Shown here one piece after another: positions 1 through 64,000 of a stretch of 64,000 bases of DNA. This DNA is from Clostridia bacterium (GTDB taxonomy: Bacteria; Bacillota; Clostridia; TANB77; CAG-508). The DNA is taken from the NCBI GenBank assembly GCA_022797215.1, contig JAAWKD010000001.1, positions 15,362-79,361 of the forward strand. The letters are read 5' to 3'. The translations under genes were made by a program, and so were the position numbers. A model generated the notes under the pieces. The model ran no database searches and had not been told where the DNA came from. It saw nothing but the letters and a program-made list of their open reading frames with translations. Position 1 is the first letter of the stretch. Each line of letters begins with the position of its first letter.

Positions 1-668
1 AGTTTAAGAAAGAAATAAAAACGAATACCACTAAAGATAATCAAGCGACTACTAATGATAACACTATTGCTGAACAAGAAACTCCACAAAAACAATTTGA
101 AGATACATATGGTATTAAAGCTTTTCACCCTGTTGCTAAAAACTATTCTTATAGTCATTATGACGATTTTGGTGCTTCTAGGTCTTATGGATATAAAAGG
201 CTACATTTTGGAAATGATTTAATGGGAAGTATTGGTGCTCCTATTATTGCAGTAGAATCTGGTGTTGTAGAAGCGGCTGGTTGGAATCAATATGGTGGCT
301 GGAGAATTGGCGTTCGTAGCTTTGATAAAAAACGTTATTATTACTATGCCCATTTGAGAAAAAATCACCCTTATGCAGAAAATTTAAAAGAAGGTCAAAT
401 TGTGCAAGCAGGTGATGTGATTGGTTATCTTGGTATGACTGGATATAGTACCAAAGAGAATGTCAATAACATCAATGTTCCTCATCTTCATTTTGGTATA
501 CAACTTATTTTTGATGAAGTGCAAAAGGAAGGACCTAATCAAATTTGGGTAGATTTATATAATCTAGTAAATTTCTTGCAAAAAAATCGTAGTGAGGTTT
601 ACAAGAGTAACCAAGAGACTAAAGATTATTCAAGAAAATATGAAATAATAGACCCTATTGTACCATAA
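1..668 (+). CDS. M23/LytM-family metallopeptidase, 5' end cut by window edge
   Basis: Frame of the 222..668 ORF stays open back to nt 3. Translated motifs HFGNDL (HxxxD) and VPHLHFG (HxH) are M23 zinc-site signatures. Confidence 0.8.
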   Translation, partial: FKKEIKTNTTKDNQATTNDNTIAEQETPQKQFEDTYGIKAFHPVAKNYSYSHYDDFGASRSYGYKRLHFGNDLMGSIGAPIIAVESGVVEAAGWNQYGGWRIGVRSFDKKRYYYYAHLRKNHPYAENLKEGQIVQAGDVIGYLGMTGYSTKENVNNINVPHLHFGIQLIFDEVQKEGPNQIWVDLYNLVNFLQKNRSEVYKSNQETKDYSRKYEIIDPIVP

Positions 669-697
669 ACCGCTTTAGAAAAATTCTAAAACGGTTT
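667..697. terminator. Bidirectional hairpin between convergent genes
   Basis: AAACCGCTTTAGAA-aaa-TTCTAAAACGGTTT, a 14-bp stem with 1 mismatch and a T-rich flank, between the M23 stop and the SLT stop. Confidence 0.6.
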
Positions 698-721
698 ATT
701 TCTCTTGCTTTTCAATAGGTA

Positions 722-1270
722 CTACTTATACAACTTCTGATACATCTCATAATCATTCAAAATTCTTCTAACATACATATTGGTCTCTTTATATGGTATA
801 TTTTCCAAATCTGTGCCATCAGCCTTAATCGTTCCTCTTTCTATCCAATTGTTTACATTTCCCATTCCTGCATTATAAGCAGCTAATGCAATTCCTACTT
901 GATTATCATATTTTTCTAATAATTGCGAAAAATAATAGGTTCCTAATCTAATATTCGTTTCTGGGTCATATAAATCTACTTCTACTTGCTTTGATAATTC
1001 TATAGCAGTTTTATCCATTAGTTGCATAAGCCCTTTTGCATTATTATGTGATTTGGATTGTGGATTAAAATCACTTTCTGCTTTAATAATCGCAAAAATT
1101 AATAAAGGGTCTACTTCACATTCTTCAGCATATTTTGTCACATATTCAGCATATTCTTGTGGATATGCTATTTTCATTATCTTGTTTTCCAAGCCTAATA
1201 AATGAAATAAAACAAAATATAAGATAAAAATAAATACTAATAGTATCAATAATCTTTTTAATACTTTCAC
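722..1270 (-). CDS. Lytic transglycosylase (SLT domain) with N-terminal membrane anchor
   Basis: N-terminal hydrophobic helix. AESDFNPQSKSHNNAKGLMQL and AAYNAG match the SLT/goose-lysozyme-like catalytic motifs. GTG start. Confidence 0.85.
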   Translation of the reverse strand: MKVLKRLLILLVFIFILYFVLFHLLGLENKIMKIAYPQEYAEYVTKYAEECEVDPLLIFAIIKAESDFNPQSKSHNNAKGLMQLMDKTAIELSKQVEVDLYDPETNIRLGTYYFSQLLEKYDNQVGIALAAYNAGMGNVNNWIERGTIKADGTDLENIPYKETNMYVRRILNDYEMYQKLYK

Positions 1271-1410
1271 TTAACTTTCTAAACTCTCCTTTGTTTTTCT
1301 ATACTCTAGGAAATTACCTGCGTAGCATGTAATTGACGTAGAGTATAGTTATTACGAATGCTACAAATTCTTAATGACTTTGTCATTTAGAATTTGTTAA
1401 CTTCGTTTCC

Positions 1411-4158
1411 CTATTTTACCTCATACCAGTTGCCTGCTTCTGAAACTTCTACTTCTAATGGAATATCTAATGTTACGGCTTGCTCCATAGAGTCTTTTAG
1501 AATTTGTTTTACTTGCTGTTTTTGTTCTTCTTTACATTCTATTAATAACTCATCATGAATTTGCAAAATTAATTTGGCATCTAATTTTTCTTCTCTTAAT
1601 CTATCAAAAACTTTTATCATAGCAATTTTCATAATATCTGCTGCTGTTCCTTGAATTGGTGTATTCATTGCTGCTCTTGTTCCAAACTGTCTTACCATAT
1701 AGTTGCTAGAAGAAAGTTCTGTAATATATCTTCTACGATGATACAAGGTCTCTACATATCCTTTTTCTTTTGCCTCTTCTACTATATCATTCATAAAGGC
1801 TTTTACACCTTCATATTTATTCAAATATTGTTCAATATAGTTTTCTGCTTTTTTACGACTAATTCCTAACTGTTCTGCTAATCCAAATCCACTAATACCA
1901 TACACAATTCCAAAGTTTACTGCTTTTGCTGCACTTCTTTGCTCTTTGGTTACATCTTCTTGTGGAACATTAAATACTTTAGAAGCAACTTGTCTATGAA
2001 TATCTTCCTCATTTAAAAAGGCTTGTTTCATGGTTTCATCTTGTGAAATATGAGCTAATATACGTAGTTCAATTTGTGAATAGTCTGCATCAATAAAGAT
2101 ATTACCTTCCTCTGCTTTAAAAGCTTTTCTAATTTGCTTTCCCTGTTCTGCTCTAGTTGGGATATTTTGCAAATTTGGTTCTGTTGAGCTTATTCTTCCA
2201 GTAGCAGTAATAGTTTGATGGAAGTATGAGTGAATTCTATTTGTTTGTGGATTTACATATGGTAATAAGCCTTCTACATAAGTAGAATTAAGTTTTACAA
2301 GACTACGATATTCCAATAATTTCTCAATAATTGGGTGTTCTGGACGTAATTTTTCTAGTACATCTACATCAGTGGAATATCCTTTTTTAGTTTTCTTGTA
2401 TACTGGCAATTTTAACTTTTCAAACAATACAATACCTAATTGTTGTGTAGAATTAATATTAAATTCCTCCCCACTTAGGTTATATATTTCTTGTTTCAAA
2501 GTCTCTATTTGTTCTTTTAATTTGTCACCAAAACTAATTAATTCTTCCTTGTCTAAATAAATACCTTCATATTGCATATTGGCTAAAACTTTTACCAATG
2601 GCATCTCAATATTTTGAAATAACTCTGTTGCATTTGTCTCTTCTAATTTTGGTAACATCATTTCTTGCAATTTTGCAATAGTGTATACATACATTGCATT
2701 TTGGTATCTCTCAAAATCTAAACTAGTATCTGTTTCTTGAGCAAATAAAGTCATTTGCTTTTCTTGCTCTTGTTTCATTCCCATTGCTTCTAAATAGCCC
2801 ATAAGGTCCATTTTTAAATATTGATTTGCAAGTTCTTCTAAAGTATAATGACTAATACTAGAATTTAATAAATATCCAGCAATTTCACTATCGAAATAAA
2901 TTCCGTTTAAATCAATTCCTAACTCTCTCCATAAAATAATATCTTCTTTCATACGATAGCTATATTTTTTTACTGAGTTATCTTCTAAAACTTCTTTAAA
3001 ATTTTGAACAAATAACTCTACATTATTCATTGGAATTTCATAAACTGTTTGAGATATTATCATATAAAGAGTAGTCATTTTTTTAGGAATAACTGCTAAA
3101 GTTTCTTGTCTTTCTGCTTTTTCTTTTTGTAAGAAATATATCAGCTTTCCTTCTTGTTTTATAGCTTCTACTAGTTTTTGTATCTTTGAAGTGTCTTCTA
3201 ATCTAAGAGTTTCTATTGTAAATAATTCGTTAATATCTTGTGGCATTTCTGGCTTACCTTGTAGTCCAAAACGTTCAATAAAACGATTAAAATTTAATTC
3301 TTTAAATTTGGCATATACCTCTTCTTCATTCCATTCTTGTCTTTTAAAATCTTCTACCTTTTCTTCAATTGGTACTTCTGTATTTATCGTTCCTAAAGTT
3401 CTTGAAAGTTCTGCTAATTCTCTATTTGTCACTAACTTTTCTTTTGTCTTTGGTTTTAAGTCCGCCTTATCTCTTTCTATTTCTAAATATAGATTAGCAA
3501 TAGAATGATATTTTTGAATTAATTCTAAAGCTGTCTTTTCTCCAATTCCTGGAACCCCTGGAATATTATCAGAAGTATCACCTTGTAAACCTTTTACTTC
3601 TATTAGTTGTTTAGGCATAATACCATATTTTTCTAAAATAGCCTCTTCATCAAACACATCTACTTCTGTATTCCCCATTTTAGTATGTGGAATACGAACT
3701 TTAATATGATTAGAAGTTAATTGGAAAGTATCTCTATCTCCTGAAACAATGGTAACATCTAGTTTTTCCTTTTCAGCCTTTTTGGCTATTGTCCCTAAAA
3801 TGTCATCAGCTTCATATCCTTCCATTTCAACAATGGTAATATTCATAGACCTTAAGATATCTTTTAAAATTGGCATTTGCTCTGCTAATTCATTTGGCAT
3901 TCCTTTACGATTTGCTTTATATCCCTCATACATCTTATGTCTTGCTGTAGGAGCTTTTAAATCAAAAGCAACCATAAGGTATTCTGGCTTTATATCCTCC
4001 AATACCTTAAATAGAATTGCCAAAAAACCATAAATGGCATTTGTATATTTACCATCTGGTGTCATTAACATTTTAGAGCCCATTATTCCATAAAAGGCTC
4101 TATTTAAAATACTGTTTCCATCAATTAAGACTATTTTTTCCATTGTTTCCTCCCTCAA
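1411..4158 (-). CDS. polA: DNA polymerase I
   Basis: 915 aa. Has a 5'-nuclease N-terminus (LIDGNS..., GVPGIGEKTA) and polymerase motifs (DYSQIELRILAH, QIHDELL). The true start may be the ATG at 4143. Confidence 0.97.
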   Translation of the reverse strand: MREETMEKIVLIDGNSILNRAFYGIMGSKMLMTPDGKYTNAIYGFLAILFKVLEDIKPEYLMVAFDLKAPTARHKMYEGYKANRKGMPNELAEQMPILKDILRSMNITIVEMEGYEADDILGTIAKKAEKEKLDVTIVSGDRDTFQLTSNHIKVRIPHTKMGNTEVDVFDEEAILEKYGIMPKQLIEVKGLQGDTSDNIPGVPGIGEKTALELIQKYHSIANLYLEIERDKADLKPKTKEKLVTNRELAELSRTLGTINTEVPIEEKVEDFKRQEWNEEEVYAKFKELNFNRFIERFGLQGKPEMPQDINELFTIETLRLEDTSKIQKLVEAIKQEGKLIYFLQKEKAERQETLAVIPKKMTTLYMIISQTVYEIPMNNVELFVQNFKEVLEDNSVKKYSYRMKEDIILWRELGIDLNGIYFDSEIAGYLLNSSISHYTLEELANQYLKMDLMGYLEAMGMKQEQEKQMTLFAQETDTSLDFERYQNAMYVYTIAKLQEMMLPKLEETNATELFQNIEMPLVKVLANMQYEGIYLDKEELISFGDKLKEQIETLKQEIYNLSGEEFNINSTQQLGIVLFEKLKLPVYKKTKKGYSTDVDVLEKLRPEHPIIEKLLEYRSLVKLNSTYVEGLLPYVNPQTNRIHSYFHQTITATGRISSTEPNLQNIPTRAEQGKQIRKAFKAEEGNIFIDADYSQIELRILAHISQDETMKQAFLNEEDIHRQVASKVFNVPQEDVTKEQRSAAKAVNFGIVYGISGFGLAEQLGISRKKAENYIEQYLNKYEGVKAFMNDIVEEAKEKGYVETLYHRRRYITELSSSNYMVRQFGTRAAMNTPIQGTAADIMKIAMIKVFDRLREEKLDAKLILQIHDELLIECKEEQKQQVKQILKDSMEQAVTLDIPLEVEVSEAGNWYEVK

Positions 4159-4160
4159 GG

Positions 4161-4250
4161 TGTGTCCCCAAAACTGACACTTTTGTCACTTTAGGGACGT
4201 AGGTTAAACTGACACTTTTGTCAGTTTTAAAGAACGTCCCCAAACTGCCA
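4161..4250. repeat. Intergenic nested-palindrome repeat (GGGGACA/TTTAGGG family), double copy
   Basis: TGTCCCCAAAACTGACACTTTTGTCACTTTAGGGACG followed by CTGACACTTTTGTCAG and GAACGTCCCCAAA. Related copies lie at 9155, 5111 and 57044. Confidence 0.75.
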
Positions 4251-5085
4251 TCATTCATAAATACCTATTCCTCTCATGTAATTAATATATCCTTGGTCAA
4301 TATTAATCCATTCTGTAATTTGGTCCTCTAATTTTTCTACATCAAGTTTTGTTTGAGCATATTTTTCATAATTACGAATAATTTCTTGTTTAAAATTCTT
4401 TGGACAATTTCTGCTAAGAATTCTAGCTACATCATCATAAATATTTCCATAACCTGCAAACCCAAAATCAATAATAGCAGTTACTTTATTGTTTTCATCT
4501 AATAAAACATTACTTAAATTTAAATCTCCATGCACTAAACATTCTGGTTTTTCTACAGTATCTGCAAATTTCCAAAATGCTCTGTCTTCTTTACTTACAT
4601 GTTTTGTTAATAACTCATCTAAAAACTCTGATAAATTTAAACCAATATCATTGATTGTAAAAATCTTTTCTTTTTGGAAGTCTAACTGATGTAGTTCAGC
4701 CATAAATTTTGCAATATCTTCTGATACTTGCATAATTTCTTCTTCTGATAATTTTTCTATTTTCTCAGCAAGAGGAGTGCCTACAATCTTTTTATGCATG
4801 CTAAAAGGTCTTCCTTCATCTCTTTTTAATTCTAATTGGCAAGTATCAAAAGTAGTTTTCTGATAAATATATCCGTGCAAATTCACTATCTTTTACAATT
4901 GTCCTAGACCAAAATTCATCACGTGGGAAACGGAAAAAATAGTTTCCTTCATTTGTCTCTACTTCATATACAATGTTAGTCCAACCAGTTGTAATTAAAT
5001 TCATTGCTTTTACTTCTTTATCCCCTAATGCTTTCTTAATAATCGGTTCAAAGTTTTCGTCTATTTTAAAATATACCTCACTCAT
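4251..5085 (-). pseudogene. Aminoglycoside/choline-kinase-type phosphotransferase (APH family), frame broken
   Basis: The N-terminal part is ORF 4846..5085 and the C-terminal part is ORF 4251..4886, with HGDLNLSNVLLD and IIDFGFAGYG kinase motifs. They are in different frames and overlap near an A-run (~4850-4880). Confidence 0.75.
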
Positions 5086-5110
5086 GTTTTTAATTCCCTT
5101 CTTCTTTTAT

Positions 5111-5221
5111 TGTCGCATTTAGGGACACTAAGTCAGCTGTGTGAAGCGAGCTACAGATGACTTATGCAATGGAACGTAGTGAAATGCATAGTTTGTACAA
5201 CATCTGTCCCCAAGTGCGACA
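5111..5221. repeat. 111-bp MITE-like structured element with 17-nt terminal inverted repeats
   Basis: TGTCGCATTTAGGGACA (5111-5127) pairs with TGTCCCCAAGTGCGACA (5205-5221). Two internal hairpins: TAAGTCAGCTGT/ACAGATGACTTA and TATGCA/TGCATA. Confidence 0.7.
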
Positions 5222-5223
5222 TT

Positions 5224-6489
5224 CTATACGATTTTCTCTGAATATGCTGGTACTACTACCATATCCTTATCATACATTTGCACTATCTTTTTATATCTTT
5301 CATGTACTTTTTGATAACCTGGCAAATATTTTGCTATATCTTGATTACTAAATGGTATTACTCTAAAGTTACTCCATGTAGCTTGGTTATAGTAAGTATA
5401 GATGAGTTCATTTTCTACATTATCAATTTTTATAGAACTTTTTCCATCCTTTGTTGTTTTAGTAATTCTTAAAGAACTCATTAATCCTACTGTTTTGTTA
5501 TAATTCTCATCTTGATATTGTGCTGAAATAAAATTTCCTAAAGAATAGAATACTAATGTATCATCTATCCATTCTACTGGTTCTAATACATGTGGATGTG
5601 TTCCAATAACCAAGTCTACTCCTTGTTCTGCTAAAAATTTGGCTTCATCTTTTTGATAAGCAGATGGCTCAGCTATATATTCTATCCCGCAGTGCATTGC
5701 TACAATTAATACATCTACTTTATCTCTTACTCTTTTAATATCTTCTTTTACTTTCTCTTTATATGCTTGATATTTTGTATCTCTTTTTGGGTCATTAATA
5801 GATAAATCTGTTGGCCATACATTTACCAGATATTCTTTTCCTGTAGGTACTGGTATTCCATTCGTTCCATAAGTATAATTTAGCATAGTATAGGTAATTC
5901 CATTTGCTTGTTTAATTTGTACCTCATCTCTTTGCTCAAAAGATTGATAACTTCCTACTGCTAATACATCTTTTTGCTTGTCCCAATAAGCTCTAGAGTT
6001 TAAAATAGCTTGTTCTCCTCTATCCATGGTGTGATTGCTTGCTGTACTAACTAGATTAAAACCTGCATCTAGCATATTTGCTCCTGCCTCATAAGGTGAA
6101 TTGAAACATGGATAATCAGATAATCCCATTTTGCTTCCACCTAAAATAGTTTCTTGGTTATAGTAGGCAATATCATAGTTCTTAACTTTTTCTTTAATTA
6201 ATCTAAGCATTAGCTTAAAGTCATATCCTTTATTGTTTGCATTTCTATGTGCTTCTTTATAAATACTACTATGTACTAGATTATCCCCCACCATAATTAG
6301 GGAAGCACTTGTTGTTTCTTCTTTTGGCTTCTCTTGTTCTATTTCATTTTCTTGTTCGCTACTTGCTGTTCCTACAGTTTCCTTGGTATTAAGATATACT
6401 TTTAAAATTATCAAAGCAATAACTGCTATTAGTAAAATTGTTGCTGCAATAAGTAATACATTTTTTCCTGTATTCTTTTCTTTTTTCAT
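5224..6489 (-). CDS. CapA-family (PGA_cap metallophosphatase-fold) membrane-anchored protein
   Basis: N-terminal TM helix. MVGDNLVH, ASNHTMDRG and GTHPHVLEP motifs are typical of CapA/YwtB-type proteins. Confidence 0.8.
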   Translation of the reverse strand: MKKEKNTGKNVLLIAATILLIAVIALIILKVYLNTKETVGTASSEQENEIEQEKPKEETTSASLIMVGDNLVHSSIYKEAHRNANNKGYDFKLMLRLIKEKVKNYDIAYYNQETILGGSKMGLSDYPCFNSPYEAGANMLDAGFNLVSTASNHTMDRGEQAILNSRAYWDKQKDVLAVGSYQSFEQRDEVQIKQANGITYTMLNYTYGTNGIPVPTGKEYLVNVWPTDLSINDPKRDTKYQAYKEKVKEDIKRVRDKVDVLIVAMHCGIEYIAEPSAYQKDEAKFLAEQGVDLVIGTHPHVLEPVEWIDDTLVFYSLGNFISAQYQDENYNKTVGLMSSLRITKTTKDGKSSIKIDNVENELIYTYYNQATWSNFRVIPFSNQDIAKYLPGYQKVHERYKKIVQMYDKDMVVVPAYSEKIV

Positions 6490-6634
6490 TTTTACTACTC
6501 CTATGTTTCCTTACTATATCATACTTTTTTATTATTTACTTAGATTTAAGAAATTTCCCCTTTATTTTTAAGAAAATATCAAGAATTACTTTTGTCCTTT
6601 TCAATTTATTTCTTATATACATATTTTTTTACTT

Positions 6635-8560
6635 TTACTTCTTCACAAAAACATTAAACCAATAAGAACTTTCATTTGTTTCATTAGGAATTGTTATATT
6701 ATTGTAGCCATTCCAATCATTCGTAATTGCATAACATTGTGCATAAAGGAATGTATAACCATTAGGAATTGTTATACCCAAACTTGATAAATTACTTGCA
6801 TCTTTAAAATCAATTTTAGTTCCAAGTGCTAACTTTAGTTGCTGACTAGTAATCATAGAACCCCCTTCTAGATAAAAGGCAAATGTTACAGGAATCGTCC
6901 TTACTTTTTCAACTATTTGCCCTTTGTATCCTTCAGTAGCATCTTTTGAAAAAGCTTGTCTTATTTTTATTCCTTCTTTGGCAACTGAATTTTCAATCTT
7001 TACTTTTCCTACACAATTTGCCAACAAATCATTATCCCACATGTTTGGATTTGCAAATTGTACAGCATAGTTTGACAATTTCTCATCAGAAATCTTCAAG
7101 TAAATCTTCCATTCTCCGCCTTCTATCTCACTTGGTACATAGAAATAAAAATTAACATTGTTTTTTTCTCCACCTTTAATATCATTCGCATTGATATTTA
7201 ATGTAGTTTCATAATATTCACGTTCTTTTCTTAAAATAACAGATACTTTTTGCGTTTTCACTATATTTCCAAATCCTACATTTTCTATTTCAATACTAAC
7301 ACCACAAATATCTCCTTTTTCTACAGAAGATGAAATTTTAGAATTTCTTACCACCATTCTATATCCCAAATGATCTGTTATATATTTATAAGTCGTCTGC
7401 CCATTATATTCTGAATCTGAAGATGTATAATATTGATTTTTCCACTTATTATTTATTACATTTAAATTAAATTGACTATTTAAATATGTAGTATGTGTTT
7501 TTGGCATTTCTACTAAGGCAAAACTACTATCATTATATTGTTCATCATTTGCTTCTCCAGACTTTGTAACTTCTCCACCATATAATGTATACTTTCCTTG
7601 AGTTTGCATCCAATTTACAAAATCATTTCTACTAATTCCATTATCAAAAGTTCCTAAATCTGTTAAACTTCCTAAATATCCGTCATTAAATACCCCTAAT
7701 CTGTGTTGGGAATCATTTAATTCTCCTACTACCAATTTAAAAAAGTATGGTTTTCTTACATTTATTTTCATCTCATTAGGGGTATTTTCTAATAATGTTT
7801 CTATTAAAGTTTTATAATAACTATCTGCTTGATATTTTCCCGCAGTATGCATCTCACCCCAAGGTCCTAAAAATCCTGCTTCTATAGTTGATATAATGTC
7901 TTTATTTGTATTAAAGAAAGGTGACAGTTGCCTAATATGATTTTTTATTGTTTCAAATGATTTTGGCTCTCGACCTGTATTCCCATCGAAATCGTAGGCA
8001 AATCTTATGATGACATTTAACCTATTCTTTCTAATAGTATCTACCATAGTATTTAATGAAGAAATCTGTGTTGAGGTAATGTCTTTATCAATTCCATCTG
8101 CATTTACATTTCCAGAAAGTTGTCCTAAATTAACTCTTAAATGTATTATTTGTATATTTTCTTTTATAGCTTCAGAGCATTGTGTTTGTATGTCGGCATT
8201 ACTACCTAATAGCACTGTAAAAGGCCTGTACCAACCTCTGTCTGGGTTCATAATGGTAGCAATGCTATCTTGAGAACTAAGCTCTTGTTTTACCATTCTT
8301 TGGTCTATTTCCGAAGTGTCATACTCATCTGGTAGAGTTTCTCCACCGCCGATATAATTTTCTGAAAATATTTGGTTTAGCATTTCATCTTCATCTTTTG
8401 TCGCTTTATTATGCTTATCTGCGGCTTCCTTTGCTTTTGCCAATAATCCATTTTCTCCTACTATCATGCTTATTGACACTCCTGCTAATATCAAAAGTAT
8501 CACAATAGTTATAACTAATGCTACTAATGTAATACCTTTTTCCTTGTCATTTTTCATCAT
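6635..8560 (-). CDS. Prepilin-like N-terminal segment fused to a DUF4874/DUF4832-like (glycoside-hydrolase-like) domain
   Basis: KGITLVALVITIVILLILAGV resembles a class-III (prepilin) signal but lacks Glu+5. DRGWYRP and GFLGPWGEMH recall DUF4874/DUF4832, from memory only. Confidence 0.55.
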   Translation of the reverse strand: MMKNDKEKGITLVALVITIVILLILAGVSISMIVGENGLLAKAKEAADKHNKATKDEDEMLNQIFSENYIGGGETLPDEYDTSEIDQRMVKQELSSQDSIATIMNPDRGWYRPFTVLLGSNADIQTQCSEAIKENIQIIHLRVNLGQLSGNVNADGIDKDITSTQISSLNTMVDTIRKNRLNVIIRFAYDFDGNTGREPKSFETIKNHIRQLSPFFNTNKDIISTIEAGFLGPWGEMHTAGKYQADSYYKTLIETLLENTPNEMKINVRKPYFFKLVVGELNDSQHRLGVFNDGYLGSLTDLGTFDNGISRNDFVNWMQTQGKYTLYGGEVTKSGEANDEQYNDSSFALVEMPKTHTTYLNSQFNLNVINNKWKNQYYTSSDSEYNGQTTYKYITDHLGYRMVVRNSKISSSVEKGDICGVSIEIENVGFGNIVKTQKVSVILRKEREYYETTLNINANDIKGGEKNNVNFYFYVPSEIEGGEWKIYLKISDEKLSNYAVQFANPNMWDNDLLANCVGKVKIENSVAKEGIKIRQAFSKDATEGYKGQIVEKVRTIPVTFAFYLEGGSMITSQQLKLALGTKIDFKDASNLSSLGITIPNGYTFLYAQCYAITNDWNGYNNITIPNETNESSYWFNVFVKK

Positions 8561-9127
8561 TTATATCTCCTCCTCTTTAGTAAATAATTTCTCAATTTGC
8601 TTCCTATATCTATCTTCCTCCGAAAAAATACAGCCACAATATTTTTGCATATACATTCCTAGTTCTCTTGCTTTAGCTTGTCCATCACGAAATCCCACTC
8701 TAAAATCACGATATAGAAAAGTAAGTTCATATCTCTTGGCTATTTCTTCTGCAATTTGCTTTAATTCTTCATGTTTTTGATAAGGGCTCACTAGTAATGT
8801 AGTAGTAATAGTATCATAACCATTTTCTTTTGCATACTTAGCTGTTTGTTCTAGTCTTACACGATAGCAATAATCTGTACATCTTGTTTCTAATGAATTT
8901 ACTACATTTTTGCAAAAGTTATCCAATCCATAATCTTCCTCAAAAATTGTTTGTATATGAATACTTTTTGAATATTCTTTTAAGCAATCCCTTCTAGCCT
9001 TGTATTCCATATATGGATGAATATTTGGGTTATACCAATAAATCGTTGGTTCTATTCCCTCTTGTCTTAAACTATCTATACAATATACACTGCATGGTGC
9101 ACAGCATGTGTGCATTAAAAGTTTCAT
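8561..9127 (-). CDS. queH: Epoxyqueuosine reductase QueH (DUF208)
   Basis: HTCCAPCS N-terminal cysteine cluster and C-terminal YCGCIFSEEDRY. Size 188 aa. Confidence 0.85.
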   Translation of the reverse strand: MKLLMHTCCAPCSVYCIDSLRQEGIEPTIYWYNPNIHPYMEYKARRDCLKEYSKSIHIQTIFEEDYGLDNFCKNVVNSLETRCTDYCYRVRLEQTAKYAKENGYDTITTTLLVSPYQKHEELKQIAEEIAKRYELTFLYRDFRVGFRDGQAKARELGMYMQKYCGCIFSEEDRYRKQIEKLFTKEEEI

Positions 9128-9154
9128 CCTCTCACCTTCTTCATATAATTCAAG

Positions 9155-9208
9155 GTCTGTCCCAAAACTGACAACTTTGTCAGAAAAAGGAACGTCCCCA
9201 ACCTGACA
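9155..9208. repeat. Intergenic nested-palindrome repeat (same family as 4161..4250)
   Basis: TGTCCCAAAACTGACAACTTTGTCAG...GAACGTCCCCAACCTGACA. Shares CCC(C)AAAACTGAC and GAACGTCCCCAA with the polA-upstream copy. Confidence 0.7.
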
Positions 9209-10213
9209 TTATCCTTCATAAGTTACTCCAATATGGCTATATGCTGCTGGCATAGCAATTCTTCCTCTAGCAGTTCTAGCTAAAAATCCTATTTGAATTA
9301 GATATGGCTCATACATATCTTCTACTGTTTCTGCGTCTTCTCCAATTGTAGTTGCCACTGTTTCAATACTAATTGGTCTTCCATTATATTTAATAATCAT
9401 TGTTTCTAATATTTTTCTGTCTATGTCATCCAATCCCATTTCATCTATTTCTAATTTATTTAATGCTGTTTTTGCTATTTTCAAAGTAATATTTCCATCT
9501 CCTAAAACTGCTGCATAATCTCTTACTCTTTTTAATAATCTATTTGCAATTCTAGGAGTTCCTCTTGAACGTCTTGCAATTTCTGCTGCTGATTCATCAT
9601 CGATTTCTACTTCTAAAATCTTAGCAGATCTTTTTACAATGGTTGTTAAGTCCTTTGTTTGGTATAACTCTAAATGATGTACAATTCCAAATCTATCTCT
9701 TAATGGTGTAGCTAAAGCTCCTGCCCTAGTAGTTGCTCCAATTAATGTGAATTTTGGTAAATCTAAACGAATAGACCTTGCACTTGGTCCTTTTCCTATC
9801 ATAATGTCTAAAGTATAATCTTCTAGAGCTGGATATAGAATTTCTTCTACACTTTTATTTAAACGATGTATTTCATCAATAAATAGTACATCAAATTCTG
9901 ATAAGTTGGTAAGTAAGGCTGCTAAATCTCCTGGTTTTTCAATTGCTGGACCCGATGTAATTTTAATATTAGAGTTCATTTCATTTGATATAATATTGGC
10001 AAGCGTTGTTTTTCCAAGTCCTGGTGGTCCATATAATAGAACATGGTCAAGAGGCTCTCCTCTTTTTTTGGCAGCCTCAATATAGATTTTCATATTTTCT
10101 TTTACTTTATCTTGCCCAATATATTCTTCTAATGTTTTAGGTCTTAAAGTATTTTCTATTCTTTCTTCTTGGATATCCTCTAATTCTGGACTAATTAGTC
10201 TTTCTTCCTCCAT
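9209..10213 (-). CDS. ruvB: Holliday junction branch-migration helicase RuvB
   Basis: [12 protein letters not shown], Walker [10 protein letters not shown], Walker B DEIHRL. Full-length at 334 aa. Confidence 0.97.
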
Positions 10214-10237
10214 CCCTTTGCCGTCCTTTTCAATATA

Positions 10238-11360
10238 TTAATTTTTATCATGTCTAATATTTTTTTCATCTACTTCTATTGTTTCTTCTTGTTTCACTCT
10301 AAAAATGTCTCTATATCCAATTGCCACAAATGCAATTACTAATAAAGCAAATGATAATGCCTTCCAAATTCCACTTTCTAATAGAATAACGGCAAACATT
10401 CCTAATGTAGCAGTAAGACCATATAATATAAAAACAGCTTGTTTTTGCGTATAGCCTTTTTTCATTAATCTATGATGTAAATGTCCTTTATCTGCTTGGA
10501 ATACTGCCTTAATAGATTTTCCTTTAATAATTCTTCGTATAATAGCATACAAAGTATCAAAAATTGGAAAAGCAAGTATAATAATTGGTGCAATTAATAC
10601 AATAGCAGTATAAGTTTTAGCTACTCCGCAAAATAGAAATAATAGCTAATGAAAATCCTAAGAAGTTAGAACCAGTATCTCCTATAAAAGTTCTTGCAGG
10701 GCTAAAATTAAATGGTAAAAATCCAACTATTGCTCCACCTAATGCTGCAATTAACAAAACTGCAATTAGTGGTGATTTATTAAGAGTAAAAATAATTAAC
10801 AACGAAAAACAAGAAATCAAAGTTATTCCAGAGGATAAGCCATCTAGCCCATCAATTAAATTAATTGCATTAGTAATTCCAATAATCCAACAAATAGTAA
10901 GTGCATAAGAAAACCAGTCATTTAAACCAATTTTATCATCTAAAAATGGCAAATGAACATTTTGAATGCGAACTCCACAAGCCACAACAATTACTGTTGC
11001 AACAATTTGCATAATTAATTTTACCCAACTTGGAATTCCTTTAGCATCATCAATAAAACATGTAATTCCTAGTATCACAATTCCAATAAAGAAACCAAAT
11101 ATTTTGAGCCAATATTGCTCTTCTCCAAATAAATCAACAGAATGTTCTAAATTCATAACAATTAATAAATAAACTGTTGATACTAAGAAACCACAAATAA
11201 CTGCCACTCCTCCTAGTCTTGGCATTGGCTTTTTATTGACTCTTCTATCATTTGGTATATCTATTGCTCCTACTTTTCTAGCTAATCTCATCGTATAGGG
11301 TGTTAATACAAAAGCTGTGATAAATGCTAGTAAGAAAGCAATTGCAATATCTCCCCACAT
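10238..11360 (-). pseudogene. Undecaprenyl-phosphate N-acetylhexosamine-1-phosphate transferase (TagO/WecA, MraY family), frame broken
   Basis: ORF 10617..11360 (NAINLIDGLDGL, FIGDTGSNFLGF) ends ...ILRSS*. The continuation ...GVAKTYTAIVLIAPIIILAFPIFDTLYAIIRRI... is in another frame. The switch lies at an A4/T4 run at ~10630. Confidence 0.75.
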
Positions 11361-11419
11361 TGTCCTTCCTCCTCTTGTTTCTTTTTTCTTCTTTTTTATG
11401 TTCTATCAAGCTAACAATC

Positions 11420-12115
11420 TTAATGTAATATTTCTACTGGATAATCAATAAATAGTCCACTTTCTATGACTCCTGTAATAGATTTAATATCTTCTTCTAA
11501 AGTTTCATAAACTTCTACAAATTTGGCATCTAGAATCACGTTATGATTTTCTGTAAATACAGGTCCATCTTTCTTTTCTGCTTTTCTTAAAGTACATTCT
11601 GTAAGTCCTAAATCTAGGAGAGCTTCTTTTACACTGCTAACTGCTTCTGGATATACTTCAATTGGTATTGGAAATTTCTCATTTAGCTTGTCCACAAATT
11701 TGCTATCATCTACTAAAATATAAGTAATTCCACTATTTACCATATTTAGTTTTTCTTTAAACATAGCGGCTCCTCTACCTTTAATTAATATATTGTCTTG
11801 TTTAGATACTTCATCTGCACCATCAAATGCCCAATCTGGCTTTGCCTCTAGAATACTAACTGTTGGAATTTTTAAGTCTTGGCATAATGCTTTTATTTCA
11901 AAAGAAGTTGGAATTGCTGTGATTTTCAAGTTTTCTTCTTCCATCCTTCTTGCAATTTCTTTTGCAGCTAAATATGATGTAGACCCTGATCCAAATCCTA
12001 TTACATCTCCGTCTTTTGCTTTTGCTGCTACTTCTTTTGCTACTTTTTCTTTCTGCTCTTGATTGCTAATTTTATTTGGCATAATTTCTTGTATAGAACT
12101 ATTCATCCATTCCAT
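11420..12115 (-). CDS. rpiA: Ribose-5-phosphate isomerase A
   Basis: GFGSGSTS, DGADEV and KGRGAAMFKEK motifs. Confidence 0.9.
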   Translation of the reverse strand: MEWMNSSIQEIMPNKISNQEQKEKVAKEVAAKAKDGDVIGFGSGSTSYLAAKEIARRMEEENLKITAIPTSFEIKALCQDLKIPTVSILEAKPDWAFDGADEVSKQDNILIKGRGAAMFKEKLNMVNSGITYILVDDSKFVDKLNEKFPIPIEVYPEAVSSVKEALLDLGLTECTLRKAEKKDGPVFTENHNVILDAKFVEVYETLEEDIKSITGVIESGLFIDYPVEILH

Positions 12116-12365
12116 AATTTATCCTCACTTTATTCCATTAAATTTTGACTGTATTATATCATTATCAACATTAGAAAGTAAAGGTAATTACATGAAAAAG
12201 CTTAGAAATGTAAAAAGATGTTTGAGTTTTTCTTCAAATAGTAGAATGTGCCAAGTGCCATAGAAAAATGATACATTTCTAGGCTTTTTTTGATTTCTAC
12301 TTGTCTTTTTCCCCCATCTAGTGATAAAATATTGATTATATTGTAAATTGAAGGGAATGATTATT

Positions 12366-13583
12366 ATGGCAAAAGAAAATGTATTCAATACTCTGATGGA
12401 AAGAGGTTACATAGAACAGGTAACTCATGAAGAATTAAAAGATCTATTAGGAAAAGAAAATGTTCCTTTTTATATTGGATTTGATCCTACAGCTGACAGC
12501 TTACATATTGGTCACTTTATTTCTTTAATGGTAGCTTCTCAGATGCAAAAAGCAGGTCATAAGCCTATTATTTTAATTGGTGGTGGTACTGCTACTATTG
12601 GCGACCCATCTGGAAAAACGGACATGAGAAAAATGATGACTCGTCAAGACATTGATCATAATGTAGAATGTTTCAAAAAACAAATGTCTAAATTTCTAAG
12701 TTTTGAAGGTGAAAACGCTGCTATTATTGTTAATAATGGAGATTGGCTTTTGAATTTAAACTTCGTAGAATTTATGCGTGATATTGGTTCTCTATTCTCT
12801 GTTAATAAAATGCTTTCAGCAGAATGTTATAAACAAAGAATGGAACGTGGGCTTACCTTTTTTGAACTTGGCTATATGTTAATGCAATCTTATGACTTTT
12901 TACATTTATATGAAACTTATGGCTGTAAATTACAGTTAGGTGGAAATGATCAATGGTCTAATATTTTAGGTGGTGTTGATTTAATTCGTAGAATCGGACA
13001 TTCTGACTCTTTTGGTTTAACTTTTAAATTGCTAACAACTAAAGAAGGTAAAAAAATGGGTAAAACAGAAAAAGGCGCTTTATGGCTTGACCCTGAAAAA
13101 ACTTCTCCATATGAATTTTACCAGTATTGGAGAAATATTGATGATGCAGATGTAAAAACTGTTTTATCGTTAATTACTTTCCTACCAATGGAACAAATCA
13201 ACGAACTATGTGCCTATCAAGATGAAAGAATTAATGAAGCTAAAAAAGTGGCTGCTTTTGAAATCACAAAACTAATTCATGGTGAAGAAGAAGCAAAAAA
13301 GGCTGAAGAAGCTGCTCAAGCTTTATTCGAAGGAAATGGTAGCTTAGACAATATGCCTACTTCTAAAGTAGAAGACTTGCCTATCTCTATTTTAGATGCT
13401 ATGATACAAATTGGTTTTGCTCCTTCTAAAGGTCAGGCTAGAACCTTAATTGAACAAGGTGGTATTTCTTTAAATGATGAAAAAATAGCTGATACTACTT
13501 ACCAATTATCTGAAAACGATTTTAAAGAAGGTTATGCTATTTTAAAAAAAGGTAAAAAGGTATTTCATAAATTAGAAAAATAG
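12366..13583 (+). CDS. tyrS: Tyrosine--tRNA ligase
   Basis: HIGH motif (SLHIGHF), KMSKS-type KMGKT, C-terminal S4-like domain. The ATG at 12366 has GAAGGGA upstream; the track ORF starts at a TTG at 12348. Confidence 0.95.
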
Positions 13584-13587
13584 AAAA

Positions 13588-13615
13588 AAAGGGATGAAAT
13601 TAAAATCATCCCTTT
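13588..13615. terminator. Bidirectional intrinsic terminator
   Basis: AAAGGGATGA-aattaaaa-TCATCCCTTT flanked by A-run/T-run, between convergent tyrS and the GT2-TagF gene. Confidence 0.8.
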
Positions 13616-13617
13616 TC

Positions 13618-16245
13618 TTATTTTTCCTCTTTCATTAGCTCTTTATAGATTTTCTCACAGCAATTCTCTGTTTTGTAGAAAAATCCTTCCATTCTTTCTT
13701 TATATTTTTCCTCTAATTGAAAATCTTTTTCTATATAACTTTTAACTTTCTCTATTAATGTCTCTGCTGTTTCTACAATATCTCCAAAAGCTTCTTCTAA
13801 TGGTAGATCCAATTCTCTATATGTGTGTAACCCCGCTTTAAATTCAATTAAGTCTGGTACAAAATAAATCATTGGTGTTTTTAAAAGTGCAAAATCAAAT
13901 TGAAAAGAAGAAAAATCTGTAATGAACAAATTGTATTCTTCGTTTTTAACATTTTCTTCTGCCAATTTTATATTCTTTGTTTGTATTTTAAATAAATCTT
14001 TATATCCCCCAAAGATAGGATGTAATTTAAAATGTAACTCTATTCCTCTTTCTCCTAATAATTTGTCTAATTTCTGATTATTCAAAAATTGATTGATTTC
14101 TTGATAAAATTTAGAATGTAAAAAGTCATTCTTTTTTAACGCTCTCTTTCCATTAACAGGAGGATCTTGTATTAAATAAGCTCTCCAAGATGGCGCAAAT
14201 AAAATCTTATTTTTTCTATTTGGTTCTGGGTTTTCTAAGTCAAATCTAGGCATTCCAGTTTTTATCAAGTCTTTTTCATCATATTGATAATTTTCTATCA
14301 TGTTCTTTTCTTCAAAATGTGAAGAAACAACAATTTTATCAATTTCTGTAAATTCTTTACTATACATTTTTAATAACTTAGCATATAAAACACCATGTTG
14401 CAGATAGATTAAATCATATTGTAATAAATCTTTATACCAACTAATCGTTTTCTTTTTAAATGGAGAATATTCATTTATAGATGCAAATGTAGTAATAATT
14501 TTATCACAACGTAAAAACATAATTTTATGTTTATAGCTATTCTTTTGAATAATATATTTTCTCCATTCTTTTGGCGTAAAATATTTTTTATATTGTGCCT
14601 TGTCTCCATCTAAAATATAATATCTTTGTATGCCATCATCTTTTTGTATATCATGTTTAAATTGATAATAAGCATTATCAATCACTTTATTTCTATCACA
14701 GTATAACCATATTGTTTTATTTGTTTTTGTAAACTTACGATAGACATTAATCATTGAATTATAATCATCATATAATCTTCTTAGTTTTCGTTTTGCCTTT
14801 TTCCTTCCCTCTAAATCAAGCTCTTTCATAGTAAAAAAAGCAGTTTCAGGTTCATATTTCAATAAAAATTTCTCATTTTCAATTAGAATACGGTTTCTTT
14901 CTAGTTTCGTATTAAATGCACACCAATCTGAAAATAAAGCTTCAAGTGGTATCTCATGTTCTTCTACTTTTAATGAAAAATTAAAATTCTGCAAATTCTC
15001 CAATGGCAATGTATATTCAAATTTATAAAATGTATTTGTTTTAAAATTAGCCCCATAATAGTCCATATTAGAATTAGATACTGTTATTTGCTCTTTTGGT
15101 TTTCCATTCATTTGAATATACAATTGTGGGCGAACAAATTCACAAAGTGGTGAACGAATATACCCTAACATATCAATTTGATGATTTTTTATTTTGAAGC
15201 GATTAAAAACCAAATCCACCTTAGAATCTGTATAAACTATTTTGCCTTTATGGTTAATAGAAAAGTTTGCTCCATATCCTATTTTTAATTCTAATGGTGT
15301 TTCTCTTAATCTTAGCAAATACATTTTTAAGAATATATTCATATTTGTTTTTTCTAAAATAGTATCAATTTCTATATGTGAAAGAATTTTCTTTATTTTT
15401 TCTATTGCTTTTTGATAATCTTCTTGTTCTAAATAATAAGGAAAGAGTAAGTCTGAATTTATTCTCCATTTTATTCCCTGTAAAATAAGTCCTTGTATAT
15501 ATTTAGGCAAAACTCCTTCTTGGTTTGTATATTCTTCTATTAAATATTCAAAATAGCCTGTAAATTGTTCAAAACAATAATAGGGATTTTGTTTTGTACT
15601 GCTAACAGATTCTCCATGTTTTCTATAATAATAGATTGCCTCTTTGCAAAATCCAATCTTCCCTTTTTTCATAATAATTGCTGTATTAAATTTTTCATCT
15701 TCTGCTAGAGTCATTTTCTCATCATATAGTACATTATCTTTTCCTTGGTTTCTGAAAATAATATTAATAGTGGCCTGAGAAAGATGTGGAAATTCTTCTA
15801 TCGGATAAACTCCTGTGCCAAACATATACAACTTATTTCTATAATGATTACTTTTCTTTCCTTCTTTATAGTTTTTCATTGTATAGGAGGAAATATCAAT
15901 TTCCGAATTTTCTTCCATAAAATGAAAAAGCTCTTTTACTGTTTCATTAGATATAAAGTCATCAGAATCTAAAATCATAATGTATTTGCCTTCTGCCTTT
16001 TGTATTCCTATATTTCTTGTATAGGATACACCATGATTATCATGTTTCATAAATAAGATATTTTGATATTGTTTAGCATAATTTTCACAAATAGTAGCAC
16101 TATTATCCTTTGATCCATCATCAATTAAAATCAATTGTATTTTAGAAAAATCAAATTCTTGTTGTATTACAGATTTTATACATTCTTCTACATACTTTTC
16201 ATTATTGTATACTGCTACTATAATAGAAACATCGTATTTATACAT
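13618..16245 (-). CDS. Bifunctional teichoic-acid enzyme: GT2 glycosyltransferase (N-terminal) fused to a CDP-glycerol/ribitol phosphotransferase domain (TagB/TagF family)
   Basis: N-terminus VSIIVAVYNNEKY...DDGSKD...DSDD (GT-A/GT2). The C-terminal half resembles the three downstream TagF-family paralogs (LFAPSWR..., ITDFSS). Confidence 0.85.
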   Translation of the reverse strand: MYKYDVSIIVAVYNNEKYVEECIKSVIQQEFDFSKIQLILIDDGSKDNSATICENYAKQYQNILFMKHDNHGVSYTRNIGIQKAEGKYIMILDSDDFISNETVKELFHFMEENSEIDISSYTMKNYKEGKKSNHYRNKLYMFGTGVYPIEEFPHLSQATINIIFRNQGKDNVLYDEKMTLAEDEKFNTAIIMKKGKIGFCKEAIYYYRKHGESVSSTKQNPYYCFEQFTGYFEYLIEEYTNQEGVLPKYIQGLILQGIKWRINSDLLFPYYLEQEDYQKAIEKIKKILSHIEIDTILEKTNMNIFLKMYLLRLRETPLELKIGYGANFSINHKGKIVYTDSKVDLVFNRFKIKNHQIDMLGYIRSPLCEFVRPQLYIQMNGKPKEQITVSNSNMDYYGANFKTNTFYKFEYTLPLENLQNFNFSLKVEEHEIPLEALFSDWCAFNTKLERNRILIENEKFLLKYEPETAFFTMKELDLEGRKKAKRKLRRLYDDYNSMINVYRKFTKTNKTIWLYCDRNKVIDNAYYQFKHDIQKDDGIQRYYILDGDKAQYKKYFTPKEWRKYIIQKNSYKHKIMFLRCDKIITTFASINEYSPFKKKTISWYKDLLQYDLIYLQHGVLYAKLLKMYSKEFTEIDKIVVSSHFEEKNMIENYQYDEKDLIKTGMPRFDLENPEPNRKNKILFAPSWRAYLIQDPPVNGKRALKKNDFLHSKFYQEINQFLNNQKLDKLLGERGIELHFKLHPIFGGYKDLFKIQTKNIKLAEENVKNEEYNLFITDFSSFQFDFALLKTPMIYFVPDLIEFKAGLHTYRELDLPLEEAFGDIVETAETLIEKVKSYIEKDFQLEEKYKERMEGFFYKTENCCEKIYKELMKEEK

Positions 16246-16265
16246 GTATCTTTTCTCCTCACAAT

Positions 16266-17384
16266 CTATTGCATATTATCTAAAATAAATTTTGTTAATT
16301 TTTTAGTTGCCTCTTCTAAGTCGTCAACATATTTATGGCAAAATTTCTCTTCTTTTTCTTCATCATATTTTCCCTGTTTGATCATTTGTAAAATCTCCTT
16401 AAAGTCTCTACAAATTGGGCCTGGCATTTCTGTTTCATAATCAATAAAAAATCCTCTATCATCTACATAAGTATCATAATCATAAGTGTATAAATAAATT
16501 GGCTTTTTGGTAATTGCTGCCTCATAAATAATAGCTGAATAATCTGTAATAATGTAATCACCAATATGTAAAAGTTCTAATCCTGTAAGGTTACTTTTCC
16601 TTTTCATTTTTTCCTTTTGTTCTACATATACCTTTTCTGTTCCATCATGAAGTTTTACAATAAAATTATATCGTTTTAAGTCTATTTGTTTGGCTAGTTC
16701 ATCTGTTGCAATTTTATGTTCTTTTCTTTGTGTTGGACAATATAAAATATTTTGTTTTTTGTTATCTACTTCTGGATAGATCTCATAAAATTGATTATAT
16801 ACTTGTTCTTTTTCTTTTTTAGATTGCAAAAAATCTACTCTTGGAAGACTCATGACTTTCATTTGCTCATCTTTTGCTTGAAATGCCTCTTGAAAAAATG
16901 GTCTTGATATATTACTTGATGTTAAAATATAAGTATAGTTTTTATGCATTTTCATTGCCTTTGCTAAGTTCCCATTTCTTCCATCTCTTTTGTCTAAAGT
17001 AGAATATCCAAACCTTTTTAGCGATCCTAGTGCATGCCATATCTGAATAACTTTCAAAGACTTTTTATGTTTTAACATACTAATCATAATACAATAAGTA
17101 TCTAATATCACTACTTTTGAAGTGGCGATATGATACATTTGTTTAAACATATGAAAAAAATATTTTACCTTTTGAATCAATCCTTTTTTTAGTGTTTTTG
17201 TTAGTATTACAATTTTAACATCTGGAGCTTCTACTTTTATTTCATCTACCAACAATCTAAAATCTATATTTACTTTATCCGATTGTCTACTGATAAAGCA
17301 AATCTTGTTTTTAGTAGGTAATAACTTAAAAAAGCAATATATGAAATTCATAAATACTTCAAAACATTTTATCAAGATGTTCAT
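16266..17384 (-). CDS. CDP-glycerol glycerophosphotransferase family protein (TagB/TagF/TarF-like)
   Basis: QIWHALGSLKRFGYS, ILYCPTQR and ITDYSAIIYE family motifs. Confidence 0.85.
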   Translation of the reverse strand: MNILIKCFEVFMNFIYCFFKLLPTKNKICFISRQSDKVNIDFRLLVDEIKVEAPDVKIVILTKTLKKGLIQKVKYFFHMFKQMYHIATSKVVILDTYCIMISMLKHKKSLKVIQIWHALGSLKRFGYSTLDKRDGRNGNLAKAMKMHKNYTYILTSSNISRPFFQEAFQAKDEQMKVMSLPRVDFLQSKKEKEQVYNQFYEIYPEVDNKKQNILYCPTQRKEHKIATDELAKQIDLKRYNFIVKLHDGTEKVYVEQKEKMKRKSNLTGLELLHIGDYIITDYSAIIYEAAITKKPIYLYTYDYDTYVDDRGFFIDYETEMPGPICRDFKEILQMIKQGKYDEEKEEKFCHKYVDDLEEATKKLTKFILDNMQ

Positions 17385-17393
17385 TCTTATCTC

Positions 17394-18533
17394 CTATTTT
17401 AGTATTAATTCCTCTACAAATCTTTTTGTTGCTTTACCATCACACTTATTCAAAAACTTTTCTTTGAATTTCTCTATTTTGTTACTATCAATAGCCACAT
17501 GTTGCATATTTTGGATTAATTCTCCTTGACTTTTGGCAATTGTACCATACATATATTCTTGATAGTCATAATAGAAACTTCTAGATTGATCATATTCTTC
17601 TAAATCTGGCACATAAAATATGGCTGGTTTTTCCATGAGAGAATACTCAAATATAACAGAGGAATAATCTGTTATTAATAAGTCTGTTACTAATAGTAAA
17701 TCATTAATATCATAATAACTTGTTAAATCTATTATCTTATCCTTAAATCCTTTATCAATTGAAATTGCATTTTTAATAAATGGATGTAATTTAATAATAA
17801 ATATTTCATTTTCTTTTAAATTCTCATATATGTTCTTTAAGTTTATATAGCTTTCTGGATAATGTGCCGACTTTCTTCCACTTCCTCTAAAGGTTGGTGC
17901 AAATAAAATTACTCTTTTATTCTTTAATATAGGATATTGCTCATATATGTTTTCTCTTTTTTGATTAATAATATCTTCATTAAAAAATAAATCTGTTCTT
18001 GGTATCCCTAGTGCATGTATTTTTTCTTTATTAATACCAAAAGCTTCTGCATAGTTTGCAATAATTGAATCTGAACTTACAATAGCATCTGTATAGTTCT
18101 TATGGGTAAGTGAATTTTCATTTTTAATATCTTTTCTACTATATCCCACTTTTTTATATGCTCCTAGTGCATGCCATACTTGTATGAATTTTGTTCCCTT
18201 TCGTATCTTCAAAACATACATTAACGGAAAGAAGTCATCGATTAGGATATATTTAGAAGTCGCTACATGATACAAAATTTTAAACTCGTATTGTATCTTT
18301 TTCCAAAAACTTTTCTCATCAGTAAGCATAATTTGAATGTCATAGTCATATTGTTTTAGTTCTTCATAAATATAAAGTAAATTACCATATAGATTATTTT
18401 TAGTATTACTTGCTATTAATACTTTTTTTTCATGACATTTGAAAATATGAACATATAAATTATATAATAAAATTAATATTATTTTTTTACCCTTTTGTAA
18501 AAAAGGGTAAAATCTTGTTTTCAAATTTTTCAT
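17394..18533 (-). CDS. CDP-glycerol/ribitol phosphotransferase family protein (TagF/TarL-like)
   Basis: QVWHALGAYKKVGYS, ILFAPTFRG and ITDYSSVIFEY motifs. Confidence 0.85.
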   Translation of the reverse strand: MKNLKTRFYPFLQKGKKIILILLYNLYVHIFKCHEKKVLIASNTKNNLYGNLLYIYEELKQYDYDIQIMLTDEKSFWKKIQYEFKILYHVATSKYILIDDFFPLMYVLKIRKGTKFIQVWHALGAYKKVGYSRKDIKNENSLTHKNYTDAIVSSDSIIANYAEAFGINKEKIHALGIPRTDLFFNEDIINQKRENIYEQYPILKNKRVILFAPTFRGSGRKSAHYPESYINLKNIYENLKENEIFIIKLHPFIKNAISIDKGFKDKIIDLTSYYDINDLLLVTDLLITDYSSVIFEYSLMEKPAIFYVPDLEEYDQSRSFYYDYQEYMYGTIAKSQGELIQNMQHVAIDSNKIEKFKEKFLNKCDGKATKRFVEELILK

Positions 18534-18549
18534 ACTATACTTAATTTCC

Positions 18550-19770
18550 TTACCTCTTTATTTCTGCTGTAGGTAACTGGTTTAAAACTTTTTCTTTGAT
18601 AAAGTCCAAATTATTTTCAAAAATCCATTCACAAGTATTTCTAGTTGCATTGCCATCACATTTGCTCATAAACTTTTTCATAAAAGTTTCTCTTTTAGCT
18701 TCTAATACTTTAGCATTTTGGATTGCGTCTATTAGTTCCTCTGATGTTTTGGCAATATCACCATATATGTAATCTTCTAATTCAAAATATAAACCTCTAT
18801 CTTGTTGGTATACATCATAATCATAAACAAAATACACTACAGGCTTATTTAATAATGCATAGTCAAATATAACAGAAGAATAGTCAGTTATTAAGACATC
18901 TGTGATAAGCAGTAATTCATTAATATCTCTTTTATCAGAAAAATCATAAAAGAAGTTTTCATATTTTTCCAAATCATATGGAATGATTCCTTGTTTCTGC
19001 ATTTGGTAATAATGTCCTGGATGCCATTTGAATAAAAAGATATAATTTTCATTAGCAAATTCTTGATAGATTTTCTCTACATCCAATTCTTCATAATCAT
19101 AATAGGAATGTTTTAATGATACACCTCTATAGGTAGGTGCAAATAATATTACCTTTTTGTCTTTTAAGTATGGATATTCTTGATATAACTCTTCTCTTTT
19201 TTGCCTAATATATTCCTGATTAAAAAATATATCTGTCCTTGCCATCCCTGTTGCCTTTACATTTTCTATATCCATTCCAAATCCCTCTGCATAGCACCAT
19301 CTAATTTGCTCTGCTGAAACCATCGCTTTTGTATAATTTCGGTGTCCATTTATTCTATCTTTCCAACTTTTTGTTTTATCTTGTCTACTATACCCAAATT
19401 TTTTAAAAGCTCCTGCCCCATGCCATAATTGACAAACTTCTTGCCCTTTTCTTACTTTCATAATGGATATCATTCTAGAGTAGTCGTCTAATAAAACATA
19501 TTTTGAAGTTGCTAAATAATATACTAGTTTCAGTTTTTCTTTGATCTTTCTTTTGGCTTTACGGTCTTTTTTTAAGCTTAATACTTTCTCACATTTTTCA
19601 TCTTCTAGCATATCATAAATAAACTTCAAATTGCCATCTAAAGCATCTCTAACATCTGATAAAAATAGTATTCTATTTTCCTTCATTTTTAGCACCATAC
19701 ATAGTATACGAGATATTAGCATAAACATATATATTTTTACTCTTGTTATTATTTTCTTAATATATTTCAT
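18550..19770 (-). CDS. CDP-glycerol/ribitol phosphotransferase family protein (TagF/TarL-like)
   Basis: QLWHGAGAFKKFGYS, ILFAPTYRG and ITDYSSVIFDY motifs. Paralog of 17394..18533. Confidence 0.85.
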   Translation of the reverse strand: MKYIKKIITRVKIYMFMLISRILCMVLKMKENRILFLSDVRDALDGNLKFIYDMLEDEKCEKVLSLKKDRKAKRKIKEKLKLVYYLATSKYVLLDDYSRMISIMKVRKGQEVCQLWHGAGAFKKFGYSRQDKTKSWKDRINGHRNYTKAMVSAEQIRWCYAEGFGMDIENVKATGMARTDIFFNQEYIRQKREELYQEYPYLKDKKVILFAPTYRGVSLKHSYYDYEELDVEKIYQEFANENYIFLFKWHPGHYYQMQKQGIIPYDLEKYENFFYDFSDKRDINELLLITDVLITDYSSVIFDYALLNKPVVYFVYDYDVYQQDRGLYFELEDYIYGDIAKTSEELIDAIQNAKVLEAKRETFMKKFMSKCDGNATRNTCEWIFENNLDFIKEKVLNQLPTAEIKR

Positions 19771-19771
19771 T

Positions 19772-20788
19772 TTATAAATTCCATTTCATTACTGTTTTAA
19801 AATCATTGTTTAAATCTGCATCAAATGCTTCATTAATATCATTAATTTGATTAATTGTAATTTCTTGCGAAATAATATTACTTAAATAATCTTGTGTTTG
19901 TTTGTCTTGCAATAGTTCTACTGATTTTTCAAAATCTTCATAACTACTTCTGCTATTCCCTAAAAGAGTAAGTCCTTTTTCTAATACCATTCTTGTATTA
20001 ATGTCAACAGGTTCTTCTGAAACACCTAATAAAGAAATACAACCTTCTGGATTAATATGGTCAATAATTTGTTCTATTGCTTCTTCTGCTTTTGTTCCTC
20101 CTACACATTCAAAAGCATGATCTACCTTAAAGCCATCTTCTAACTCTGTAACCATTTTTGTTTCGTCAACAAAAGAAAAGTAATTTAATTTTGTTGTTCT
20201 TGTTCCCATAACAACAATCTTACTGTCTGGAAAATAGCTTCTTAATAAAAGGGCTGTAATATATCCTACACTTCCACATCCCCATACACCAAGTACATCC
20301 TTTCTTTGATGAGATTTCTTTAAAAAGTTTTCGATTGCATTGATAGAAACACTACACAATTCTAATAAAGAAGATACATCTTCTCTAATGTCTCTAATTG
20401 GAATAATTCTATCTCTTTCCATTGAAACTACATTTTGCATAAATCCATCTGCAGAACTAGACCTAAACTTTGAACTTCTTAAATAGTTTTCTTTAATAAT
20501 ATCATCTTTTTCAACAGGTGTATTAGGGATTAAAACTACTTTTTCTCCCTTTTTAAATTCATTTTTTCTGTCATAAACAACTTGTCCTACTCCTTCGTGT
20601 ATTAATGCTAAAGGTAATTTCTTATCTAAAATTTCTTTTTTTCTTTTCCCTTGATAATATCTTTGGTCTGCAGCACAAATAGACAAATAAGTTGGTCTAA
20701 CTATGACCGCATCCTCTTGACATTTTTCATCTTCAAAAAAGATTTCCAAGTTTTTAGGAGATGTTAATTTTATAATTTCATTTATCAT
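19772..20788 (-). CDS. tarJ: Ribulose-5-phosphate reductase (ribitol-5-phosphate dehydrogenase)
   Basis: Close to staphylococcal TarJ as recalled: YLSICAADQRYYQGKR...LPLALIHEGVG, FECVGG, LLGVSE. Confidence 0.85.
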   Translation of the reverse strand: MINEIIKLTSPKNLEIFFEDEKCQEDAVIVRPTYLSICAADQRYYQGKRKKEILDKKLPLALIHEGVGQVVYDRKNEFKKGEKVVLIPNTPVEKDDIIKENYLRSSKFRSSSADGFMQNVVSMERDRIIPIRDIREDVSSLLELCSVSINAIENFLKKSHQRKDVLGVWGCGSVGYITALLLRSYFPDSKIVVMGTRTTKLNYFSFVDETKMVTELEDGFKVDHAFECVGGTKAEEAIEQIIDHINPEGCISLLGVSEEPVDINTRMVLEKGLTLLGNSRSSYEDFEKSVELLQDKQTQDYLSNIISQEITINQINDINEAFDADLNNDFKTVMKWNL

Positions 20789-20791
20789 ATC

Positions 20792-21505
20792 TTATACTTC
20801 CTCATTATCTAAATTATTTAACATTAATTTTGCCATTTTCAAATCATGTTTTGTGGTTATCTTCATGTTGTATAATTCTCCTTTAACAAGACCTACTTGC
20901 TTTTGTTTTAACACATATACTTTGCAAGCATCTGTTAAAATTTGTTTTTCTTCTTCTGTCAAATTGTTGTACTGGTTAATAAATTCTTTTACTTTAAAAC
21001 TTTGAGGAGTTTGTCCTTGATACATTTCTCCTCTAATAGGAATATTAGAAATAACTTCCCCATTTTTAGATTCTACAATTGTGTCAGTTGCAGGTATTAC
21101 TGTGTCTACTGCATCATATTTCCTACATTCTTCCACATTATCTTTGATAATTCTTTGTGTAATAAAAGGTCTTACTGCATCATGTGTAACTACAATATTT
21201 TCCTCATCATTACTTTTTTCTGAAATGTACTTACATACATTCATGATAGTATCATTTCTAGAACTTCCTCCTTGAATAATGTGAACTGAATTATTTGAGC
21301 AATATTTGTCTACAATATCTTGTGTATAACTAATCCAATTGTCTGGTACAGCAACTATTACTTCATCAATTACTGGTGAAACTAAAAATTGTTCAATTGT
21401 GTGAATAATAATTGGTTTTTCTCCTAACATTAAAAATTGTTTTGGTAAATCTGTTTTTCCCATTCTTGTCCCTTGTCCTCCTGCAAGTATTCCTCCAAAG
21501 TTCAT
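20792..21505 (-). CDS. tarI: Ribitol-5-phosphate cytidylyltransferase (IspD family)
   Basis: GILAGGQGTRMG, THDAVRPF, MYQGQTPQSF and VKGELYNMKITT match TarI/IspD motifs. Confidence 0.88.
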   Translation of the reverse strand: MNFGGILAGGQGTRMGKTDLPKQFLMLGEKPIIIHTIEQFLVSPVIDEVIVAVPDNWISYTQDIVDKYCSNNSVHIIQGGSSRNDTIMNVCKYISEKSNDEENIVVTHDAVRPFITQRIIKDNVEECRKYDAVDTVIPATDTIVESKNGEVISNIPIRGEMYQGQTPQSFKVKEFINQYNNLTEEEKQILTDACKVYVLKQKQVGLVKGELYNMKITTKHDLKMAKLMLNNLDNEEV

Positions 21506-21524
21506 TTTTTATTCCTCCTTTTTA

Positions 21525-22265
21525 TTATTTTACTAAAGAACTATTGTAGACTTCAATAGCCTTATCAATATCTCCATCAAAGGTAACAGCTCCTCTTTCC
21601 ATCACCATACCTCTTTTACAAAATTCCTTTGCTACTCCTGTTGCATGGGTTACAAATAGAAGAGTTACATTTTCTTTATTCACAATTTCATTTACTTTTT
21701 TAATACATTTGCGTTTAAATTCCTCGTCTCCCACACTTAAAGCTTCGTCTACTATTAAGATTTCTGGTTTAATATTTACATTAATAGAAAATCCTAGTCT
21801 TGCTTTCATACCACTAGAATAAGTTCTTACTGGTTGATCAATATATTCTTCTATCTCAGCAAAATCTATAATTTCTTGTTCTAACTCTCTAATCTCTTTA
21901 TCTTTTAGTCCTAATAATTGTCCTTTTAAATATATATTTTCCTTGCCTGTAAACTCTGGGTCAAATCCTGAGGTCAATTCTAGTAGTGCACTTACTCTGC
22001 CTTTTACACTAATCTCTCCTGAGGTTGGAAAACATACTCCTGTTATCATTTTTAAAATAGTAGATTTACCAGCACCATTTCTCCCGAAAAGAGCCACTGA
22101 TTCACCACATTTTATTTCAAAAGACACATCATTTACTGCTTTCTTTTCTGTATACTTTATTTTTCTATTAAAAGTATATAATAGTCTTTTCTTGTCGTTC
22201 TTAAATAGTTTATACATTTTGGTTACATGATCAAATTTAATTACATTCTTATTTTGATTTTCCAC
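21525..22265 (-). CDS. tagH: Teichoic-acid export ABC transporter, ATP-binding subunit
   Basis: Walker A GRNGAGKST, signature YSSGMKARL, Walker B ILIVDEAL. Adjacent to an ABC-2 permease. Confidence 0.88.
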   Translation of the reverse strand: MENQNKNVIKFDHVTKMYKLFKNDKKRLLYTFNRKIKYTEKKAVNDVSFEIKCGESVALFGRNGAGKSTILKMITGVCFPTSGEISVKGRVSALLELTSGFDPEFTGKENIYLKGQLLGLKDKEIRELEQEIIDFAEIEEYIDQPVRTYSSGMKARLGFSINVNIKPEILIVDEALSVGDEEFKRKCIKKVNEIVNKENVTLLFVTHATGVAKEFCKRGMVMERGAVTFDGDIDKAIEVYNSSLVK

Positions 22266-22277
22266 TTTCTGTCTCCT

Positions 22278-23084
22278 TTAAATTAATACATCTGGAATTT
22301 CTTTTCTCAATTTCTTATATGCCCAAATTGTTAGTAATAATAATAGAATTGTTACAATACCAAAATACAATAATCTCTTTGGTTGTTCAAAAATCCAAAC
22401 TTGGTTAATAAAACAATTCCTAAAGCCATTACTTAAAAAAGTAACAGGATTTATCATTAATATGTTTTTTACCCATCCTATTTTTATAGTATCTGGATTC
22501 CATAAAATACCTGATAGCCAAAAAACTGCTGTCACCATTGATTTAACTAGGTTTCCAAAATCTTTACTCATAGAAGAAAGTAAAGAGGCAAATAAACTCC
22601 AAATTGTAAAAAAGATGAACATTAGTATCATGTAGATTGGAAGTTGAAGGATATAAACTGTTGGTGGATATCCCATACATATAAAAATGACTATCATAAT
22701 TGCCATCAAAATTAAGTGAACAATAAACTTTGAAATACTAACAAATGTAGGAATTGTCGATACTGGAAATTTCATTTTTGTTACTAAGTAACTATATTTC
22801 CTAATCGTGTCTGTTCCTGCTGTCAACATATCACTCATATAAAACCAAGGTATTACGCCTGAAATAAGCCACAAAAAGAATGGAAATCCATTAACATCTT
22901 TACCTGCCCTTAGTCCTATTTCAAAAGAAAACCAATAGACAAAAATTGTAACTGCTGGTTTAATAATAGCCCAAGCCCACCCCAATGCTGCTCCTCTATA
23001 TGTTTTTACTAAATCAGCTTTAGCCAATTTAAATATTTGTTGTTTATAGGTAACATGATCTTTTATTATATTTCCTAATATCAT
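22278..23084 (-). CDS. tagG: Teichoic-acid export ABC-2 permease
   Basis: 268-aa six-helix ABC-2 type membrane protein directly upstream of tagH. Confidence 0.85.
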   Translation of the reverse strand: MILGNIIKDHVTYKQQIFKLAKADLVKTYRGAALGWAWAIIKPAVTIFVYWFSFEIGLRAGKDVNGFPFFLWLISGVIPWFYMSDMLTAGTDTIRKYSYLVTKMKFPVSTIPTFVSISKFIVHLILMAIMIVIFICMGYPPTVYILQLPIYMILMFIFFTIWSLFASLLSSMSKDFGNLVKSMVTAVFWLSGILWNPDTIKIGWVKNILMINPVTFLSNGFRNCFINQVWIFEQPKRLLYFGIVTILLLLLTIWAYKKLRKEIPDVLI

Positions 23085-23159
23085 GATTTTCTCCTTTAAT
23101 GTAAAATGTAATCTTGCATCATTCTATCATTAAATACTTTCTTGTGCAAGTAAATAGTT

Positions 23160-24230
23160 CTATTTTTTGCTATTGATTATTCCCCTTTTCTTTTGAATAA
23201 ATTCTGCCTTTTGCGCCTGATACTCTTTTAAATCGCTCTCCCATTGTCGATACATACTTTGCCCTCTATGATCAGATATTGGATAATTTTCCTTTAAATA
23301 TTTTCCTAAAAAGTTGCTAATTTTTTCTGCCCCATAAATATTCATATGAACACCTTCGTCTTGTGTATCTTTTTCCCAGTCAAGTCCGATTTCTTTCAAA
23401 TAGATATTTAAGTCTAAAAAGGGAATTTGATATTTTACTGCAAGTTTCGTCATTTCTTGATGTTTTGTTTTATTCCATGTTTTAGGGGCTGGAGTTTCTA
23501 TCCATAATAATTGTACCTGTTTTTCGTCACATAATTCTTTTATTTTCTTCAAATATAATTTAGCATTTGGTCCAAGTATATCTTTTTTATTTTCTTTTAT
23601 CATATAATCTTTTTTACTTTTATATGGCTTAATGGACCTTACTATTTGATACCCTTTTAAAGGATAATGTAATTTAGTATGAGCATTAGTAAAGTCATCA
23701 TCTTCTAATTCACTCCATCTACTATGGAATCTAAATATAGGAAATAAGAGGGTAGTTATTTCTTCACTTGAATTTTTTTGTACTTTGTCTACAATTGCCT
23801 CCACTTTATGGATAGTAGTTGGCATATTATCATAAAGATGTCTTTTATAAAATTTGCTCATTGGCTTTTCAGAAAACGCTTGGTCAACATTTAAAACAAT
23901 TACTTTTGGTTTTTGATGTTCTAATACCTCTTTAATGCAATAATAACTATCCCATATTTTTTGCGTTGGCGAAGCATAATTATAGCAAGCGATTCCATAA
24001 TCCTCCCAAATTTTTATTGGAGATACTCCTTTATAAATCGAACTATCTCCAATAAAAACAGTATCTAAAGTATTTTTTGGTTCTGTATAAAAACCTTGTA
24101 TAATTGCTCTATAAAATCCTTTTTCCTCATTAATAGTTTTGGGTATAAAAATAGGTGATAGCAAAAAGAATATTACAATTCCAATCATCAAGAATATTAA
24201 AACCCTTATAACAGTTGCTAATTTCTTCAT
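23160..24230 (-). CDS. Membrane-anchored SGNH/DltD-like accessory protein of the dlt-like cluster
   Basis: N-terminal TM helix. FIGDSS (block I Ser) and DEGVHMN (DxxH block V) suggest an SGNH fold. Last gene after the MBOAT. Confidence 0.6.
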   Translation of the reverse strand: MKKLATVIRVLIFLMIGIVIFFLLSPIFIPKTINEEKGFYRAIIQGFYTEPKNTLDTVFIGDSSIYKGVSPIKIWEDYGIACYNYASPTQKIWDSYYCIKEVLEHQKPKVIVLNVDQAFSEKPMSKFYKRHLYDNMPTTIHKVEAIVDKVQKNSSEEITTLLFPIFRFHSRWSELEDDDFTNAHTKLHYPLKGYQIVRSIKPYKSKKDYMIKENKKDILGPNAKLYLKKIKELCDEKQVQLLWIETPAPKTWNKTKHQEMTKLAVKYQIPFLDLNIYLKEIGLDWEKDTQDEGVHMNIYGAEKISNFLGKYLKENYPISDHRGQSMYRQWESDLKEYQAQKAEFIQKKRGIINSKK

Positions 24231-24269
24231 TTTTCTTTCCTCCTAAGGTTCGTATTAGTCACCTTTCCT

Positions 24270-25862
24270 TTAAAATTGTCCATAGATAAAATCACTTGCT
24301 GCATACCCTGGGCCATAAATTCCAAAGATAATAATAGCAAAAATTACCACATAATAAAGTAACCATCTAAATAGTAAATTTTGTTTTGCAATCCTTTCTC
24401 GAATGTGGTATCCCTTTTCTTGTAATAGCCCCACTGCTGCCATAATAACAACCCCTATAATGAGTACAATAAAATCTTGTGGAATACACCCTATGTTAAA
24501 TAAACTGCCATCAAAAAATGAGCCAATCCCTTTGAATGTAAAAATAGAGCAAAACATTTTCCATGCATCTAATAACCTATGTGACCTAAAAATCATCATT
24601 CCAATGAATACCACTATAGTTGTCCTAAATATTTGCCATAGTCGATAACTAAAAGCTTTTGTATTAAGTTTTAGAAGATTTAATATTTTATTACTTAATG
24701 GCTCTAATAACATTCCTATTAGCATAATGATATAATAATATAGACCATAAAAAATGTATTTCCAACTTGCACCATGCCAAATACCATTTCCAAGCCATAC
24801 AAAGAATAAGGCAAAAGCAGCAGGTATTAATTTCGATAAATATGTATTTCCAAAAATCTTCTTTGCTCCATTAGTAAGATGCATAGTAAACTTTGAAAAA
24901 GAGATTGGATAGAAAATGTAATCTTTTAGCCATGCTCCCAAAGTAATATGCCATCTTCTCCAAAATTCTTGTACTGATGTTGAAAAAAATGGTCTTTTAA
25001 AGTTCTCCGCCATTTCAATTCCCATCATTTGAGCAGTACCTCTTACAATATCCATACATCCTGAAAATTCCGCATAAATTTGAACTGTATATAGGATAAT
25101 AGCAAGTATAATTGTAATTCCTGAATAATTCGCATAATGACCAAATACTTCATTCACAAATAGACCTGCTCTATCTGCAATGACCATTTTCTTAAAATAC
25201 CCCCATAGCATTAATTGTGCACCAAATTTCAAGTTTTTATATTGAAACTCATGTGGTTTATATAATTGATGTGCTAAGTGTTCATATCTTCCAATTGGAC
25301 CTTCTACAATTTGTGGAAAAAAGGATACAAATAAAGCTACTCTTCCTATGTTTTTATCTGGTTCATATTTTCCTCTATACACGTCAATCACATAACTAAC
25401 TGCTTGTAAAGTATAGTAGGAAATTCCCAAAGGCAATATAAATTTTTGGAAAGGTATTTCTATTTGGAAATGACATAATTCTAATAAACTATTTAAGTTT
25501 CCTGCTATAAAATTAAAGTATTTTAGAAACCCTAAAAAGCCAAAATTAATTAAAATGGCTAAGAAAACTACCCATTTTTTCTTCGTTTTGGCTCTTTGTT
25601 TTATCTTCTTTTTTAGTTCTTTCTCTTCAATCTCTTTACATTTATCTTTTGCTTTGCTATCAATTTTTCCTAATGCTAAAGCTATTAAATAAATAGATAA
25701 GGTAGTTAATAGCAAAAATACTATTAGTTTGCTACTTGCTAAAAAATAGTAAATATAACTAGCTATTAACAAAACAGCCCATTTGGCCTTTTTAGGAAAA
25801 ATATAATATAAAATACATATAATTGCCACAAAAGCAACAAAATATAATGAATTGATTGACAT
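24270..25862 (-). CDS. MBOAT-family membrane O-acyltransferase (DltB/AlgI-like)
   Basis: Polytopic 530 aa with WRRWHITLGAWLKDYIFYP (MBOAT His motif). Confidence 0.88.
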   Translation of the reverse strand: MSINSLYFVAFVAIICILYYIFPKKAKWAVLLIASYIYYFLASSKLIVFLLLTTLSIYLIALALGKIDSKAKDKCKEIEEKELKKKIKQRAKTKKKWVVFLAILINFGFLGFLKYFNFIAGNLNSLLELCHFQIEIPFQKFILPLGISYYTLQAVSYVIDVYRGKYEPDKNIGRVALFVSFFPQIVEGPIGRYEHLAHQLYKPHEFQYKNLKFGAQLMLWGYFKKMVIADRAGLFVNEVFGHYANYSGITIILAIILYTVQIYAEFSGCMDIVRGTAQMMGIEMAENFKRPFFSTSVQEFWRRWHITLGAWLKDYIFYPISFSKFTMHLTNGAKKIFGNTYLSKLIPAAFALFFVWLGNGIWHGASWKYIFYGLYYYIIMLIGMLLEPLSNKILNLLKLNTKAFSYRLWQIFRTTIVVFIGMMIFRSHRLLDAWKMFCSIFTFKGIGSFFDGSLFNIGCIPQDFIVLIIGVVIMAAVGLLQEKGYHIRERIAKQNLLFRWLLYYVVIFAIIIFGIYGPGYAASDFIYGQF

Positions 25863-25892
25863 TTTAATTCTCCTTTACAACACTTGCACAAT

Positions 25893-26117
25893 TTAGTCTT
25901 CTAATTTTTGAATTAAATTGTAAATCGCTTCTACTGAATTAAAATTCTCTGGCACAATATCTCCTGCTCCTATTTCAATGTCAAATTCCTCATTAATAGC
26001 AGACACAATTGATACAATATCAAAAGAATCAAGTTCCTCATTGTCTATCAAATGTTCATTATTCTCAAAATTGACTTCTGGTTTAATTTTTTTTAATAAT
26101 TTTAGTAATTCCTCCAT
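25893..26117 (-). CDS. dltC: D-alanyl/acyl carrier protein (DltC-like)
   Basis: 74 aa, acidic. LDSFDIVSIV holds the phosphopantetheine-attachment serine context. Confidence 0.8.
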   Translation of the reverse strand: MEELLKLLKKIKPEVNFENNEHLIDNEELDSFDIVSIVSAINEEFDIEIGAGDIVPENFNSVEAIYNLIQKLED

Positions 26118-26155
26118 TTTCTTTTTAACCTTTTCAGGTTAGTTCTCCCCCTTTT

Positions 26156-27664
26156 TTATATCATTGTTTTTAATTTTTTTCTATCAATCTTGCCATTTGC
26201 ATTATATGGCATTCTATCTAAACAGTATATTTCATTTGGGCACATATATTTTGGTAGTCTCTTTCCTGCTTGTTCTAATAAATCCTTTTCGGCTAATTTG
26301 TCACCTTGATAAAACAAAACAATTTTATCTGCTTTTTCATCATATACACTAGCACAAGCTACAATGTTGTCTATTGCATTTATTGCCGTTTCTATTTCTC
26401 CAAGTTCAATACGATATCCCATATGTTTAATTTGAAAATCTTTTCTAGAAAGATAAATTAATTCTCCTCTTTCATTTTCCTTTACAATATCTCCTGTTTT
26501 ATATATTATTTCTGGGTAAGCTTGATTTAAAGGATTTTGTACAAATACTTTTTGTGTTTGTACAGGGTTATTATAATATCCCTGCGCCAAAAAGCTTCCT
26601 CTCACACAAAGTTCTCCTTCTTCTCCTTTTTGAGCTTCAGTTCCATCTTCTTTGATGATCATAACACTACAATTATCACAGTGTCTCCCAATCGGTATGC
26701 TCTCTGTATTTTCCAGCTTTCTATCTATAATATAATAAGCACAAATATCAGTAGTTTCAGTTGGTCCAAATAAATTAGCAAATAATGCATTTGGAAAATA
26801 CTCTATCCACATATTCAGTTGTTTAGTTGGCATAACTTCTCCTGCAAATAATATTTTTTCTAAATGTGTCAATTTCACTTCTTCTAAAGCTTTTAGATTC
26901 GCTACAATACACAGTGCTGATGGTACCCAATAAATAGTATTTACTTTCTTTTCCTCTAAGTATTGTAATAATTTTACTGGAAATGAAAAATACATTTTAG
27001 GAATAATATAAAAAGTTGCGCCTGATAAGATTGTAGTAAAAATATCTGTGATTGACATACTAAAATAAAATGGTGTTTGACTCCCCCAAATAGTATTTTC
27101 ATTAATGTCAAAAGTTTCCTTTGCCCAATGAGCATAGGCAATTACTGCTTTATGATTAATTACTGTACCTTTTGGAACACCTGTTGAACCAGAAGTAAAT
27201 AAAATATACATTGGATCTGTATCTATCATTTTACTTCTTATTTCTTCTAGCTCTTCCGGTTTTATACTTTCCTTCATTAATTCTTCATAGAGATAAATTT
27301 TTTGGTTTCCTTTAGCAATTTCTACTGCCTTCGCCTTATTTTTTTCATCTACTATAATTGCTATTGGTTGTAAAGTATCTAAAATAGAAATTAATCTCTC
27401 ATTTGGTGATTTCATATCTAAAATAGTATAAAAATTTCCACTATATAATACTCCCATCATCGTTTCTAAACATGCTACACTTTTTTCTAATAAAATAGCA
27501 ATTGGTTGATTTATCTTTTCTAGGCTTGTTAAACCAGTTCCTATTTTTTGGCTGTTTGTCAAAAGTTCCGCATAAGTAATTTCCCTATTTAGTTCTCCAA
27601 AAGCAGTCTTATTTTTATATTGCTGGGCTATTTCTTCTAAATATTGTAAAATATTCTTTTTCAT
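26156..27664 (-). CDS. dltA: D-alanine--D-alanyl-carrier-protein ligase-like adenylating enzyme (DltA family)
   Basis: AMP-binding core LFTSGSTGVPKG, YKTGD, GYRIELGEIE. About 500 aa, as for DltA. The ATG at 27664 is preferred over the GTG at 27676. Confidence 0.8.
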   Translation of the reverse strand: MKKNILQYLEEIAQQYKNKTAFGELNREITYAELLTNSQKIGTGLTSLEKINQPIAILLEKSVACLETMMGVLYSGNFYTILDMKSPNERLISILDTLQPIAIIVDEKNKAKAVEIAKGNQKIYLYEELMKESIKPEELEEIRSKMIDTDPMYILFTSGSTGVPKGTVINHKAVIAYAHWAKETFDINENTIWGSQTPFYFSMSITDIFTTILSGATFYIIPKMYFSFPVKLLQYLEEKKVNTIYWVPSALCIVANLKALEEVKLTHLEKILFAGEVMPTKQLNMWIEYFPNALFANLFGPTETTDICAYYIIDRKLENTESIPIGRHCDNCSVMIIKEDGTEAQKGEEGELCVRGSFLAQGYYNNPVQTQKVFVQNPLNQAYPEIIYKTGDIVKENERGELIYLSRKDFQIKHMGYRIELGEIETAINAIDNIVACASVYDEKADKIVLFYQGDKLAEKDLLEQAGKRLPKYMCPNEIYCLDRMPYNANGKIDRKKLKTMI

Positions 27665-27675
27665 TTTTCTCTCCA

Positions 27676-28608
27676 CTACCTATTTTTTTGCAACTTAGCT
27701 ACAAAGAATCCTTCCATCGCTTTAGAAGGTAATATTTTAATAGCTTGCTTTGTATTTATAGTTTGTCCTTTTTCTATCTCTCTTAATTCTAAGTCTATAT
27801 CTACTAATTTTAGGTCAAATTGTTCTAGTGCCCATTCTATTATTTTTTCATTTTCGTCTAAGTTTAACGTACAAGTAGAGTATACCATTATTCCCTTTGG
27901 TTTTAAAGCCTCATAAGAATTTCTTAATAATTTTCTTTGTATCTTTACTAGTTCTGCAACCTTTTTCTCAGACCAATTACGATAGGTTCTGGCATCTGTT
28001 GCTATAAATCTGCCTTCACCGCTGCAAGGTGTATCTAGTAAAACTTTATCAAAAGTTTCTGGATATTTTCCTCCCATTCTTTCTCCATAGTCATTATTAA
28101 CGGTCACAATATTTGCACCTTGCTGAGTCACATTATATTGCAATCTCTCACAGCGAATTTTATCTAACTCATTCGCTAGAATGGATCCCTTATTTTGCAT
28201 CATAGCTGCCATCTGCGTCGTTTTGCTTCCTGGGGCTGCCGTTAAGTCTAGCACTTTTTCTGTTGGTTTTGGATTTAGCACTAATGATGGAACCATACTA
28301 GATAAACTTTGTAAGTAGATATATCCTTTTTCAAAAATATCTAACTTTTGAATTTCTTTTTCGGTTGCATTTTTTATGATAAGAGCATCTTGATACCAAG
28401 ATACTCTTTCAAATTTAATATTCTTTTCTTTTAAATATCTCATCAAGCTTTGAATATCATATTTGATTGTGTTTACTCTTAAAGTAGTATATCTTTCTCC
28501 TGCCATACCAGATAAAATCTTGTCTACTGTTAAGGGAGAAAATAGCCCATATAAATTGTCTACAAAAGTCTGTGGCAATTTTCGTTTTACTTCTAATACA
28601 GATAACAT
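27676..28608 (-). CDS. RsmB/RsmF (NOL1/NOP2/Sun) family RNA m5C methyltransferase
   Basis: DLTAAPGSKT SAM motif, DTPCSGEG and YSTCT catalytic cysteine motifs. Confidence 0.85.
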   Translation of the reverse strand: MLSVLEVKRKLPQTFVDNLYGLFSPLTVDKILSGMAGERYTTLRVNTIKYDIQSLMRYLKEKNIKFERVSWYQDALIIKNATEKEIQKLDIFEKGYIYLQSLSSMVPSLVLNPKPTEKVLDLTAAPGSKTTQMAAMMQNKGSILANELDKIRCERLQYNVTQQGANIVTVNNDYGERMGGKYPETFDKVLLDTPCSGEGRFIATDARTYRNWSEKKVAELVKIQRKLLRNSYEALKPKGIMVYSTCTLNLDENEKIIEWALEQFDLKLVDIDLELREIEKGQTINTKQAIKILPSKAMEGFFVAKLQKNR

Positions 28609-28655
28609 CTTTTTTCCCTCTATTTCTATAGCATTACTCTTATTAATTTGTTTTT

Positions 28656-29234
28656 TTATTTATTTTCTTGTTTTTGTTTTAGCAAATCTCTAATCTCTTC
28701 TAATAAAAGAATATCCTCACTTTTCTTAGGTGCCTCTTCTACCTTTTCTTTTTTCTCTTCATGTTTTAGTTTTTCAAATAGTCGTACCATTGTAAAAATG
28801 CAAATAGCAATAATTAAAAAGTCTATAACAGTTTGAATAAAAGAACCATACGCTATTTTAGAACTTCCTATCTCTAGTGCCAAATTTGAGAAATCTAATC
28901 CTCCAATGATAATGCCAATAAGTGGTGTAATAATATCATTTACTAAACTAGTAACAATTTTTCCAAAAGCGCCTCCAATAATAACACCCACTGCCATATC
29001 AACTACATTACCTCTAGAGATGAACTTTTTAAATTCACTTGCTTCCTTTTTCATCTTTTTTAAATTTTTTTCTGCAAGTTGTTCTAACTCTTTCTTTTTA
29101 GCACTTGTTTGTTCTTTTAGATGATGATCTTCTTCTTTCTCTTCAGTTATATCTTGTTTTTCTTCTATTATATTTTCTTCTGCCTCATCTTTCTGCACAT
29201 TTATTTTTTCTTCTAATTCTACTTTTTCTTTCAT
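28656..29234 (-). CDS. mscL: Large-conductance mechanosensitive channel MscL, with possible 60-aa acidic N-terminal extension
   Basis: [40 protein letters not shown] is the MscL signature. A canonical-length product would start at M61 (nt 29054). Confidence 0.85.
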
Positions 29235-29237
29235 TTC

Positions 29238-29801
29238 CTACTCCTTGCAATACTCATTTATTCTATCTTCATCTTCTCTCATTGCTAAAATAGTTTTCTC
29301 TAATAAAGTATCTAACTCCCAGCCCAACATTTCTGCTCCTTGTTTAATAACATCTCTTGAACAACCTGCCGCAAATTTTTTGTCCTTAAATTTTTTCTTT
29401 AAACTAGACACTTCCATATCCTTTGTACTCTTAGATGGTCTCATTTTAGTTGCAGCCCAAATTAATCCTGTCAATTCATCTGTTGCAAACAAAATCTTTT
29501 CCATGATATGTTCTGGTTTTACATCAGAACACAAACCATATCCATGGCTACAAATAGAATGGATTATATCTTCCTCTACACTATTTTCTTTTAATAATTC
29601 CACACATTTTTTACAATGCTCTTCTGGATACATTTCAAAATCCACATCATGTAATAATCCAACTATTCCCCAATATTCTGTATCTTCACTCATTTCATTT
29701 GCAAAATATTTCATAACCCCTTCTACAGTTAAAGCATGTCTAATATGAAACTCCTCTTTGTTATATTTTTTTAAAATCTCAAAGGCAGCTTGTCTATTCA
29801 T
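29238..29801 (-). CDS. HD-domain phosphohydrolase
   Basis: H...LLHDVD metal-binding motif, 187 aa. Confidence 0.75.
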   Translation of the reverse strand: MNRQAAFEILKKYNKEEFHIRHALTVEGVMKYFANEMSEDTEYWGIVGLLHDVDFEMYPEEHCKKCVELLKENSVEEDIIHSICSHGYGLCSDVKPEHIMEKILFATDELTGLIWAATKMRPSKSTKDMEVSSLKKKFKDKKFAAGCSRDVIKQGAEMLGWELDTLLEKTILAMREDEDRINEYCKE

Positions 29802-30216
29802 TTTTATTTCCTCCTATTTTTTTTAATTCTTCTACTTGGCGAATCATATGTCCAATATTTCCTTCTCCTGCAAATTTCGTATAGTCAAAAAAATTCTCTT
29901 GTTTATCCATCCACTGTAATTGATTTACTTCTTCTATCAGTTGTACTTCTTTATTTAACTTACCATAAAAAACCTCTAATTCCATATTAGCCAAGGGATA
30001 CTGAAAATTCATTAGATGTGAAAGCGAAATATCTTGATTTGTAATTCCTGTTTCTTCTTGCAATTCTCTGTAAGCCGCATGTAACTCTTCCTCATTAGGC
30101 TCTACTTTCCCTCCTACTAAATTAAATTTTCCTTTAAATGGTTCTTTTGCTCTTTGACACATTAATATTTTATCTTCATTTTGATTATATACTAATATTA
30201 GATTTAATTTTTTCAT
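29794..30216 (-). CDS. NUDIX hydrolase
   Basis: Nudix box GGKVEPNEEELHAAYRELQEETGI. Confidence 0.88.
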   Translation of the reverse strand: MKKLNLILVYNQNEDKILMCQRAKEPFKGKFNLVGGKVEPNEEELHAAYRELQEETGITNQDISLSHLMNFQYPLANMELEVFYGKLNKEVQLIEEVNQLQWMDKQENFFDYTKFAGEGNIGHMIRQVEELKKIGGNKNE

Positions 30217-30350
30217 GTCTTATTCCTCCTAAAGTTTCAATTCACGGTTCCATTATATCACAAGTCTTATAAAGTTGTCTATGGGTATAAATATAAGTAA
30301 ATATGGAATCCACTGAAGTATTGACGAGTTTCCATCCATAAAACCAACCA

Positions 30351-30379
30351 GCAGAAGGGCGTATAAAACGCCCCTCTGC
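30351..30379 (-). terminator. Intrinsic terminator after the MATE-fusion gene
   Basis: GCAGAGGGGCG-ttttata-CGCCCTTCTGC on the minus strand, followed by a U-rich tract. Confidence 0.75.
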
Positions 30380-30384
30380 TTATT

Positions 30385-32391
30385 TTAATGTATTTCTATT
30401 TTTTCTTTCTCTCTAATCATTTCACAGATTAACTCTGCTGCTTTTTCAACTCCTAATTTATCACTATTGATGCAAATATCATAATTTGAATGGTCTTTCC
30501 ATTCTCTTTCTGTATAGTGCTTATAATGATTTCCTCTTAATTTATCAATTCTTTTGATTTCTTTTTCTGCCTTTGCTTGATCAAAACCATAAATCTCAGT
30601 TGCTCTTTTCACTTTATCTTTCATATCGCTATAAATAAATACTTTTAAAACATCATCTCTATCCTTTAAAATAAAGTCTGCACATCTACCAATCATAACA
30701 CTCGATTCTTGATTTGCTAATCTCTTAATTAATTCTGATTCCTTTAAAAATAAGTCATCACTATTATTAATTCCTATATAATATCCATTATTAAAATTAC
30801 TTAGTTTAGGCATTTTTTGCTCATTTTCTTCAATATATTCTTCAGATAATCCTGTTTCCTGTGCTAGTTGTTCAATAAAATCTTTATCATAAAATTTAAT
30901 GCCTAATTTGTCCGCAACTAATCTTCCTACATATCTTCCACCAGAGCCATACTCTCTAGCTATTGTAATAACAATATGCCTATTCAATTGATTATCTGTA
31001 CTAGTATCATCCACTAAAGCTTTGCTTTCAACTTTCTTGTTCCCTAGCTTTCTTAATTCTAATACTAATAGTATTACAGCAATTACAAATGCAAAACCAT
31101 CTGCTACTGGTCCTGAATAGAGTACTCCTTTTAGTCCAAATAGCTTGCCTAAAATAATCATGGCTGGAATTAAGAATAATACTTGTCTAGATAATGACAA
31201 AATTGCACTTTTTACACTCTTTCCAATTGCTTGGAAGAAGATACCTGCTGGTATTTGAATTCCGTTACAAATACATAATAGCAGATAATTTCTAAAGGCA
31301 ATACAAGCAAATTCCATATAGTTTTCATCTCCACTACCAAAGATAGAAATTAATTGCTCTGGAATAGTTTGGAATAGAATAAATGCTATTGTACTAATAA
31401 TAACACTGCAACCTAAAACTGTTTTTAATGTTTTCTTTACTCTGTCATATTTTCCCGCACCATAGTTATATCCAACTATTGGTTGCGAACCTGCTGCAAT
31501 TCCAATAATAATACTATTTAAAATTTGACTAATTTTCATCACAATACCAAATACTGTAATTGGTATTTCAGAACCAAACTTAGACTCTGCACCATATTGT
31601 CCTAGTAAGTTATTTTCAAATGCCATTACAACAACAAAACTCATTTGCGTAATAAAACTACTAATTCCTAATGTAGCTACTTTTTTAAGACTATTAAATT
31701 GTGGTTTAAAAGTCTCTTTTTTTACATCAATAGATTGGAATTTTCTAATATATAAAATATTCATTATAAAAGTTAAAATTTGGCTGATAATTGTTGCAAT
31801 TGCTGCTCCTTGTACTCCCATTTTAAATACAAAGATAAAAATAGGATCTAATATAACATTAAGAATTGCTCCTCCTACCATAGAAGTCATTGCATATTTA
31901 GGATTTCCATCTGCTCTAATAATAGAATTTAAAGTAGTCCCTATTATCATAAACGGTAACCCTATAGCAATAATATATCCATAGTTCAAAGCATATTCTC
32001 TTAAATTGTCAGTACATCCAAAGATATTTAATAACTGTGGTAAAAAGATTAATGTACTAACGCATATGAATACTGCAACAACAACAGATAACAAAATTCC
32101 GTTTGCTACACCTTTACTAGCTTCTTCTTTCTTCTTTTCTCCCAATTTCAAGCTTAAATAAGCAGAAGATCCATCTCCAAACATAAGGGCAAATGCCAAA
32201 CAAACTATCACTATAGGAAATACTACATTTGTTGCTCCATTTCCTAGATATCCAACTCCCCAGCCAATAAATATTTGGTCTACAATATTATATAGTGAGT
32301 TTACTAATAGAGAAATAATACAAGGTATAGAAAATTTCTTGATTAACCTTCCTATTTTTTCTGTTCCTAAAATATTTTCTTGTTTTTCCAT
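30385..32391 (-). CDS. MATE-family efflux transporter fused to a C-terminal cytidylate-kinase-like (P-loop) domain
   Basis: About 450 aa with 12 TM helices in a MATE pattern, then ITIAREYGSGGRYVGRLVADKLGIKFYDKD, which is typical of the cytidylate-kinase-like family. Confidence 0.75.
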   Translation of the reverse strand: MEKQENILGTEKIGRLIKKFSIPCIISLLVNSLYNIVDQIFIGWGVGYLGNGATNVVFPIVIVCLAFALMFGDGSSAYLSLKLGEKKKEEASKGVANGILLSVVVAVFICVSTLIFLPQLLNIFGCTDNLREYALNYGYIIAIGLPFMIIGTTLNSIIRADGNPKYAMTSMVGGAILNVILDPIFIFVFKMGVQGAAIATIISQILTFIMNILYIRKFQSIDVKKETFKPQFNSLKKVATLGISSFITQMSFVVVMAFENNLLGQYGAESKFGSEIPITVFGIVMKISQILNSIIIGIAAGSQPIVGYNYGAGKYDRVKKTLKTVLGCSVIISTIAFILFQTIPEQLISIFGSGDENYMEFACIAFRNYLLLCICNGIQIPAGIFFQAIGKSVKSAILSLSRQVLFLIPAMIILGKLFGLKGVLYSGPVADGFAFVIAVILLVLELRKLGNKKVESKALVDDTSTDNQLNRHIVITIAREYGSGGRYVGRLVADKLGIKFYDKDFIEQLAQETGLSEEYIEENEQKMPKLSNFNNGYYIGINNSDDLFLKESELIKRLANQESSVMIGRCADFILKDRDDVLKVFIYSDMKDKVKRATEIYGFDQAKAEKEIKRIDKLRGNHYKHYTEREWKDHSNYDICINSDKLGVEKAAELICEMIREKEKIEIH

Positions 32392-32440
32392 ATGTTCCTC
32401 CTTCTATTTTCCATCTTCTTTTTGTCTTTTGAGCCACATA

Positions 32441-32465
32441 AAAAACACCCTTTTAGGTGTTTTTT
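32441..32465 (-). terminator. Intrinsic terminator after rpmF
   Basis: ACACC-taaaag-GGTGT followed by TTTTT on the minus strand. Confidence 0.7.
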
Positions 32466-32522
32466 GCTACATTACAATTAATTTCTAATTTTCATTTTGC
32501 AAAATTCATATGAGATCTATTA

Positions 32523-32705
32523 CTAGTTTTCAGATTTTGCAACTACTTCTTTTCCATCATAGTATCCACAATTTGGGCATACTCTATGTTGTAATACTTT
32601 TTCGTGGCAATGTGGACAATCAACTAAATTTTGATTTTCTAATTTCCATGTAGATCTTTTTAAATGTGTTCTTGCTTTTGACCATCTTCTTTTTGGTTGT
32701 GCCAT
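32523..32705 (-). CDS. rpmF: 50S ribosomal protein L32
   Basis: MAQPKRRWSKARTHLKRS... with a CPHC...CPNC zinc ribbon, 60 aa. Confidence 0.95.
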   Translation of the reverse strand: MAQPKRRWSKARTHLKRSTWKLENQNLVDCPHCHEKVLQHRVCPNCGYYDGKEVVAKSEN

Positions 32706-32780
32706 TTTTATTCCCTCCCTTAACTGTCATTTTCTCTATATCTATATTAAAATTTGTTACATAAAATTACGTACTATAAG

Positions 32781-32809
32781 ATTATACTCGTTTTTCATTT
32801 GTTTGTCAA
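32781..32809 (-). promoter_or_regulatory. Consensus sigma-A promoter for rpmF
   Basis: Minus strand TTGACA-17 nt-TATAAT, about 75 nt upstream of the rpmF start. Confidence 0.7.
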
Positions 32810-32845
32810 CCAATTTTCGCTTAATTTTCAAGATATTTTTGTTAT

Positions 32846-33506
32846 CTACTCTTCAAAAGTAATTCCATCTATGCAATTATCAAAAATAAATTGTTTTATT
32901 TTGTTCTTCTCATTAGTCTCATAAAACTCTGATAATAAAATGTTAAATTGTTTTAAGCAATTATCTGGAACCTTAATAATTCCGCACCCATTTCCTATCA
33001 TAATTTTATTAGCACAAATTGTGCTAGTTCTTTTATTCCCATCCCAAAATAGCTGACTTCTCATTCCATATAACATATATTCAATTGCTCTATCTGTTGC
33101 ATTCTCTATTTGCATAATTTGTAAAATTTGTTTTTCTACCTTTTCTTTGTTTGGAACTTCTGGTATATAGTCTGTACCAGTTATTTGGACATTACCGATT
33201 TCTTAAAATCCCCCATGCAATACTTTCATTTCTTGCCACAAATTCATTTACTTTGCAAATAAAATTCAAATCAAATTCATCTTGAATATTATTTATGGTA
33301 TATTTCCATGCATCTTTTAAATTTAAAATACATTGAATTTCATCAATTTTTAAATTTGGAACATTTACACCTTCTAAAATTGTTTTTGTTTCAGGAAATG
33401 TGATGTTTAATCCTTCCATTCTTGCGTTTGCATAGATATTATCTACTAAATTTCTTTTGGCTAAAAATATATTTTGTTCTAATGTTAAATGATATTTGTT
33501 TTCCAT
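32846..33506 (-). pseudogene. Fic/Fido-family protein, frameshifted and with degenerate active-site motif
   Basis: ORF 33192..33506 ends ...WGILRNR*. The next frame continues GNVQITGTDYIPEVP... into ORF 32846..33115, with an extra base at ~33197. The motif reads QLFWDGNKRTS instead of HPFxDGNGR. Confidence 0.7.
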
Positions 33507-33621
33507 TTTTTATCCTACCTATTATTTTATTTAGCAATATTCTACTATAGTACTTGGAAAATAGCAAGGCTGTTTTTTCACAAATTTTCGTCATCTTGGT
33601 AAAAAAGATTGTTAAAAATTC

Positions 33622-33643
33622 AGGGTGCCGTAACCGACACCCT
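33622..33643 (-). terminator. Intrinsic terminator after the 63-aa ORF
   Basis: AGGGTG-tcggttacgg-CACCCT then gaattttt on the minus strand. Confidence 0.6.
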
Positions 33644-33673
33644 TTTAGAATTGCCTTGTGTATATGCCCCGTT

Positions 33674-33865
33674 TCAGTTCTTTCCTTCCAAAATGCTCCA
33701 TTGGCCAGAAGTAAGTCCGATCCGTCTCATGATTTCCTGCCTTTTCTCCTCTGTGAGTTTTCGCTTAGAGGTAACATAAGCCTCATGTCTTCTCCCATCC
33801 AGAGCCACTTCAACTCTCATTTTGCTAGAGAGTTCAAAAGTACACTTGCTCATCATGATATTCAT
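33674..33865 (-). CDS. Hypothetical small protein (63 aa) in GC-richer islet
   Basis: ORF with AAAGGA upstream and its own terminator. Local G+C is clearly above the flanks. No family recognised. Confidence 0.45.
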   Translation of the reverse strand: MNIMMSKCTFELSSKMRVEVALDGRRHEAYVTSKRKLTEEKRQEIMRRIGLTSGQWSILEGKN

Positions 33866-34047
33866 ATCTTACAATCCTTTCTACTACCTGCAAAGCAGGT
33901 TAATATTTATATTATACTACTTTATTTGACATTTTTTCAGTATTATGTTAAACTTTAAAAGATTTCTATTGATTAAGGATGTATCTGACTAGGTATATTC
34001 CTAATAGGAATTGCAATCCGAGCAAATAAAATTTTGGAGGTTATTAC

Positions 34048-34236
34048 ATGAATACCTATCAAAAGAGTTGCGACAAGGTAAAAAAAATCCTTGCAGGCGA
34101 GAGAGAATCTCATTTTCTTTTTCTTTATCCCTCGCTTGCTAAAAGACTGGAAAGAGAGTTTCCTATCACGCTAATAATTCGACGGTCCAGTCCCAAGCAA
34201 ACTAACTGCTTTCTTTTCGAGGTAATTCCCCTCTAA
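34048..34236 (+). CDS. Hypothetical small protein (62 aa) in GC-richer islet
   Basis: GGAGG lies 7 nt upstream of the ATG. A TTGACA-17-TAAACT promoter-like site is at 33925. Followed by a strong hairpin at 34259. Confidence 0.4.
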   Translation: MNTYQKSCDKVKKILAGERESHFLFLYPSLAKRLEREFPITLIIRRSSPKQTNCFLFEVIPL

Positions 34237-34258
34237 TTTCTGAGATTGCAACCTAAAC

Positions 34259-34290
34259 AACAGAGCGCATCCGAAAGGATACGCTCTGTT
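34259..34290. terminator. Strong hairpin shared by convergent 62-aa ORF and ppdK
   Basis: AACAGAGCGCATCC-GAAA-GGATACGCTCTGTT, a 14-bp stem with 1 mismatch and a GNRA loop. Confidence 0.75.
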
Positions 34291-34314
34291 AGCTTTTATA
34301 ACATAACCATTTTC

Positions 34315-36939
34315 TTATCTTGGCTTCTTAATTGCTGCTTGAGCTGCTGCTAATCTTGCGATTGGAACTCTAAATGGTGAACATGATACATAAGTCAAAC
34401 CAATATTATGGCAGAACTCAACTGTTGGTGGGTTTCCACCATGCTCTCCACAAATTCCTAAATGAATATCAGGTCTTGTAGCTTTTCCCATGTCTACAGC
34501 CATTTTTACTAATTTTCCAACACCAGTTTGGTCTAATTTAGCAAATGGATCTGTTTCATAGATTTTCTTTTCATAGTAAGAACCTAAGAATTTTCCTGCA
34601 TCATCACGACTAAATCCAAATGTCATTTGTGTTAAATCATTTGTACCAAATGAGAAGAATTCAGCTTCTTTTGCAATTTCATCAGCTGTTAATGCTGCTC
34701 TAGGAATTTCAATCATAGTTCCTACTTCATATTTTAAAGATACACCAGCATTTGCAATTTCTTCATCTGCTGCCTTTACAATAATGTCTTTTACATATTT
34801 TAATTCTTTCAATTCACCAACTAATGGAACCATAATTTCAGGAACAACATTCATTCCTTCTTTATTTACATTAATAGCTGCTCTAATAATTGCTCTTGTT
34901 TGCATTGCTCCAATTTCTGGGTAGGTAACATCTAGACGGCATCCTCTGTGTCCCATCATTGGATTGAATTCGTGTAAGCTTACTACTACATCTTTTAATT
35001 CTTGGAAAGTCATTCCCATTTCTTTTGCTAATGTTGTTATTTCTTCGTCTGTATGTGGTAAGAACTCATGTAGTGGTGGATCTAATAGACGAATCGTTAC
35101 TGGATAACCTTTCATAGTTTTAAATAATCCTTCAAAGTCACCTTGTTGCATTGGAAGAATTTTAGCTAGAGCTTTTTCTCTTTGTTCTGCTGTTTTAGAA
35201 ACAATCATTTCACGAATAGCCGCAATTCTTTCTGGAGCAAAGAACATATGCTCTGTACGACATAATCCAATACCTTGTGCACCAAAGTTGTATGCAACTT
35301 CTGCATCTTTTGGAGTATCAGCATTTGTTCTAACTTCCATTTGACGATACTCATCAGCCCAGCCCATTAATTTTGCAAAATCTCCTGATACTTGAGCTTC
35401 TACTGTATCAATCTTTTCACCATATACATTTCCTGTTGAACCATCTAATGAAATATAATCACCTTCATGATATACATTTCCTTGTGGATCTTTAAAGTTT
35501 CCTGCCTCTTCATTTACAACTAATTCTCCACAACCAGCTACACAGCATGTTCCCATACCACGTGCAACAACGGCTGCATGTGATGTCATACCACCACGAA
35601 CTGTTAGGATACCGTGGCATACATTCATTCCATCAATATCTTCTGGAGATGTCTCAAGTCTTACTAAGATTAAATCTTTATCTCCTTTTTCAAACAATTC
35701 TACTGCTCTATCAGCTGTAAATACAACTTTACCTGTTGCAGCACCTGGTGAAGCAGCTAGTCCTTTTGCAACTGGCTTAGCAGCTTTTAATTTTGCTTGA
35801 TCAAAGTTTGGATGTAATAATTGATCTAATTGATTTGGTTCCACTCTTAAAACAGCTTCTTTTTCTGTAATCATTCCTTCATTTACTAATTCTACTGCTA
35901 TTCTAAGTGCAGCATTTGCAGTTCTTTTACCATTTCTTGTTTGTAAGAAGAATAGTTTTCCTCTTTCAATAGTAAATTCCATATCTTGCATATCTTTATA
36001 ATGATCTTCTAATAGATTAGCATATTTTACGAAATCTGCATAGGCTGCAGGATTTGTTTGCTCTAATGTAGCAATTGGTTGTGGTGTTCTAATACCTGCA
36101 ACAACATCTTCACCTTGTGCATTCATTAAATATTCACCAAATAATGCTTTTTCTCCAGTTGCTGGGTTACGTGTAAATGCAACACCAGTTCCGCAATCGT
36201 CTCCCATATTTCCGAAGACCATTTCTTGAACGTTAACGGCTGTTCCCCAACTTCCTGGGATATCATTTAATCTTCTATATGTAATAGCTCTTGGATTATT
36301 CCATGAACGGAATACTGCCTTTACAGCTTCTTTTAATTGTTCTGTTGGATTACTTGGAAATTCACTTCCATGTTCTTTTAAGTAGATTCCTTTGAAGATT
36401 GCAACTAATTCTTTTAAATCTGCTGCTGTCAATTCTGTATCTTGTTTTACGCCTCTTTTTTCTTTCATAGCGTCAATTTCTTTTTCAAATAGTGGCTTTG
36501 GTATTTCCATAACAACATCACTAAACATTTGAATAAATCTTCTATAACTATCATAAGCAAATCTTTCATTTTTTTGTGCCATGCTTGCTGCAACTTCTTC
36601 ATTTAAACCTAAGTTTAAGATAGTGTCCATCATACCTGGCATTGAAGCTCTTGCTCCTGAACGTACTGATACTAATAATGGGTTTTCTACATCTCCGAAT
36701 TTTTTGCCTGTAATCTCTTCTAATTTTGAAAGAGCAGCAAAAATTTCATCTTCGATTTCTTTTGCGATTTTTTCTCCATCTTCATAATATCTTGTGCAAG
36801 CCTCTGTTGTTACTGTGAAACCTTGTGGAATTGGTAAACCTAAATTAGTCATTTCTGCAAGGTTTGCTCCTTTTCCTCCTAAAAGTTCACGCATGTTTGC
36901 GTTTCCTTCTTTGAATAAGTAAACATACTTTTGACTCAT
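34315..36939 (-). CDS. ppdK: Pyruvate, phosphate dikinase
   Basis: 874 aa. N-terminus GGKGANLAEM, phospho-His region GGMTSHAAVVARG, PEP-utiliser C-terminus GICGE. Confidence 0.97.
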   Translation of the reverse strand: MSQKYVYLFKEGNANMRELLGGKGANLAEMTNLGLPIPQGFTVTTEACTRYYEDGEKIAKEIEDEIFAALSKLEEITGKKFGDVENPLLVSVRSGARASMPGMMDTILNLGLNEEVAASMAQKNERFAYDSYRRFIQMFSDVVMEIPKPLFEKEIDAMKEKRGVKQDTELTAADLKELVAIFKGIYLKEHGSEFPSNPTEQLKEAVKAVFRSWNNPRAITYRRLNDIPGSWGTAVNVQEMVFGNMGDDCGTGVAFTRNPATGEKALFGEYLMNAQGEDVVAGIRTPQPIATLEQTNPAAYADFVKYANLLEDHYKDMQDMEFTIERGKLFFLQTRNGKRTANAALRIAVELVNEGMITEKEAVLRVEPNQLDQLLHPNFDQAKLKAAKPVAKGLAASPGAATGKVVFTADRAVELFEKGDKDLILVRLETSPEDIDGMNVCHGILTVRGGMTSHAAVVARGMGTCCVAGCGELVVNEEAGNFKDPQGNVYHEGDYISLDGSTGNVYGEKIDTVEAQVSGDFAKLMGWADEYRQMEVRTNADTPKDAEVAYNFGAQGIGLCRTEHMFFAPERIAAIREMIVSKTAEQREKALAKILPMQQGDFEGLFKTMKGYPVTIRLLDPPLHEFLPHTDEEITTLAKEMGMTFQELKDVVVSLHEFNPMMGHRGCRLDVTYPEIGAMQTRAIIRAAINVNKEGMNVVPEIMVPLVGELKELKYVKDIIVKAADEEIANAGVSLKYEVGTMIEIPRAALTADEIAKEAEFFSFGTNDLTQMTFGFSRDDAGKFLGSYYEKKIYETDPFAKLDQTGVGKLVKMAVDMGKATRPDIHLGICGEHGGNPPTVEFCHNIGLTYVSCSPFRVPIARLAAAQAAIKKPR

Positions 36940-37087
36940 AAAGAACCTCCTTATAATATTGTTATATTATTTTAAATAATATACATTTTGTTTCCCGAGT
37001 AAATTCTACCCTAAAACTGACCCTATTATATCGATAAACCCTAAAAAAGTAAAGTACTTTTTGAAATTTTAAGGACATAAGAAAAGC

Positions 37088-37285
37088 AAAAAAAGCGGTA
37101 GGCTGTAATTATATAACCTACCACTTGATTACCTTTTCTGCTTCACCTTTTTCCCACTCGGGAGTTTCTACATTTCTGGCTCCTTTCGGAGCCTACAGAA
37201 AACCTGAGGTATACCTTTTACTTCGGGGCGTCCGCATTGCGAACATTCCTCCTTTTTAGAATTACTAGGACGATTGCCTAGCACA
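37088..37285 (-). ncRNA. Candidate stand-alone structured sRNA (~200 nt), family not identified
   Basis: Bounded by a TTGACA-17-TACAAT promoter and the terminator GGTAGG-N14-CCTACC+U7. Internal hairpins CTAGG/CCTAG, GUUCGC/GCGGAC and GGCUCC-GAAA-GGAGCC. No convincing ORF. Confidence 0.55.
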
Positions 37286-37291
37286 ATTATT

Positions 37292-37320
37292 ATTGTAACT
37301 CCATATTATGTAAATGTCAA
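37292..37320 (-). promoter_or_regulatory. Near-consensus sigma-A promoter of the candidate sRNA
   Basis: Minus strand TTGACA (37320-37315), 17-nt spacer, TACAAT (37297-37292). Confidence 0.65.
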
Positions 37321-37412
37321 TAGCTTTTTGATAATTTTTCCATTTATTTCATAAAAAGTATTTAAGTATGAGACTTTCTTCCTTTAAAAATGCTTTTTTA
37401 ATATGTCAGCTA

Positions 37413-39536
37413 CTATTTACTATGTTTTCCTTTTTTAGGATTATCTTTTACCTTCTTCACTTTATGACTCACTACTTTCTTTTTATTTGGTTCCTTCTTC
37501 CTTTTTTCTCTTGGTGTTTCTAAAATTTCATCTTCAAATAAAAGTCTCACCTTCTGTTCCATTTTGTTAGATCTATCAAAGATCAGAGTAACTTCTTTTT
37601 CAAAGTCAGGGATTCCTTGTTCTTGTACTTGTCTTTGAATTTGTTCTTTTAAGTCTAAATCTAAGAAGAAATCCTCTTCTTCTTTATCCCATTGTTTTTC
37701 TTGTCTATATTCTTTATTATCTTTTTCTTTCGTATTTTCATATTGGGCCGTATCTTCTGCTACCATTAATTCTTGTTGCCCCTCTTCTATTAATTCTGTT
37801 TCATATCTCTGTGTTGTTATGTCTCTTTCTACTTTCTCTGGTATTTCTTCTATCTCTAGTCCATCTGCTGCTAATTCAGGTTCGTCTTGATAAATTCTTA
37901 GTTTTACTAATAGAGGATAAATCTTAGTACCAAATGGTATCATTAGTATGTCTTCTTTTTTTAGTATTTTTCCTAAAAATAATGCTAATACATAGATAAC
38001 TCCTCCACAGATAATAGCAAGTATAGTGCTGATTGACTTTCCTACTACTTCATTAAGCCACATATTAATTAAATAAACAGATCCTCCCATCAAAAGTCCT
38101 GCTGCTATTGGGCTTACTACCATTCTGCCAAATTCAAACTTTAATTTTAGATTTTTCTGAAGTGCAATAATGCAAATTAAAAATACAAATCCTTGAGCTG
38201 CTATAGAACTAATTCCGGAGCCATTAATTCCAATAGATGGGTTACTAATAAGAGTAATATTTAATCCCACTTTTATGAAAACAGATATTATAATAGCAAC
38301 AGCTGGAATATAACTTTTGTTTACTCCATATAATCCTCCATTAATGGTTTGATTCAGTGCAACAAATATCATTGATATAGAACATAAAATCAATACACTT
38401 GCACCATTTGACGCTGTTGGATAAATTAAATTTAGAATTGGTTGGGCTAAGCTAATAAATCCACAGGCACAAGGAATGATAATCAATATAGACGCAAATA
38501 GTGAGAATGTCATTCTTTTTGATGCTGTTTCATAATCTCTTTTTGCCAATGAAGTAGATATTACTGGTACTAATGCAGTAGAAAATGCAATATTAATAGC
38601 AATTGGTAATGCAGTTAATGTATCTACCTTTGACAAAATTCCTGTCATGCTCATCGCAAATGCTTCTAATTCTTCCTTAATCGGATAAATACTTGCAAAA
38701 GCATTTTGAATACATCTACTAACTGTTGTACTATCAATTAGTGGACTAATGATAGAAATAACAGAACTAAAAGTAATTGGTATAGACATTACTAAGATGG
38801 TTTTTAACAACTGACCTGTAGTTTTATTTGCCTCTGGTGATACCTGTCTTCTTTTTACTTTAATTTTTTTTCTTTTGTAGTAAGCGATTAAATAAATAAA
38901 AGTAAGTATAATCGCACAGGTAGTAGATAAATTTCCTCCTGCGGCCATAATATATGGTTCTTTACCAATTAAGGCATATACAAAAGTAATGGACAATACA
39001 CAATTTAAAAACTGCTCTAAGATTTGAGAATAACTTGTTGGTTTCATATCATTCAGTCCAGCAAAATATCCTCTAAAAACTGCTGAAGCTGCAACAAATA
39101 CAACTGCTGGTGCTAGTACTTGCATGACATATTTTGTATCTGGAACATTAAATACCGTTTTTGCAATGCTTTCTGCTCCAAAAAATAAGATAACAGAAAG
39201 TATAAAACCTACAATTGTAAAAAAAGTCATACAAACTTTAAAAATACGTCTAGCCCCTTTATTATCTCCTATTGCTACTCTTTCTGAAACTAGTTTAGAA
39301 ACAACATTTGGAATCCCTATGGAAGATAATGCTAGTAGTAAAGAATATACTTGATACCCTGCTGAATAATATCCAAGCCCCGTATCTCCAAAACCTTCAA
39401 AATTAGTAATAACTAATTTGTAGATAAATCCTAATATTTTTACCATAATTTGTGAAAACATGAGAACAAGGACATTTCCCATAAAGGATGTCCCTCGTCT
39501 TTTTTTCACATTGGTATCTTTCGTTCTTTTTGCCAT
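37413..39536 (-). CDS. MOP-superfamily flippase (MurJ/SpoVB/polysaccharide-biosynthesis type) with ~190-aa charged C-terminal tail
   Basis: About 520 aa with 14 TM helices in the MviN/Wzx pattern (GLGYYSAGYQVYSLLL...), then a K/E-rich soluble tail. Confidence 0.8.
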   Translation of the reverse strand: MAKRTKDTNVKKRRGTSFMGNVLVLMFSQIMVKILGFIYKLVITNFEGFGDTGLGYYSAGYQVYSLLLALSSIGIPNVVSKLVSERVAIGDNKGARRIFKVCMTFFTIVGFILSVILFFGAESIAKTVFNVPDTKYVMQVLAPAVVFVAASAVFRGYFAGLNDMKPTSYSQILEQFLNCVLSITFVYALIGKEPYIMAAGGNLSTTCAIILTFIYLIAYYKRKKIKVKRRQVSPEANKTTGQLLKTILVMSIPITFSSVISIISPLIDSTTVSRCIQNAFASIYPIKEELEAFAMSMTGILSKVDTLTALPIAINIAFSTALVPVISTSLAKRDYETASKRMTFSLFASILIIIPCACGFISLAQPILNLIYPTASNGASVLILCSISMIFVALNQTINGGLYGVNKSYIPAVAIIISVFIKVGLNITLISNPSIGINGSGISSIAAQGFVFLICIIALQKNLKLKFEFGRMVVSPIAAGLLMGGSVYLINMWLNEVVGKSISTILAIICGGVIYVLALFLGKILKKEDILMIPFGTKIYPLLVKLRIYQDEPELAADGLEIEEIPEKVERDITTQRYETELIEEGQQELMVAEDTAQYENTKEKDNKEYRQEKQWDKEEEDFFLDLDLKEQIQRQVQEQGIPDFEKEVTLIFDRSNKMEQKVRLLFEDEILETPREKRKKEPNKKKVVSHKVKKVKDNPKKGKHSK

Positions 39537-39573
39537 TTAAAGCCTCTTTTCTTTTTGTCGATACTATAATATA

Positions 39574-39611
39574 AAATAGTATATAATCTTAGTAATGATT
39601 ATATACTATTT
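39574..39611 (-). terminator. Putative terminator after glyQS
   Basis: Perfect 15-bp AT-rich stem AAATAGTATATAATC / GATTATATACTATTT with an 8-nt loop. Confidence 0.5.
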
Positions 39612-39646
39612 TCATTTTATTTTTCAACCCTTTATTCAAGTTCCTA

Positions 39647-41035
39647 TTAAAATTTCACTTTTTCTGCAATCCAAGCTTGTAGTTCATCGATCTTCACTCT
39701 TACTTGTTCCATAGTATCTCTATCACGAACAGTTACTGTTTCATCTTCTAAAGTATCAAAATCAACAGTAACACAATAAGGAGTACCAATTTCATCTTCT
39801 CTTCTATAACGTTTTCCTATACTTCCTGCTTCATCATAATCACACATAAATTCTTTAGATAACTTATCATATACTTCTTCTGCTTTTTCACTTAATTTTT
39901 TAGAAAGTGGAAGCACTGCAACTTTATATGGTGCTAAGGCTGGATGTAAATGTAATACAATTCTTGTATCTCCTTCTGCAATTTCTTGTTCTTCATAACC
40001 ATTGCACATCATAGCTAAAAAGATTCTATCTACTCCAACTGCTGGCTCTACACAGTATGGTACATATCTCTCTCCTGTTTCTGGATCCAAATATGTTAAA
40101 TCCTCTTTTGAAGCTTCCATATGTCTTGACAAATCATAATCTGTTCTATCTGCAATTCCCCATAGCTCTCCCCAACCAAAAGGGAATAGAAATTCAATGT
40201 CTGTTGTTCCTTTACTATAGAAAGATAGTTCTTCTTTAGTATGTTCTCTTAATCTCAAGTTTTCTGGCTTTATTCCTAAATTAATAAGCCATTCTTTGCA
40301 GAAATTCTTCCAATACTCATACCATTCTAGATCTGTTCCTGGTTTACAGAAAAATTCCAACTCCATCTGTTCAAACTCTCTCGTTCTAAAAATGAAATTT
40401 CCTGGTGTAATTTCATTTCTAAAAGAACGCCCCATTTGACCAATTCCCATTGGCATTTTACTTCTAGTAGTTCTTAATACATTTTTAAAATCAACAAACA
40501 TTCCTTGTGCTGTTTCTGGTCTTAAGTATACTGTAGAAGTAGCGTCTTCTGTTACTCCCATAAAAGTTTTAAACATTAAATTGAACTTTCTAATATCTGT
40601 AAACTCTAATTTGCCACAATTAGGACAAGCTATTTTATTTTCTTTGATATACTCTACCAATTGTTCATTTGTCCAACCATCTAGTCCAGAAATGTCTTTT
40701 CCGTTTTGAAATCCCCATTCTTCAATTAGTTTGTCTGCCCTATGTCTTGTTTTACAAGATTTACAGTCAATAAGTGGGTCTGAGAAACCTCCTACATGTC
40801 CTGTAGTTACCCAAACTTGTGGATTCATCATAATAGCTGCATCAATTCCTACATTATACTTATTTTGCGCAATAAATTTTTTCCACCAAGCCTCTTTAAT
40901 ATTTTTTTTCAGTTCAGCTCCTATTGGACCATAGTCCCAAGAATTTGCTAAACCTCCATAAATTTCTGAGCCAGGATATACAAATCCTCTCGCTTTGCAT
41001 AGATTTACTAATTTTTCCATTGTTAAATCTGACAT
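39647..41035 (-). CDS. glyQS: Glycine--tRNA ligase (homodimeric class II type)
   Basis: 462 aa. [48 protein letters not shown]. Confidence 0.96.
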
Positions 41036-41061
41036 AAAAATCCTCCTTCTTTCTTAGCTTG

Positions 41062-41285
41062 CTAGAAACAAAAAACTTTCATCTCTAGCTTTTTAAATAT
41101 AAGCTAGGGACGAAAGTTTATTTTCCGCGGTTCCACCCTATTTGATTAACACCTTAGGCTAATCCTCTTTCTCTTTTTATGCTCCAAAGCTCCCCATTTG
41201 GTAATTAAGGTTGGCTTTCACCTTTTCCAACTCTCTTTTTCTTAATTTTTCCAAACTTTTTCTTTTTCATCGCAATTTTTAATTG
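41062..41285 (-). promoter_or_regulatory. T-box riboswitch leader (glycine specifier, GGN) of glyQS
   Basis: The minus strand carries UUGCGAUGA (stem I K-turn), AGAGAG...GGUGAAAG, the T-box AAUAGGGUGGAACCGCGG (41125-41143) and a terminator at 41076-41117 plus a U-run. Confidence 0.88.
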
Positions 41286-41291
41286 TTTACT

Positions 41292-41320
41292 ATTCTACTC
41301 TTCTTTTTTCATTTTGTCAA
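41292..41320 (-). promoter_or_regulatory. Sigma-A promoter of the glyQS leader
   Basis: Minus strand TTGACA-17 nt-TAGAAT. Confidence 0.65.
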
Positions 41321-41331
41321 CCATTTATTAC

Positions 41332-41340
41332 TTATCCACA
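41332..41340 (+). promoter_or_regulatory. Perfect DnaA box TTATCCACA
   Basis: Exact 9-mer, 12 nt beyond the glyQS -35. A one-mismatch box TTATCCTCA lies at 41352-41360. Confidence 0.6.
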
Positions 41341-41603
41341 GTTTTTACATTTTATCCTCAACTTTTCCTTTTCGCTTGTGAATTTGTATTCTGCCTTTGC
41401 TTACTGTTTGTTATAAATCTGTAATCTTTTTGTCATAATCTTTTCACAAAGTTCACACTTTTATTACAATTTCATCTTATTTTCGACAACTTTCATTTCT
41501 TTTTATTACATTCTCATTACAATATTATTACATTTTGTCAACATGTGTTACATAATTGTTACGCCAAGTTTACAAAAAAATATATTTCATGTCTTGTGGA
41601 AAT

Positions 41604-41612
41604 TGTGGATAA
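41604..41612 (-). promoter_or_regulatory. Perfect DnaA box (TGTGGATAA on plus strand)
   Basis: Exact 9-mer. Flanked by near-boxes TGTGGAAAT (41595) and TGTGAACAA (41616). Confidence 0.6.
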
Positions 41613-41645
41613 CTTTGTGAACAACTGAAAACACGCCACTATTTC

Positions 41646-41654
41646 TGTGGATAA
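41646..41654 (-). promoter_or_regulatory. Perfect DnaA box (TGTGGATAA on plus strand)
   Basis: Exact 9-mer. Confidence 0.6.
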
Positions 41655-41712
41655 CTTTTAGAAATTATTTTTTATTTTTTATGGTAACATATTATTGCTT
41701 CTAAGTATTCTT

Positions 41713-43965
41713 CTACCCACCTATACAGGTAAAGTCTTCCCATTTTATTCTTTTTATATTCAAACTACTTGATTCTCCTAGTTTTCCTGCCTCTCTTTCT
41801 TGTTCTAATATCTCATCAATTCTATTTTTCACTCCACTAATAGAACTATGTTGTAAATTCAAATAATCCTTTGAAAATTCAATTCCCTTTATATATTCTC
41901 CCATTTTCATATAAGTATATGCCATATATGCATAATGTCTTTGTGTCAATAGTTTTTCGTATACTACTAACATTTTATTTATAATATTAATAAGAACATC
42001 TTTCTGGACTCTTGAAGAACTCTCTGTTATATTTTTTACTTTCGCATCAAATGTAATCCACTCTATTCTAAAATTAACTTTTTTGCGTTCTTCTGTCACT
42101 TGAATTTCTTTATCTCTTAACCATTTTTCTTGTATTGCTTTTACAACAGTATGAGTGGTTTTTGTCTCAAAAGCAATATTGTCAATTGCTCTTCCTGCTA
42201 ATAATCCACTTCTAATTTGCCTTTGCTTTTCTTCTGGAATACTCCTTATCAAACGTTCTCTTTGGTATACCCTATTTCTTATTCTCTCTACTGCATTAAT
42301 ATTTCCTGTTTGTCCTGCTATTTGAGCATTACTAGCTTTCCCTTCTTCTATTAATCTTTCCACCTCTGGTCTTGAACAAAGCTGTAGTTTCCTTAATTTT
42401 AAAATAACCGCATATTCTGTAAGGCCTGAAATACATTTTAGTTTGTCTAAGCCTTCAAAGTTCCTTGCCATCTTTAAGAAAACTTGCTCTTCTCTTTGCT
42501 TATGCTCTATTTCTATTTGCTCAACATTTAACTCGCCTTCATCTATATCCATACAGAGCTGTTTTTCTTTTTCTGCCTTTCTCACTCTTGCTACTATAGT
42601 ATAATCTTCTAGATTCCCCATAATAGCAATTTGCATGTCTGTTCGGTAATCTAGCCATTCTATTACTTCTTCTCTACTAAAAATATTATAATCTATTAAA
42701 GCAACTCTTACTATATCCTCACTCAAACCTAATTTTTGTGCTATTTCTTCTACACTTGTCAAAGTTCCTGCTAACTTTAAAAATTGTTTTTCATCTTTTC
42801 TTTTTATAATTGGTATTGCTACTCTTTCTTGTTCCTGAAGTATTGGACCTGCGTTTTGAATAGCTCCATCCTCAACTACTGCATTTTTACTCTCTTTGCT
42901 TGTTTCTGGCATTTCTTCTTGTCTAATTTGTTCTATCACAGAAATATCATTTATCCCTGTTATTGTTACAAGTTCCTCATTTGACTTTTCTGGTAATAGC
43001 TTTATAATTTGTTGTCTGCTCAAAGCTCTCATATCATGTTTTTTCTGTTTTACAGAACCTGCATTTTTCAAACCAACTAATGTCGCAATTTCTGCTCCTG
43101 ATTTTCCTTGTGCTAATGCTATTCTAAAGGTTTGATTTCTTGCATCTTCTGATTTTCTAGCCTCCTCCTTTTGCCTTTCTCTCTCCTCTTGTTCTTTTTT
43201 GGCTTGTTCTAGTTTTGGCATTTCTTGTTGTCTAATTTGTTCTATCACAGAAATATCATTTATTCCTGTTATTGCTAAGAGTTCCTCATCTGACTTTTCT
43301 GGTAATAATGCAACAATCTCTTTTCTTCCTAAAAGTTTTCCCTTACTTTTCTTCACACTTACTGTATGTGGATATTGATATCCTAACGATGTTGCAATTT
43401 TTTCCATTGACAATCCCTGTGCTAGTAGGACTCTAAGCATTTGGTCCTTGGCATCTCTTTCTTCTTTTTTCGCTTCTACTCTGCCACGTCTTTCTTCTTT
43501 TAGCATAGCATTTCTTCTGTCTGATCTTTCTTTTCTATCTGCTTTTCTTCTTTGTATTCGCTCTTCTATTTCTTTTCTCATTCTTTCAATAGCATCTATT
43601 GTCCATTTGGACTGTTCTTGTATTTCTTCATTACTTTTTTGAGCCATTATTAATTCTCTAACTTGATCTCTCGACATAATTCCTTCTGTTTTTCTCATCC
43701 ACTTTACAGCCATCTCTGTTAAACCTGTCTCTTCCATTATGCTTTTTGTTTTCTCACCATTTTTGGCCATTTCTATAGCTCTTCTTCTATTAATTCTATC
43801 ACTTTCATTTTCTTGCTCTGCAGCCTGTTCTGCTGAATCAGCTAAAATAGAAGCAACCTTTTGTTGTATTGCTTCTGGGTCACCTTTCATTGTACCATAT
43901 AACTGATTTACTAATTTCATAATTTCTTGGGTTAATTGTTCTTCAGATTTTCTTGTACTCCCCAT
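41713..43965 (-). CDS. Tandem helix-turn-helix array protein (750 aa), paralog of 44451..46442
   Basis: About 10 HTH-like units, e.g. LLAQGLSMEKIATSLG and ITGINDISVIEQIRQ (twice). K/E/R linkers and a C-terminal TPR-like YAYMAYTYMKMGEYIKGIEF. Has RBS AAGGAG and its own promoter. Confidence 0.7.
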   Translation of the reverse strand: MGSTRKSEEQLTQEIMKLVNQLYGTMKGDPEAIQQKVASILADSAEQAAEQENESDRINRRRAIEMAKNGEKTKSIMEETGLTEMAVKWMRKTEGIMSRDQVRELIMAQKSNEEIQEQSKWTIDAIERMRKEIEERIQRRKADRKERSDRRNAMLKEERRGRVEAKKEERDAKDQMLRVLLAQGLSMEKIATSLGYQYPHTVSVKKSKGKLLGRKEIVALLPEKSDEELLAITGINDISVIEQIRQQEMPKLEQAKKEQEERERQKEEARKSEDARNQTFRIALAQGKSGAEIATLVGLKNAGSVKQKKHDMRALSRQQIIKLLPEKSNEELVTITGINDISVIEQIRQEEMPETSKESKNAVVEDGAIQNAGPILQEQERVAIPIIKRKDEKQFLKLAGTLTSVEEIAQKLGLSEDIVRVALIDYNIFSREEVIEWLDYRTDMQIAIMGNLEDYTIVARVRKAEKEKQLCMDIDEGELNVEQIEIEHKQREEQVFLKMARNFEGLDKLKCISGLTEYAVILKLRKLQLCSRPEVERLIEEGKASNAQIAGQTGNINAVERIRNRVYQRERLIRSIPEEKQRQIRSGLLAGRAIDNIAFETKTTHTVVKAIQEKWLRDKEIQVTEERKKVNFRIEWITFDAKVKNITESSSRVQKDVLINIINKMLVVYEKLLTQRHYAYMAYTYMKMGEYIKGIEFSKDYLNLQHSSISGVKNRIDEILEQEREAGKLGESSSLNIKRIKWEDFTCIGG

Positions 43966-44008
43966 ACATACTCCTTTTTTCTCGATTTCTCATTGCACAC
44001 TATGTCTC

Positions 44009-44037
44009 ATTATACCATATTATGTAAATTAATGCAA
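44009..44037 (-). promoter_or_regulatory. Sigma-A promoter (extended -10) of 41713..43965
   Basis: Minus strand TTGCAT-17 nt-(TGg)TATAAT. Confidence 0.6.
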
Positions 44038-44114
44038 ATTAAACTCATTCTCTACTATCATTTAATAAACTATAACAAATGTCTTAACAATTTGTTACAC
44101 TTTCCTACAAAAGA

Positions 44115-44141
44115 AAAAAAGACAGTTTGATTGTCTTTTTT
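44115..44141 (-). terminator. Intrinsic terminator after DUF1294 gene
   Basis: AAAAAAGACA-atcaaac-TGTCTTTTTT on the minus strand. Confidence 0.75.
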
Positions 44142-44148
44142 TCTATCA

Positions 44149-44436
44149 TCATAGTACAAAAGTAGCTATTACAATTAATATTTCACAAATTAAAATAACA
44201 GGAAATCCTATCACGAATTTAGCTTTTTGTGTTTTATGGTGAAAAACGTACATCCCTATAATTCCACCTATTCCTCCACCTAACAATACAAACAGCAATA
44301 AAGTATTTTCTGGGATTCTCCATCTTCCTTTTTTAGCTTTTCTTTTATCTAACCACATTACAAAAAAAGTAATTAAATTAATTATAATCAAATATATCAT
44401 AATATTTTGAATCGTAAAAATTTCTTCTATTTTCAT
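44149..44436 (-). CDS. DUF1294 small membrane protein
   Basis: WLDKRKAKKGRWRIPENTLLLFVLLGGGIGGIIGMYVFHHKTQKAKF is the DUF1294 signature. Confidence 0.85.
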   Translation of the reverse strand: MKIEEIFTIQNIMIYLIIINLITFFVMWLDKRKAKKGRWRIPENTLLLFVLLGGGIGGIIGMYVFHHKTQKAKFVIGFPVILICEILIVIATFVL

Positions 44437-44450
44437 CTTCTGACCTACCT

Positions 44451-46442
44451 TTATCCTATTTCAAGCTCTTTAAACGTTGTTCCTTTTTCTGTTAAACCTT
44501 TTTGTATTACTTCATTTATTTTTTGTTGTAAACCAAGTATACTAGGAGTTTCCAATCCTAGATGTTGCTCTCCTATTTCAATAGCTCTCTGATAGTCTCT
44601 TTCTTTAGCATATCCATAAGCTAAAAAAGCATAATCTTCTATAGTTAAAAAAGAAGAGAACTCACTAATTAACTTATCCATTCTATATCTTTGTGTTGCA
44701 TTCACTTGTCCTTCGTTTGCACTTTTCATTGCACTTCTTAATTTTATCATTTCTGTCCTATATTGTACTACTGTATGTGTTCTAGCATACTCTTGATTCC
44801 TCATTTCAGCTAAGATAGCTTCTACCACTTTTTTAGAAACCTTATTTTCGTGTGCAATAGCCCCAACCGCAGGAAATTTTCTTAGCTCACTCTGTATTTT
44901 TTCTACTAATATAGAAGATATACCTAACTTCGTTGCTAAGTTTTCCCCCTTTTGAGAACTCACTCCTTCTACTTTTTGTCCTTGATACGTAATCACTGGT
45001 GGAATTCTTTTTACCAATTTCTTTTGTGGAGTAGTTGGTAATTCTTCATCCTTCTTTTTGGCTTTCGCTCTTTGCTGATATATTGTCTTAGCCCCTTCTC
45101 TCCTCTTTTTGGCTTGTTCTATCTCTGCTCTAATTCTAGCTACTGTTTCTACATATACTCCTGTTCTTTCTGCCACTTCTTCATCTGTTACACCTTTTTC
45201 ATTCATTAAAATTTGTTTAATTGTACGCCAGTTAGCTATACCACATTTTTTAGCAAAATTATTAATCCAAGCTGATTGTAACCCTACCAATTCATGTATT
45301 TGTATATTTGAGATTCCCTGTTTCAGTAAATCTATTATTTTTGCTTCCTTTTCTGGTGATAATATAATCTCTCGGTTGTTTGTCCTTGGTCGCGTTTCAT
45401 TTGTAGTTTGCCTTTCTTCTAGTCTTTCTTTTATCTCTGCTATTGTTTCTGGGTATACTCCTGTTTTTGTAGCCCATTCTTCATCAGATAGATCTTCTAG
45501 TCCTGGTTGTCTCATCATTTGTACAATTTCTCTCACTGTACAAATTCCATTTTCTTTTGCAATTTTATCAATAGTTGGCGTCGATTTTCCACATCTTTTC
45601 GCTATCGCTGTATGTTTAATACCTTTTTTGGCTAAATCTATTATCATTGCAAATTCTTGAGCCTTTTGTCTTTCTCGTGCCTCTTTTTCCTTATCACTTT
45701 TAGATTTACTTTCTGTCTTTTCAAGTTCTTTCCTAATTCTCTCTATTGTTGCTGGGTAAACTCCTAACTTGGTTGCTAATCCCTCACTAGATAAATCCTT
45801 TGAGTCCTCTTGTTTTAACTCTTGTCTTATAACTTTTACACTAGCTATCCCATTTCTTCTAGCTAGCGAACTGATATATCCTGCTGTTCTCTTATACTGC
45901 TCAGCTATTTCTCCATGTGGAACTCCCTGTCTTGCTAATTCTAATATTTGAAGGCTAGTTTGTGAAAGTTCTCGTTTCTTTTTATCTTCTGGATTTTGTT
46001 TCTTAGTTTCTTCATTTCTTCTTGCATTCTCAAGTTCTTGCCTAATTCTCTCTATTGTTTCTGGATATACTCCTGTTTTTGCAGCCCATTCTTCATTCGA
46101 TATTGACTCTTCTCCTTGTTGCATACTTTCTCTTAGCATTCGCTTAATTTGTGTTACAGATAATATCCCCCTTCTTGCAAGGAATTTAGTAATAGTTGCC
46201 TTGTTTTTTCCTACCTGCCTCGCAATTTCAACTTGTGAATGTCCTTGTTTTGCTAGTTCTATAGTCTCTTTTTGTTTTTCATCTTTTAATTCTTTGAATA
46301 TTTTTAGTGCCATTCTAGCTTTAGCTTCAACTGCTTTGCGCCTTTCTTCTTCATTTCCCTTGAAAATTTCATATAATTGCCTTAATACATCTTCTAATTC
46401 TTTGGTAAGTTGATCTTCTGTTTTTCTACTTTCTTCTAGCAT
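44451..46442 (-). CDS. Tandem helix-turn-helix array protein (663 aa)
   Basis: Four ~100-aa repeats, each with LAKQG.S..EIA...G.....I..FA...GI plus WA.KTGVYPETIERIR.ELE, and a C-terminal TPR-like YAFLAYGYAKERDYQRAIEIG. Confidence 0.7.
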   Translation of the reverse strand: MLEESRKTEDQLTKELEDVLRQLYEIFKGNEEERRKAVEAKARMALKIFKELKDEKQKETIELAKQGHSQVEIARQVGKNKATITKFLARRGILSVTQIKRMLRESMQQGEESISNEEWAAKTGVYPETIERIRQELENARRNEETKKQNPEDKKKRELSQTSLQILELARQGVPHGEIAEQYKRTAGYISSLARRNGIASVKVIRQELKQEDSKDLSSEGLATKLGVYPATIERIRKELEKTESKSKSDKEKEARERQKAQEFAMIIDLAKKGIKHTAIAKRCGKSTPTIDKIAKENGICTVREIVQMMRQPGLEDLSDEEWATKTGVYPETIAEIKERLEERQTTNETRPRTNNREIILSPEKEAKIIDLLKQGISNIQIHELVGLQSAWINNFAKKCGIANWRTIKQILMNEKGVTDEEVAERTGVYVETVARIRAEIEQAKKRREGAKTIYQQRAKAKKKDEELPTTPQKKLVKRIPPVITYQGQKVEGVSSQKGENLATKLGISSILVEKIQSELRKFPAVGAIAHENKVSKKVVEAILAEMRNQEYARTHTVVQYRTEMIKLRSAMKSANEGQVNATQRYRMDKLISEFSSFLTIEDYAFLAYGYAKERDYQRAIEIGEQHLGLETPSILGLQQKINEVIQKGLTEKGTTFKELEIG

Positions 46443-46481
46443 ATCTATTTCAACCTTTCCTTATTTTAACTTTTCACGCTT

Positions 46482-46510
46482 ATTCTACCACAACTCATCT
46501 CTTTTTTCAA
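46482..46510 (-). promoter_or_regulatory. Sigma-A promoter (extended -10) of 44451..46442
   Basis: Minus strand TTGAAA-17 nt-(TGg)TAGAAT, immediately after the polC stop. Confidence 0.55.
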
Positions 46511-46520
46511 GAAAAACTCT

Positions 46521-49500
46521 TTATCCAAATAAGCTCATCTGGTTGCTTTGGCTCATTCCTTTTAGGCAACCTACTTTATCTAACAATTCTATAACTGACT
46601 TTCCTATCTTTGAACGAATTTTCATATCATCAATCGACATGAATTTTCCATCTTTTTTCGCCTCATCAATTCCTTCTGCTGCAACAGTTCCTAATCCTGG
46701 CACACTATTTAGTGGCGGTCTTATTTCTGTGTCTGATTCCATTTTGAATTTGGTTGCATGACTTTCATATAAGTCAATTGGTAAGAAAGTAATTCCTCTT
46801 TCATACATTTCCAATACCAATTCTAGAATTGCATACATATTCTTATCCTTTGTCGTTGCACTGTTTCCTTGTAACTCAATTTCTTTCATTTTGTTTTTTA
46901 CTTTTTCTACACCATAACACATGATATCACTATCAAACTCATCTGCACGAATGGTAAAATATGCTGTATAGTAGGCTGCTGGTCTATGTACTTTAAACCA
47001 AGCAATACGGAAAGCGTTTGTTACATATGCTGCTGCATGGGCTTTTGGGAACATGTACTTGATTTTCTTACAAGAACCAATATACCATTCTGGTATGTTG
47101 TATTCTCTCATCTCTGCTTCAAATTCTAACCACTTTTCTGGGTCTTTTGAGGCTTTTCCTTTACGTACAAACTCCATAATCTTGAAAGCTTTTTTAGGCG
47201 GTAGACCTTGTTTAATTAGATAAATCATAATATCATCTCTACAACCAATTGCCTCACTTAAAGTTACAATTCCAGAGTTTACCAACTCTTGTCCATTATT
47301 AAGCCATACGTCTGTACCATGTGAAAGTCCTGATATACTGATTAATTCACCAAAAGTAGTTGGTTTTGTATCTACTAACATTCCTCTTACAAATTTGGTT
47401 CCAAATTCAGGAATACCATAACTTCCTACTTCTGAATGGATTTGCTCTGGTGTTACCCCTAAGGCCTCTGTTGACCTAAAAATAGACATGGTTTCTTTAT
47501 CATCTAACGGTACTTTTGTTGGGTCAATTCCTGTAATATCAAACAACATTCTAATCATAGTCGGATCATCGTGTCCTAGAATATCTAGTTTTAGTAAGTT
47601 TTGGTCGATAGAGTGATAATCAAAATGTGTTGTTACAATATCAGAGTTCGGGTCATCTGCTGGGTGTTGTACTGGTGTAAATTCATAGATTTCTCTTCCC
47701 TTTGGCACTACAATAATTCCACCTGGATGCTGTCCTGTCGTTCTTTTAATACCTGTACAGCCTTGTGAAACTCTTAATACTTCTGCATTACTAACAGGAA
47801 CTCCTCTTTCTTCATAATATTTTTTTACATATCCAAAAGCAGTTTTATCTGCTACTGTACCAACTGTTCCTGCTTTAAAAGTAGTTCCTTTTCCAAAGAT
47901 AACTTCTGTATATTTATGTGCTTTTGCTTGATATTCTCCTGAGAAGTTCAAGTCAATATCAGGCTCTTTATCTCCATCAAATCCTAAGAAAGTCTCAAAT
48001 GGAATATCCATACCATCTTTGGTTAATTTATGTCCACATTTTGGACAGTCTTTATCTAGTAAGTCAAATCCGTTTTTTACTCCATAATCTGTAAAGTCTG
48101 AGTATTTACAGTTTGGACATCTATAATGTGGCGGAAGTGAATTTACTTCTGTAATACCTGTCATATTCGCTACAAAGGAAGAACCCACTGACCCTCTGGA
48201 ACCTACAATATATCCATCTTCATTTGATTTCCATACTAATTTTTGTGCAATAATGTACATTACTGAGAAGCCGTTAGATATAATGGAGTTTAATTCTTTA
48301 TCTAATCTTGCTTGTACTAATTCTGGTAGAGGGTCACCATATAGTTCATGTGCCTTACTATAAGCTATCTCTTTAATCGTTTCTTCACAGCCTTCAATAT
48401 ATGGTGGGCATTTTTCAGGTGAAATTGGGCTTATTTTTTCACACATATCTGCAATTTTATTAGTATTGGTTACAACTACTTCGTAAGCCTTTTCTTCTCC
48501 TAAATATTCAAATTCCTTTAGCATTTCTTCTGTGGTACGCAAATAAAGTGGTGCTTGCTCATCAGCATCATCATACCCTTGTCCTGCCATTAATATTCTA
48601 CGATAAATTTCATCTTGTGGGTCCATAAAATGCACATCACAAGTAGCTACTACTGGCTTTTGTAGTTTTTCTCCTAAAGCTACTATCTTTCGGTTAATAT
48701 CTTGCAATTCTTCTATGCTTGCTACTGTTTCATTACGAACCATAAACATATTGTTGCCAATTGGTTGAATTTCTAAATAGTCGTAATCACTAGCTATTTC
48801 TTCTAATTCTTCATCTGCTTTTCCTGCAATAATAGCTCTATATAACTCTCCTGCTTCACAGGCACTTCCCATCATTAAGCCTTCTGAATATTTTTTATAA
48901 ACAGATTTTAAAATACGTGGCTTTTTATAAAAATAATCTAAGTGTGAAGTAGATATCAATTTATATAAATTTCTAAGTCCTACATAATCTTTTGCTAGAA
49001 TAATGGCATGATAAGTTGGGAGTGATTTATAATCTGTTTTACCACTTAGCTTATCCATATCATCTAAAGTAATAATTCCTTTTTCCTTTAACATGCCTAA
49101 CATGACATTAAATACTTTCACAGTAGTATCTACATCATCTAATGCTCTATGTGCTACTTCTACTTTAATTCCTAACTTTTCTGCTATTAACCCTAGTTTA
49201 TATTTCTTATACTCTGGAAATAATGATTTTGCTAAACGTAATGTATCTAAATAGGTATTTCCTAATTGAAGACCTAATTCTGTACAATTATGCTTTAAAA
49301 ATCCAATATCAAAATCTGCATTATGTGCTACTAAAACACTGTCTCCCACAAATTCTAATACTTTTGGCAAAACTTCGTCTATTGTTGGAGCATTTTTCAC
49401 CATATCATCTGTAATATTAGTTACTTCTACCACTCTTTGTGGAATTGGTTTTTCAGGATTAACAAAGGTACAAAATTCATCAATTACTTGATGATTCTTT

Positions 49501-50972
49501 ACCTTCATAATTCCTATTTCTGTAATCTTCTCAGTTCTAAAGGATAGTCCTGTTGTTTCTAAATCTAGTACACAATAAGTAGCATCTTCTAGATTTTGTC
49601 CTTTTGAGAAAGATACACAAGATGCTTCATCTGGTGCTAAATATGCTTCTACACCATAAATTACTTTTAGATCTGGGTGGTCTTTTTCTAAATATTTATG
49701 TGCATCAGGAAAGGCTTGTACAACTCCATGGTCTGTAATAGCAATAGATTTCATGCCCCATTTTACGGCACGTTTTAATAAATCTTTACACGCAGTCATT
49801 CCGTCCATTTGGCTCATTTGAGTATGCATATGTAATTCCACTCTTTTAACAGGTGCTTCATCTTTTCTAGATTCTTTTTTTAGTCCTGTGGACTCAAGAA
49901 TGGTGTTAGAAATCACCCCTAATTCTTTTGAAAACGGATCAAACTGTGCAGTTCCATCTACTTTTACACCTTTAGCCCCTTTTAGTCTTTTCATCACACC
50001 ATCAAATTTATCTGCTTCTATAAAGGCTTTGCAAGTAATGGTACTAGTGCCATCATATAAATCAAACATGACTAAAAACTTGCCTGACTTTAACTCTCTA
50101 CTGCTAGGACTTTCGTCATGTCTCATAATTTCACCATCTAATAAGACATTTCCACTATCTACGGATAAATCAACAATTTTTGCTAAGTCTCCTTTTAGCT
50201 TCATACTTCTTCCATGAATCATTGGAGAGACTTCTTCTGGTTCTTCTGGAGGTGGTGGTGCTTCCCAAGGTGCTCCTGCATCAATTGGTGGTACTCCATC
50301 AGTTCCTACTGGTGGCATTTCTTGAGTTTGCGCTTTCTTTGTTTCTTGTTTTTCTTGCGCTTGCTCTAAAGCTTCTTTTTGCGATAATAGAATAGCTTGC
50401 TTTTCTAGTTCTCTTGCATGTTCTTGATATCGCTCTAACATTTCTTGAGTTACTTCTTCTTGAAAAACTACTACATAGTTTTTATGATATAAATCCTTTA
50501 ACTTTTGTGCCAATATTTTATCAAAACTTCTCGCCTCTAATACATTCTTTCCTTTCATAGCCATAACTACTATAATTCTATTATTTTCAATCTGTATACT
50601 GCTATTCTTTAGCAATGCTTTGGTAAGAGGATGTTTGTATGCCATATATTCTACAATATCTTGCCATTGTGTTTGTATTTTTGCATCTATATGATTTTCG
50701 CTTTCTTCTTTTTGTGCTTCTTTACCTTCTTCTATATTCTTTGGCTCTTCTATTTTAATTTCAACATTCTTGAAATTAAAACGTTTTTCTAGGTATTTTT
50801 CAAAGTCTATTAGGTCTTTGATTAAAATAGAAGAAGTTGCTAGTAGCTTTAGTTCCAATGTATTGGACTTTTTATAAATATTGACACATGCAACTTTAGC
50901 TTCGCTTAATGCGAAGCTATTAAAATCAAAATCTTTAAATACTTCTTTGACTGTTTTTAGCTTTTCTTCCAT
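46521..50972 (-). CDS. polC: DNA polymerase III alpha subunit, PolC type
   Basis: 1483 aa. PHP domain (HMHTQMSQMDG), inserted DEDDh exonuclease (VLDLETTGL...HNADFD...AHRALDD), Zn-finger CPNC...CPKC, and polymerase core. Confidence 0.98.
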   Translation of the reverse strand: MEEKLKTVKEVFKDFDFNSFALSEAKVACVNIYKKSNTLELKLLATSSILIKDLIDFEKYLEKRFNFKNVEIKIEEPKNIEEGKEAQKEESENHIDAKIQTQWQDIVEYMAYKHPLTKALLKNSSIQIENNRIIVVMAMKGKNVLEARSFDKILAQKLKDLYHKNYVVVFQEEVTQEMLERYQEHARELEKQAILLSQKEALEQAQEKQETKKAQTQEMPPVGTDGVPPIDAGAPWEAPPPPEEPEEVSPMIHGRSMKLKGDLAKIVDLSVDSGNVLLDGEIMRHDESPSSRELKSGKFLVMFDLYDGTSTITCKAFIEADKFDGVMKRLKGAKGVKVDGTAQFDPFSKELGVISNTILESTGLKKESRKDEAPVKRVELHMHTQMSQMDGMTACKDLLKRAVKWGMKSIAITDHGVVQAFPDAHKYLEKDHPDLKVIYGVEAYLAPDEASCVSFSKGQNLEDATYCVLDLETTGLSFRTEKITEIGIMKVKNHQVIDEFCTFVNPEKPIPQRVVEVTNITDDMVKNAPTIDEVLPKVLEFVGDSVLVAHNADFDIGFLKHNCTELGLQLGNTYLDTLRLAKSLFPEYKKYKLGLIAEKLGIKVEVAHRALDDVDTTVKVFNVMLGMLKEKGIITLDDMDKLSGKTDYKSLPTYHAIILAKDYVGLRNLYKLISTSHLDYFYKKPRILKSVYKKYSEGLMMGSACEAGELYRAIIAGKADEELEEIASDYDYLEIQPIGNNMFMVRNETVASIEELQDINRKIVALGEKLQKPVVATCDVHFMDPQDEIYRRILMAGQGYDDADEQAPLYLRTTEEMLKEFEYLGEEKAYEVVVTNTNKIADMCEKISPISPEKCPPYIEGCEETIKEIAYSKAHELYGDPLPELVQARLDKELNSIISNGFSVMYIIAQKLVWKSNEDGYIVGSRGSVGSSFVANMTGITEVNSLPPHYRCPNCKYSDFTDYGVKNGFDLLDKDCPKCGHKLTKDGMDIPFETFLGFDGDKEPDIDLNFSGEYQAKAHKYTEVIFGKGTTFKAGTVGTVADKTAFGYVKKYYEERGVPVSNAEVLRVSQGCTGIKRTTGQHPGGIIVVPKGREIYEFTPVQHPADDPNSDIVTTHFDYHSIDQNLLKLDILGHDDPTMIRMLFDITGIDPTKVPLDDKETMSIFRSTEALGVTPEQIHSEVGSYGIPEFGTKFVRGMLVDTKPTTFGELISISGLSHGTDVWLNNGQELVNSGIVTLSEAIGCRDDIMIYLIKQGLPPKKAFKIMEFVRKGKASKDPEKWLEFEAEMREYNIPEWYIGSCKKIKYMFPKAHAAAYVTNAFRIAWFKVHRPAAYYTAYFTIRADEFDSDIMCYGVEKVKNKMKEIELQGNSATTKDKNMYAILELVLEMYERGITFLPIDLYESHATKFKMESDTEIRPPLNSVPGLGTVAAEGIDEAKKDGKFMSIDDMKIRSKIGKSVIELLDKVGCLKGMSQSNQMSLFG

Positions 50973-50995
50973 TGTATTTCTTTACTCCACTTTCC

Positions 50996-52198
50996 TTATT
51001 CTTCTAATAACCAATCTATTATATTTTTATGAATAATTCCATCTCTTGAAAAGCTTGCTTTATCTAATGAAAGAACATATTTAGGATAATTATCCTTTAC
51101 TTCTTCAAATGCTCCAAATTCTCTATTTTGTACTTTATCATTTTCCAATAGATATGTTACTTGAAAATATAACTTTTCATCTGTTTTTGTTGCAATAAAG
51201 TCTATTTCTCCATTTTTTACTTTTCCTATATAAACATCATATCCTCTTGCTAGCAATTCGTTATATACAACATTTTCAATTGCAAAACTCTTATTTATTT
51301 CAAAATTATTGTTTTTTATTTGGGCAATTCCTAAGTCTGTCATATAATATTTATTCAAAGTTTTTAAAATTGCCTTCCCATGAATGTCATATCTATATAT
51401 TTTCTTAATCATCAACGCTTTGCATAATGCATCTAAATAGTTATATAAGGTTTCAGTTGATATAGATTTTCCTTCACTCTTTAAGAAGTTTATGACATTT
51501 TCAGCTGAAAATTGTCGCCCCGTAGTATCTACAATATATTGTAATAGCAAATCAAATAGAACAGTATCCTTTAATCCTAATCTATCCACTACATCTCTTA
51601 ATATAATAGAATCAAATACACTGTGAAGATAATCTTTTATATTATTTACATCTGTAAATTGTGTTCTGTTAGGAAGTCCACCCCATTTCACAAAATCCCA
51701 AAAAGTATCTTCTGATTTAGCTTCCTTATTAGTAAGTTCTACAAACTCTTTATAGCTTAATGGATAAATATTAAACAGTACATACCTTCCTGATAAAACG
51801 GTTGATAATTCATTAGACAACAATTTACTATTAGAACCAGTAATAAAAATACTGATATTATCTATGGATGCTCTTAGCGAATTTACAACATCTTCAAATT
51901 TCTCTACCTTTTGAATTTCATCTAAAAATACATAATACTTTTTATCGTCTATTATTTTTGCTTTTATATATAAATTTAATTTTTTATAATCTTGTAGTTC
52001 TTCAAATTCTATAAGTTCAAAATTTATATATATAATATGACTTTCATCTATTCCTTTTTCTTTTAGTTCTTGCATAATCTGTTTTAATATAACTGATTTT
52101 CCACATCTTCTTATTCCAACTAATATCTTTACAAGGTCACTCTCATAAAAACCTCTTATTCTTGATAAATACATTTCTCTTTTTAACATTTGCATCAC
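50996..52198 (-). CDS. AAA-family ATPase with DUF4143-type C-terminal domain (COG1373-like)
   Basis: Walker A GIRRCGKS, Walker B YVFLDEIQ. Overall AAA_14 + DUF4143 layout. The probable start is the ATG at 52189. Confidence 0.75.
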   Translation of the reverse strand: MMQMLKREMYLSRIRGFYESDLVKILVGIRRCGKSVILKQIMQELKEKGIDESHIIYINFELIEFEELQDYKKLNLYIKAKIIDDKKYYVFLDEIQKVEKFEDVVNSLRASIDNISIFITGSNSKLLSNELSTVLSGRYVLFNIYPLSYKEFVELTNKEAKSEDTFWDFVKWGGLPNRTQFTDVNNIKDYLHSVFDSIILRDVVDRLGLKDTVLFDLLLQYIVDTTGRQFSAENVINFLKSEGKSISTETLYNYLDALCKALMIKKIYRYDIHGKAILKTLNKYYMTDLGIAQIKNNNFEINKSFAIENVVYNELLARGYDVYIGKVKNGEIDFIATKTDEKLYFQVTYLLENDKVQNREFGAFEEVKDNYPKYVLSLDKASFSRDGIIHKNIIDWLLEE

Positions 52199-52206
52199 CT
52201 ATATTA

Positions 52207-52235
52207 ATTATAATCCTGCATATTAAATTTGTCAA
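52207..52235 (-). promoter_or_regulatory. Consensus sigma-A promoter of the AAA ATPase gene
   Basis: Minus strand TTGACA-17 nt-TATAAT. The -35 overlaps the foot of the upstream terminator. Confidence 0.65.
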
Positions 52236-52261
52236 CTTATTTCTCATTCAAGAAATAAGTT
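52234..52261 (-). terminator. Hairpin terminator after the 571-aa gene
   Basis: AACTTATTTCT-tgaatg-AGAAATAAGTT, 11-bp perfect stem. Confidence 0.55.
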
Positions 52262-52323
52262 CGCCGTGTTTAATATATATTTCTAATTCACGTAATATTT
52301 TCAAAATAATGGCTGGTATATTT

Positions 52324-54039
52324 CTATTCTCTTTCCCCAAAATCAGGATATTCAATGCTTTTCAAAGCCTGTTCTATCAATTGAACAGCAAATTCTGGTG
52401 TTTGTGGCGGAAATACAATTGCTGAATTTCCTATCATTTGTAAATTTCCATGTGTTCCTGGAACACCAAATAGCCAATCTTTTAAATTATCTACTATGAA
52501 TGGTTTCCCATCTTTCCCTTTTCCCATCATATCTGTTTTTATTTTTGTTTTCCTAGCAATACCTTGTTGTAAAATCTGTTGTTTCAATAACTCACGCACA
52601 TTACCTTTCTTAGCCAATGCTTGTGGAACTGCAACTCTTGGAATAGAATGTTCCTTGTCCCATCTATTTTCTGCCTTTTGCCATTTTTTCTTTGGGCTTG
52701 GATAATATGTATTTTCAGCAATTTCTCTTCTTGCTTTTTCTCTTTCTTCTCTACTGATATGTGTAAATATTACTCCATCAAAATCTCTTAAGGTATAATT
52801 ACGATTAAGTGCTTTTTGATACAAAGCAATATAAGTATCTTTATCCATTAATCCTGCTTCACTCAACATCTTAAAAGTTTTAAATGAATTGTCGTCAACA
52901 CTCCAATTCCATGCTTGTTTATGTTCTGGGTCAAATTCTTCAAACTTACTAATAGCTTGTCTTTTTACCACTTCTTGTATTTCTGGTATAACACTTCTAA
53001 AAAGTAAACCTGCATTTTTCCAATCTAAAATGATATGTTCTAATTCTCCAAAGTTTTGTAAATTTGGCTCTATATATCTATCTTCTTGCTGTTTTGCCCT
53101 ATATTCTTTTTTGACTTCTGCTAGAATTCTTCGGAATTCTATTGTGGTATCTTCTACATCAGGCTCTGTAATAAATTGCATAAATGCAAAATCTTTATCT
53201 TGCATAAAATGTTGGTGCATTGCGGTAGCTTTTAACCCTATTCCCCCAAAAGATTGCAGACTTTCTACTTCTTTCCTTTCATTATGAAATACATCTCTAC
53301 CAATGCTTAGCCCGTTTTCATTTAGTGATTTTGCTATTTCTGCCATAGGAACATTAGACCTTATTGCATAATCAATAATGTCATTTATCTCCTTTAGCCT
53401 TATTTGTCTTATACCTTGCCATCTGGCAAGTTCTTGAAGAATCTGCTGAGCATTTTCAAGATTTGGTTTTTCACTTGTCCTAGCTACTACTTCTTTAACA
53501 TACATTCTTTGTAAAAAGGGATGGTTTGTATTTTGACTAATAGCAACTGTATATAATTCCTTATCTTCAATGCCTAACATCTCTAAAATTTGTAAATAAT
53601 TATCATAAATTGCTCTACCATAACCTTTTCCTTTGTACTCCCTTTCTACTAAAAAACTAAATCTCTTTTCTTTTTTATTTATTACAATACTACCTTTAAA
53701 ACTATAGGTTTTACTATCATCTTTTGTTACTTCTCCCTTTAAAAGTAATTCTCTTTGTTGCTGTGCAAACTCTTTATAAGATGTATCTCTTAGATGATAA
53801 ACTAATACTGGCTCATCATCCTTTTTATCATAAAGATTGTAACCATGATGAAAATATAAAGTTTCTCCATCTCTCCCTTGAAGTTCAAAGTTTCCTATTG
53901 GATAAATTGTATCTAGCCATTCATAATATTGTTGATAGTCTTTTGCTAATTCTTCTTTTGATTTTTTAGGTTTTTCTGATGGTATCTCTTCTCTTTTTTC
54001 TGTCTTTGGTACAATTTCTTCCATTTCATCTTGTTTCAT
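52324..54039 (-). CDS. Hypothetical 571-aa protein with possible N-terminal GNAT-like fold
   Basis: Long ORF with AGGAGG RBS. FLVEREYKGKGYGRAIYDNYLQILEMLGI resembles GNAT motif A. The remaining ~380 aa were not recognised. Confidence 0.5.
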   Translation of the reverse strand: MKQDEMEEIVPKTEKREEIPSEKPKKSKEELAKDYQQYYEWLDTIYPIGNFELQGRDGETLYFHHGYNLYDKKDDEPVLVYHLRDTSYKEFAQQQRELLLKGEVTKDDSKTYSFKGSIVINKKEKRFSFLVEREYKGKGYGRAIYDNYLQILEMLGIEDKELYTVAISQNTNHPFLQRMYVKEVVARTSEKPNLENAQQILQELARWQGIRQIRLKEINDIIDYAIRSNVPMAEIAKSLNENGLSIGRDVFHNERKEVESLQSFGGIGLKATAMHQHFMQDKDFAFMQFITEPDVEDTTIEFRRILAEVKKEYRAKQQEDRYIEPNLQNFGELEHIILDWKNAGLLFRSVIPEIQEVVKRQAISKFEEFDPEHKQAWNWSVDDNSFKTFKMLSEAGLMDKDTYIALYQKALNRNYTLRDFDGVIFTHISREEREKARREIAENTYYPSPKKKWQKAENRWDKEHSIPRVAVPQALAKKGNVRELLKQQILQQGIARKTKIKTDMMGKGKDGKPFIVDNLKDWLFGVPGTHGNLQMIGNSAIVFPPQTPEFAVQLIEQALKSIEYPDFGERE

Positions 54040-54086
54040 TTTTTGCTCCTCCTAAAAAATAAATTAACAATGTGCTTTCCTAGAAC

Positions 54087-55349
54087 TTAAAAAATTCTAA
54101 GTATATCGTTATATGTTACATAAATAGATAAACCAATCAATAGCATAAATCCTAAAGACTGAATTGTCATTTCTGTTTTCTCTTTTAATGGTTTTCTTCT
54201 AATCGCTTCAATTAATAATATGACTATCTTTCCTCCATCTAATGGCGGGAATGGTAAAAGATTTGTAAATCCTAAAGAAATAGATACTAAGGCTAAAATA
54301 TAGATAAAGTCTGCAAATCCATTCGTTTGTGCTACTACTTCTCCAATTCCAACTGGTCCCATCATTTGGTCTATTGAAACATTACCTGTAAATAATAATT
54401 TTAAGTTATCTACAATAGAAAAGGCAAAATCTCCTGTTTCCCACCATGCATAATATAGATTATTTCCTAAGTTATTTTCTGCTTTTTGAAGGTAAACACC
54501 TAAATAATAGTCTGCCTTTACTTCTGGAGTTATTAAAACTTCTTTTGTTTCATTTCCTCTCTCTATAGTAAATTTAATTTCTTGTCCTTGTGTTTTATTA
54601 ATTTCCTCTACTAATTTTTGTGCATTTCCTTTTACATCTACCTCATTAATTTTCAAAATCACATCATTTACTTCTAGTCCTTGTTCTTTGGCTGGACTTT
54701 TAGCCGATATAGCTGCAATTTTGGTACTTGCTCCATCTGTGCTAGATATTGCAATTCCTGTATAGTTATATTTTTCTTCTCTTGGTGCAAAAGTATAGCT
54801 TTTTTCTTCTCCATTTCTATCAATAACAACTTCCAATTCTTCTCCATTACATTTCGCTAATATTTTATCTAAATCCTTTTTATAATGTATGGTCTTTCCA
54901 TTTACTTTTTTAATCTTATCTCCTGCTTGTATTCCTGCTACTTGTGCTTTTGAATCTTCCATTGGATAATCGATAATTGGAGCAATGTTATTTCCCATAC
55001 TTGCCATTAAAACAAAATATACAATTAAGGCAAAAACAATATTAACTAGTCCTCCAGCTGCTACTACTGCAATTCTTTTCGGAATACTTGCTTTACTAAA
55101 AGAACCTTCTTCCTCAGAACGCTCTTCCTCTCCTACCATACTCACAAAACCACCAACTGGAATTAATCGTAAAGCATATTTTGTCTCTTTTCCTTGCTTT
55201 CTCCAAATAGTAGGACCAAAACCTATTGCAAATTCATTTACTTTAATTTTGCATAATTTTGCAACTAAGAAATGTCCACCTTCATGAATTAACACTAAAA
55301 AACCTAATATAAAAACTATTTTTAATATGGTTATCAAAATAGAAATCAA
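54087..55349 (-). CDS. rseP: RIP metalloprotease RseP/RasP (M50 site-2 protease with PDZ)
   Basis: HEGGHF (HExxH), PDZ-like middle region, C-terminal NLLPFPPLDGG. Confidence 0.93.
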   Translation of the reverse strand: MISILITILKIVFILGFLVLIHEGGHFLVAKLCKIKVNEFAIGFGPTIWRKQGKETKYALRLIPVGGFVSMVGEEERSEEEGSFSKASIPKRIAVVAAGGLVNIVFALIVYFVLMASMGNNIAPIIDYPMEDSKAQVAGIQAGDKIKKVNGKTIHYKKDLDKILAKCNGEELEVVIDRNGEEKSYTFAPREEKYNYTGIAISSTDGASTKIAAISAKSPAKEQGLEVNDVILKINEVDVKGNAQKLVEEINKTQGQEIKFTIERGNETKEVLITPEVKADYYLGVYLQKAENNLGNNLYYAWWETGDFAFSIVDNLKLLFTGNVSIDQMMGPVGIGEVVAQTNGFADFIYILALVSISLGFTNLLPFPPLDGGKIVILLIEAIRRKPLKEKTEMTIQSLGFMLLIGLSIYVTYNDILRIF

Positions 55350-55453
55350 TATTCTTCTCCTTTGGTTAAAATTTAACTAATTGAAAAGTACATTACTTTT
55401 TGGTAACATACTTTCCTATTTTTCCTCTTTTGTATATTTATATTCTTCACTTT

Positions 55454-56273
55454 TTATCTTATTAACATTGGGAGTAAAAAGTAGGCAAATGGTGCAATAA
55501 ATATGATGCTATCAATTCTATCCATCATTCCACCATGTCCTGGTATTAAATTACTAAAATCCTTAATTTCTGTATATCTCTTTATAGCTGATGCTGCTAA
55601 ATCTCCTAATTGCCCACTTAAGCTTAATAAAATTCCTGTTACTACTAATAAAATATAATTCATTTGCGTATGGAACACAAAATTACATACTAATCCATAA
55701 ATCACTACTGCAATTACTCCACCTAATGTTCCACCAATACAGCCTTCTATTGTTTTATTAGGGCTAATTTCTGTAAAATGATGTTTTCCAAAATGCCTTC
55801 CTATTAGATATGCAAAGATATCTGTTCCCCATGCACTAAAGAATACAAACCAAATTAAGATTTTTCCTTCTTTTAGGTCTTCTCGTATAACTGGAATAAA
55901 TAGTAGGAAAACAACTACATAAAAAATACCAAAAAAGGTAATTGCAATATCTTGAATAGTCGTTTTTCCATTAGTAGCAATTACATGTGCAAATAGTACA
56001 AGCATTGCCATTGGTAAAAGTATTCCAATTGTTTTTAAAACCATAGCCATTGGCACAAGATGAATAATACAAATTAGTAACGCTGCCAAATATCCTAGCC
56101 ATTCAACTGGTTTTGCTTTTCCGACTTGTACGAAATGCTTTATAAAATTCATGTATACTCATAATGGCTACTATTGAAACCGCAATATCTACTATATATT
56201 GATTTCCCAATATGATAATTACTGCTACAATTGGGAACAATACCATTCCTGATATAAATCTTTTTACATTCAT
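55454..56273 (-). pseudogene. cdsA: Phosphatidate cytidylyltransferase CdsA, reading frame broken (frameshift or assembly indel)
   Basis: A 56-aa N-terminal ORF 56103..56273 (MNVKRFISGMVLFPIVAVIIILG...HEFYKAF) overlaps ORF 55454..56152 by 50 nt in another frame. That ORF carries SPNKTIEG and GHGGMMDRIDS. Confidence 0.75.
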
Positions 56274-56319
56274 ATTTTCTTGTAATTCCTTCCTTTGCCT
56301 TTTACTTTATACATTATTG

Positions 56320-57024
56320 CTATTTTGCACCAAATTTACGATTTCTTTGTTCAAACACTTTAATTGCTTCTTCTAAATCTTCTTCTGAAAAGTCAGGCCA
56401 ATATTTATCAATAAATAGAAATTCTGTATAGGCTAATTGCCAAAGCAAAAAGTTACTAACTCTTTGTTCTCCACCTGTTCTAATTAATAAATCTGGCTCT
56501 AATTGACCTTGTGTATATAAACTATCTGATACATATTGCTCATCAATATCTTGAATTGCTATTTCGTTATTTTGTACTTTGATTGCAATTTTTTGTACAG
56601 CTTTTGTAATTTCATCTCTACCACCATAATTAAAAGCAACATTTAAAGTCATTCCTGTATAATCTTTTGTTCTATCTATTGCTTTTTGAATACTCTTTTG
56701 AAGCCCATGTTCTAGTTTTGAGACATCACCTAGTATATTAATTTTTATATCTTCTAATTCCTTATCATTTAGAAAATCATTAACATACATTTGAAGTAGC
56801 CCCATTAAAGCCCCTACTTCTTCTTTAGTTCGTTTCCAATTTTCTGTTGAGAAAGCATATACAGTTAAATATTGAATTCCAATTTTGTTTGCATATTTTG
56901 CTATTCTCTTTAAGGTTTCTGCTCCTTCTTTATGACCAAGCCTTGTCTCTATATTTCTTTCCTTTGCCCATCTACGATTTCCATCCATTATAATAGCAAT
57001 ATGCTTTGGCATTGTTTCTTCCAT
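56320..57024 (-). CDS. uppS: Undecaprenyl-diphosphate synthase
   Basis: HIAIIMDGNRRWA and RTGGEQRVSNFLLWQ motifs. Confidence 0.96.
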   Translation of the reverse strand: MEETMPKHIAIIMDGNRRWAKERNIETRLGHKEGAETLKRIAKYANKIGIQYLTVYAFSTENWKRTKEEVGALMGLLQMYVNDFLNDKELEDIKINILGDVSKLEHGLQKSIQKAIDRTKDYTGMTLNVAFNYGGRDEITKAVQKIAIKVQNNEIAIQDIDEQYVSDSLYTQGQLEPDLLIRTGGEQRVSNFLLWQLAYTEFLFIDKYWPDFSEEDLEEAIKVFEQRNRKFGAK

Positions 57025-57043
57025 TTCGTTCTCCTTCTCTATC

Positions 57044-57210
57044 GGGGACAGAGTTTTCCCCTTAGTCTTTCCGCTAGGGATAAGCTCTGTCCCCGCTGGT
57101 TTTTCTTTGCTTTAGAGCTAAAGATATGTCCCCACTGTTTTTTTCTTTACTTTAAGGACAAGCTCTGTCTCCGCCAGGTGTTTATTTTCCTTCAGACTAA
57201 TGTGCCCATG
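57044..57210. repeat. Tandem array (~4 units of 30-50 nt) of the GGGGACA repeat family
   Basis: GGGGACAGAG...CTCTGTCCCCGCTGG-T-rich-CTTTAG, TGTCCCCACTG-T-rich-CTTTAAGG, CTCTGTCTCCGCCAGG-T-rich-CCTTCAG, TGTGCCCATG. Confidence 0.7.
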
Positions 57211-57224
57211 TTGGGTAAGTTGCT

Positions 57225-57770
57225 TTAAACTGTCATTATCTCTTTTTCTTTTGCTACTAAAAGGCTATCTATTTCTTCTATTTTTTTATCTGTTAATTTT
57301 TGAATTTGCTCTTCTTCATTCTTTAAATCATCTTCTGTAATTTCTGATTTTTTCTGCATTTCTTTTGCTTCATCAATTGCATCTCTTCTAATAGAACGAA
57401 TTGCCACTTTTGCTTCTTCTGCTGTTTTTCTAATATCTTTTACTAACTCTTTTCTTCTTTCTTCATTTAATTCTGGAAAATTTAATCTTATGACTTTTCC
57501 ATCATTATTTGGATTAATTCCTATATCTGATTTTAAAATTTCTTTTTCAATTTCCTTTAATAAATTAATATCCCATGGTTGAATTAATATCATCCTAGCC
57601 TCTGGCACAGAAATGCCTGCTACTTGATTAATTGGAGTTGATACTCCATAATAATCTACTGAAATTTTGTTTAAGATTGCTGGATTTGCACGTCCTGCTC
57701 TTACTTCTGCTAAATTTTCTTGAAATACACTAATGGTTTTATTCATTTTTTCTTCAAATATGTTATTCAT
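57225..57770 (-). CDS. frr: Ribosome recycling factor
   Basis: 181 aa. RAGRANPAILNKI and IRSIRRDA motifs. Confidence 0.96.
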   Translation of the reverse strand: MNNIFEEKMNKTISVFQENLAEVRAGRANPAILNKISVDYYGVSTPINQVAGISVPEARMILIQPWDINLLKEIEKEILKSDIGINPNNDGKVIRLNFPELNEERRKELVKDIRKTAEEAKVAIRSIRRDAIDEAKEMQKKSEITEDDLKNEEEQIQKLTDKKIEEIDSLLVAKEKEIMTV

Positions 57771-57851
57771 TTTTTATCTCCTTTATTTTAAATTTGTTGA
57801 CAAGCATCAAACTAATTACTTTAGCCTTTGACTTTGCAAAGTCTAAAATAC

Positions 57852-58571
57852 CTATTCAGTTACTAATGTTCCCACCTTTTCGCCTTTAATTGCTTTAGCC
57901 ATATTTTCAGGGTCTGCAATTCCAAATACAATAAGTGGTATTTTATTATCTCTACATAAAGCAGTTGCTGTAGAGTCCATCACTTTTAAATCTTTTGATA
58001 AAATATCTAAATATGTGATATGGTCATATCTTTGGGCATTTGGATTAATCTTTGGATCATCTGAATAAACTGCATCAATTGTTTTTCCAACCAGTATTGC
58101 CTCTGCTCCAATTTCAACTGCTCTTAATGCTGCTGTTGTATCCGTTGTAAAATATGGATGACCTGTTCCACAAGCAAATATCACAACTCTTCCTTTTTGT
58201 AAATGTTTAATTGCCTTTCTTTGAATAAATGGTTCTGCTATTTCCCTCATTTCTATAGCTGTTTGTAGTCTCGAATAAATCCCTCTTGCTTCTAATGCAT
58301 CTTGCAAAGCTAAGCCATTCATAGAAGTTGCAAGCATTCCCATATAGTCTGATGTTGTTCTTTCCATTTCTTTTCCATTTCTGCCTCTCCAGAAATTTCC
58401 TCCGCCAACTACAATAGCTACTTCTGCTCCCATCTCTATTAGCTTTTTAATTTGATCACAAATTTCACCCATGGTTTTTTCATCAATTCCATGTTTTTTT
58501 TCTCCTGCTAATGCTTCTCCACTTAGCTTTAGTAAAACTCTTTTATACTTTAATTCTGGCAATTCATACAC
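57852..58571 (-). CDS. pyrH: UMP kinase
   Basis: [23 protein letters not shown] and [10 protein letters not shown] motifs. Confidence 0.96.
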
Positions 58572-58737
58572 TCTCCTTTTTAGTTTGTATTTTCCTCTTT
58601 AAAAGTTTGTATTTATTCTATCATACATTATCTGTTTTGACATCTCTTTTTTGAAATTTTTTTACATTTCATATTGTATATTTATATCTTTTTTGCTCAA
58701 ACTATATACAAAAGAAGTTATAAAAGGATGAAAGAAA

Positions 58738-59508
58738 ATGGCTAATCAAATTATTGAAGAAAGCTTAAAGCAAAATCAAATTCATAAATCTAAACATAAG
58801 CTCAAAAAAATTCATATTCAATTTAGCAACGAAATAGCTGAAATCCCTTATGGTGGAAATTTCACTATTACTCATCATTCCCAAATGCAATATCTTAAAA
58901 CCTTTGTAAAAAAGAAAAAATATCAGTTACAGTTTATTTTATCTTCTAGCATTGCTGTTATATTTCTTTTATTTCTTTTAGGAAAAATTTATCAATACCG
59001 TCAAAAAGAAAAAGTTTCGCGAAAACTCTTAGACAACTACCAATTAACTACTCTTTACTCTGATAATTCTCATTATGAAGCTAGTCCTCTAAACTCTGAT
59101 ATTTTAATACGTAATCCTTTTGTAATTGGTATGATTAAAATTGATAAGATTGCATTAAACTATCCTATTCTGTCAGAAAGTAATGATGAACTACTTAGAA
59201 TCTCCCTTTGTCGTTTTAATGGTCCTATGCCAAATGAAGTAGGAAACTTATGCATCGCAGGACATAATTATATTGATAATCGTTTTTTTGGAAGGCTTAA
59301 TGAACTATCTATTGGAGATACTATTGAAATTTATGGTTTGTCTGGTCAAAAAAAAGATTATGAAATTTATAAAAAGTTTGAAGTAGATGCTAATGATTTA
59401 TCTTGTACTAACCAAAACATTGGTAAGCAGAAAATGATTACTTTACTAACTTGTGATAATTCCAACCAAAATAGACGAATTGTCATTCAAGGAAAAGAGC
59501 TAAAATAA
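58738..59508 (+). CDS. Sortase-family transpeptidase with N-terminal cytoplasmic segment and TM anchor
   Basis: Catalytic His context CIAGHNY, TLLTC cysteine motif, C-terminal R (NRRIVIQG). Confidence 0.85.
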   Translation: MANQIIEESLKQNQIHKSKHKLKKIHIQFSNEIAEIPYGGNFTITHHSQMQYLKTFVKKKKYQLQFILSSSIAVIFLLFLLGKIYQYRQKEKVSRKLLDNYQLTTLYSDNSHYEASPLNSDILIRNPFVIGMIKIDKIALNYPILSESNDELLRISLCRFNGPMPNEVGNLCIAGHNYIDNRFFGRLNELSIGDTIEIYGLSGQKKDYEIYKKFEVDANDLSCTNQNIGKQKMITLLTCDNSNQNRRIVIQGKELK

Positions 59509-59525
59509 TTATTTAATCAACTAAA

Positions 59526-59556
59526 AAGAATGTTAACTACCTTTGTTAACATTCTT
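59526..59556. terminator. Bidirectional hairpin between sortase and LPXTG genes
   Basis: AAGAATGTTAAC-tacctt(t)-GTTAACATTCTT, 12-bp perfect stem. Confidence 0.7.
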
Positions 59557-59566
59557 CTATTTTTAA

Positions 59567-59899
59567 TTAATGTAAATTGTTGTATTTTTTTATTCTAAAA
59601 TATGCATATATTGCTGAAACTACACAAACTCCAATAAATACAAATAATGCTGTATCTCCTGCTACACCTGTTTGTGGTAAAGTGTTTCCACTAGTACTAT
59701 TATTGGTTGTATTGTTTCCTGTAATTGGTGCTGGTGTGTTAGTTGGTTCATTAACTTGATTTTGGTTACTTGGATTATTATTTGTTGAAATAGTTGGTAA
59801 TTGTCCTACATCGTCTGTAGCTTTTGTAAAGTTAATCATTACTAATAAAAATGCAATTACTAAAATAAATACAATTATTAATTTCTTATTTTTCATCAT
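59567..59899 (-). CDS. Very small LPXTG cell-wall-anchored protein (110-aa precursor)
   Basis: Signal peptide, N/T/P-rich ~50-aa body, LPQTG, hydrophobic helix, then RIKKYNNLH tail. Confidence 0.8.
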   Translation of the reverse strand: MMKNKKLIIVFILVIAFLLVMINFTKATDDVGQLPTISTNNNPSNQNQVNEPTNTPAPITGNNTTNNSTSGNTLPQTGVAGDTALFVFIGVCVVSAIYAYFRIKKYNNLH

Positions 59900-60109
59900 T
59901 CTCTATTCTCCTTTTTTCTTTCGAAATTTCTATCAGTAGTATTTGTAGTTTTTTTTAAAATATACTGATTTTTAATAGTTTTACAAACTCGCTTTGCTTA
60001 TTTGTTTAAGTAAGTCATAAAGACTTCTTATTCTTTATAACTTATTTAATTTTATACTTACTTTTTTAAATAGTCAAGTATTTTTTATAATTTTTTTCGA
60101 CATTTTTAT

Positions 60110-61201
60110 TTAAACATTAAATCGAAATAGTACAACATCTCCATCTTGCATAATATATTCTTTTCCTTCTGAACGCATTAATCCCTTTTCTTTTACAGCT
60201 ACTGCTGACCCTTCTCTAATTAAATCATCATATGAAATAATTTCTGCTCTAATAAATCCTCTTTCAATATCTGTATGAATCTTTCCTGCTGCTTGTGGTG
60301 CCTTAGTTCCTTTTTTTACTGTCCACGCTCTTACTTCTGGCTCTCCTGCAGTTAAGAAAGACATTAAACCTAATAAATCATAACTTGCTTTGATTACTTT
60401 ATCTAAGCCAGATTCTTGTAAGTCTAGTGCTTCTAGCATTTCCTTTTCTTCTTCTCCCTCTAATGTTGCTAGTTCTTCCTCTATTTTAATACAAAGTGGT
60501 ATTACTTCTGCCTTTTCTTGTTTTGCATATTCTACTACTTTTTTTACCTTCTCATCTTCAAAAGCATTTTCTAATTGTCCTTCTGAAATATTGGCAACAT
60601 ATAAGATTGGTTTCATTGTTAATAAAAAGGCATCTTTGATATATGCTAATTCTTCTTCATTTAATTCTACCGTTCTTGCTGGTTTTCCATTCTCTAACGC
60701 TTGTTTCACTTTTTCAAAGCTATCTACTTCCACTTGTGCCTTTTTATCTGCTTTCAATTTCTTTTTGCTATTTTCTATTCTTTTTTCAACTGTTTCAAGA
60801 TCTGCAAAAACTAATTCTAAATTAATTGTTTCAATATCTCTAATTGGCTCAATGCTTCCATCTACATGAACAATATTGGTATCTTCAAAACATCTAACCA
60901 CTTCTACAATGCTATCGACTTCTCGTATATGAGATAAAAATTTATTGCCTAATCCTTCCCCATGACTTGCGCCTTTTACTAAACCTGCAATATCTACAAA
61001 TTCAATTACTGCTGGTGTAATTTTCTCTGGATGATATATTTCTGCTAATCTTTTTAATCTTTCATCTGGAACTGCTACTACACCTACATTGGGTTCTATT
61101 GTACAAAATGGATAATTTGCACATTCAGCTCCTGCTTTTGTAATTGCATTAAATAACGTACTCTTCCCTACATTTGGAAGTCCTACAATTCCCATTTTCA
61201 T
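60110..61201 (-). CDS. ychF: Ribosome-binding ATPase YchF
   Basis: GIVGLPNVGKSTLFNA and a C-terminal TGS-like MSFLTAGEPEVRAW. Confidence 0.96.
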   Translation of the reverse strand: MKMGIVGLPNVGKSTLFNAITKAGAECANYPFCTIEPNVGVVAVPDERLKRLAEIYHPEKITPAVIEFVDIAGLVKGASHGEGLGNKFLSHIREVDSIVEVVRCFEDTNIVHVDGSIEPIRDIETINLELVFADLETVEKRIENSKKKLKADKKAQVEVDSFEKVKQALENGKPARTVELNEEELAYIKDAFLLTMKPILYVANISEGQLENAFEDEKVKKVVEYAKQEKAEVIPLCIKIEEELATLEGEEEKEMLEALDLQESGLDKVIKASYDLLGLMSFLTAGEPEVRAWTVKKGTKAPQAAGKIHTDIERGFIRAEIISYDDLIREGSAVAVKEKGLMRSEGKEYIMQDGDVVLFRFNV

Positions 61202-61231
61202 AGTTTAACTCTTCTCCTTTTATTTACCAGT

Positions 61232-62332
61232 TTACGTATTAGAAACTTCTGGTTCTTTTGGTATTTCTGGTTTTGTTATTTCTCCATTTGTTTGTGTATT
61301 TGTATTTTCATTATTCTCTGTATTGGTATTATTTTCTATATTGTTACTTTGATTGTTATTACCTTCTGTATTTGTACTTGGAACATTCTCTACATTATTT
61401 ATAATTGTGTTATTTCCACTTGTATTAGTATTAGTATTGGTATTAGTATTGGTATTCGAGTTGGTATTGTTATTTGGCTTTTTGTTATCATCTTGACTTG
61501 GCTTATATGTTCTCCATGGATTTCTTATGTCTGGATCTGTTGGATCCCAGTTTTTTAGCTTTCCTGGTGCACCAGATACTTTTTTAGCAGTAGGTTTTCC
61601 TAAAGGTCCTGGATTAGCACTTGAGTAAAACTCTACTTGCGTTCCGCTTTGGCAATTATTAAAAATCCATAGTGCATCTATAGTAGTTAGACGAATACAC
61701 CCCATAGAATCTTTTGTTCCTAATCTATCATAATAGGCACTTACTAAAGTATCTTTTTTATTTTGCTTATATGGTACAGAATGGAATAAAATGTCTCCCA
61801 CTATTTGAGTACAGTATTGTCCCCAAACGTTACCAAAAAGTTTTCCCCAAGTAGCTTTCCAACTCATTCTATAAACTCCTGAAGTTGGGGTAGCTGTTCC
61901 TGTAGAGCAGACACATGCTTTTACTGGTACTGTATATTTTCCATCTTTATCATAAGTATAAATTGTAACAACTTGTGCACCATAGTTTACCTTAATATAA
62001 TATTTATTTTGTATTGGTTTAGTTGGCTTTTTAGCTGTGTTGTTATTTTGCTCTTCTGCTTTCTTCTTTTCTTCCGCCTTCTTTTGTTCTTCTTCATTTA
62101 GTTTTTTTAATTCTTCTAACGATAGTTTTGAAGTATCCACTAAGTTTTCTTGTTCTATCACTTCTTCTGGTACTTCTTTAGAAGGTATATCTGTTTTTGC
62201 ATTAACAGATACAGCTTTTACATAGTCTATCACTCGTCCAATTGAAAGTATAGCGAAAGTAGCCAATATAACAACTACTAATATTCCCCATTTTATTTGG
62301 TTAGTTAATTTTATCTTCTTTAGTTTTTCCAT
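61232..62332 (-). CDS. L,D-transpeptidase (YkuD domain) with TM anchor and N/T-rich C-terminal tail
   Basis: HSVPY...SMGCIRL catalytic His/Cys motif. Tail NTNSNTNTNTNTNTNT... Confidence 0.85.
   Translation of the reverse strand: MEKLKKIKLTNQIKWGILVVVILATFAILSIGRVIDYVKAVSVNAKTDIPSKEVPEEVIEQENLVDTSKLSLEELKKLNEEEQKKAEEKKKAEEQNNNTAKKPTKPIQNKYYIKVNYGAQVVTIYTYDKDGKYTVPVKACVCSTGTATPTSGVYRMSWKATWGKLFGNVWGQYCTQIVGDILFHSVPYKQNKKDTLVSAYYDRLGTKDSMGCIRLTTIDALWIFNNCQSGTQVEFYSSANPGPLGKPTAKKVSGAPGKLKNWDPTDPDIRNPWRTYKPSQDDNKKPNNNTNSNTNTNTNTNTNTSGNNTIINNVENVPSTNTEGNNNQSNNIENNTNTENNENTNTQTNGEITKPEIPKEPEVSNT
61422..61469. repeat. In-frame hexanucleotide microsatellite (GTATTR)x8
   Basis: gtatta gtatta gtattg gtatta gtattg gtattc gagttg gtattg. 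Encodes the (NT)n run of the L,D-transpeptidase tail. Confidence 0.85.
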
Positions 62333-62462
62333 TGTAGACTAGCTCCTTTGCCTTTTATTGTACTCTTAAAAATCTAATTTGTTTATATTTTTTATCATTC
62401 TTACTTTAACATAGTTTCTAAAGTTTATCAATACCTTTTGATGAAATCATGAAACAAGAAAA

Positions 62463-62494
62463 ATAACTTATGACTTTTATCATTCATAAGTTAT
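62463..62494. terminator. Hairpin terminator downstream of tRNA-Thr
   Basis: ATAACTTATGA-N10-TCATAAGTTAT, 11-bp perfect stem with T-runs on both strands. Confidence 0.75.
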
Positions 62495-62498
62495 TTTT

Positions 62499-62574
62499 TG
62501 GAGCTTCCAGCCGGAATCGAACCGGCGACCTCAGCCTTACCATGGCTGCGCTCTACCTACTGAGCTATAGAAGC
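62499..62574 (-). tRNA. tRNA-Thr (anticodon GGU), CCA encoded
   Basis: The manual cloverleaf folds cleanly: acceptor GCUUCUA/UGGAAGC, D arm GCUC/GAGC, anticodon stem CAGCC/GGCUG with loop AUGGUAA, T arm GCCGG-UUCGAUU-CCGGC. Confidence 0.93.
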
Positions 62575-62605
62575 ATATTTAGTCAAGAAATCTATTCTTG
62601 ACACT

Positions 62606-63259
62606 TTATATTTCATTTGGCATTTCTCTAATTGCTTTCTTTCTAATTCTTTGTATTGCATTATCTATTGACTTTACAGGTGCCTCTAATCTTTGGGCAA
62701 TCTCAATATAACTTTCTCCTTGAATATAGCAATTGAGAACTTTTTTCTCAAAATTACTTAGCGATTTATCAATTGTATTTTCCACTAATTGATAATACTC
62801 TTTTTTGGTAATCATGTCAAGTGGGTCTTCTATAATATTTGCATCTAATACACTCATTAAATCTGTATTATTGCTTTCATCCTCATTTTCATAAGCATCC
62901 TTATTTAAAGATACATAGGAATTAAGAGGCATATGTTTTTGTCTATTAGAAGTTTTGATGGCTGTAATAAGTTGCCTTTCAATACAAATTCCTGCAAAAC
63001 TCTTGAAAGAATTTTGCTTGTCTGGCTGATAAGATTTAATAGCTTTATACAATCCAATTAGCCCTTCTTGTATAATATCTTCTCTTTCTGCTCCGATAAT
63101 ATAGTATTTGCTTACTTTAATATTCACAAGATCTTTATATCGATTTATCAAATGTTCTAGAGCAAGCTTATTATCAGACTTAATCAATTCTATTAAGTCT
63201 TCATCTGTCATTTGAGAAAAATTATAATCAGAAGAATAAAATACATCTGTCATACTCAT
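62606..63259 (-). CDS. sigH: RNA polymerase sigma factor SigH (Spo0H-type)
   Basis: GAEREDIIQEGLIGLYKAIKSY, FAGICIERQLITAIKTSNRQKHMPLNSYVSL and the region 4 HTH match sigma-H family patterns. Confidence 0.88.
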   Translation of the reverse strand: MSMTDVFYSSDYNFSQMTDEDLIELIKSDNKLALEHLINRYKDLVNIKVSKYYIIGAEREDIIQEGLIGLYKAIKSYQPDKQNSFKSFAGICIERQLITAIKTSNRQKHMPLNSYVSLNKDAYENEDESNNTDLMSVLDANIIEDPLDMITKKEYYQLVENTIDKSLSNFEKKVLNCYIQGESYIEIAQRLEAPVKSIDNAIQRIRKKAIREMPNEI

Positions 63260-63408
63260 GAAATCTAGTTACCTCCTATGTTGTATCGCCCTTCTTTTGT
63301 ATTATAATCGAGTAGTTTCTTTTCTGTCAATAGAATTATTCAAAATTTGATAATTTTTGCATAATATGATATGATTTTGCTATTCTATAATAAAAAGGAG
63401 TAGTCAAT

Positions 63409-64000
63409 ATGGCATTTGATGGTTTCACTTTAAAGGCAGTTATTCAAGAATTAAATTCTTGTTTATTAAATGGAAAAATAACTAAAATATATCAACCAAT
63501 TCCCACTGAAGTTACTCTTGGGATTTATTCTGGCGGAACAAATTATGCTTTGAGTTGTAATGTTTCTTCCCTTTATTCCTTGCATTTGACAACTTCTTGC
63601 AAACCAAACCCTCTCTCTGCACCAAGTTTTTGCATGTTGCTTAGAAAGTATTTAATTGGATTTAAAATAAAGAAACTTTCTATGTTAGGATTAGAAAGAG
63701 TTGCCACTCTAGAATTAGAGGGCTATAATGAATTAAATGATTTAGTAACTTATCGATTAATATTTGAATTAATGGGAAAACATAGCAATATTATTTTAGT
63801 AAATGAAAATAATGTTATTATTGATAGTTTGAAACACCTAACAATGTTTTCAGGTTCTCTTCGTAATATTTTTCCTGGCATTATTTATCAGCTTCCTAGC
63901 ATTAGTAAATTTGACATCAATGCTGTTACATCTATTCCAGATGAAATAAGCACTGCTTCTCTTTCTGATTACTTTTTAGAACATTTTTCCGGAACTAGTA
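63409..64000 (+). CDS. rqcH: Ribosome quality-control protein RqcH / fibronectin-binding protein A family (NFACT-N), 3' end cut by window
   Basis: AAGGAG RBS. MAFDGFTLKAVIQELN...GKITKIYQP... The frame is open to the window end and is not in the ORF track because no stop is reached. Confidence 0.85.
   Translation, partial: MAFDGFTLKAVIQELNSCLLNGKITKIYQPIPTEVTLGIYSGGTNYALSCNVSSLYSLHLTTSCKPNPLSAPSFCMLLRKYLIGFKIKKLSMLGLERVATLELEGYNELNDLVTYRLIFELMGKHSNIILVNENNVIIDSLKHLTMFSGSLRNIFPGIIYQLPSISKFDINAVTSIPDEISTASLSDYFLEHFSGTS

Follow-up and report, generated by a model that had tools for sequence, protein, structure and literature searches.

The stretch of minus-strand DNA that lies between a gene for a 707-aa MurJ/Polysacc_synt protein (37413-39536, referred to below as the MurJ-like gene) and ppdK, the gene for pyruvate phosphate dikinase (34315-36939), is a genuine, separately transcribed non-coding RNA gene. 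Positions refer throughout to the window, by which is meant the whole 64,000-nucleotide stretch of DNA that was analysed. With a probability of roughly 0.6, this gene is best explained as a stand-alone, young and lineage-restricted non-coding small RNA (sRNA) gene whose copy in the window has been truncated, and any function of its product in trans is putative. An earlier note on this DNA, made from the sequence of the window alone, had proposed a stand-alone structured RNA of ~200 nt; that length cannot be taken as the native unit, because the allele in the window lacks 246 internal nucleotides of an RNA of ~446 nt that is carried by conspecific strains. These two versions are called the short and the long form or allele in what follows. 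The DNA of the window is present in mouse-gut metagenomes, and the genomes nearest to it are metagenome-assembled genomes (MAGs) of uncultured Clostridia, including mouse MGBC bins, with Clostridium sp. CAG:508 more distant.

An sRNA gene is expected to possess its own promoter and its own intrinsic terminator, to give rise to a discrete transcript that is separate from the mRNAs of the neighbouring genes, and to be without coding capacity. Both of the signals are present (Table 1). The minus-strand promoter that the earlier note had described is located as claimed, and it is one of the 8 promoter matches of TTGACA-17-TACAAT grade that are found on the minus strand in 64 kb. The four local hairpins listed in the note are likewise all found at the minus-strand positions given for them, and its strong GGUAGG/CCUACC terminator is confirmed, the arms of the stem being GUGGUAGG and CCUACCGC, followed by U7. 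The GC content of the RNA locus is 0.43-0.50, compared to 0.21-0.31 in the flanks. The predicted fold consists of local hairpins and a multibranch domain, and the terminator stays intact in both the minimum free energy (MFE) and the centroid fold. The 199-nt RNA is more stable than all of 200 dinucleotide shuffles (z = -4.03; 0/200 equally stable), and the body of the RNA without the terminator has z = -2.88, with 1/200 shuffles as stable.

Table 1. Coordinates of the RNA gene, its signals and the traces at its borders (positions in the window)
Feature	Position	Strand	Remarks
Degenerate remnant of the B promoter (-35 box and spacer), CTGACATATTAAAAAAGCA, compared to TTGACATGTTGAAAAAAGA in L001	37409-37391	-	
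A/T-rich tract AAAAATTATCAAAAAG preceding the promoter	37336-37321	-	
Promoter TTGACA-17-TACAAT, sigma-70-type	37320-37292	-	11/12 consensus positions
Inferred transcription start	37283-37287	-	5-9 nt past the -10 box; RNA-contig 5' ends
5'-terminal stem-loop CUAGG-CAAUCGU-CCUAG, then UAAUUCUAAAAAGG	37281-37265	-	
SD-like AAAGGAGG	37255-37248	-	10 nt ahead of the second AUG
17-codon ORF MFAMRTPRSKRYTSGFL	37246-37193	-	Second AUG at 37237, giving 14 codons
Hairpin 2, GUUCGC-AAU-GCGGAC	37244-37230	-	Contains the SD and both AUGs
GNRA-capped hairpin GGCUCC-GAAA-GGAGCC	37193-37178	-	In MFE folds of the short and long forms
Hairpin 4, UCCC-GAGU-GGGA	37163-37152	-	Loop G -> A in L041, a loop-only change
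Junction of the short allele	37126-37125	-	Window without 246 nt (L057:5913-6158); 1 nt microhomology
Intrinsic terminator GUGGUAGGUUAUAUAAUUACAGCCUACCGC + U7	37124-37088	-	dG -16.8 kcal/mol
B terminator tail TTTTCTTATG, as in L001/L002	37085-37076	-	3' edge of the replaced segment
ppdK promoter TTTACT-17-TATAAT	37053-37025	-	Outside the RNA, which it delimits; kept in relatives

The transcript itself, whose ends the earlier note had proposed to map by RNA-seq, was found at the level of assembled contigs in eight metatranscriptome runs; the contigs are unstranded, and the strand of the RNA is read from the direction in which its promoter and terminator point. The 5' ends of the contigs from the 8 runs fall at 37266-37283 (37271-37283 in the seven long-form runs), and the contig in run X35 has 4 extra unaligned nucleotides at its 5' end. 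In these seven RNA runs, which come from several studies, the contigs span 37126 to 37271-37283, whereas neither the promoter nor the MurJ-like gene has any depth at all. All seven of the long-form contigs part from the window at 37126 and then continue into up to 246 unlike nucleotides, and it is these loose contig ends that provide the transcript support, of an indirect kind, for the segment specific to the long RNA. The short allele is confirmed in the RNA of one run, X25, at a depth of 3, by a contig that matches 37082-37266 exactly, crosses the junction at 37126 and ends six bases past the U-tract. No RNA contig joins the RNA unit to either the MurJ-like gene or ppdK. The contigs thus begin just past the -10 box, the X25 contig ends at the terminator and the neighbours are not joined, as would be expected of the independent transcription unit that the note had claimed, and the transcript is discrete and separate from the neighbouring mRNAs as far as unstranded contigs can tell. 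The depth of the long-form contig is 87, 215 and 275 in three runs (X28, X34 and X35) and ~9-12 in the other runs, and pieces of ppdK in the same RNA runs have a depth of roughly 8-28; the long-form RNA is very abundant, at 10-25x the contig depth of the ppdK mRNA, although contig depth reflects expression poorly.

Between the MurJ-like gene and 37124-37088 there is no other terminator, so transcripts of that gene must cross the RNA region, and the terminator at 37124-37088 probably also stops read-through from the MurJ-like gene. This arrangement favours the interpretation of the RNA as a processed 3' UTR of the MurJ-like mRNA rather than as a primary transcript, but such an origin is barely credible given the near-consensus promoter directly ahead of the 5' end of the RNA, and given that contigs with a depth of up to 275 stop at 37283 while the depth of the MurJ-like gene is zero.

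The coding capacity of the transcript is confined to the tiny ORF that the earlier note had reported: the sole sense ORF is MFAMRTPRSKRYTSGFL, with 14-17 codons. The long form contains a GTG-started ORF of 38 codons, and no ATG-started sense ORF of at least 20 codons. When 5.8 billion proteins were searched with a chimeric six-frame query, none matched the shared 5' ~195 nt in any of its frames, and an antisense ORF of 44 aa has no protein match on record; the locus is without coding capacity in the sense in which an sRNA gene is. It is highly improbable that the RNA is instead the mRNA for a micropeptide of 14-17 residues translated from the SD-like AAAGGAGG. The SD is perfect and stands 10 nt ahead of the second AUG, the ORF is intact in the short and long alleles, and the sole SNP within it, at 37223, is synonymous in the 17-codon frame (which is too little to argue coding), but all predicted folds bury the SD and both AUGs in a stable hairpin, the ORF accounts for 54 of ~446 nt, the protein collections hold no record of the peptide, and it has no hydrophobic or otherwise recognisable peptide character.

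The comparison with known RNA families, which the earlier note had recommended, produced no family match. In a cmscan search with all 4,227 Rfam 15 families at the gathering threshold, the whole window yields just one tRNA; the region 36900-37450 at E <= 10 gives matches at chance level, the best of which scores 22 bits against a threshold of 50; and the long form, represented by L041, gives nothing relevant in Rfam at E <= 1, with tmRNA absent according to ARAGORN. As far as these models reach, 6S RNA, the raiA motif, the T-box, riboswitches, SRP RNA, RNase P RNA and tmRNA are excluded. This bears out the statement in the note that no T-box, riboswitch, SRP, RNase P or tmRNA motif could be recognised, and it removes 6S RNA and the raiA motif, whose models give no match, from the identities that the note had suggested. 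The length of the contigs and a GAGGAA-like motif had raised the suspicion that the long form might be RNase P RNA or tmRNA, and this was rejected on the negative Rfam and ARAGORN results for the long form; for RNase P RNA, in addition, the space for P1/P2 is missing before the first hairpin and the partner of P4 is absent. Mimicry of rRNA was also considered and set aside, as the resemblance of CGUGGAGAGCAAACA in the long form to 16S positions 770-784 is not significant (13/200 shuffles are as good).

Searches of 37 related loci and of the rest of the window turned up no homologue of either allele, and this includes loci at which identity reaches 98% for PpdK and 90% for the MurJ-like protein. 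Three exact words from the RNA retrieved nothing from genome, metagenome and viral collections, and BLAST searches of phages and plasmids with the RNA likewise retrieved nothing. The earlier note had stated that a lack of conservation in related genomes would count against its candidate, and the count of homologues is indeed 0/37. Because homologues are absent and the only variation is that of ~1% between strains, covariation cannot be shown, and conservation limited to such variation provides no evidence of selection on the structure. The homologues and compensatory changes that would mark a conserved structured RNA are, in other words, both lacking here, and it is as an sRNA gene, rather than as a member of a conserved structured class, that the locus can be identified.

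The true extent of the RNA became visible in conspecific strains. Two of these, L057 and L041, which come from two JGI metagenomes and were reached by using the C-terminal part of the MurJ-like protein as the query and then by following the members of the cluster, carry an RNA of ~446 nt at the same locus, with an identical start and a diverged terminator that has the same GGUAGG/CCUACC core; a DNA contig from X12 has the long allele at the same locus as well. The allele in the window retains the first ~160 nt and a terminator. The 246 nt missing from it hold a 10-bp long-range helix, a GC hairpin and the repeated motifs AAGCAAGACCC and GAGAGCAAA; every copy of the AGCAA(G/A)ACCC-type repeat lies in the missing part, and the AGCAAGACCC repeats are a feature of the long form. 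That the short allele is genuine follows from its presence in identical form in four independent assemblies (L038-L040 and L043) and in complete form in five DNA runs. Upstream of 37126 the window is 99.4% identical to L057 (876 nt) and downstream of it 94.8-95.5% identical, and in this downstream part the window is nearer to the sister species L001 (96.5%) than to L057. With this step in identity from 99.4% to ~95% at 37126, the junction is also a recombination breakpoint. A simple deletion as the origin of the short allele was rejected, since the two alleles diverge by ~5% beyond the junction, and for the same reason the short allele is a recombinant. The 5' 160 nt of the RNA are 99% conserved, and so is the adjacent MurJ-like gene, an observation that carries little weight either way.

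The MurJ-like gene and ppdK are syntenic in 26 loci, and the site between them is a hotspot. The cassette is absent from L004, L005 and L034 (85-86% MurJ-like identity), in which a bare intergenic region of ~130 nt is found. The closest species, L001 and L002 (90% MurJ-like and 98% PpdK identity), carry an unrelated RNA of ~260 nt, which we call B, with its own promoter and terminator. B is also present in L023, L030 and L032. In every case it directly adjoins the ppdK promoter on the upstream side, and in L032 it precedes ppdK despite the intervention of another gene. Internal-deletion derivatives of B are found in L003 and L013, and in other strains the site is occupied by additional genes or repeat elements. 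B has an invariant, 23S-like loop of 18 nt, AGUAGUGGCGARCGAAAG, a closing helix GGAGAG/CUCUCC and a helix GGACCA/UGGUCU, and compensatory changes occur in 22 of its 51 predicted pairs, compared to 12.5 +/- 2.3 in shuffled and 4-9 in slid controls; it has no match in Rfam.

The RNA in the window resembles B in its position just upstream of the ppdK promoter, in having its own promoter, a 5'-terminal hairpin and an intrinsic terminator (B itself being ~250 nt long), and in being prone to internal deletion. It differs from B in that the two have no sequence similarity, the invariant loop and covarying helices of B are missing from it, and B is conserved across the family while the window RNA is not. 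The possibility that it is a diverged form of B was rejected, because a search of the window with an nhmmer profile of B gave no hit and local alignment scores no better than shuffles. The homology between the window and L001 runs to 37394 and resumes at 37084, and remnants of B flank the cassette on both sides (Table 1), from which we infer that the cassette replaced the body of B.

The 5' end of the RNA may have a more local source. Over the first ~45 nucleotides of the transcript it runs collinear with the ppdK leaders of L005/L004 and of the long-allele strain L057, sharing with them a CTAGG stem 10 nt past the -10 box and exact GTCCTAGTAA and CTAAAAAGG blocks, all in register. Global alignment with the ppdK promoter and leader of L005 gives z = 5.2, with 0/500 shuffles as good. 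For the ppdK leader of L057 itself the overall value is z = 4.8, but the result becomes marginal when the transcribed part is taken by itself, with 65/1000 shuffles as good. Two controls are relevant to the reading of these values: an unrelated promoter of the window scores 18, compared to 17-21 for the ppdK comparison, and single 10-mers recur by chance within the window. The 5' stem-loop region is therefore a probable copy of the ppdK leader, as judged from the alignments, while the resemblance of the promoter to the ppdK promoter is not diagnostic, and the promoter is at most perhaps copied. Since the window's own ppdK leader belongs to a different type, a role of the RNA as a decoy is not supported for the window allele. 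Direct pairing of the RNA with the ppdK leader, through the complementarity of UCCCGAGU (hairpin 4) to ACUCGGGA, was tried as a candidate and rejected: an estimated ~0.3 such 8-mers are expected by chance, and the L041 allele breaks the match.

The position of the RNA, directly upstream of ppdK and on the same strand, together with its ending in a terminator, the resemblance of its 5' end to the ppdK leader and the fact that the unrelated B likewise always stands just upstream of ppdK, L032 included, might suggest a cis-acting ppdK leader or attenuator, comparable to a riboswitch, in which conditional read-through of the terminator leads into ppdK. The earlier note had mentioned a leader among the possibilities, and had also stated that ppdK appears to have its own TATAAT-type promoter. 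The latter statement is upheld and makes the former very unlikely. The ppdK promoter is found 35 nt past the RNA unit, and together with the hairpin of the 5' leader it is kept in 26/26 of the relatives compared, including those with the cassette-free intergenic regions of ~130 nt. A conserved promoter thus stands between the site of the terminator and the gene in every relative, cassette or not, and the promoter-free stretch that a leader would require between its terminator and ppdK does not exist. Moreover, the RNA lacks a conserved aptamer and matches no riboswitch or T-box model of Rfam; no convincing antiterminator was seen by eye, the best alternative pairing being 6 bp and restricted to the long form; the RNA contigs are separate from those of ppdK; and the terminator, at -16.8 kcal/mol with U7, is strong.

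The preferred explanation of the locus, that of a young sRNA gene acting in trans, would proceed as follows. An RNA cassette would have displaced B at a fixed site by ppdK, and its 5' stem-loop, and perhaps its promoter too, would have been copied from the ppdK promoter and leader. If the 5' end was copied from ppdK in this way, then the RNA would be co-expressed with ppdK, and expression of ppdK would probably always entail that of the RNA. Its stem-loop and its terminator would stabilise the RNA. Any function would be exerted in trans, by base-pairing or by titration of a factor, with no effect in cis on ppdK. The window allele has lost the half of the RNA that bears the motifs, and strains tolerate the loss, which makes a version of reduced or null function the best reading of the short allele.

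If the tolerance of this loss is given more weight, the RNA could be regarded as a functionless by-product, with unselected sequence transcribed up to a terminator from a strong promoter that may have been copied from ppdK. In such an account the abundance of the RNA would follow from the strength of the promoter and from the stabilising hairpins, and the loss of 246 nt would be ordinary decay. We consider this a serious rival, if a rather unlikely one. It is favoured by the absence of a homologue from the sister species, by the hypervariability of the site, and by the large internal deletion, which is tolerated and found in several samples and whose occurrence without apparent cost fits little or no function; the B RNAs also decay by internal deletion (L003 and L013), and the fold of the long form without the complete terminator hairpin is unremarkable (z = -1.93). 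What argues against it is that the GC-rich hairpins, including the GNRA-capped one, and the z of -2.88 for the 5' body are unusual for sequence that is drifting in a genome of ~30% GC, and that the stem of the terminator has been maintained across two diverged alleles.

A stand-alone sRNA gene of this kind can be compared with three better-known systems. The raiA motif RNA or ModT (RF03072) is similarly an abundant, structured ncRNA of ~200 nt in Clostridia; it too has a promoter and a terminator to itself and no obvious tie to the downstream gene. It is different in that its Rfam model does not match the window RNA even at E <= 10, and in that the window RNA is confined to one species-level lineage, while raiA is conserved in more than 2,500 species (PMC11706538). 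6S RNA (RF00013) is also a very abundant and stable small RNA with a housekeeping promoter, but it has no Rfam match here, the window RNA consists of local hairpins and a multibranch domain rather than of a rod with a central bubble, and, unlike a housekeeping RNA, it is absent from the sister species and can be deleted. A third parallel is found in the young gene-derived sRNAs of enterobacteria. Most enterobacterial sRNAs are evolutionarily recent, an sRNA that is born from part of a gene keeps the regulon of its parent, and OxyS, which arose from a fragment of a peroxidase mRNA, is an example of a young sRNA (PMC8825220). The window RNA shares with these a recent origin, the replacement of an earlier occupant of the locus and a 5' end apparently inherited from a neighbour, and like them it would remain in the regulatory circuit of the neighbouring gene. 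It differs from them in that only the promoter and leader of ppdK would here serve as the parent, the coding part showing no similarity, and in that the match is a short collinear one. By analogy, the pattern fits the turnover of sRNAs that has been reported in enterobacteria (PMC8825220).

The RNA is, accordingly, an unclassified member of an ordinary kind, the lineage-specific bacterial sRNA gene, and not a system of a new kind. A more ambitious reading, which we regard as unlikely, is that the ~446-nt form represents a new class of large, highly abundant ncRNA, whose 3' half bears repeats that would bind a protein or pair with targets and which would be interchangeable with B at the ppdK hotspot, tuning central carbon metabolism, with the window allele as a natural partial knock-out. 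If this were true, then the function could be tested by the comparison of strains.

The locus also holds a lesson for annotation, in that the combination of a promoter, hairpins and a terminator predicted a real transcript, while the truncated and lineage-specific nature of that transcript became visible only with the context of conservation and alleles. If the sRNA is functional, then it would be among the most abundant transcripts of an uncultured Clostridia lineage of the mouse gut, and would stand outside the described families. The naturally occurring long, short and absent alleles provide a ready-made genetic series. Whatever the function of the RNA may be, the locus documents the turnover of an sRNA gene, with the replacement of a cassette, the probable borrowing of a leader, and decay through internal deletion and recombination.

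The RNA found at this site in the sister species, which is designated B and is unrelated in sequence to the window RNA, appears to be a structured RNA family not described before. It is approximately 250 nt long, is conserved in those species, and adjoins the ppdK promoter on its upstream side. It is equipped with a promoter and a terminator of its own, and its structure comprises a hairpin at the 5' end, a GGACCA/UGGUCU helix and a closing helix, which reads GGAGAG/CUCUCC, or GGAAAG/CUUUCC in L001, a locus from one of the two closest sister species. Compensatory changes are found at 22 of the 51 predicted pairs, a figure which is derived from five sequences only, and comparison of B with Rfam gave no match.

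The sole invariant block of B, CAAGUAGUGGCGAGCGAAAG, lies in a hairpin loop whose closing stem covaries. Aligned with positions 240-259 of the consensus for bacterial 23S rRNA, the block is identical at 18 of 20 and shares the local structure; against E. coli 23S rRNA (241-256) it matches at 15 of 16. The likeness is not significant as a search hit (4.8 bits, E = 4.9), and its local score was matched or exceeded by 1 of 200 shuffles for the copy in L032 and by 4 of 200 for that in L023. The loop may be an rRNA mimic.

B has also given rise to derivatives by internal deletion, in L003 and in the intergenic region of L013, both related loci, in which the terminator follows almost directly on the B promoter and the beginning of the 5' hairpin; these shortened RNAs parallel the shortened allele of the window. 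In the conspecific loci L041 and L057, which come from two independent JGI metagenomes and carry the long allele, the source annotation records, over most of the long RNA, a "gene" of 402 nt whose product has 17 residues and which begins 71 nt past the MurJ-like stop codon. The frame read from the annotated start yields a product of 17 aa if TGA is taken as sense, and the "gene" is probably an annotation artefact.

Features of the window and of related (L-numbered) loci; no copy of B lies in the window
Feature	Locus	Position	Strand	Remark
B RNA	L001, L002	6164-6425		closest sister species
B RNA	L023	3087-3344
B RNA	L030	5729-5973
B RNA	L032	~6755-7050
Invariant loop of B	L023	3151-3170		equivalent loop in L001, L030, L032
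Shortened B	L003	6128-6205
~100-nt repeat	L003	6205-6307
~100-nt repeat	L023	2913-3015		orientation opposite to L003
402-nt "gene"	L041	1152-1553
402-nt "gene"	L057	5695-6096
Palindrome TATATTATTTAAAATAATATA	window	36963-36983	-	perfect, AT-rich; ppdK 5' UTR
Class II aminoacyl-tRNA synthetase gene	window	39647-41035
T-box leader	window	41103-41279	-	E = 1.6e-16
Promoter TTGACA-17-TAGAAT	window	41320		near T-box leader
DnaA boxes, TTATCCACA or its complement	window	41332-41340, 41604-41612, 41646-41654		perfect 9-mers

Elsewhere in the window, a T-box leader precedes a class II aminoacyl-tRNA synthetase gene, probably the glycyl one; the leader was missed by the default scan because its score, 75.7 bits, is below the Rfam gathering score of 93. 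The three DnaA boxes fall inside 320 nt of one intergenic region, are the only perfect ones in the 64 kb, and may mark an oriC-like or DnaA-regulated region, a reading against which the shared direction of the flanking genes counts.

The palindrome of the ppdK leader is kept in L001, in L004-L006 (L004 and L005 being from species without the RNA cassette) and in L057, and is replaced in more distant relatives by a different palindrome of the TTACTTTTTAAGTAA type; the leader palindrome may act as an operator or form a hairpin in the RNA. The intergenic region upstream of ppdK is hypervariable and holds two repeat elements: the repeat of approximately 100 nt common to L003 and L023, and a segment of approximately 140 nt between inverted AAGTATAATAATTGTCTTTT repeats, some 300-450 nt upstream of ppdK, whose orientation is opposite in the related loci L012 and L014. 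Both are MITE-like or invertible elements. In L054-L056, loci with the P0018 variant of the MurJ-like protein, the MurJ-like gene is followed not by an RNA cassette but by genes for a 78-aa HTH protein and a 567-aa Big_7-domain protein, and the site after the MurJ-like gene is a general insertion hotspot.

Follow-up and report, generated by a model that had tools for sequence, protein, structure and literature searches.

Tandem helix-turn-helix (HTH) units within one polypeptide are known from other systems. The CRISPR DNA repeat-binding protein Cbp1 of Sulfolobales has about three HTHs, arranged as HTH_23-like units with linkers, and binds repeated DNA. Paired-type domains, found in Pax proteins (PAI plus RED) and in the N-termini of Tc1/mariner, Sleeping Beauty and IS630 transposases, link two three-helix HTH subdomains within ~75-130 aa; each subdomain of a paired domain is basic and contacts DNA. 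In the eukaryotic arrays of Pipsqueak (psq), Myb (R1R2R3) and DUX4 (double homeodomain), two to four HTHs joined by short linkers read adjacent DNA sites. The RRNPP regulators (PlcR, PrgX, Rap/NprR) of Firmicutes combine one Xre-type HTH with a large, multi-repeat TPR peptide-binding domain. Long chains of HTH repeats also occur in phage and metagenome proteins (BFVD A0A141HSI3 and Q2XUW5, and M5ABU9 of Bacillus phage PM1; the metagenomic P0067; and the metagenomic P0063, in which a 45-aa HTH repeat occurs about 11 times) which, being uncharacterised, explain nothing about the arrays described here.

We analyzed a window of 64,000 nucleotides (the whole stretch of DNA under study) from an uncultured gut Clostridia genome, in which two ORFs annotated merely as "hypothetical protein" encode HTH arrays, here A and B. 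Our favoured reading, to which we assign a probability of roughly 0.45, is that A and B are paralogues from a cytoplasmic protein family that is lineage-restricted and undescribed, and are putative multivalent DNA binders. Their genes lie downstream of polC and flank a DUF1294 gene, exactly where the first-pass annotation had placed them (Table 1).

Table 1. Features of the array locus, in window coordinates
Feature	Position	Strand	Evidence
polC	46521..50972		ORF call
Gene A promoter-like site, TTGAAA-17-TGgTAGAAT, extended -10 TG	46482..46510	-	Sequence; conserved in L001, L010
Gene A, 663-aa HTH-array protein, pI 9.4	44451..46442	-	ORF; HTH_23 E 3.6e-20, 5 stretches
A N-terminal segment, residues 2-45, TE[ED]QLT.[ED]L...LY...G	46308..46439	-	BLASTP A vs B E 8e-9; HMM
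A repeat 1, residues 55-146, basic HTH (unit A) and three-helix unit B	46005..46280	-	
A repeat 2, residues 161-248	45699..45962	-	phmmer i-E 2.6e-15 vs repeat 1
A repeat 3, residues 262-349	45396..45659	-	phmmer i-E 5e-20 vs repeat 1
A repeat 4, residues 364-449	45096..45353	-	phmmer i-E 6.7e-15 vs repeat 1
A degenerate HTH-like units, residues 492-555 (one unit-B-like, one other HTH-like)	44778..44969	-	
A C-terminal family domain, residues 555-648	44499..44780	-	BLASTP A vs B E 2e-12; HMM; consensus-TPR match
DUF1294 small membrane protein, 95 aa	44149..44436	-	Pfam E 5.7e-28
Inferred terminator after DUF1294, weak hairpin then T-run	44111..44140	-	Sequence reading
Gene B promoter-like site, TTTGCA-18-TGgTATAAT, extended -10 TG	44009..44038	-	Sequence
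Gene B, 750-aa HTH-array protein, pI 8.6	41713..43965	-	ORF; HTH_23 E 5.7e-7
B repeat 1, residues 63-136	43558..43779	-	Family repeat HMM i-E 2.8e-25
B spacer between repeats 1 and 2, residues 123-182, single predicted 60-residue helix	43420..43599	-	AlphaFold2
B repeat 2, residues 180-249	43219..43428	-	i-E 4.8e-19; DNA repeat D1
B repeat 3, residues 280-352	42910..43128	-	i-E 2.7e-20; DNA repeat D1, 309-nt period
B repeat 4, residues 394-468	42562..42786	-	i-E 3.3e-21
B repeat 5, residues 496-568	42262..42480	-	i-E 2.3e-19
B C-terminal family domain with TPR-like motif, residues 626-723	41797..42090	-	BLASTP, HMM, consensus-TPR match

The family plan consists of an N-terminal helix, a variable-length tandem series of 75-aa two-part modules and a C-terminal domain. 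Four full modules are present in A and five in B, along with degenerate half-copies, and relatives have up to about 10. The four ~100-aa repeats previously described in A were recovered, the first finding the other three, and all eight peptides quoted for them were located (unit A at residues 63, 169, 270 and 372; unit B at 119, 222, 323 and 423). In the DNA, the four copies recur with a period of 300-309 nt and 64-83% identity, and these tandem repeats are far beyond chance expectation. Further downstream in A, residues 492-522 give an HMM match (i-E 8e-4) and residues 526-555 an Rrf2-type HTH (E 6.5e-4); the region 494-555 is helical in the AlphaFold2 model. In B, an HMM of the repeat, built by iteration across the family, calls five full modules (i-E 1e-19 to 1e-25) followed by a half module, giving about 11 three-helix units, in agreement with the "about 10" initially counted. 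The description of both proteins as consisting almost wholly of tandem HTH-type modules is borne out, the repeats being solid at the protein and DNA levels.

The two halves of the module are distinct. The first half (unit A) is, to judge from profile matches, a true basic HTH of the HTH_23 type: HTH_23 matches protein A with 71.6 bits over 5 stretches, the family consensus of the unit scores 31.5 bits (cut-off 24.6), and unit A reaches or exceeds the cut-offs of HTH_23, HTH_28, Sigma70_r4_2 and GerE. Its net charge is +2 to +5, and its third helix has conserved basic positions. The second half (unit B) is a neutral-to-acidic three-helix unit (net charge 0 to -5) that is merely HTH-like and matches HTH profiles below threshold only; by profile score, the initial proposal of chained HTH units is borne out for unit A alone.

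The paralogy of A and B and their common N-terminal segment, both proposed in the first-pass annotation, are evident from BLASTP matches at both termini. Both terminal domains are family-wide, and within the window their HMMs match A and B alone. The C-terminal domain of A contains one TPR-like motif (..DYAFLAYGYAK..Y..AIE.GE..L.L..). As for the suggested TPR-like helix pair, this single motif weakly matches consensus TPR proteins, but Pfam TPR_7 reaches only 15.9 bits, short of its cut-off of 27.9, and no TPR family attains its cut-off.

The AlphaFold2 models of A and B are all-helical (pLDDT 75.9 and 79.7, respectively), and the repeats are modelled as confident three-helix bundles (pLDDT 80-90) rather than as coiled coils. 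The modules show no confident packing against each other, and because the pTM values are low (0.27 for A, 0.47 for B), the models do not fix their relative placement. In B, continuous helices of 48 and 60 residues with 60-65% charged cores run between modules; the spacer core at residues 137-176 is of the ER/K type, with 65% charged and 12% hydrophobic residues. The model of A has one long charged inter-module helix (230-272), the remaining linkers being of low confidence.

Searches of Pfam, NCBIfam, PHROG and PADLOC returned generic HTH matches only, no family in these or in the PDB spans the array architecture, and Foldseek found nothing in the PDB at E<1e-3, so that A and B indeed fall outside any characterised family. 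The best local folds, every one at E>0.01, were Cbp1 and Pax paired domains. Among natural sequences in the PDB, Cbp1 (PDB 2lvs; NCBIfam NF040595) matches the repeat profile best (E 1.6e-8, over two stretches); it also has the highest probability of the local fold matches, without reaching significance (probability 0.85, E 0.67). It differs in being archaeal and small (solved chain of 105 residues, NCBIfam model of 135 positions), and it has neither the unit-B half-module nor the charged helical spacers nor the two terminal family domains; with the NF040595 model, whose cut-off is 140 bits, A reaches 18. The paired-type matches are weak, and all score under the family cut-offs (PAX E 0.008; folds 6pax, 1k78 and 1pdn; Sleeping Beauty PAI; an IS630 model, 5 stretches). 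Unlike in paired domains, the second subdomain in the arrays is neutral to acidic, the unit is repeated 4-10 times, and there is no transposase catalytic domain. Weak fold matches include the DUX4 double-homeodomain structure and a viral 'HTH psq-type' protein, although the Pipsqueak, Myb and DUX4 arrays are unrelated to A and B in sequence and share no flanking domains with them. Neither the two-part module nor the N- and C-terminal domains of the family occur in P0063 and P0067. RRNPP regulators resemble A and B in joining an HTH to a TPR-like C-terminal element, and one family member weakly matches PrgX_C_TPR (E 0.004), but A and B have numerous HTH_23-type units and just one TPR-like motif.

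From the sequence, predicted DNA binding at several sites at once is plausible. Each basic HTH would read one short DNA site, so that one polypeptide could engage 4-5 sites (up to about 10 in relatives), with the charged helical spacers setting the distances between bound sites and the terminal domains mediating self-association or partner binding; such multivalent binding might be architectural, bridging or multi-operator. TTACATAAT was not enriched, and the search for DNA target sites gave no candidate array of them.

An unlikely alternative is a helical-repeat scaffold for binding proteins (or RNA), in which the HTH-like signal is an evolutionary remnant. Such a scaffold would accommodate the acidic, sub-threshold unit B, whose third helix (AV..IR.E) is better conserved than that of unit A (entropy 2.40 vs 2.82 over 205 repeats), suggesting that it has a structural role or binds a shared ligand, and the TPR-like motif is an element of the protein-binding type. 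The repeat profile also matches de novo designed, solenoid-packing helical repeat proteins (8vd6, E 1e-24; 8cwy), but 8vd6 was rejected as a homologue, its sequence being artificial. The basic third helix of unit A and its HTH matches at or above threshold, the pI of the whole proteins (8.6-9.4) and the lack of confident inter-module packing argue against this reading.

The family is small: at E<=1e-30, it accounts for 36 of 1.84 billion clusters. It has been seen only in uncultured Clostridia, and its conservation extends beyond this strain. In relatives, identity is 43-57% for B and 31-38% for A, compared with 90-99.7% for neighbouring genes (92-95% for DUF1294). Purifying selection acts on the array genes far less strongly than on their neighbours (dN/dS 0.20-0.45 vs 0.005-0.09), and their non-synonymous rate is 10-25 times higher. 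They are accessory, not core: A is missing from five related loci that retain DUF1294 and is disrupted in a near-identical strain, the disrupted allele being in circulation, and B is missing from one locus (L013). Repeat number shifts through inter-repeat recombination; repeat 3 of B is missing in P0016-P0018. Nucleoid organisation, among the functions first suggested, fits these data poorly as a core role, such rapid divergence being unusual among nucleoid proteins. Modules are more conserved (0.66-0.82) than linkers (0.53-0.64), and the unit A recognition helix, at 0.78 among orthologues, is no more variable than the scaffold (0.66-0.82), so that a change in DNA specificity does not seem to be what drives the divergence.

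This turnover, including the variable repeat number, would be explained by a conflict-related accessory system, either derived from mobile-element DNA-binding modules or countering mobile elements (for example by acting as a decoy or binding the DNA of invaders), a reading that we hold to be quite improbable. Unit A does resemble the HTHs of IS630 and ISL3 transposases, resolvase/invertase and TnsD, and the only structure-library matches at E<=1e-3 are the uncharacterised viral multi-HTH proteins of BFVD, which span 322-543 aligned columns with very low TM-scores (0.08-0.18). Nevertheless, the locus is fixed across genera amid housekeeping genes (polC, glyQS) with no integrase or transposase; searches of viral contigs, phage records and plasmids turned up no relatives; PADLOC and specific PHROG families gave no matches; dN/dS stays below 1, and hypervariability is not seen in the recognition helix.

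The arrays are genuinely associated with polC and DUF1294, in that the gene order is conserved: an array gene is chromosomally fixed after polC, immediately upstream or downstream of the DUF1294 gene, and the order polC, array, DUF1294 is retained down to 76% PolC identity. Because only 14 nt separate the stop codon of A from the DUF1294 start, the two genes are probably co-transcribed. A putative terminator, a weak hairpin with a T-run, follows DUF1294, where relatives have hairpins and T-runs of differing sequence, although a terminator scan of the window called none under its criteria. The sigma-A promoters claimed for the two genes correspond to promoter-like sites (Table 1) that are kept in relatives, as are the ribosome-binding sites; the -10 region of B (TTTACATAATrTGkTATAAT) is nearly invariant across the seven loci compared. 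Other bacteria have fusions of DUF1294 with a cold-shock domain that binds nucleic acids (PMC7404187), which is compatible with a nucleic-acid-related partnership with the arrays. The adjacency and conserved promoters could also suit ordinary local transcription regulators of DUF1294, glyQS or themselves with merely duplicated HTHs. That reading is very doubtful: DUF1294 persists where A is missing, and L013 lacks B; glyQS has its own promoter and T-box leader; the promoters, when searched, showed no repeated operator motif; and at least 10 modules and 650-1100 residues far exceed the needs of a local repressor. The genes do lie between polC and a cluster of perfect TTATCCACA DnaA boxes, the only three in the window (41332, 41604 and 41646), but the cluster persists even in a relative without B and is therefore not evidently tied to the array genes.

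Decaying, functionless repeat-rich ORFs, to which the disruption and losses of A and the elevated dN/dS might point, are scarcely credible given long intact ORFs in many lineages and the number of family clusters; dN/dS well below 1, modules more conserved than linkers, and the retention of promoters, ribosome-binding sites and gene order all indicate functional genes.

The locus between polC and the glycyl-tRNA synthetase gene encodes a real, undescribed family of proteins, an unusual architecture assembled from a thoroughly familiar domain. The first-pass annotation had described two paralogous proteins, here denoted A and B, that consist of tandem helix-turn-helix (HTH) units and flank a DUF1294 gene downstream of polC; the ORFs, the repeats and the gene layout were all confirmed. 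The eight peptide units that it had quoted are all present in A at the spacing given, and the paralogy of A and B is borne out by matches between their termini (E 2e-12 at the C-terminus and 8e-9 at the N-terminus). The middle ORF matches the full 55-residue DUF1294 model (PF06961; positions 1-55) with 97.4 bits against a threshold of 25. Given the distance of 14 nt between the stop codon of A and the start codon of the DUF1294 gene, these two genes are probably co-transcribed as one transcript. The promoters of A and B are both of the extended -10 type and both are kept in relatives. A scan of all ORFs in the window with the family HMMs detected no members besides A and B.

Features of the array locus and of related loci (L-numbers), with the identity of the related loci to the window
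Feature	Position	Strand	Details	Identity to window
polC	46521..50972	-	1483 aa	93-99.7%
gene A	44451..46442	-	663 aa	31-38%
DUF1294 gene (small ORF)	44149..44436	-	95 aa; Pfam E 5.7e-28	92-95%
gene B	41713..43965	-	750 aa	55-57%; 43-45% in L005
glycyl-tRNA synthetase	39647..41035	-	462 aa	about 96% (81% in L009)
MurJ-like				86-90%
T-box leader, full-length, upstream of glyQS	41103-41279	-	75.7 bits, E 1.9e-16	
glyQS promoter	41320..41292		TTGACA-17-TAGAAT	
disrupted A allele	L010:8487-9504		deleted: window 45381-46389 (~repeats 1-3); leaves 193-aa and 99-aa ORFs	
BclA C-terminal (exosporium-type) domain protein	L013:12181-12702		173 aa; between DUF1294 and glyQS	
polC insertion	L004 ~7215-7265; same site in L003, L007, L008, L009		polC codon ~766	

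The first repeat of A readily detects repeats 2-4 of the same protein (i-E 2.6e-15, 5e-20 and 6.7e-15), and the DNA of the gene contains four repeat copies with a period of 300-309 nt. When iterated over the family, the repeat HMM converged on a 75-aa two-part module with the consensus KIIELAKNGKSVEEIAEELGYSESTVRLKLRKEGIYS-REEVIELLKEGKSDEEIAEEGNVNIEAVERIREEIEER, which is present about 190-205 times in 56 proteins. A comprises four full modules and degenerate units at residues 492-555, and B comprises five full modules (63-136, 180-249, 280-352, 394-468 and 496-568; i-E 1e-19 to 1e-25) and a half module. By sequence criteria, the first part of the module, unit A, is a true HTH: it reaches or exceeds the Pfam cut-offs for HTH_23, HTH_28, Sigma70_r4_2 and GerE, carries a net charge of +2 to +5 and retains K/R residues in the third helix. 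The family consensus of unit A scores 31.5 bits against HTH_23 (PF13384; gathering cut-off 24.6 bits), a domain that was matched in 25 of the 41 family members, with 71.6 bits over 5 stretches in protein A and 29.6 bits in protein B.

The second part of the module, unit B, is a different matter. Scanned alone, it reaches no HTH family cut-off and yields sub-threshold matches only (Trp_repressor, 17.8 bits against a cut-off of 27; DUF433, 16.3 against 23.6; Put_DNA-bind_N, 16.5 against 27), and the fourth copy (unit B4) scores 18.8 bits against HTH_23, where the cut-off is 24.6. In the full-length scan, HTH_Crp_2 barely reaches its cut-off (27.7 against 27), with the best stretch on the first copy of unit B, and the similarity of unit B to LuxR/NarL-type HTHs in the PDB is in the range of E 1e-4 to 1e-2. 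The net charge of this unit is 0 to -5, that is, neutral to acidic, and its three-helix shape is seen in AlphaFold2 models alone. The initial interpretation is partly supported: it holds for a family of tandem HTH-type modules, in which unit A alone looks like a DNA-reading HTH. The C-terminal domain contains one TPR-like motif that matches consensus TPR proteins and does not reach the Pfam TPR cut-offs (TPR_7, 15.9 against 27.9); TPR proteins and RRNPP regulators are expected to contain three or more such motifs. Engineered consensus TPR proteins give high total scores because a single query motif matches many copies in the target.

The AlphaFold2 models of both proteins are wholly helical, at pLDDT 75.9 (A) and 79.7 (B), with each module folded into 3+3 short helices at pLDDT 80-90. 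The final helix of some modules extends into the next module (230-272 in A; 123-182 and 238-285 in B), and low-confidence linkers include residues 149-158 and 347-359 of A. The pTM values are low (0.27 for A and 0.47 for B), so the overall shape of the two proteins is not predicted. ER/K single alpha-helices are long, rich in E, K and R with opposite-charge pairs at i/i+4, nearly devoid of hydrophobic residues and stable as monomers. The composition of the linker cores of B (residues 137-176, 65% charged and 12% hydrophobic; residues 250-279, 60% charged and 3% hydrophobic) and their predicted helicity, in spacer helices modeled as 60 and 48 residues long, are compatible with such single alpha-helices, a coiled coil being the alternative.

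Members of the family are restricted to a small number of uncultured gut Clostridia. In word-indexed searches of 5.8 billion proteins, A had only 4 relatives and B only 13, the sole source name among them being 'hypothetical protein [Clostridia bacterium]'. When 1.84 billion representatives were searched exhaustively with a profile, 36 clusters were retrieved at E≤1e-30 and 56 at E≤1e-10. In the top-ranked set of roughly 45 clusters, nearly all combine the C-terminal domain with HTH modules, up to 7 by the first repeat HMM, and the full-length ones also contain the N-terminal motif; a search with a 41-sequence alignment returned only A-type proteins that were already known. In L013, one of the related loci, an 1115-aa member contains about 10 modules. 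Among 185,579 GTDB species representatives, a relative of B was found in three uncultured Clostridia MAGs only, a count constrained by the choice of peptide patterns. In more than half of the family clusters (P0003, P0021-P0031, P0034-P0040 and P0053-P0056 in the search of representative sequences), the C-terminus is an acidic tail whose last residue is arginine (for example, ..GDxGDEHSGR, ..SEDER, ..NEYER and ..EMEER). This tail is absent from A and B of the window and may be a conserved C-terminal signal. The same search contained two long metagenomic arrays of single HTH repeats that lack the terminal domains of the family, P0063 (740 aa, about 11 copies of a 45-aa unit) and P0067 (1557 aa), suggesting that HTH arrays may be commoner than annotation implies.

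As the first-pass annotation had surmised, A and B could not be assigned to any characterized family: profile checks against Pfam, NCBIfam, PHROGs and PADLOC gave no specific family, and literature searches on bacterial tandem-HTH arrays turned up no description of these proteins. Among natural characterized proteins, the closest relative is Cbp1, a multi-HTH protein of archaea that binds to CRISPR repeats (repeat profile E 1.6e-8). Protein A scores 18 bits against the respective equivalog model (NF040595, HTH_Cbp1), for which at least 140 bits are expected. No CRISPR array lies near the locus, and the default Rfam scan of the window returned only a tRNA. The IS630 transposase model (NF033545), which calls for 100 bits or more together with a DDE catalytic domain, is matched with 37.1 bits by its N-terminal HTH region alone (profile positions 4-48), five times over, and the catalytic region is absent. 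For sigma-70 factors, which combine regions 2 and 4, no region 2 was found, and Sigma70_r4_2 scores 19.2 bits in the full-length scan against a cut-off of 25.7; the other region-4-like match, to TIGR02937, scores 17.9 against 42.9. The paired domain (PAX, PF00292), for which 22 bits or more are required across the 125 residues of PAI+RED, is matched with 16.5 bits at profile positions 18-56 only. A phage, plasmid or defense origin was rejected: tblastn against phage and plasmid records found no match, the viral-contig scan found no relative, and the matches to PADLOC defense systems and PHROGs are short, generic HTH segments.

Foldseek searches of the PDB with either model returned nothing at E<1e-3, and the only structure-library matches at E≤1e-3, multi-HTH proteins of viruses in BFVD, are uncharacterized and have poor TM-scores throughout. 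The top sequence match to the family repeat profile, PDB 8vd6 ('CAP repeat', E 1.3e-24), was rejected as a solved relative because it is not a homologue but an artificial protein, a de novo ProteinGenerator design (PMC12339374); the matches to the designed proteins 8cwy and 8cws and to consensus TPR proteins belong in this category too and were likewise rejected as evidence of homology. The 33-aa unit of 8vd6, LIGRREVRELIEEGKTAEEIAEILGLSVDEIKE, matches unit B of the natural repeat; the design model seems to have arrived at an HTH-like repeat idiom that exists in nature.

The gene order polC, A (where present), DUF1294, B, glyQS, murJ-like is conserved in related loci, in which A and B diverge far more than their neighbors (see table). 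By the Nei-Gojobori method, dN is 0.17-0.45 for B compared with mostly 0.002-0.08 for the neighbors, whereas dS is comparable (0.6-1.1 overall; 0.86-1.14 for B and 0.57-1.0 for the flanks). The dN/dS ratios of B (0.20-0.42) and A (0.30-0.44) exceed those of the neighbors (0.005-0.09) and indicate that selection on both is purifying but weak. The folded modules are more conserved than the linkers and tails, and orthologues gain or lose whole repeats. A hypervariable recognition helix of the zinc-finger or TALE type was rejected, as the third helix of unit A is conserved like the scaffold among B orthologues. Given that dS of B exceeds the dS of the flanks only slightly, fast divergence in place is more likely than xenologous replacement from a distant lineage; for A, dS in L001 and L005 (1.33-1.37) is near saturation, and either process may account for its divergence.

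Gene A is missing from five related loci, and in L010, which is 97.8% identical to the window at the nucleotide level, it is disrupted by a deletion of about 1 kb across the repeats and a frameshift. Four contigs, drawn from several sources, contain the resulting 193-aa fragment, indicating that this is a circulating allele. In the more distant L013 (identity to the window 76% for PolC, 77% for GlyRS and 79% for DUF1294), the order is polC, the 1115-aa array protein and DUF1294, with a BclA_C-domain protein where B would be; hence, the polC-array-DUF1294 association predates the A/B duplication.

Bacterial HTH proteins usually contain one or two HTHs and achieve multivalency through oligomers. 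The single chains described here contain 10 to about 20 HTH-type units spaced by apparently rigid charged helices. The basic HTHs would bind DNA, making each protein a multivalent binder in which the linkers set the site spacing, and the terminal domains might mediate association. DUF1294 is mentioned in few papers, none of which gives it a function, and fusions of a cold-shock domain to DUF1294 have been reported in other bacteria (PMC7404187). A link between the array proteins and the DUF1294 membrane protein is suggested by two observations only, the gene order and these fusions. In a more speculative reading, to which we assign a probability of about one in eight, the proteins would form a new class of DNA-organizing 'molecular rulers' of bacteria: rigid ER/K helices would space the basic HTH heads 4.5-9 nm apart, such that one chain reads periodic sites or bridges DNA; the co-transcribed DUF1294 protein would anchor the complex at the membrane, and the adjacent replication genes may be involved; and the number and spacing of the heads would evolve fast by repeat recombination. 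Fast evolution and the dispensability of A argue against a core role in the nucleoid. They would allow for a role in conflict or as a scaffold that does not involve DNA, positive support having been found for neither.

If these proteins bind DNA, they would represent natural covalent multivalency with built-in spacing, relevant to nucleoid architecture and to the design of programmable DNA binders. Apart from binding, the locus demonstrates that a chromosomal gene in a syntenic position can diverge about ten times as fast as the genes next to it and vary in repeat number between strains. The family is structurally and evolutionarily curious; its weight is limited by its narrow taxonomic range and familiar domain, and it is not tied to any known phenotype.

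Several additional features of the locus were noted. The strongest strand asymmetry of the window, at 42001-46000 (GC skew -0.29 to -0.34; AT skew -0.28 to -0.38), coincides with the E/K/R-rich array genes, the codons of which are probably purine-rich. The essential gene polC, which is intact in the window, contains a 1-nt insertion (GCT-TTAGGA to GCTATTCGGA) in three or more related species-level MAGs that were assembled independently. The site is no homopolymer, and the insertion splits the gene into ORFs of 778 aa and 701 aa; possible causes are programmed +1 frameshifting, a genuinely split PolC and a shared error.

The intergenic region between B and glyQS contains the only three perfect DnaA boxes of the window (TTATCCACA at 41332+, 41604- and 41646-), with near-boxes alongside. 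The boxes, within a cluster that spans 41332-41654, and much of the 430-bp region are invariant over seven loci (mean column identity 83%), and L013, which lacks B, retains two boxes. The region looks like a conserved DnaA-box cluster; it is not oriC, given that there is no GC-skew switch. The T-box leader of glyQS was missed by the default Rfam scan because its score is below the gathering score of 93. The sequence TTACATAAT, present in the B promoter and downstream of B, was rejected as a shared operator, as it is not enriched (3 found, 2.55 expected). Between the DnaA boxes, TGTAATAA occurs in three exact copies within 72 bp (41461-41532, minus strand), and it is over-represented window-wide (16 found, 7.9 expected).
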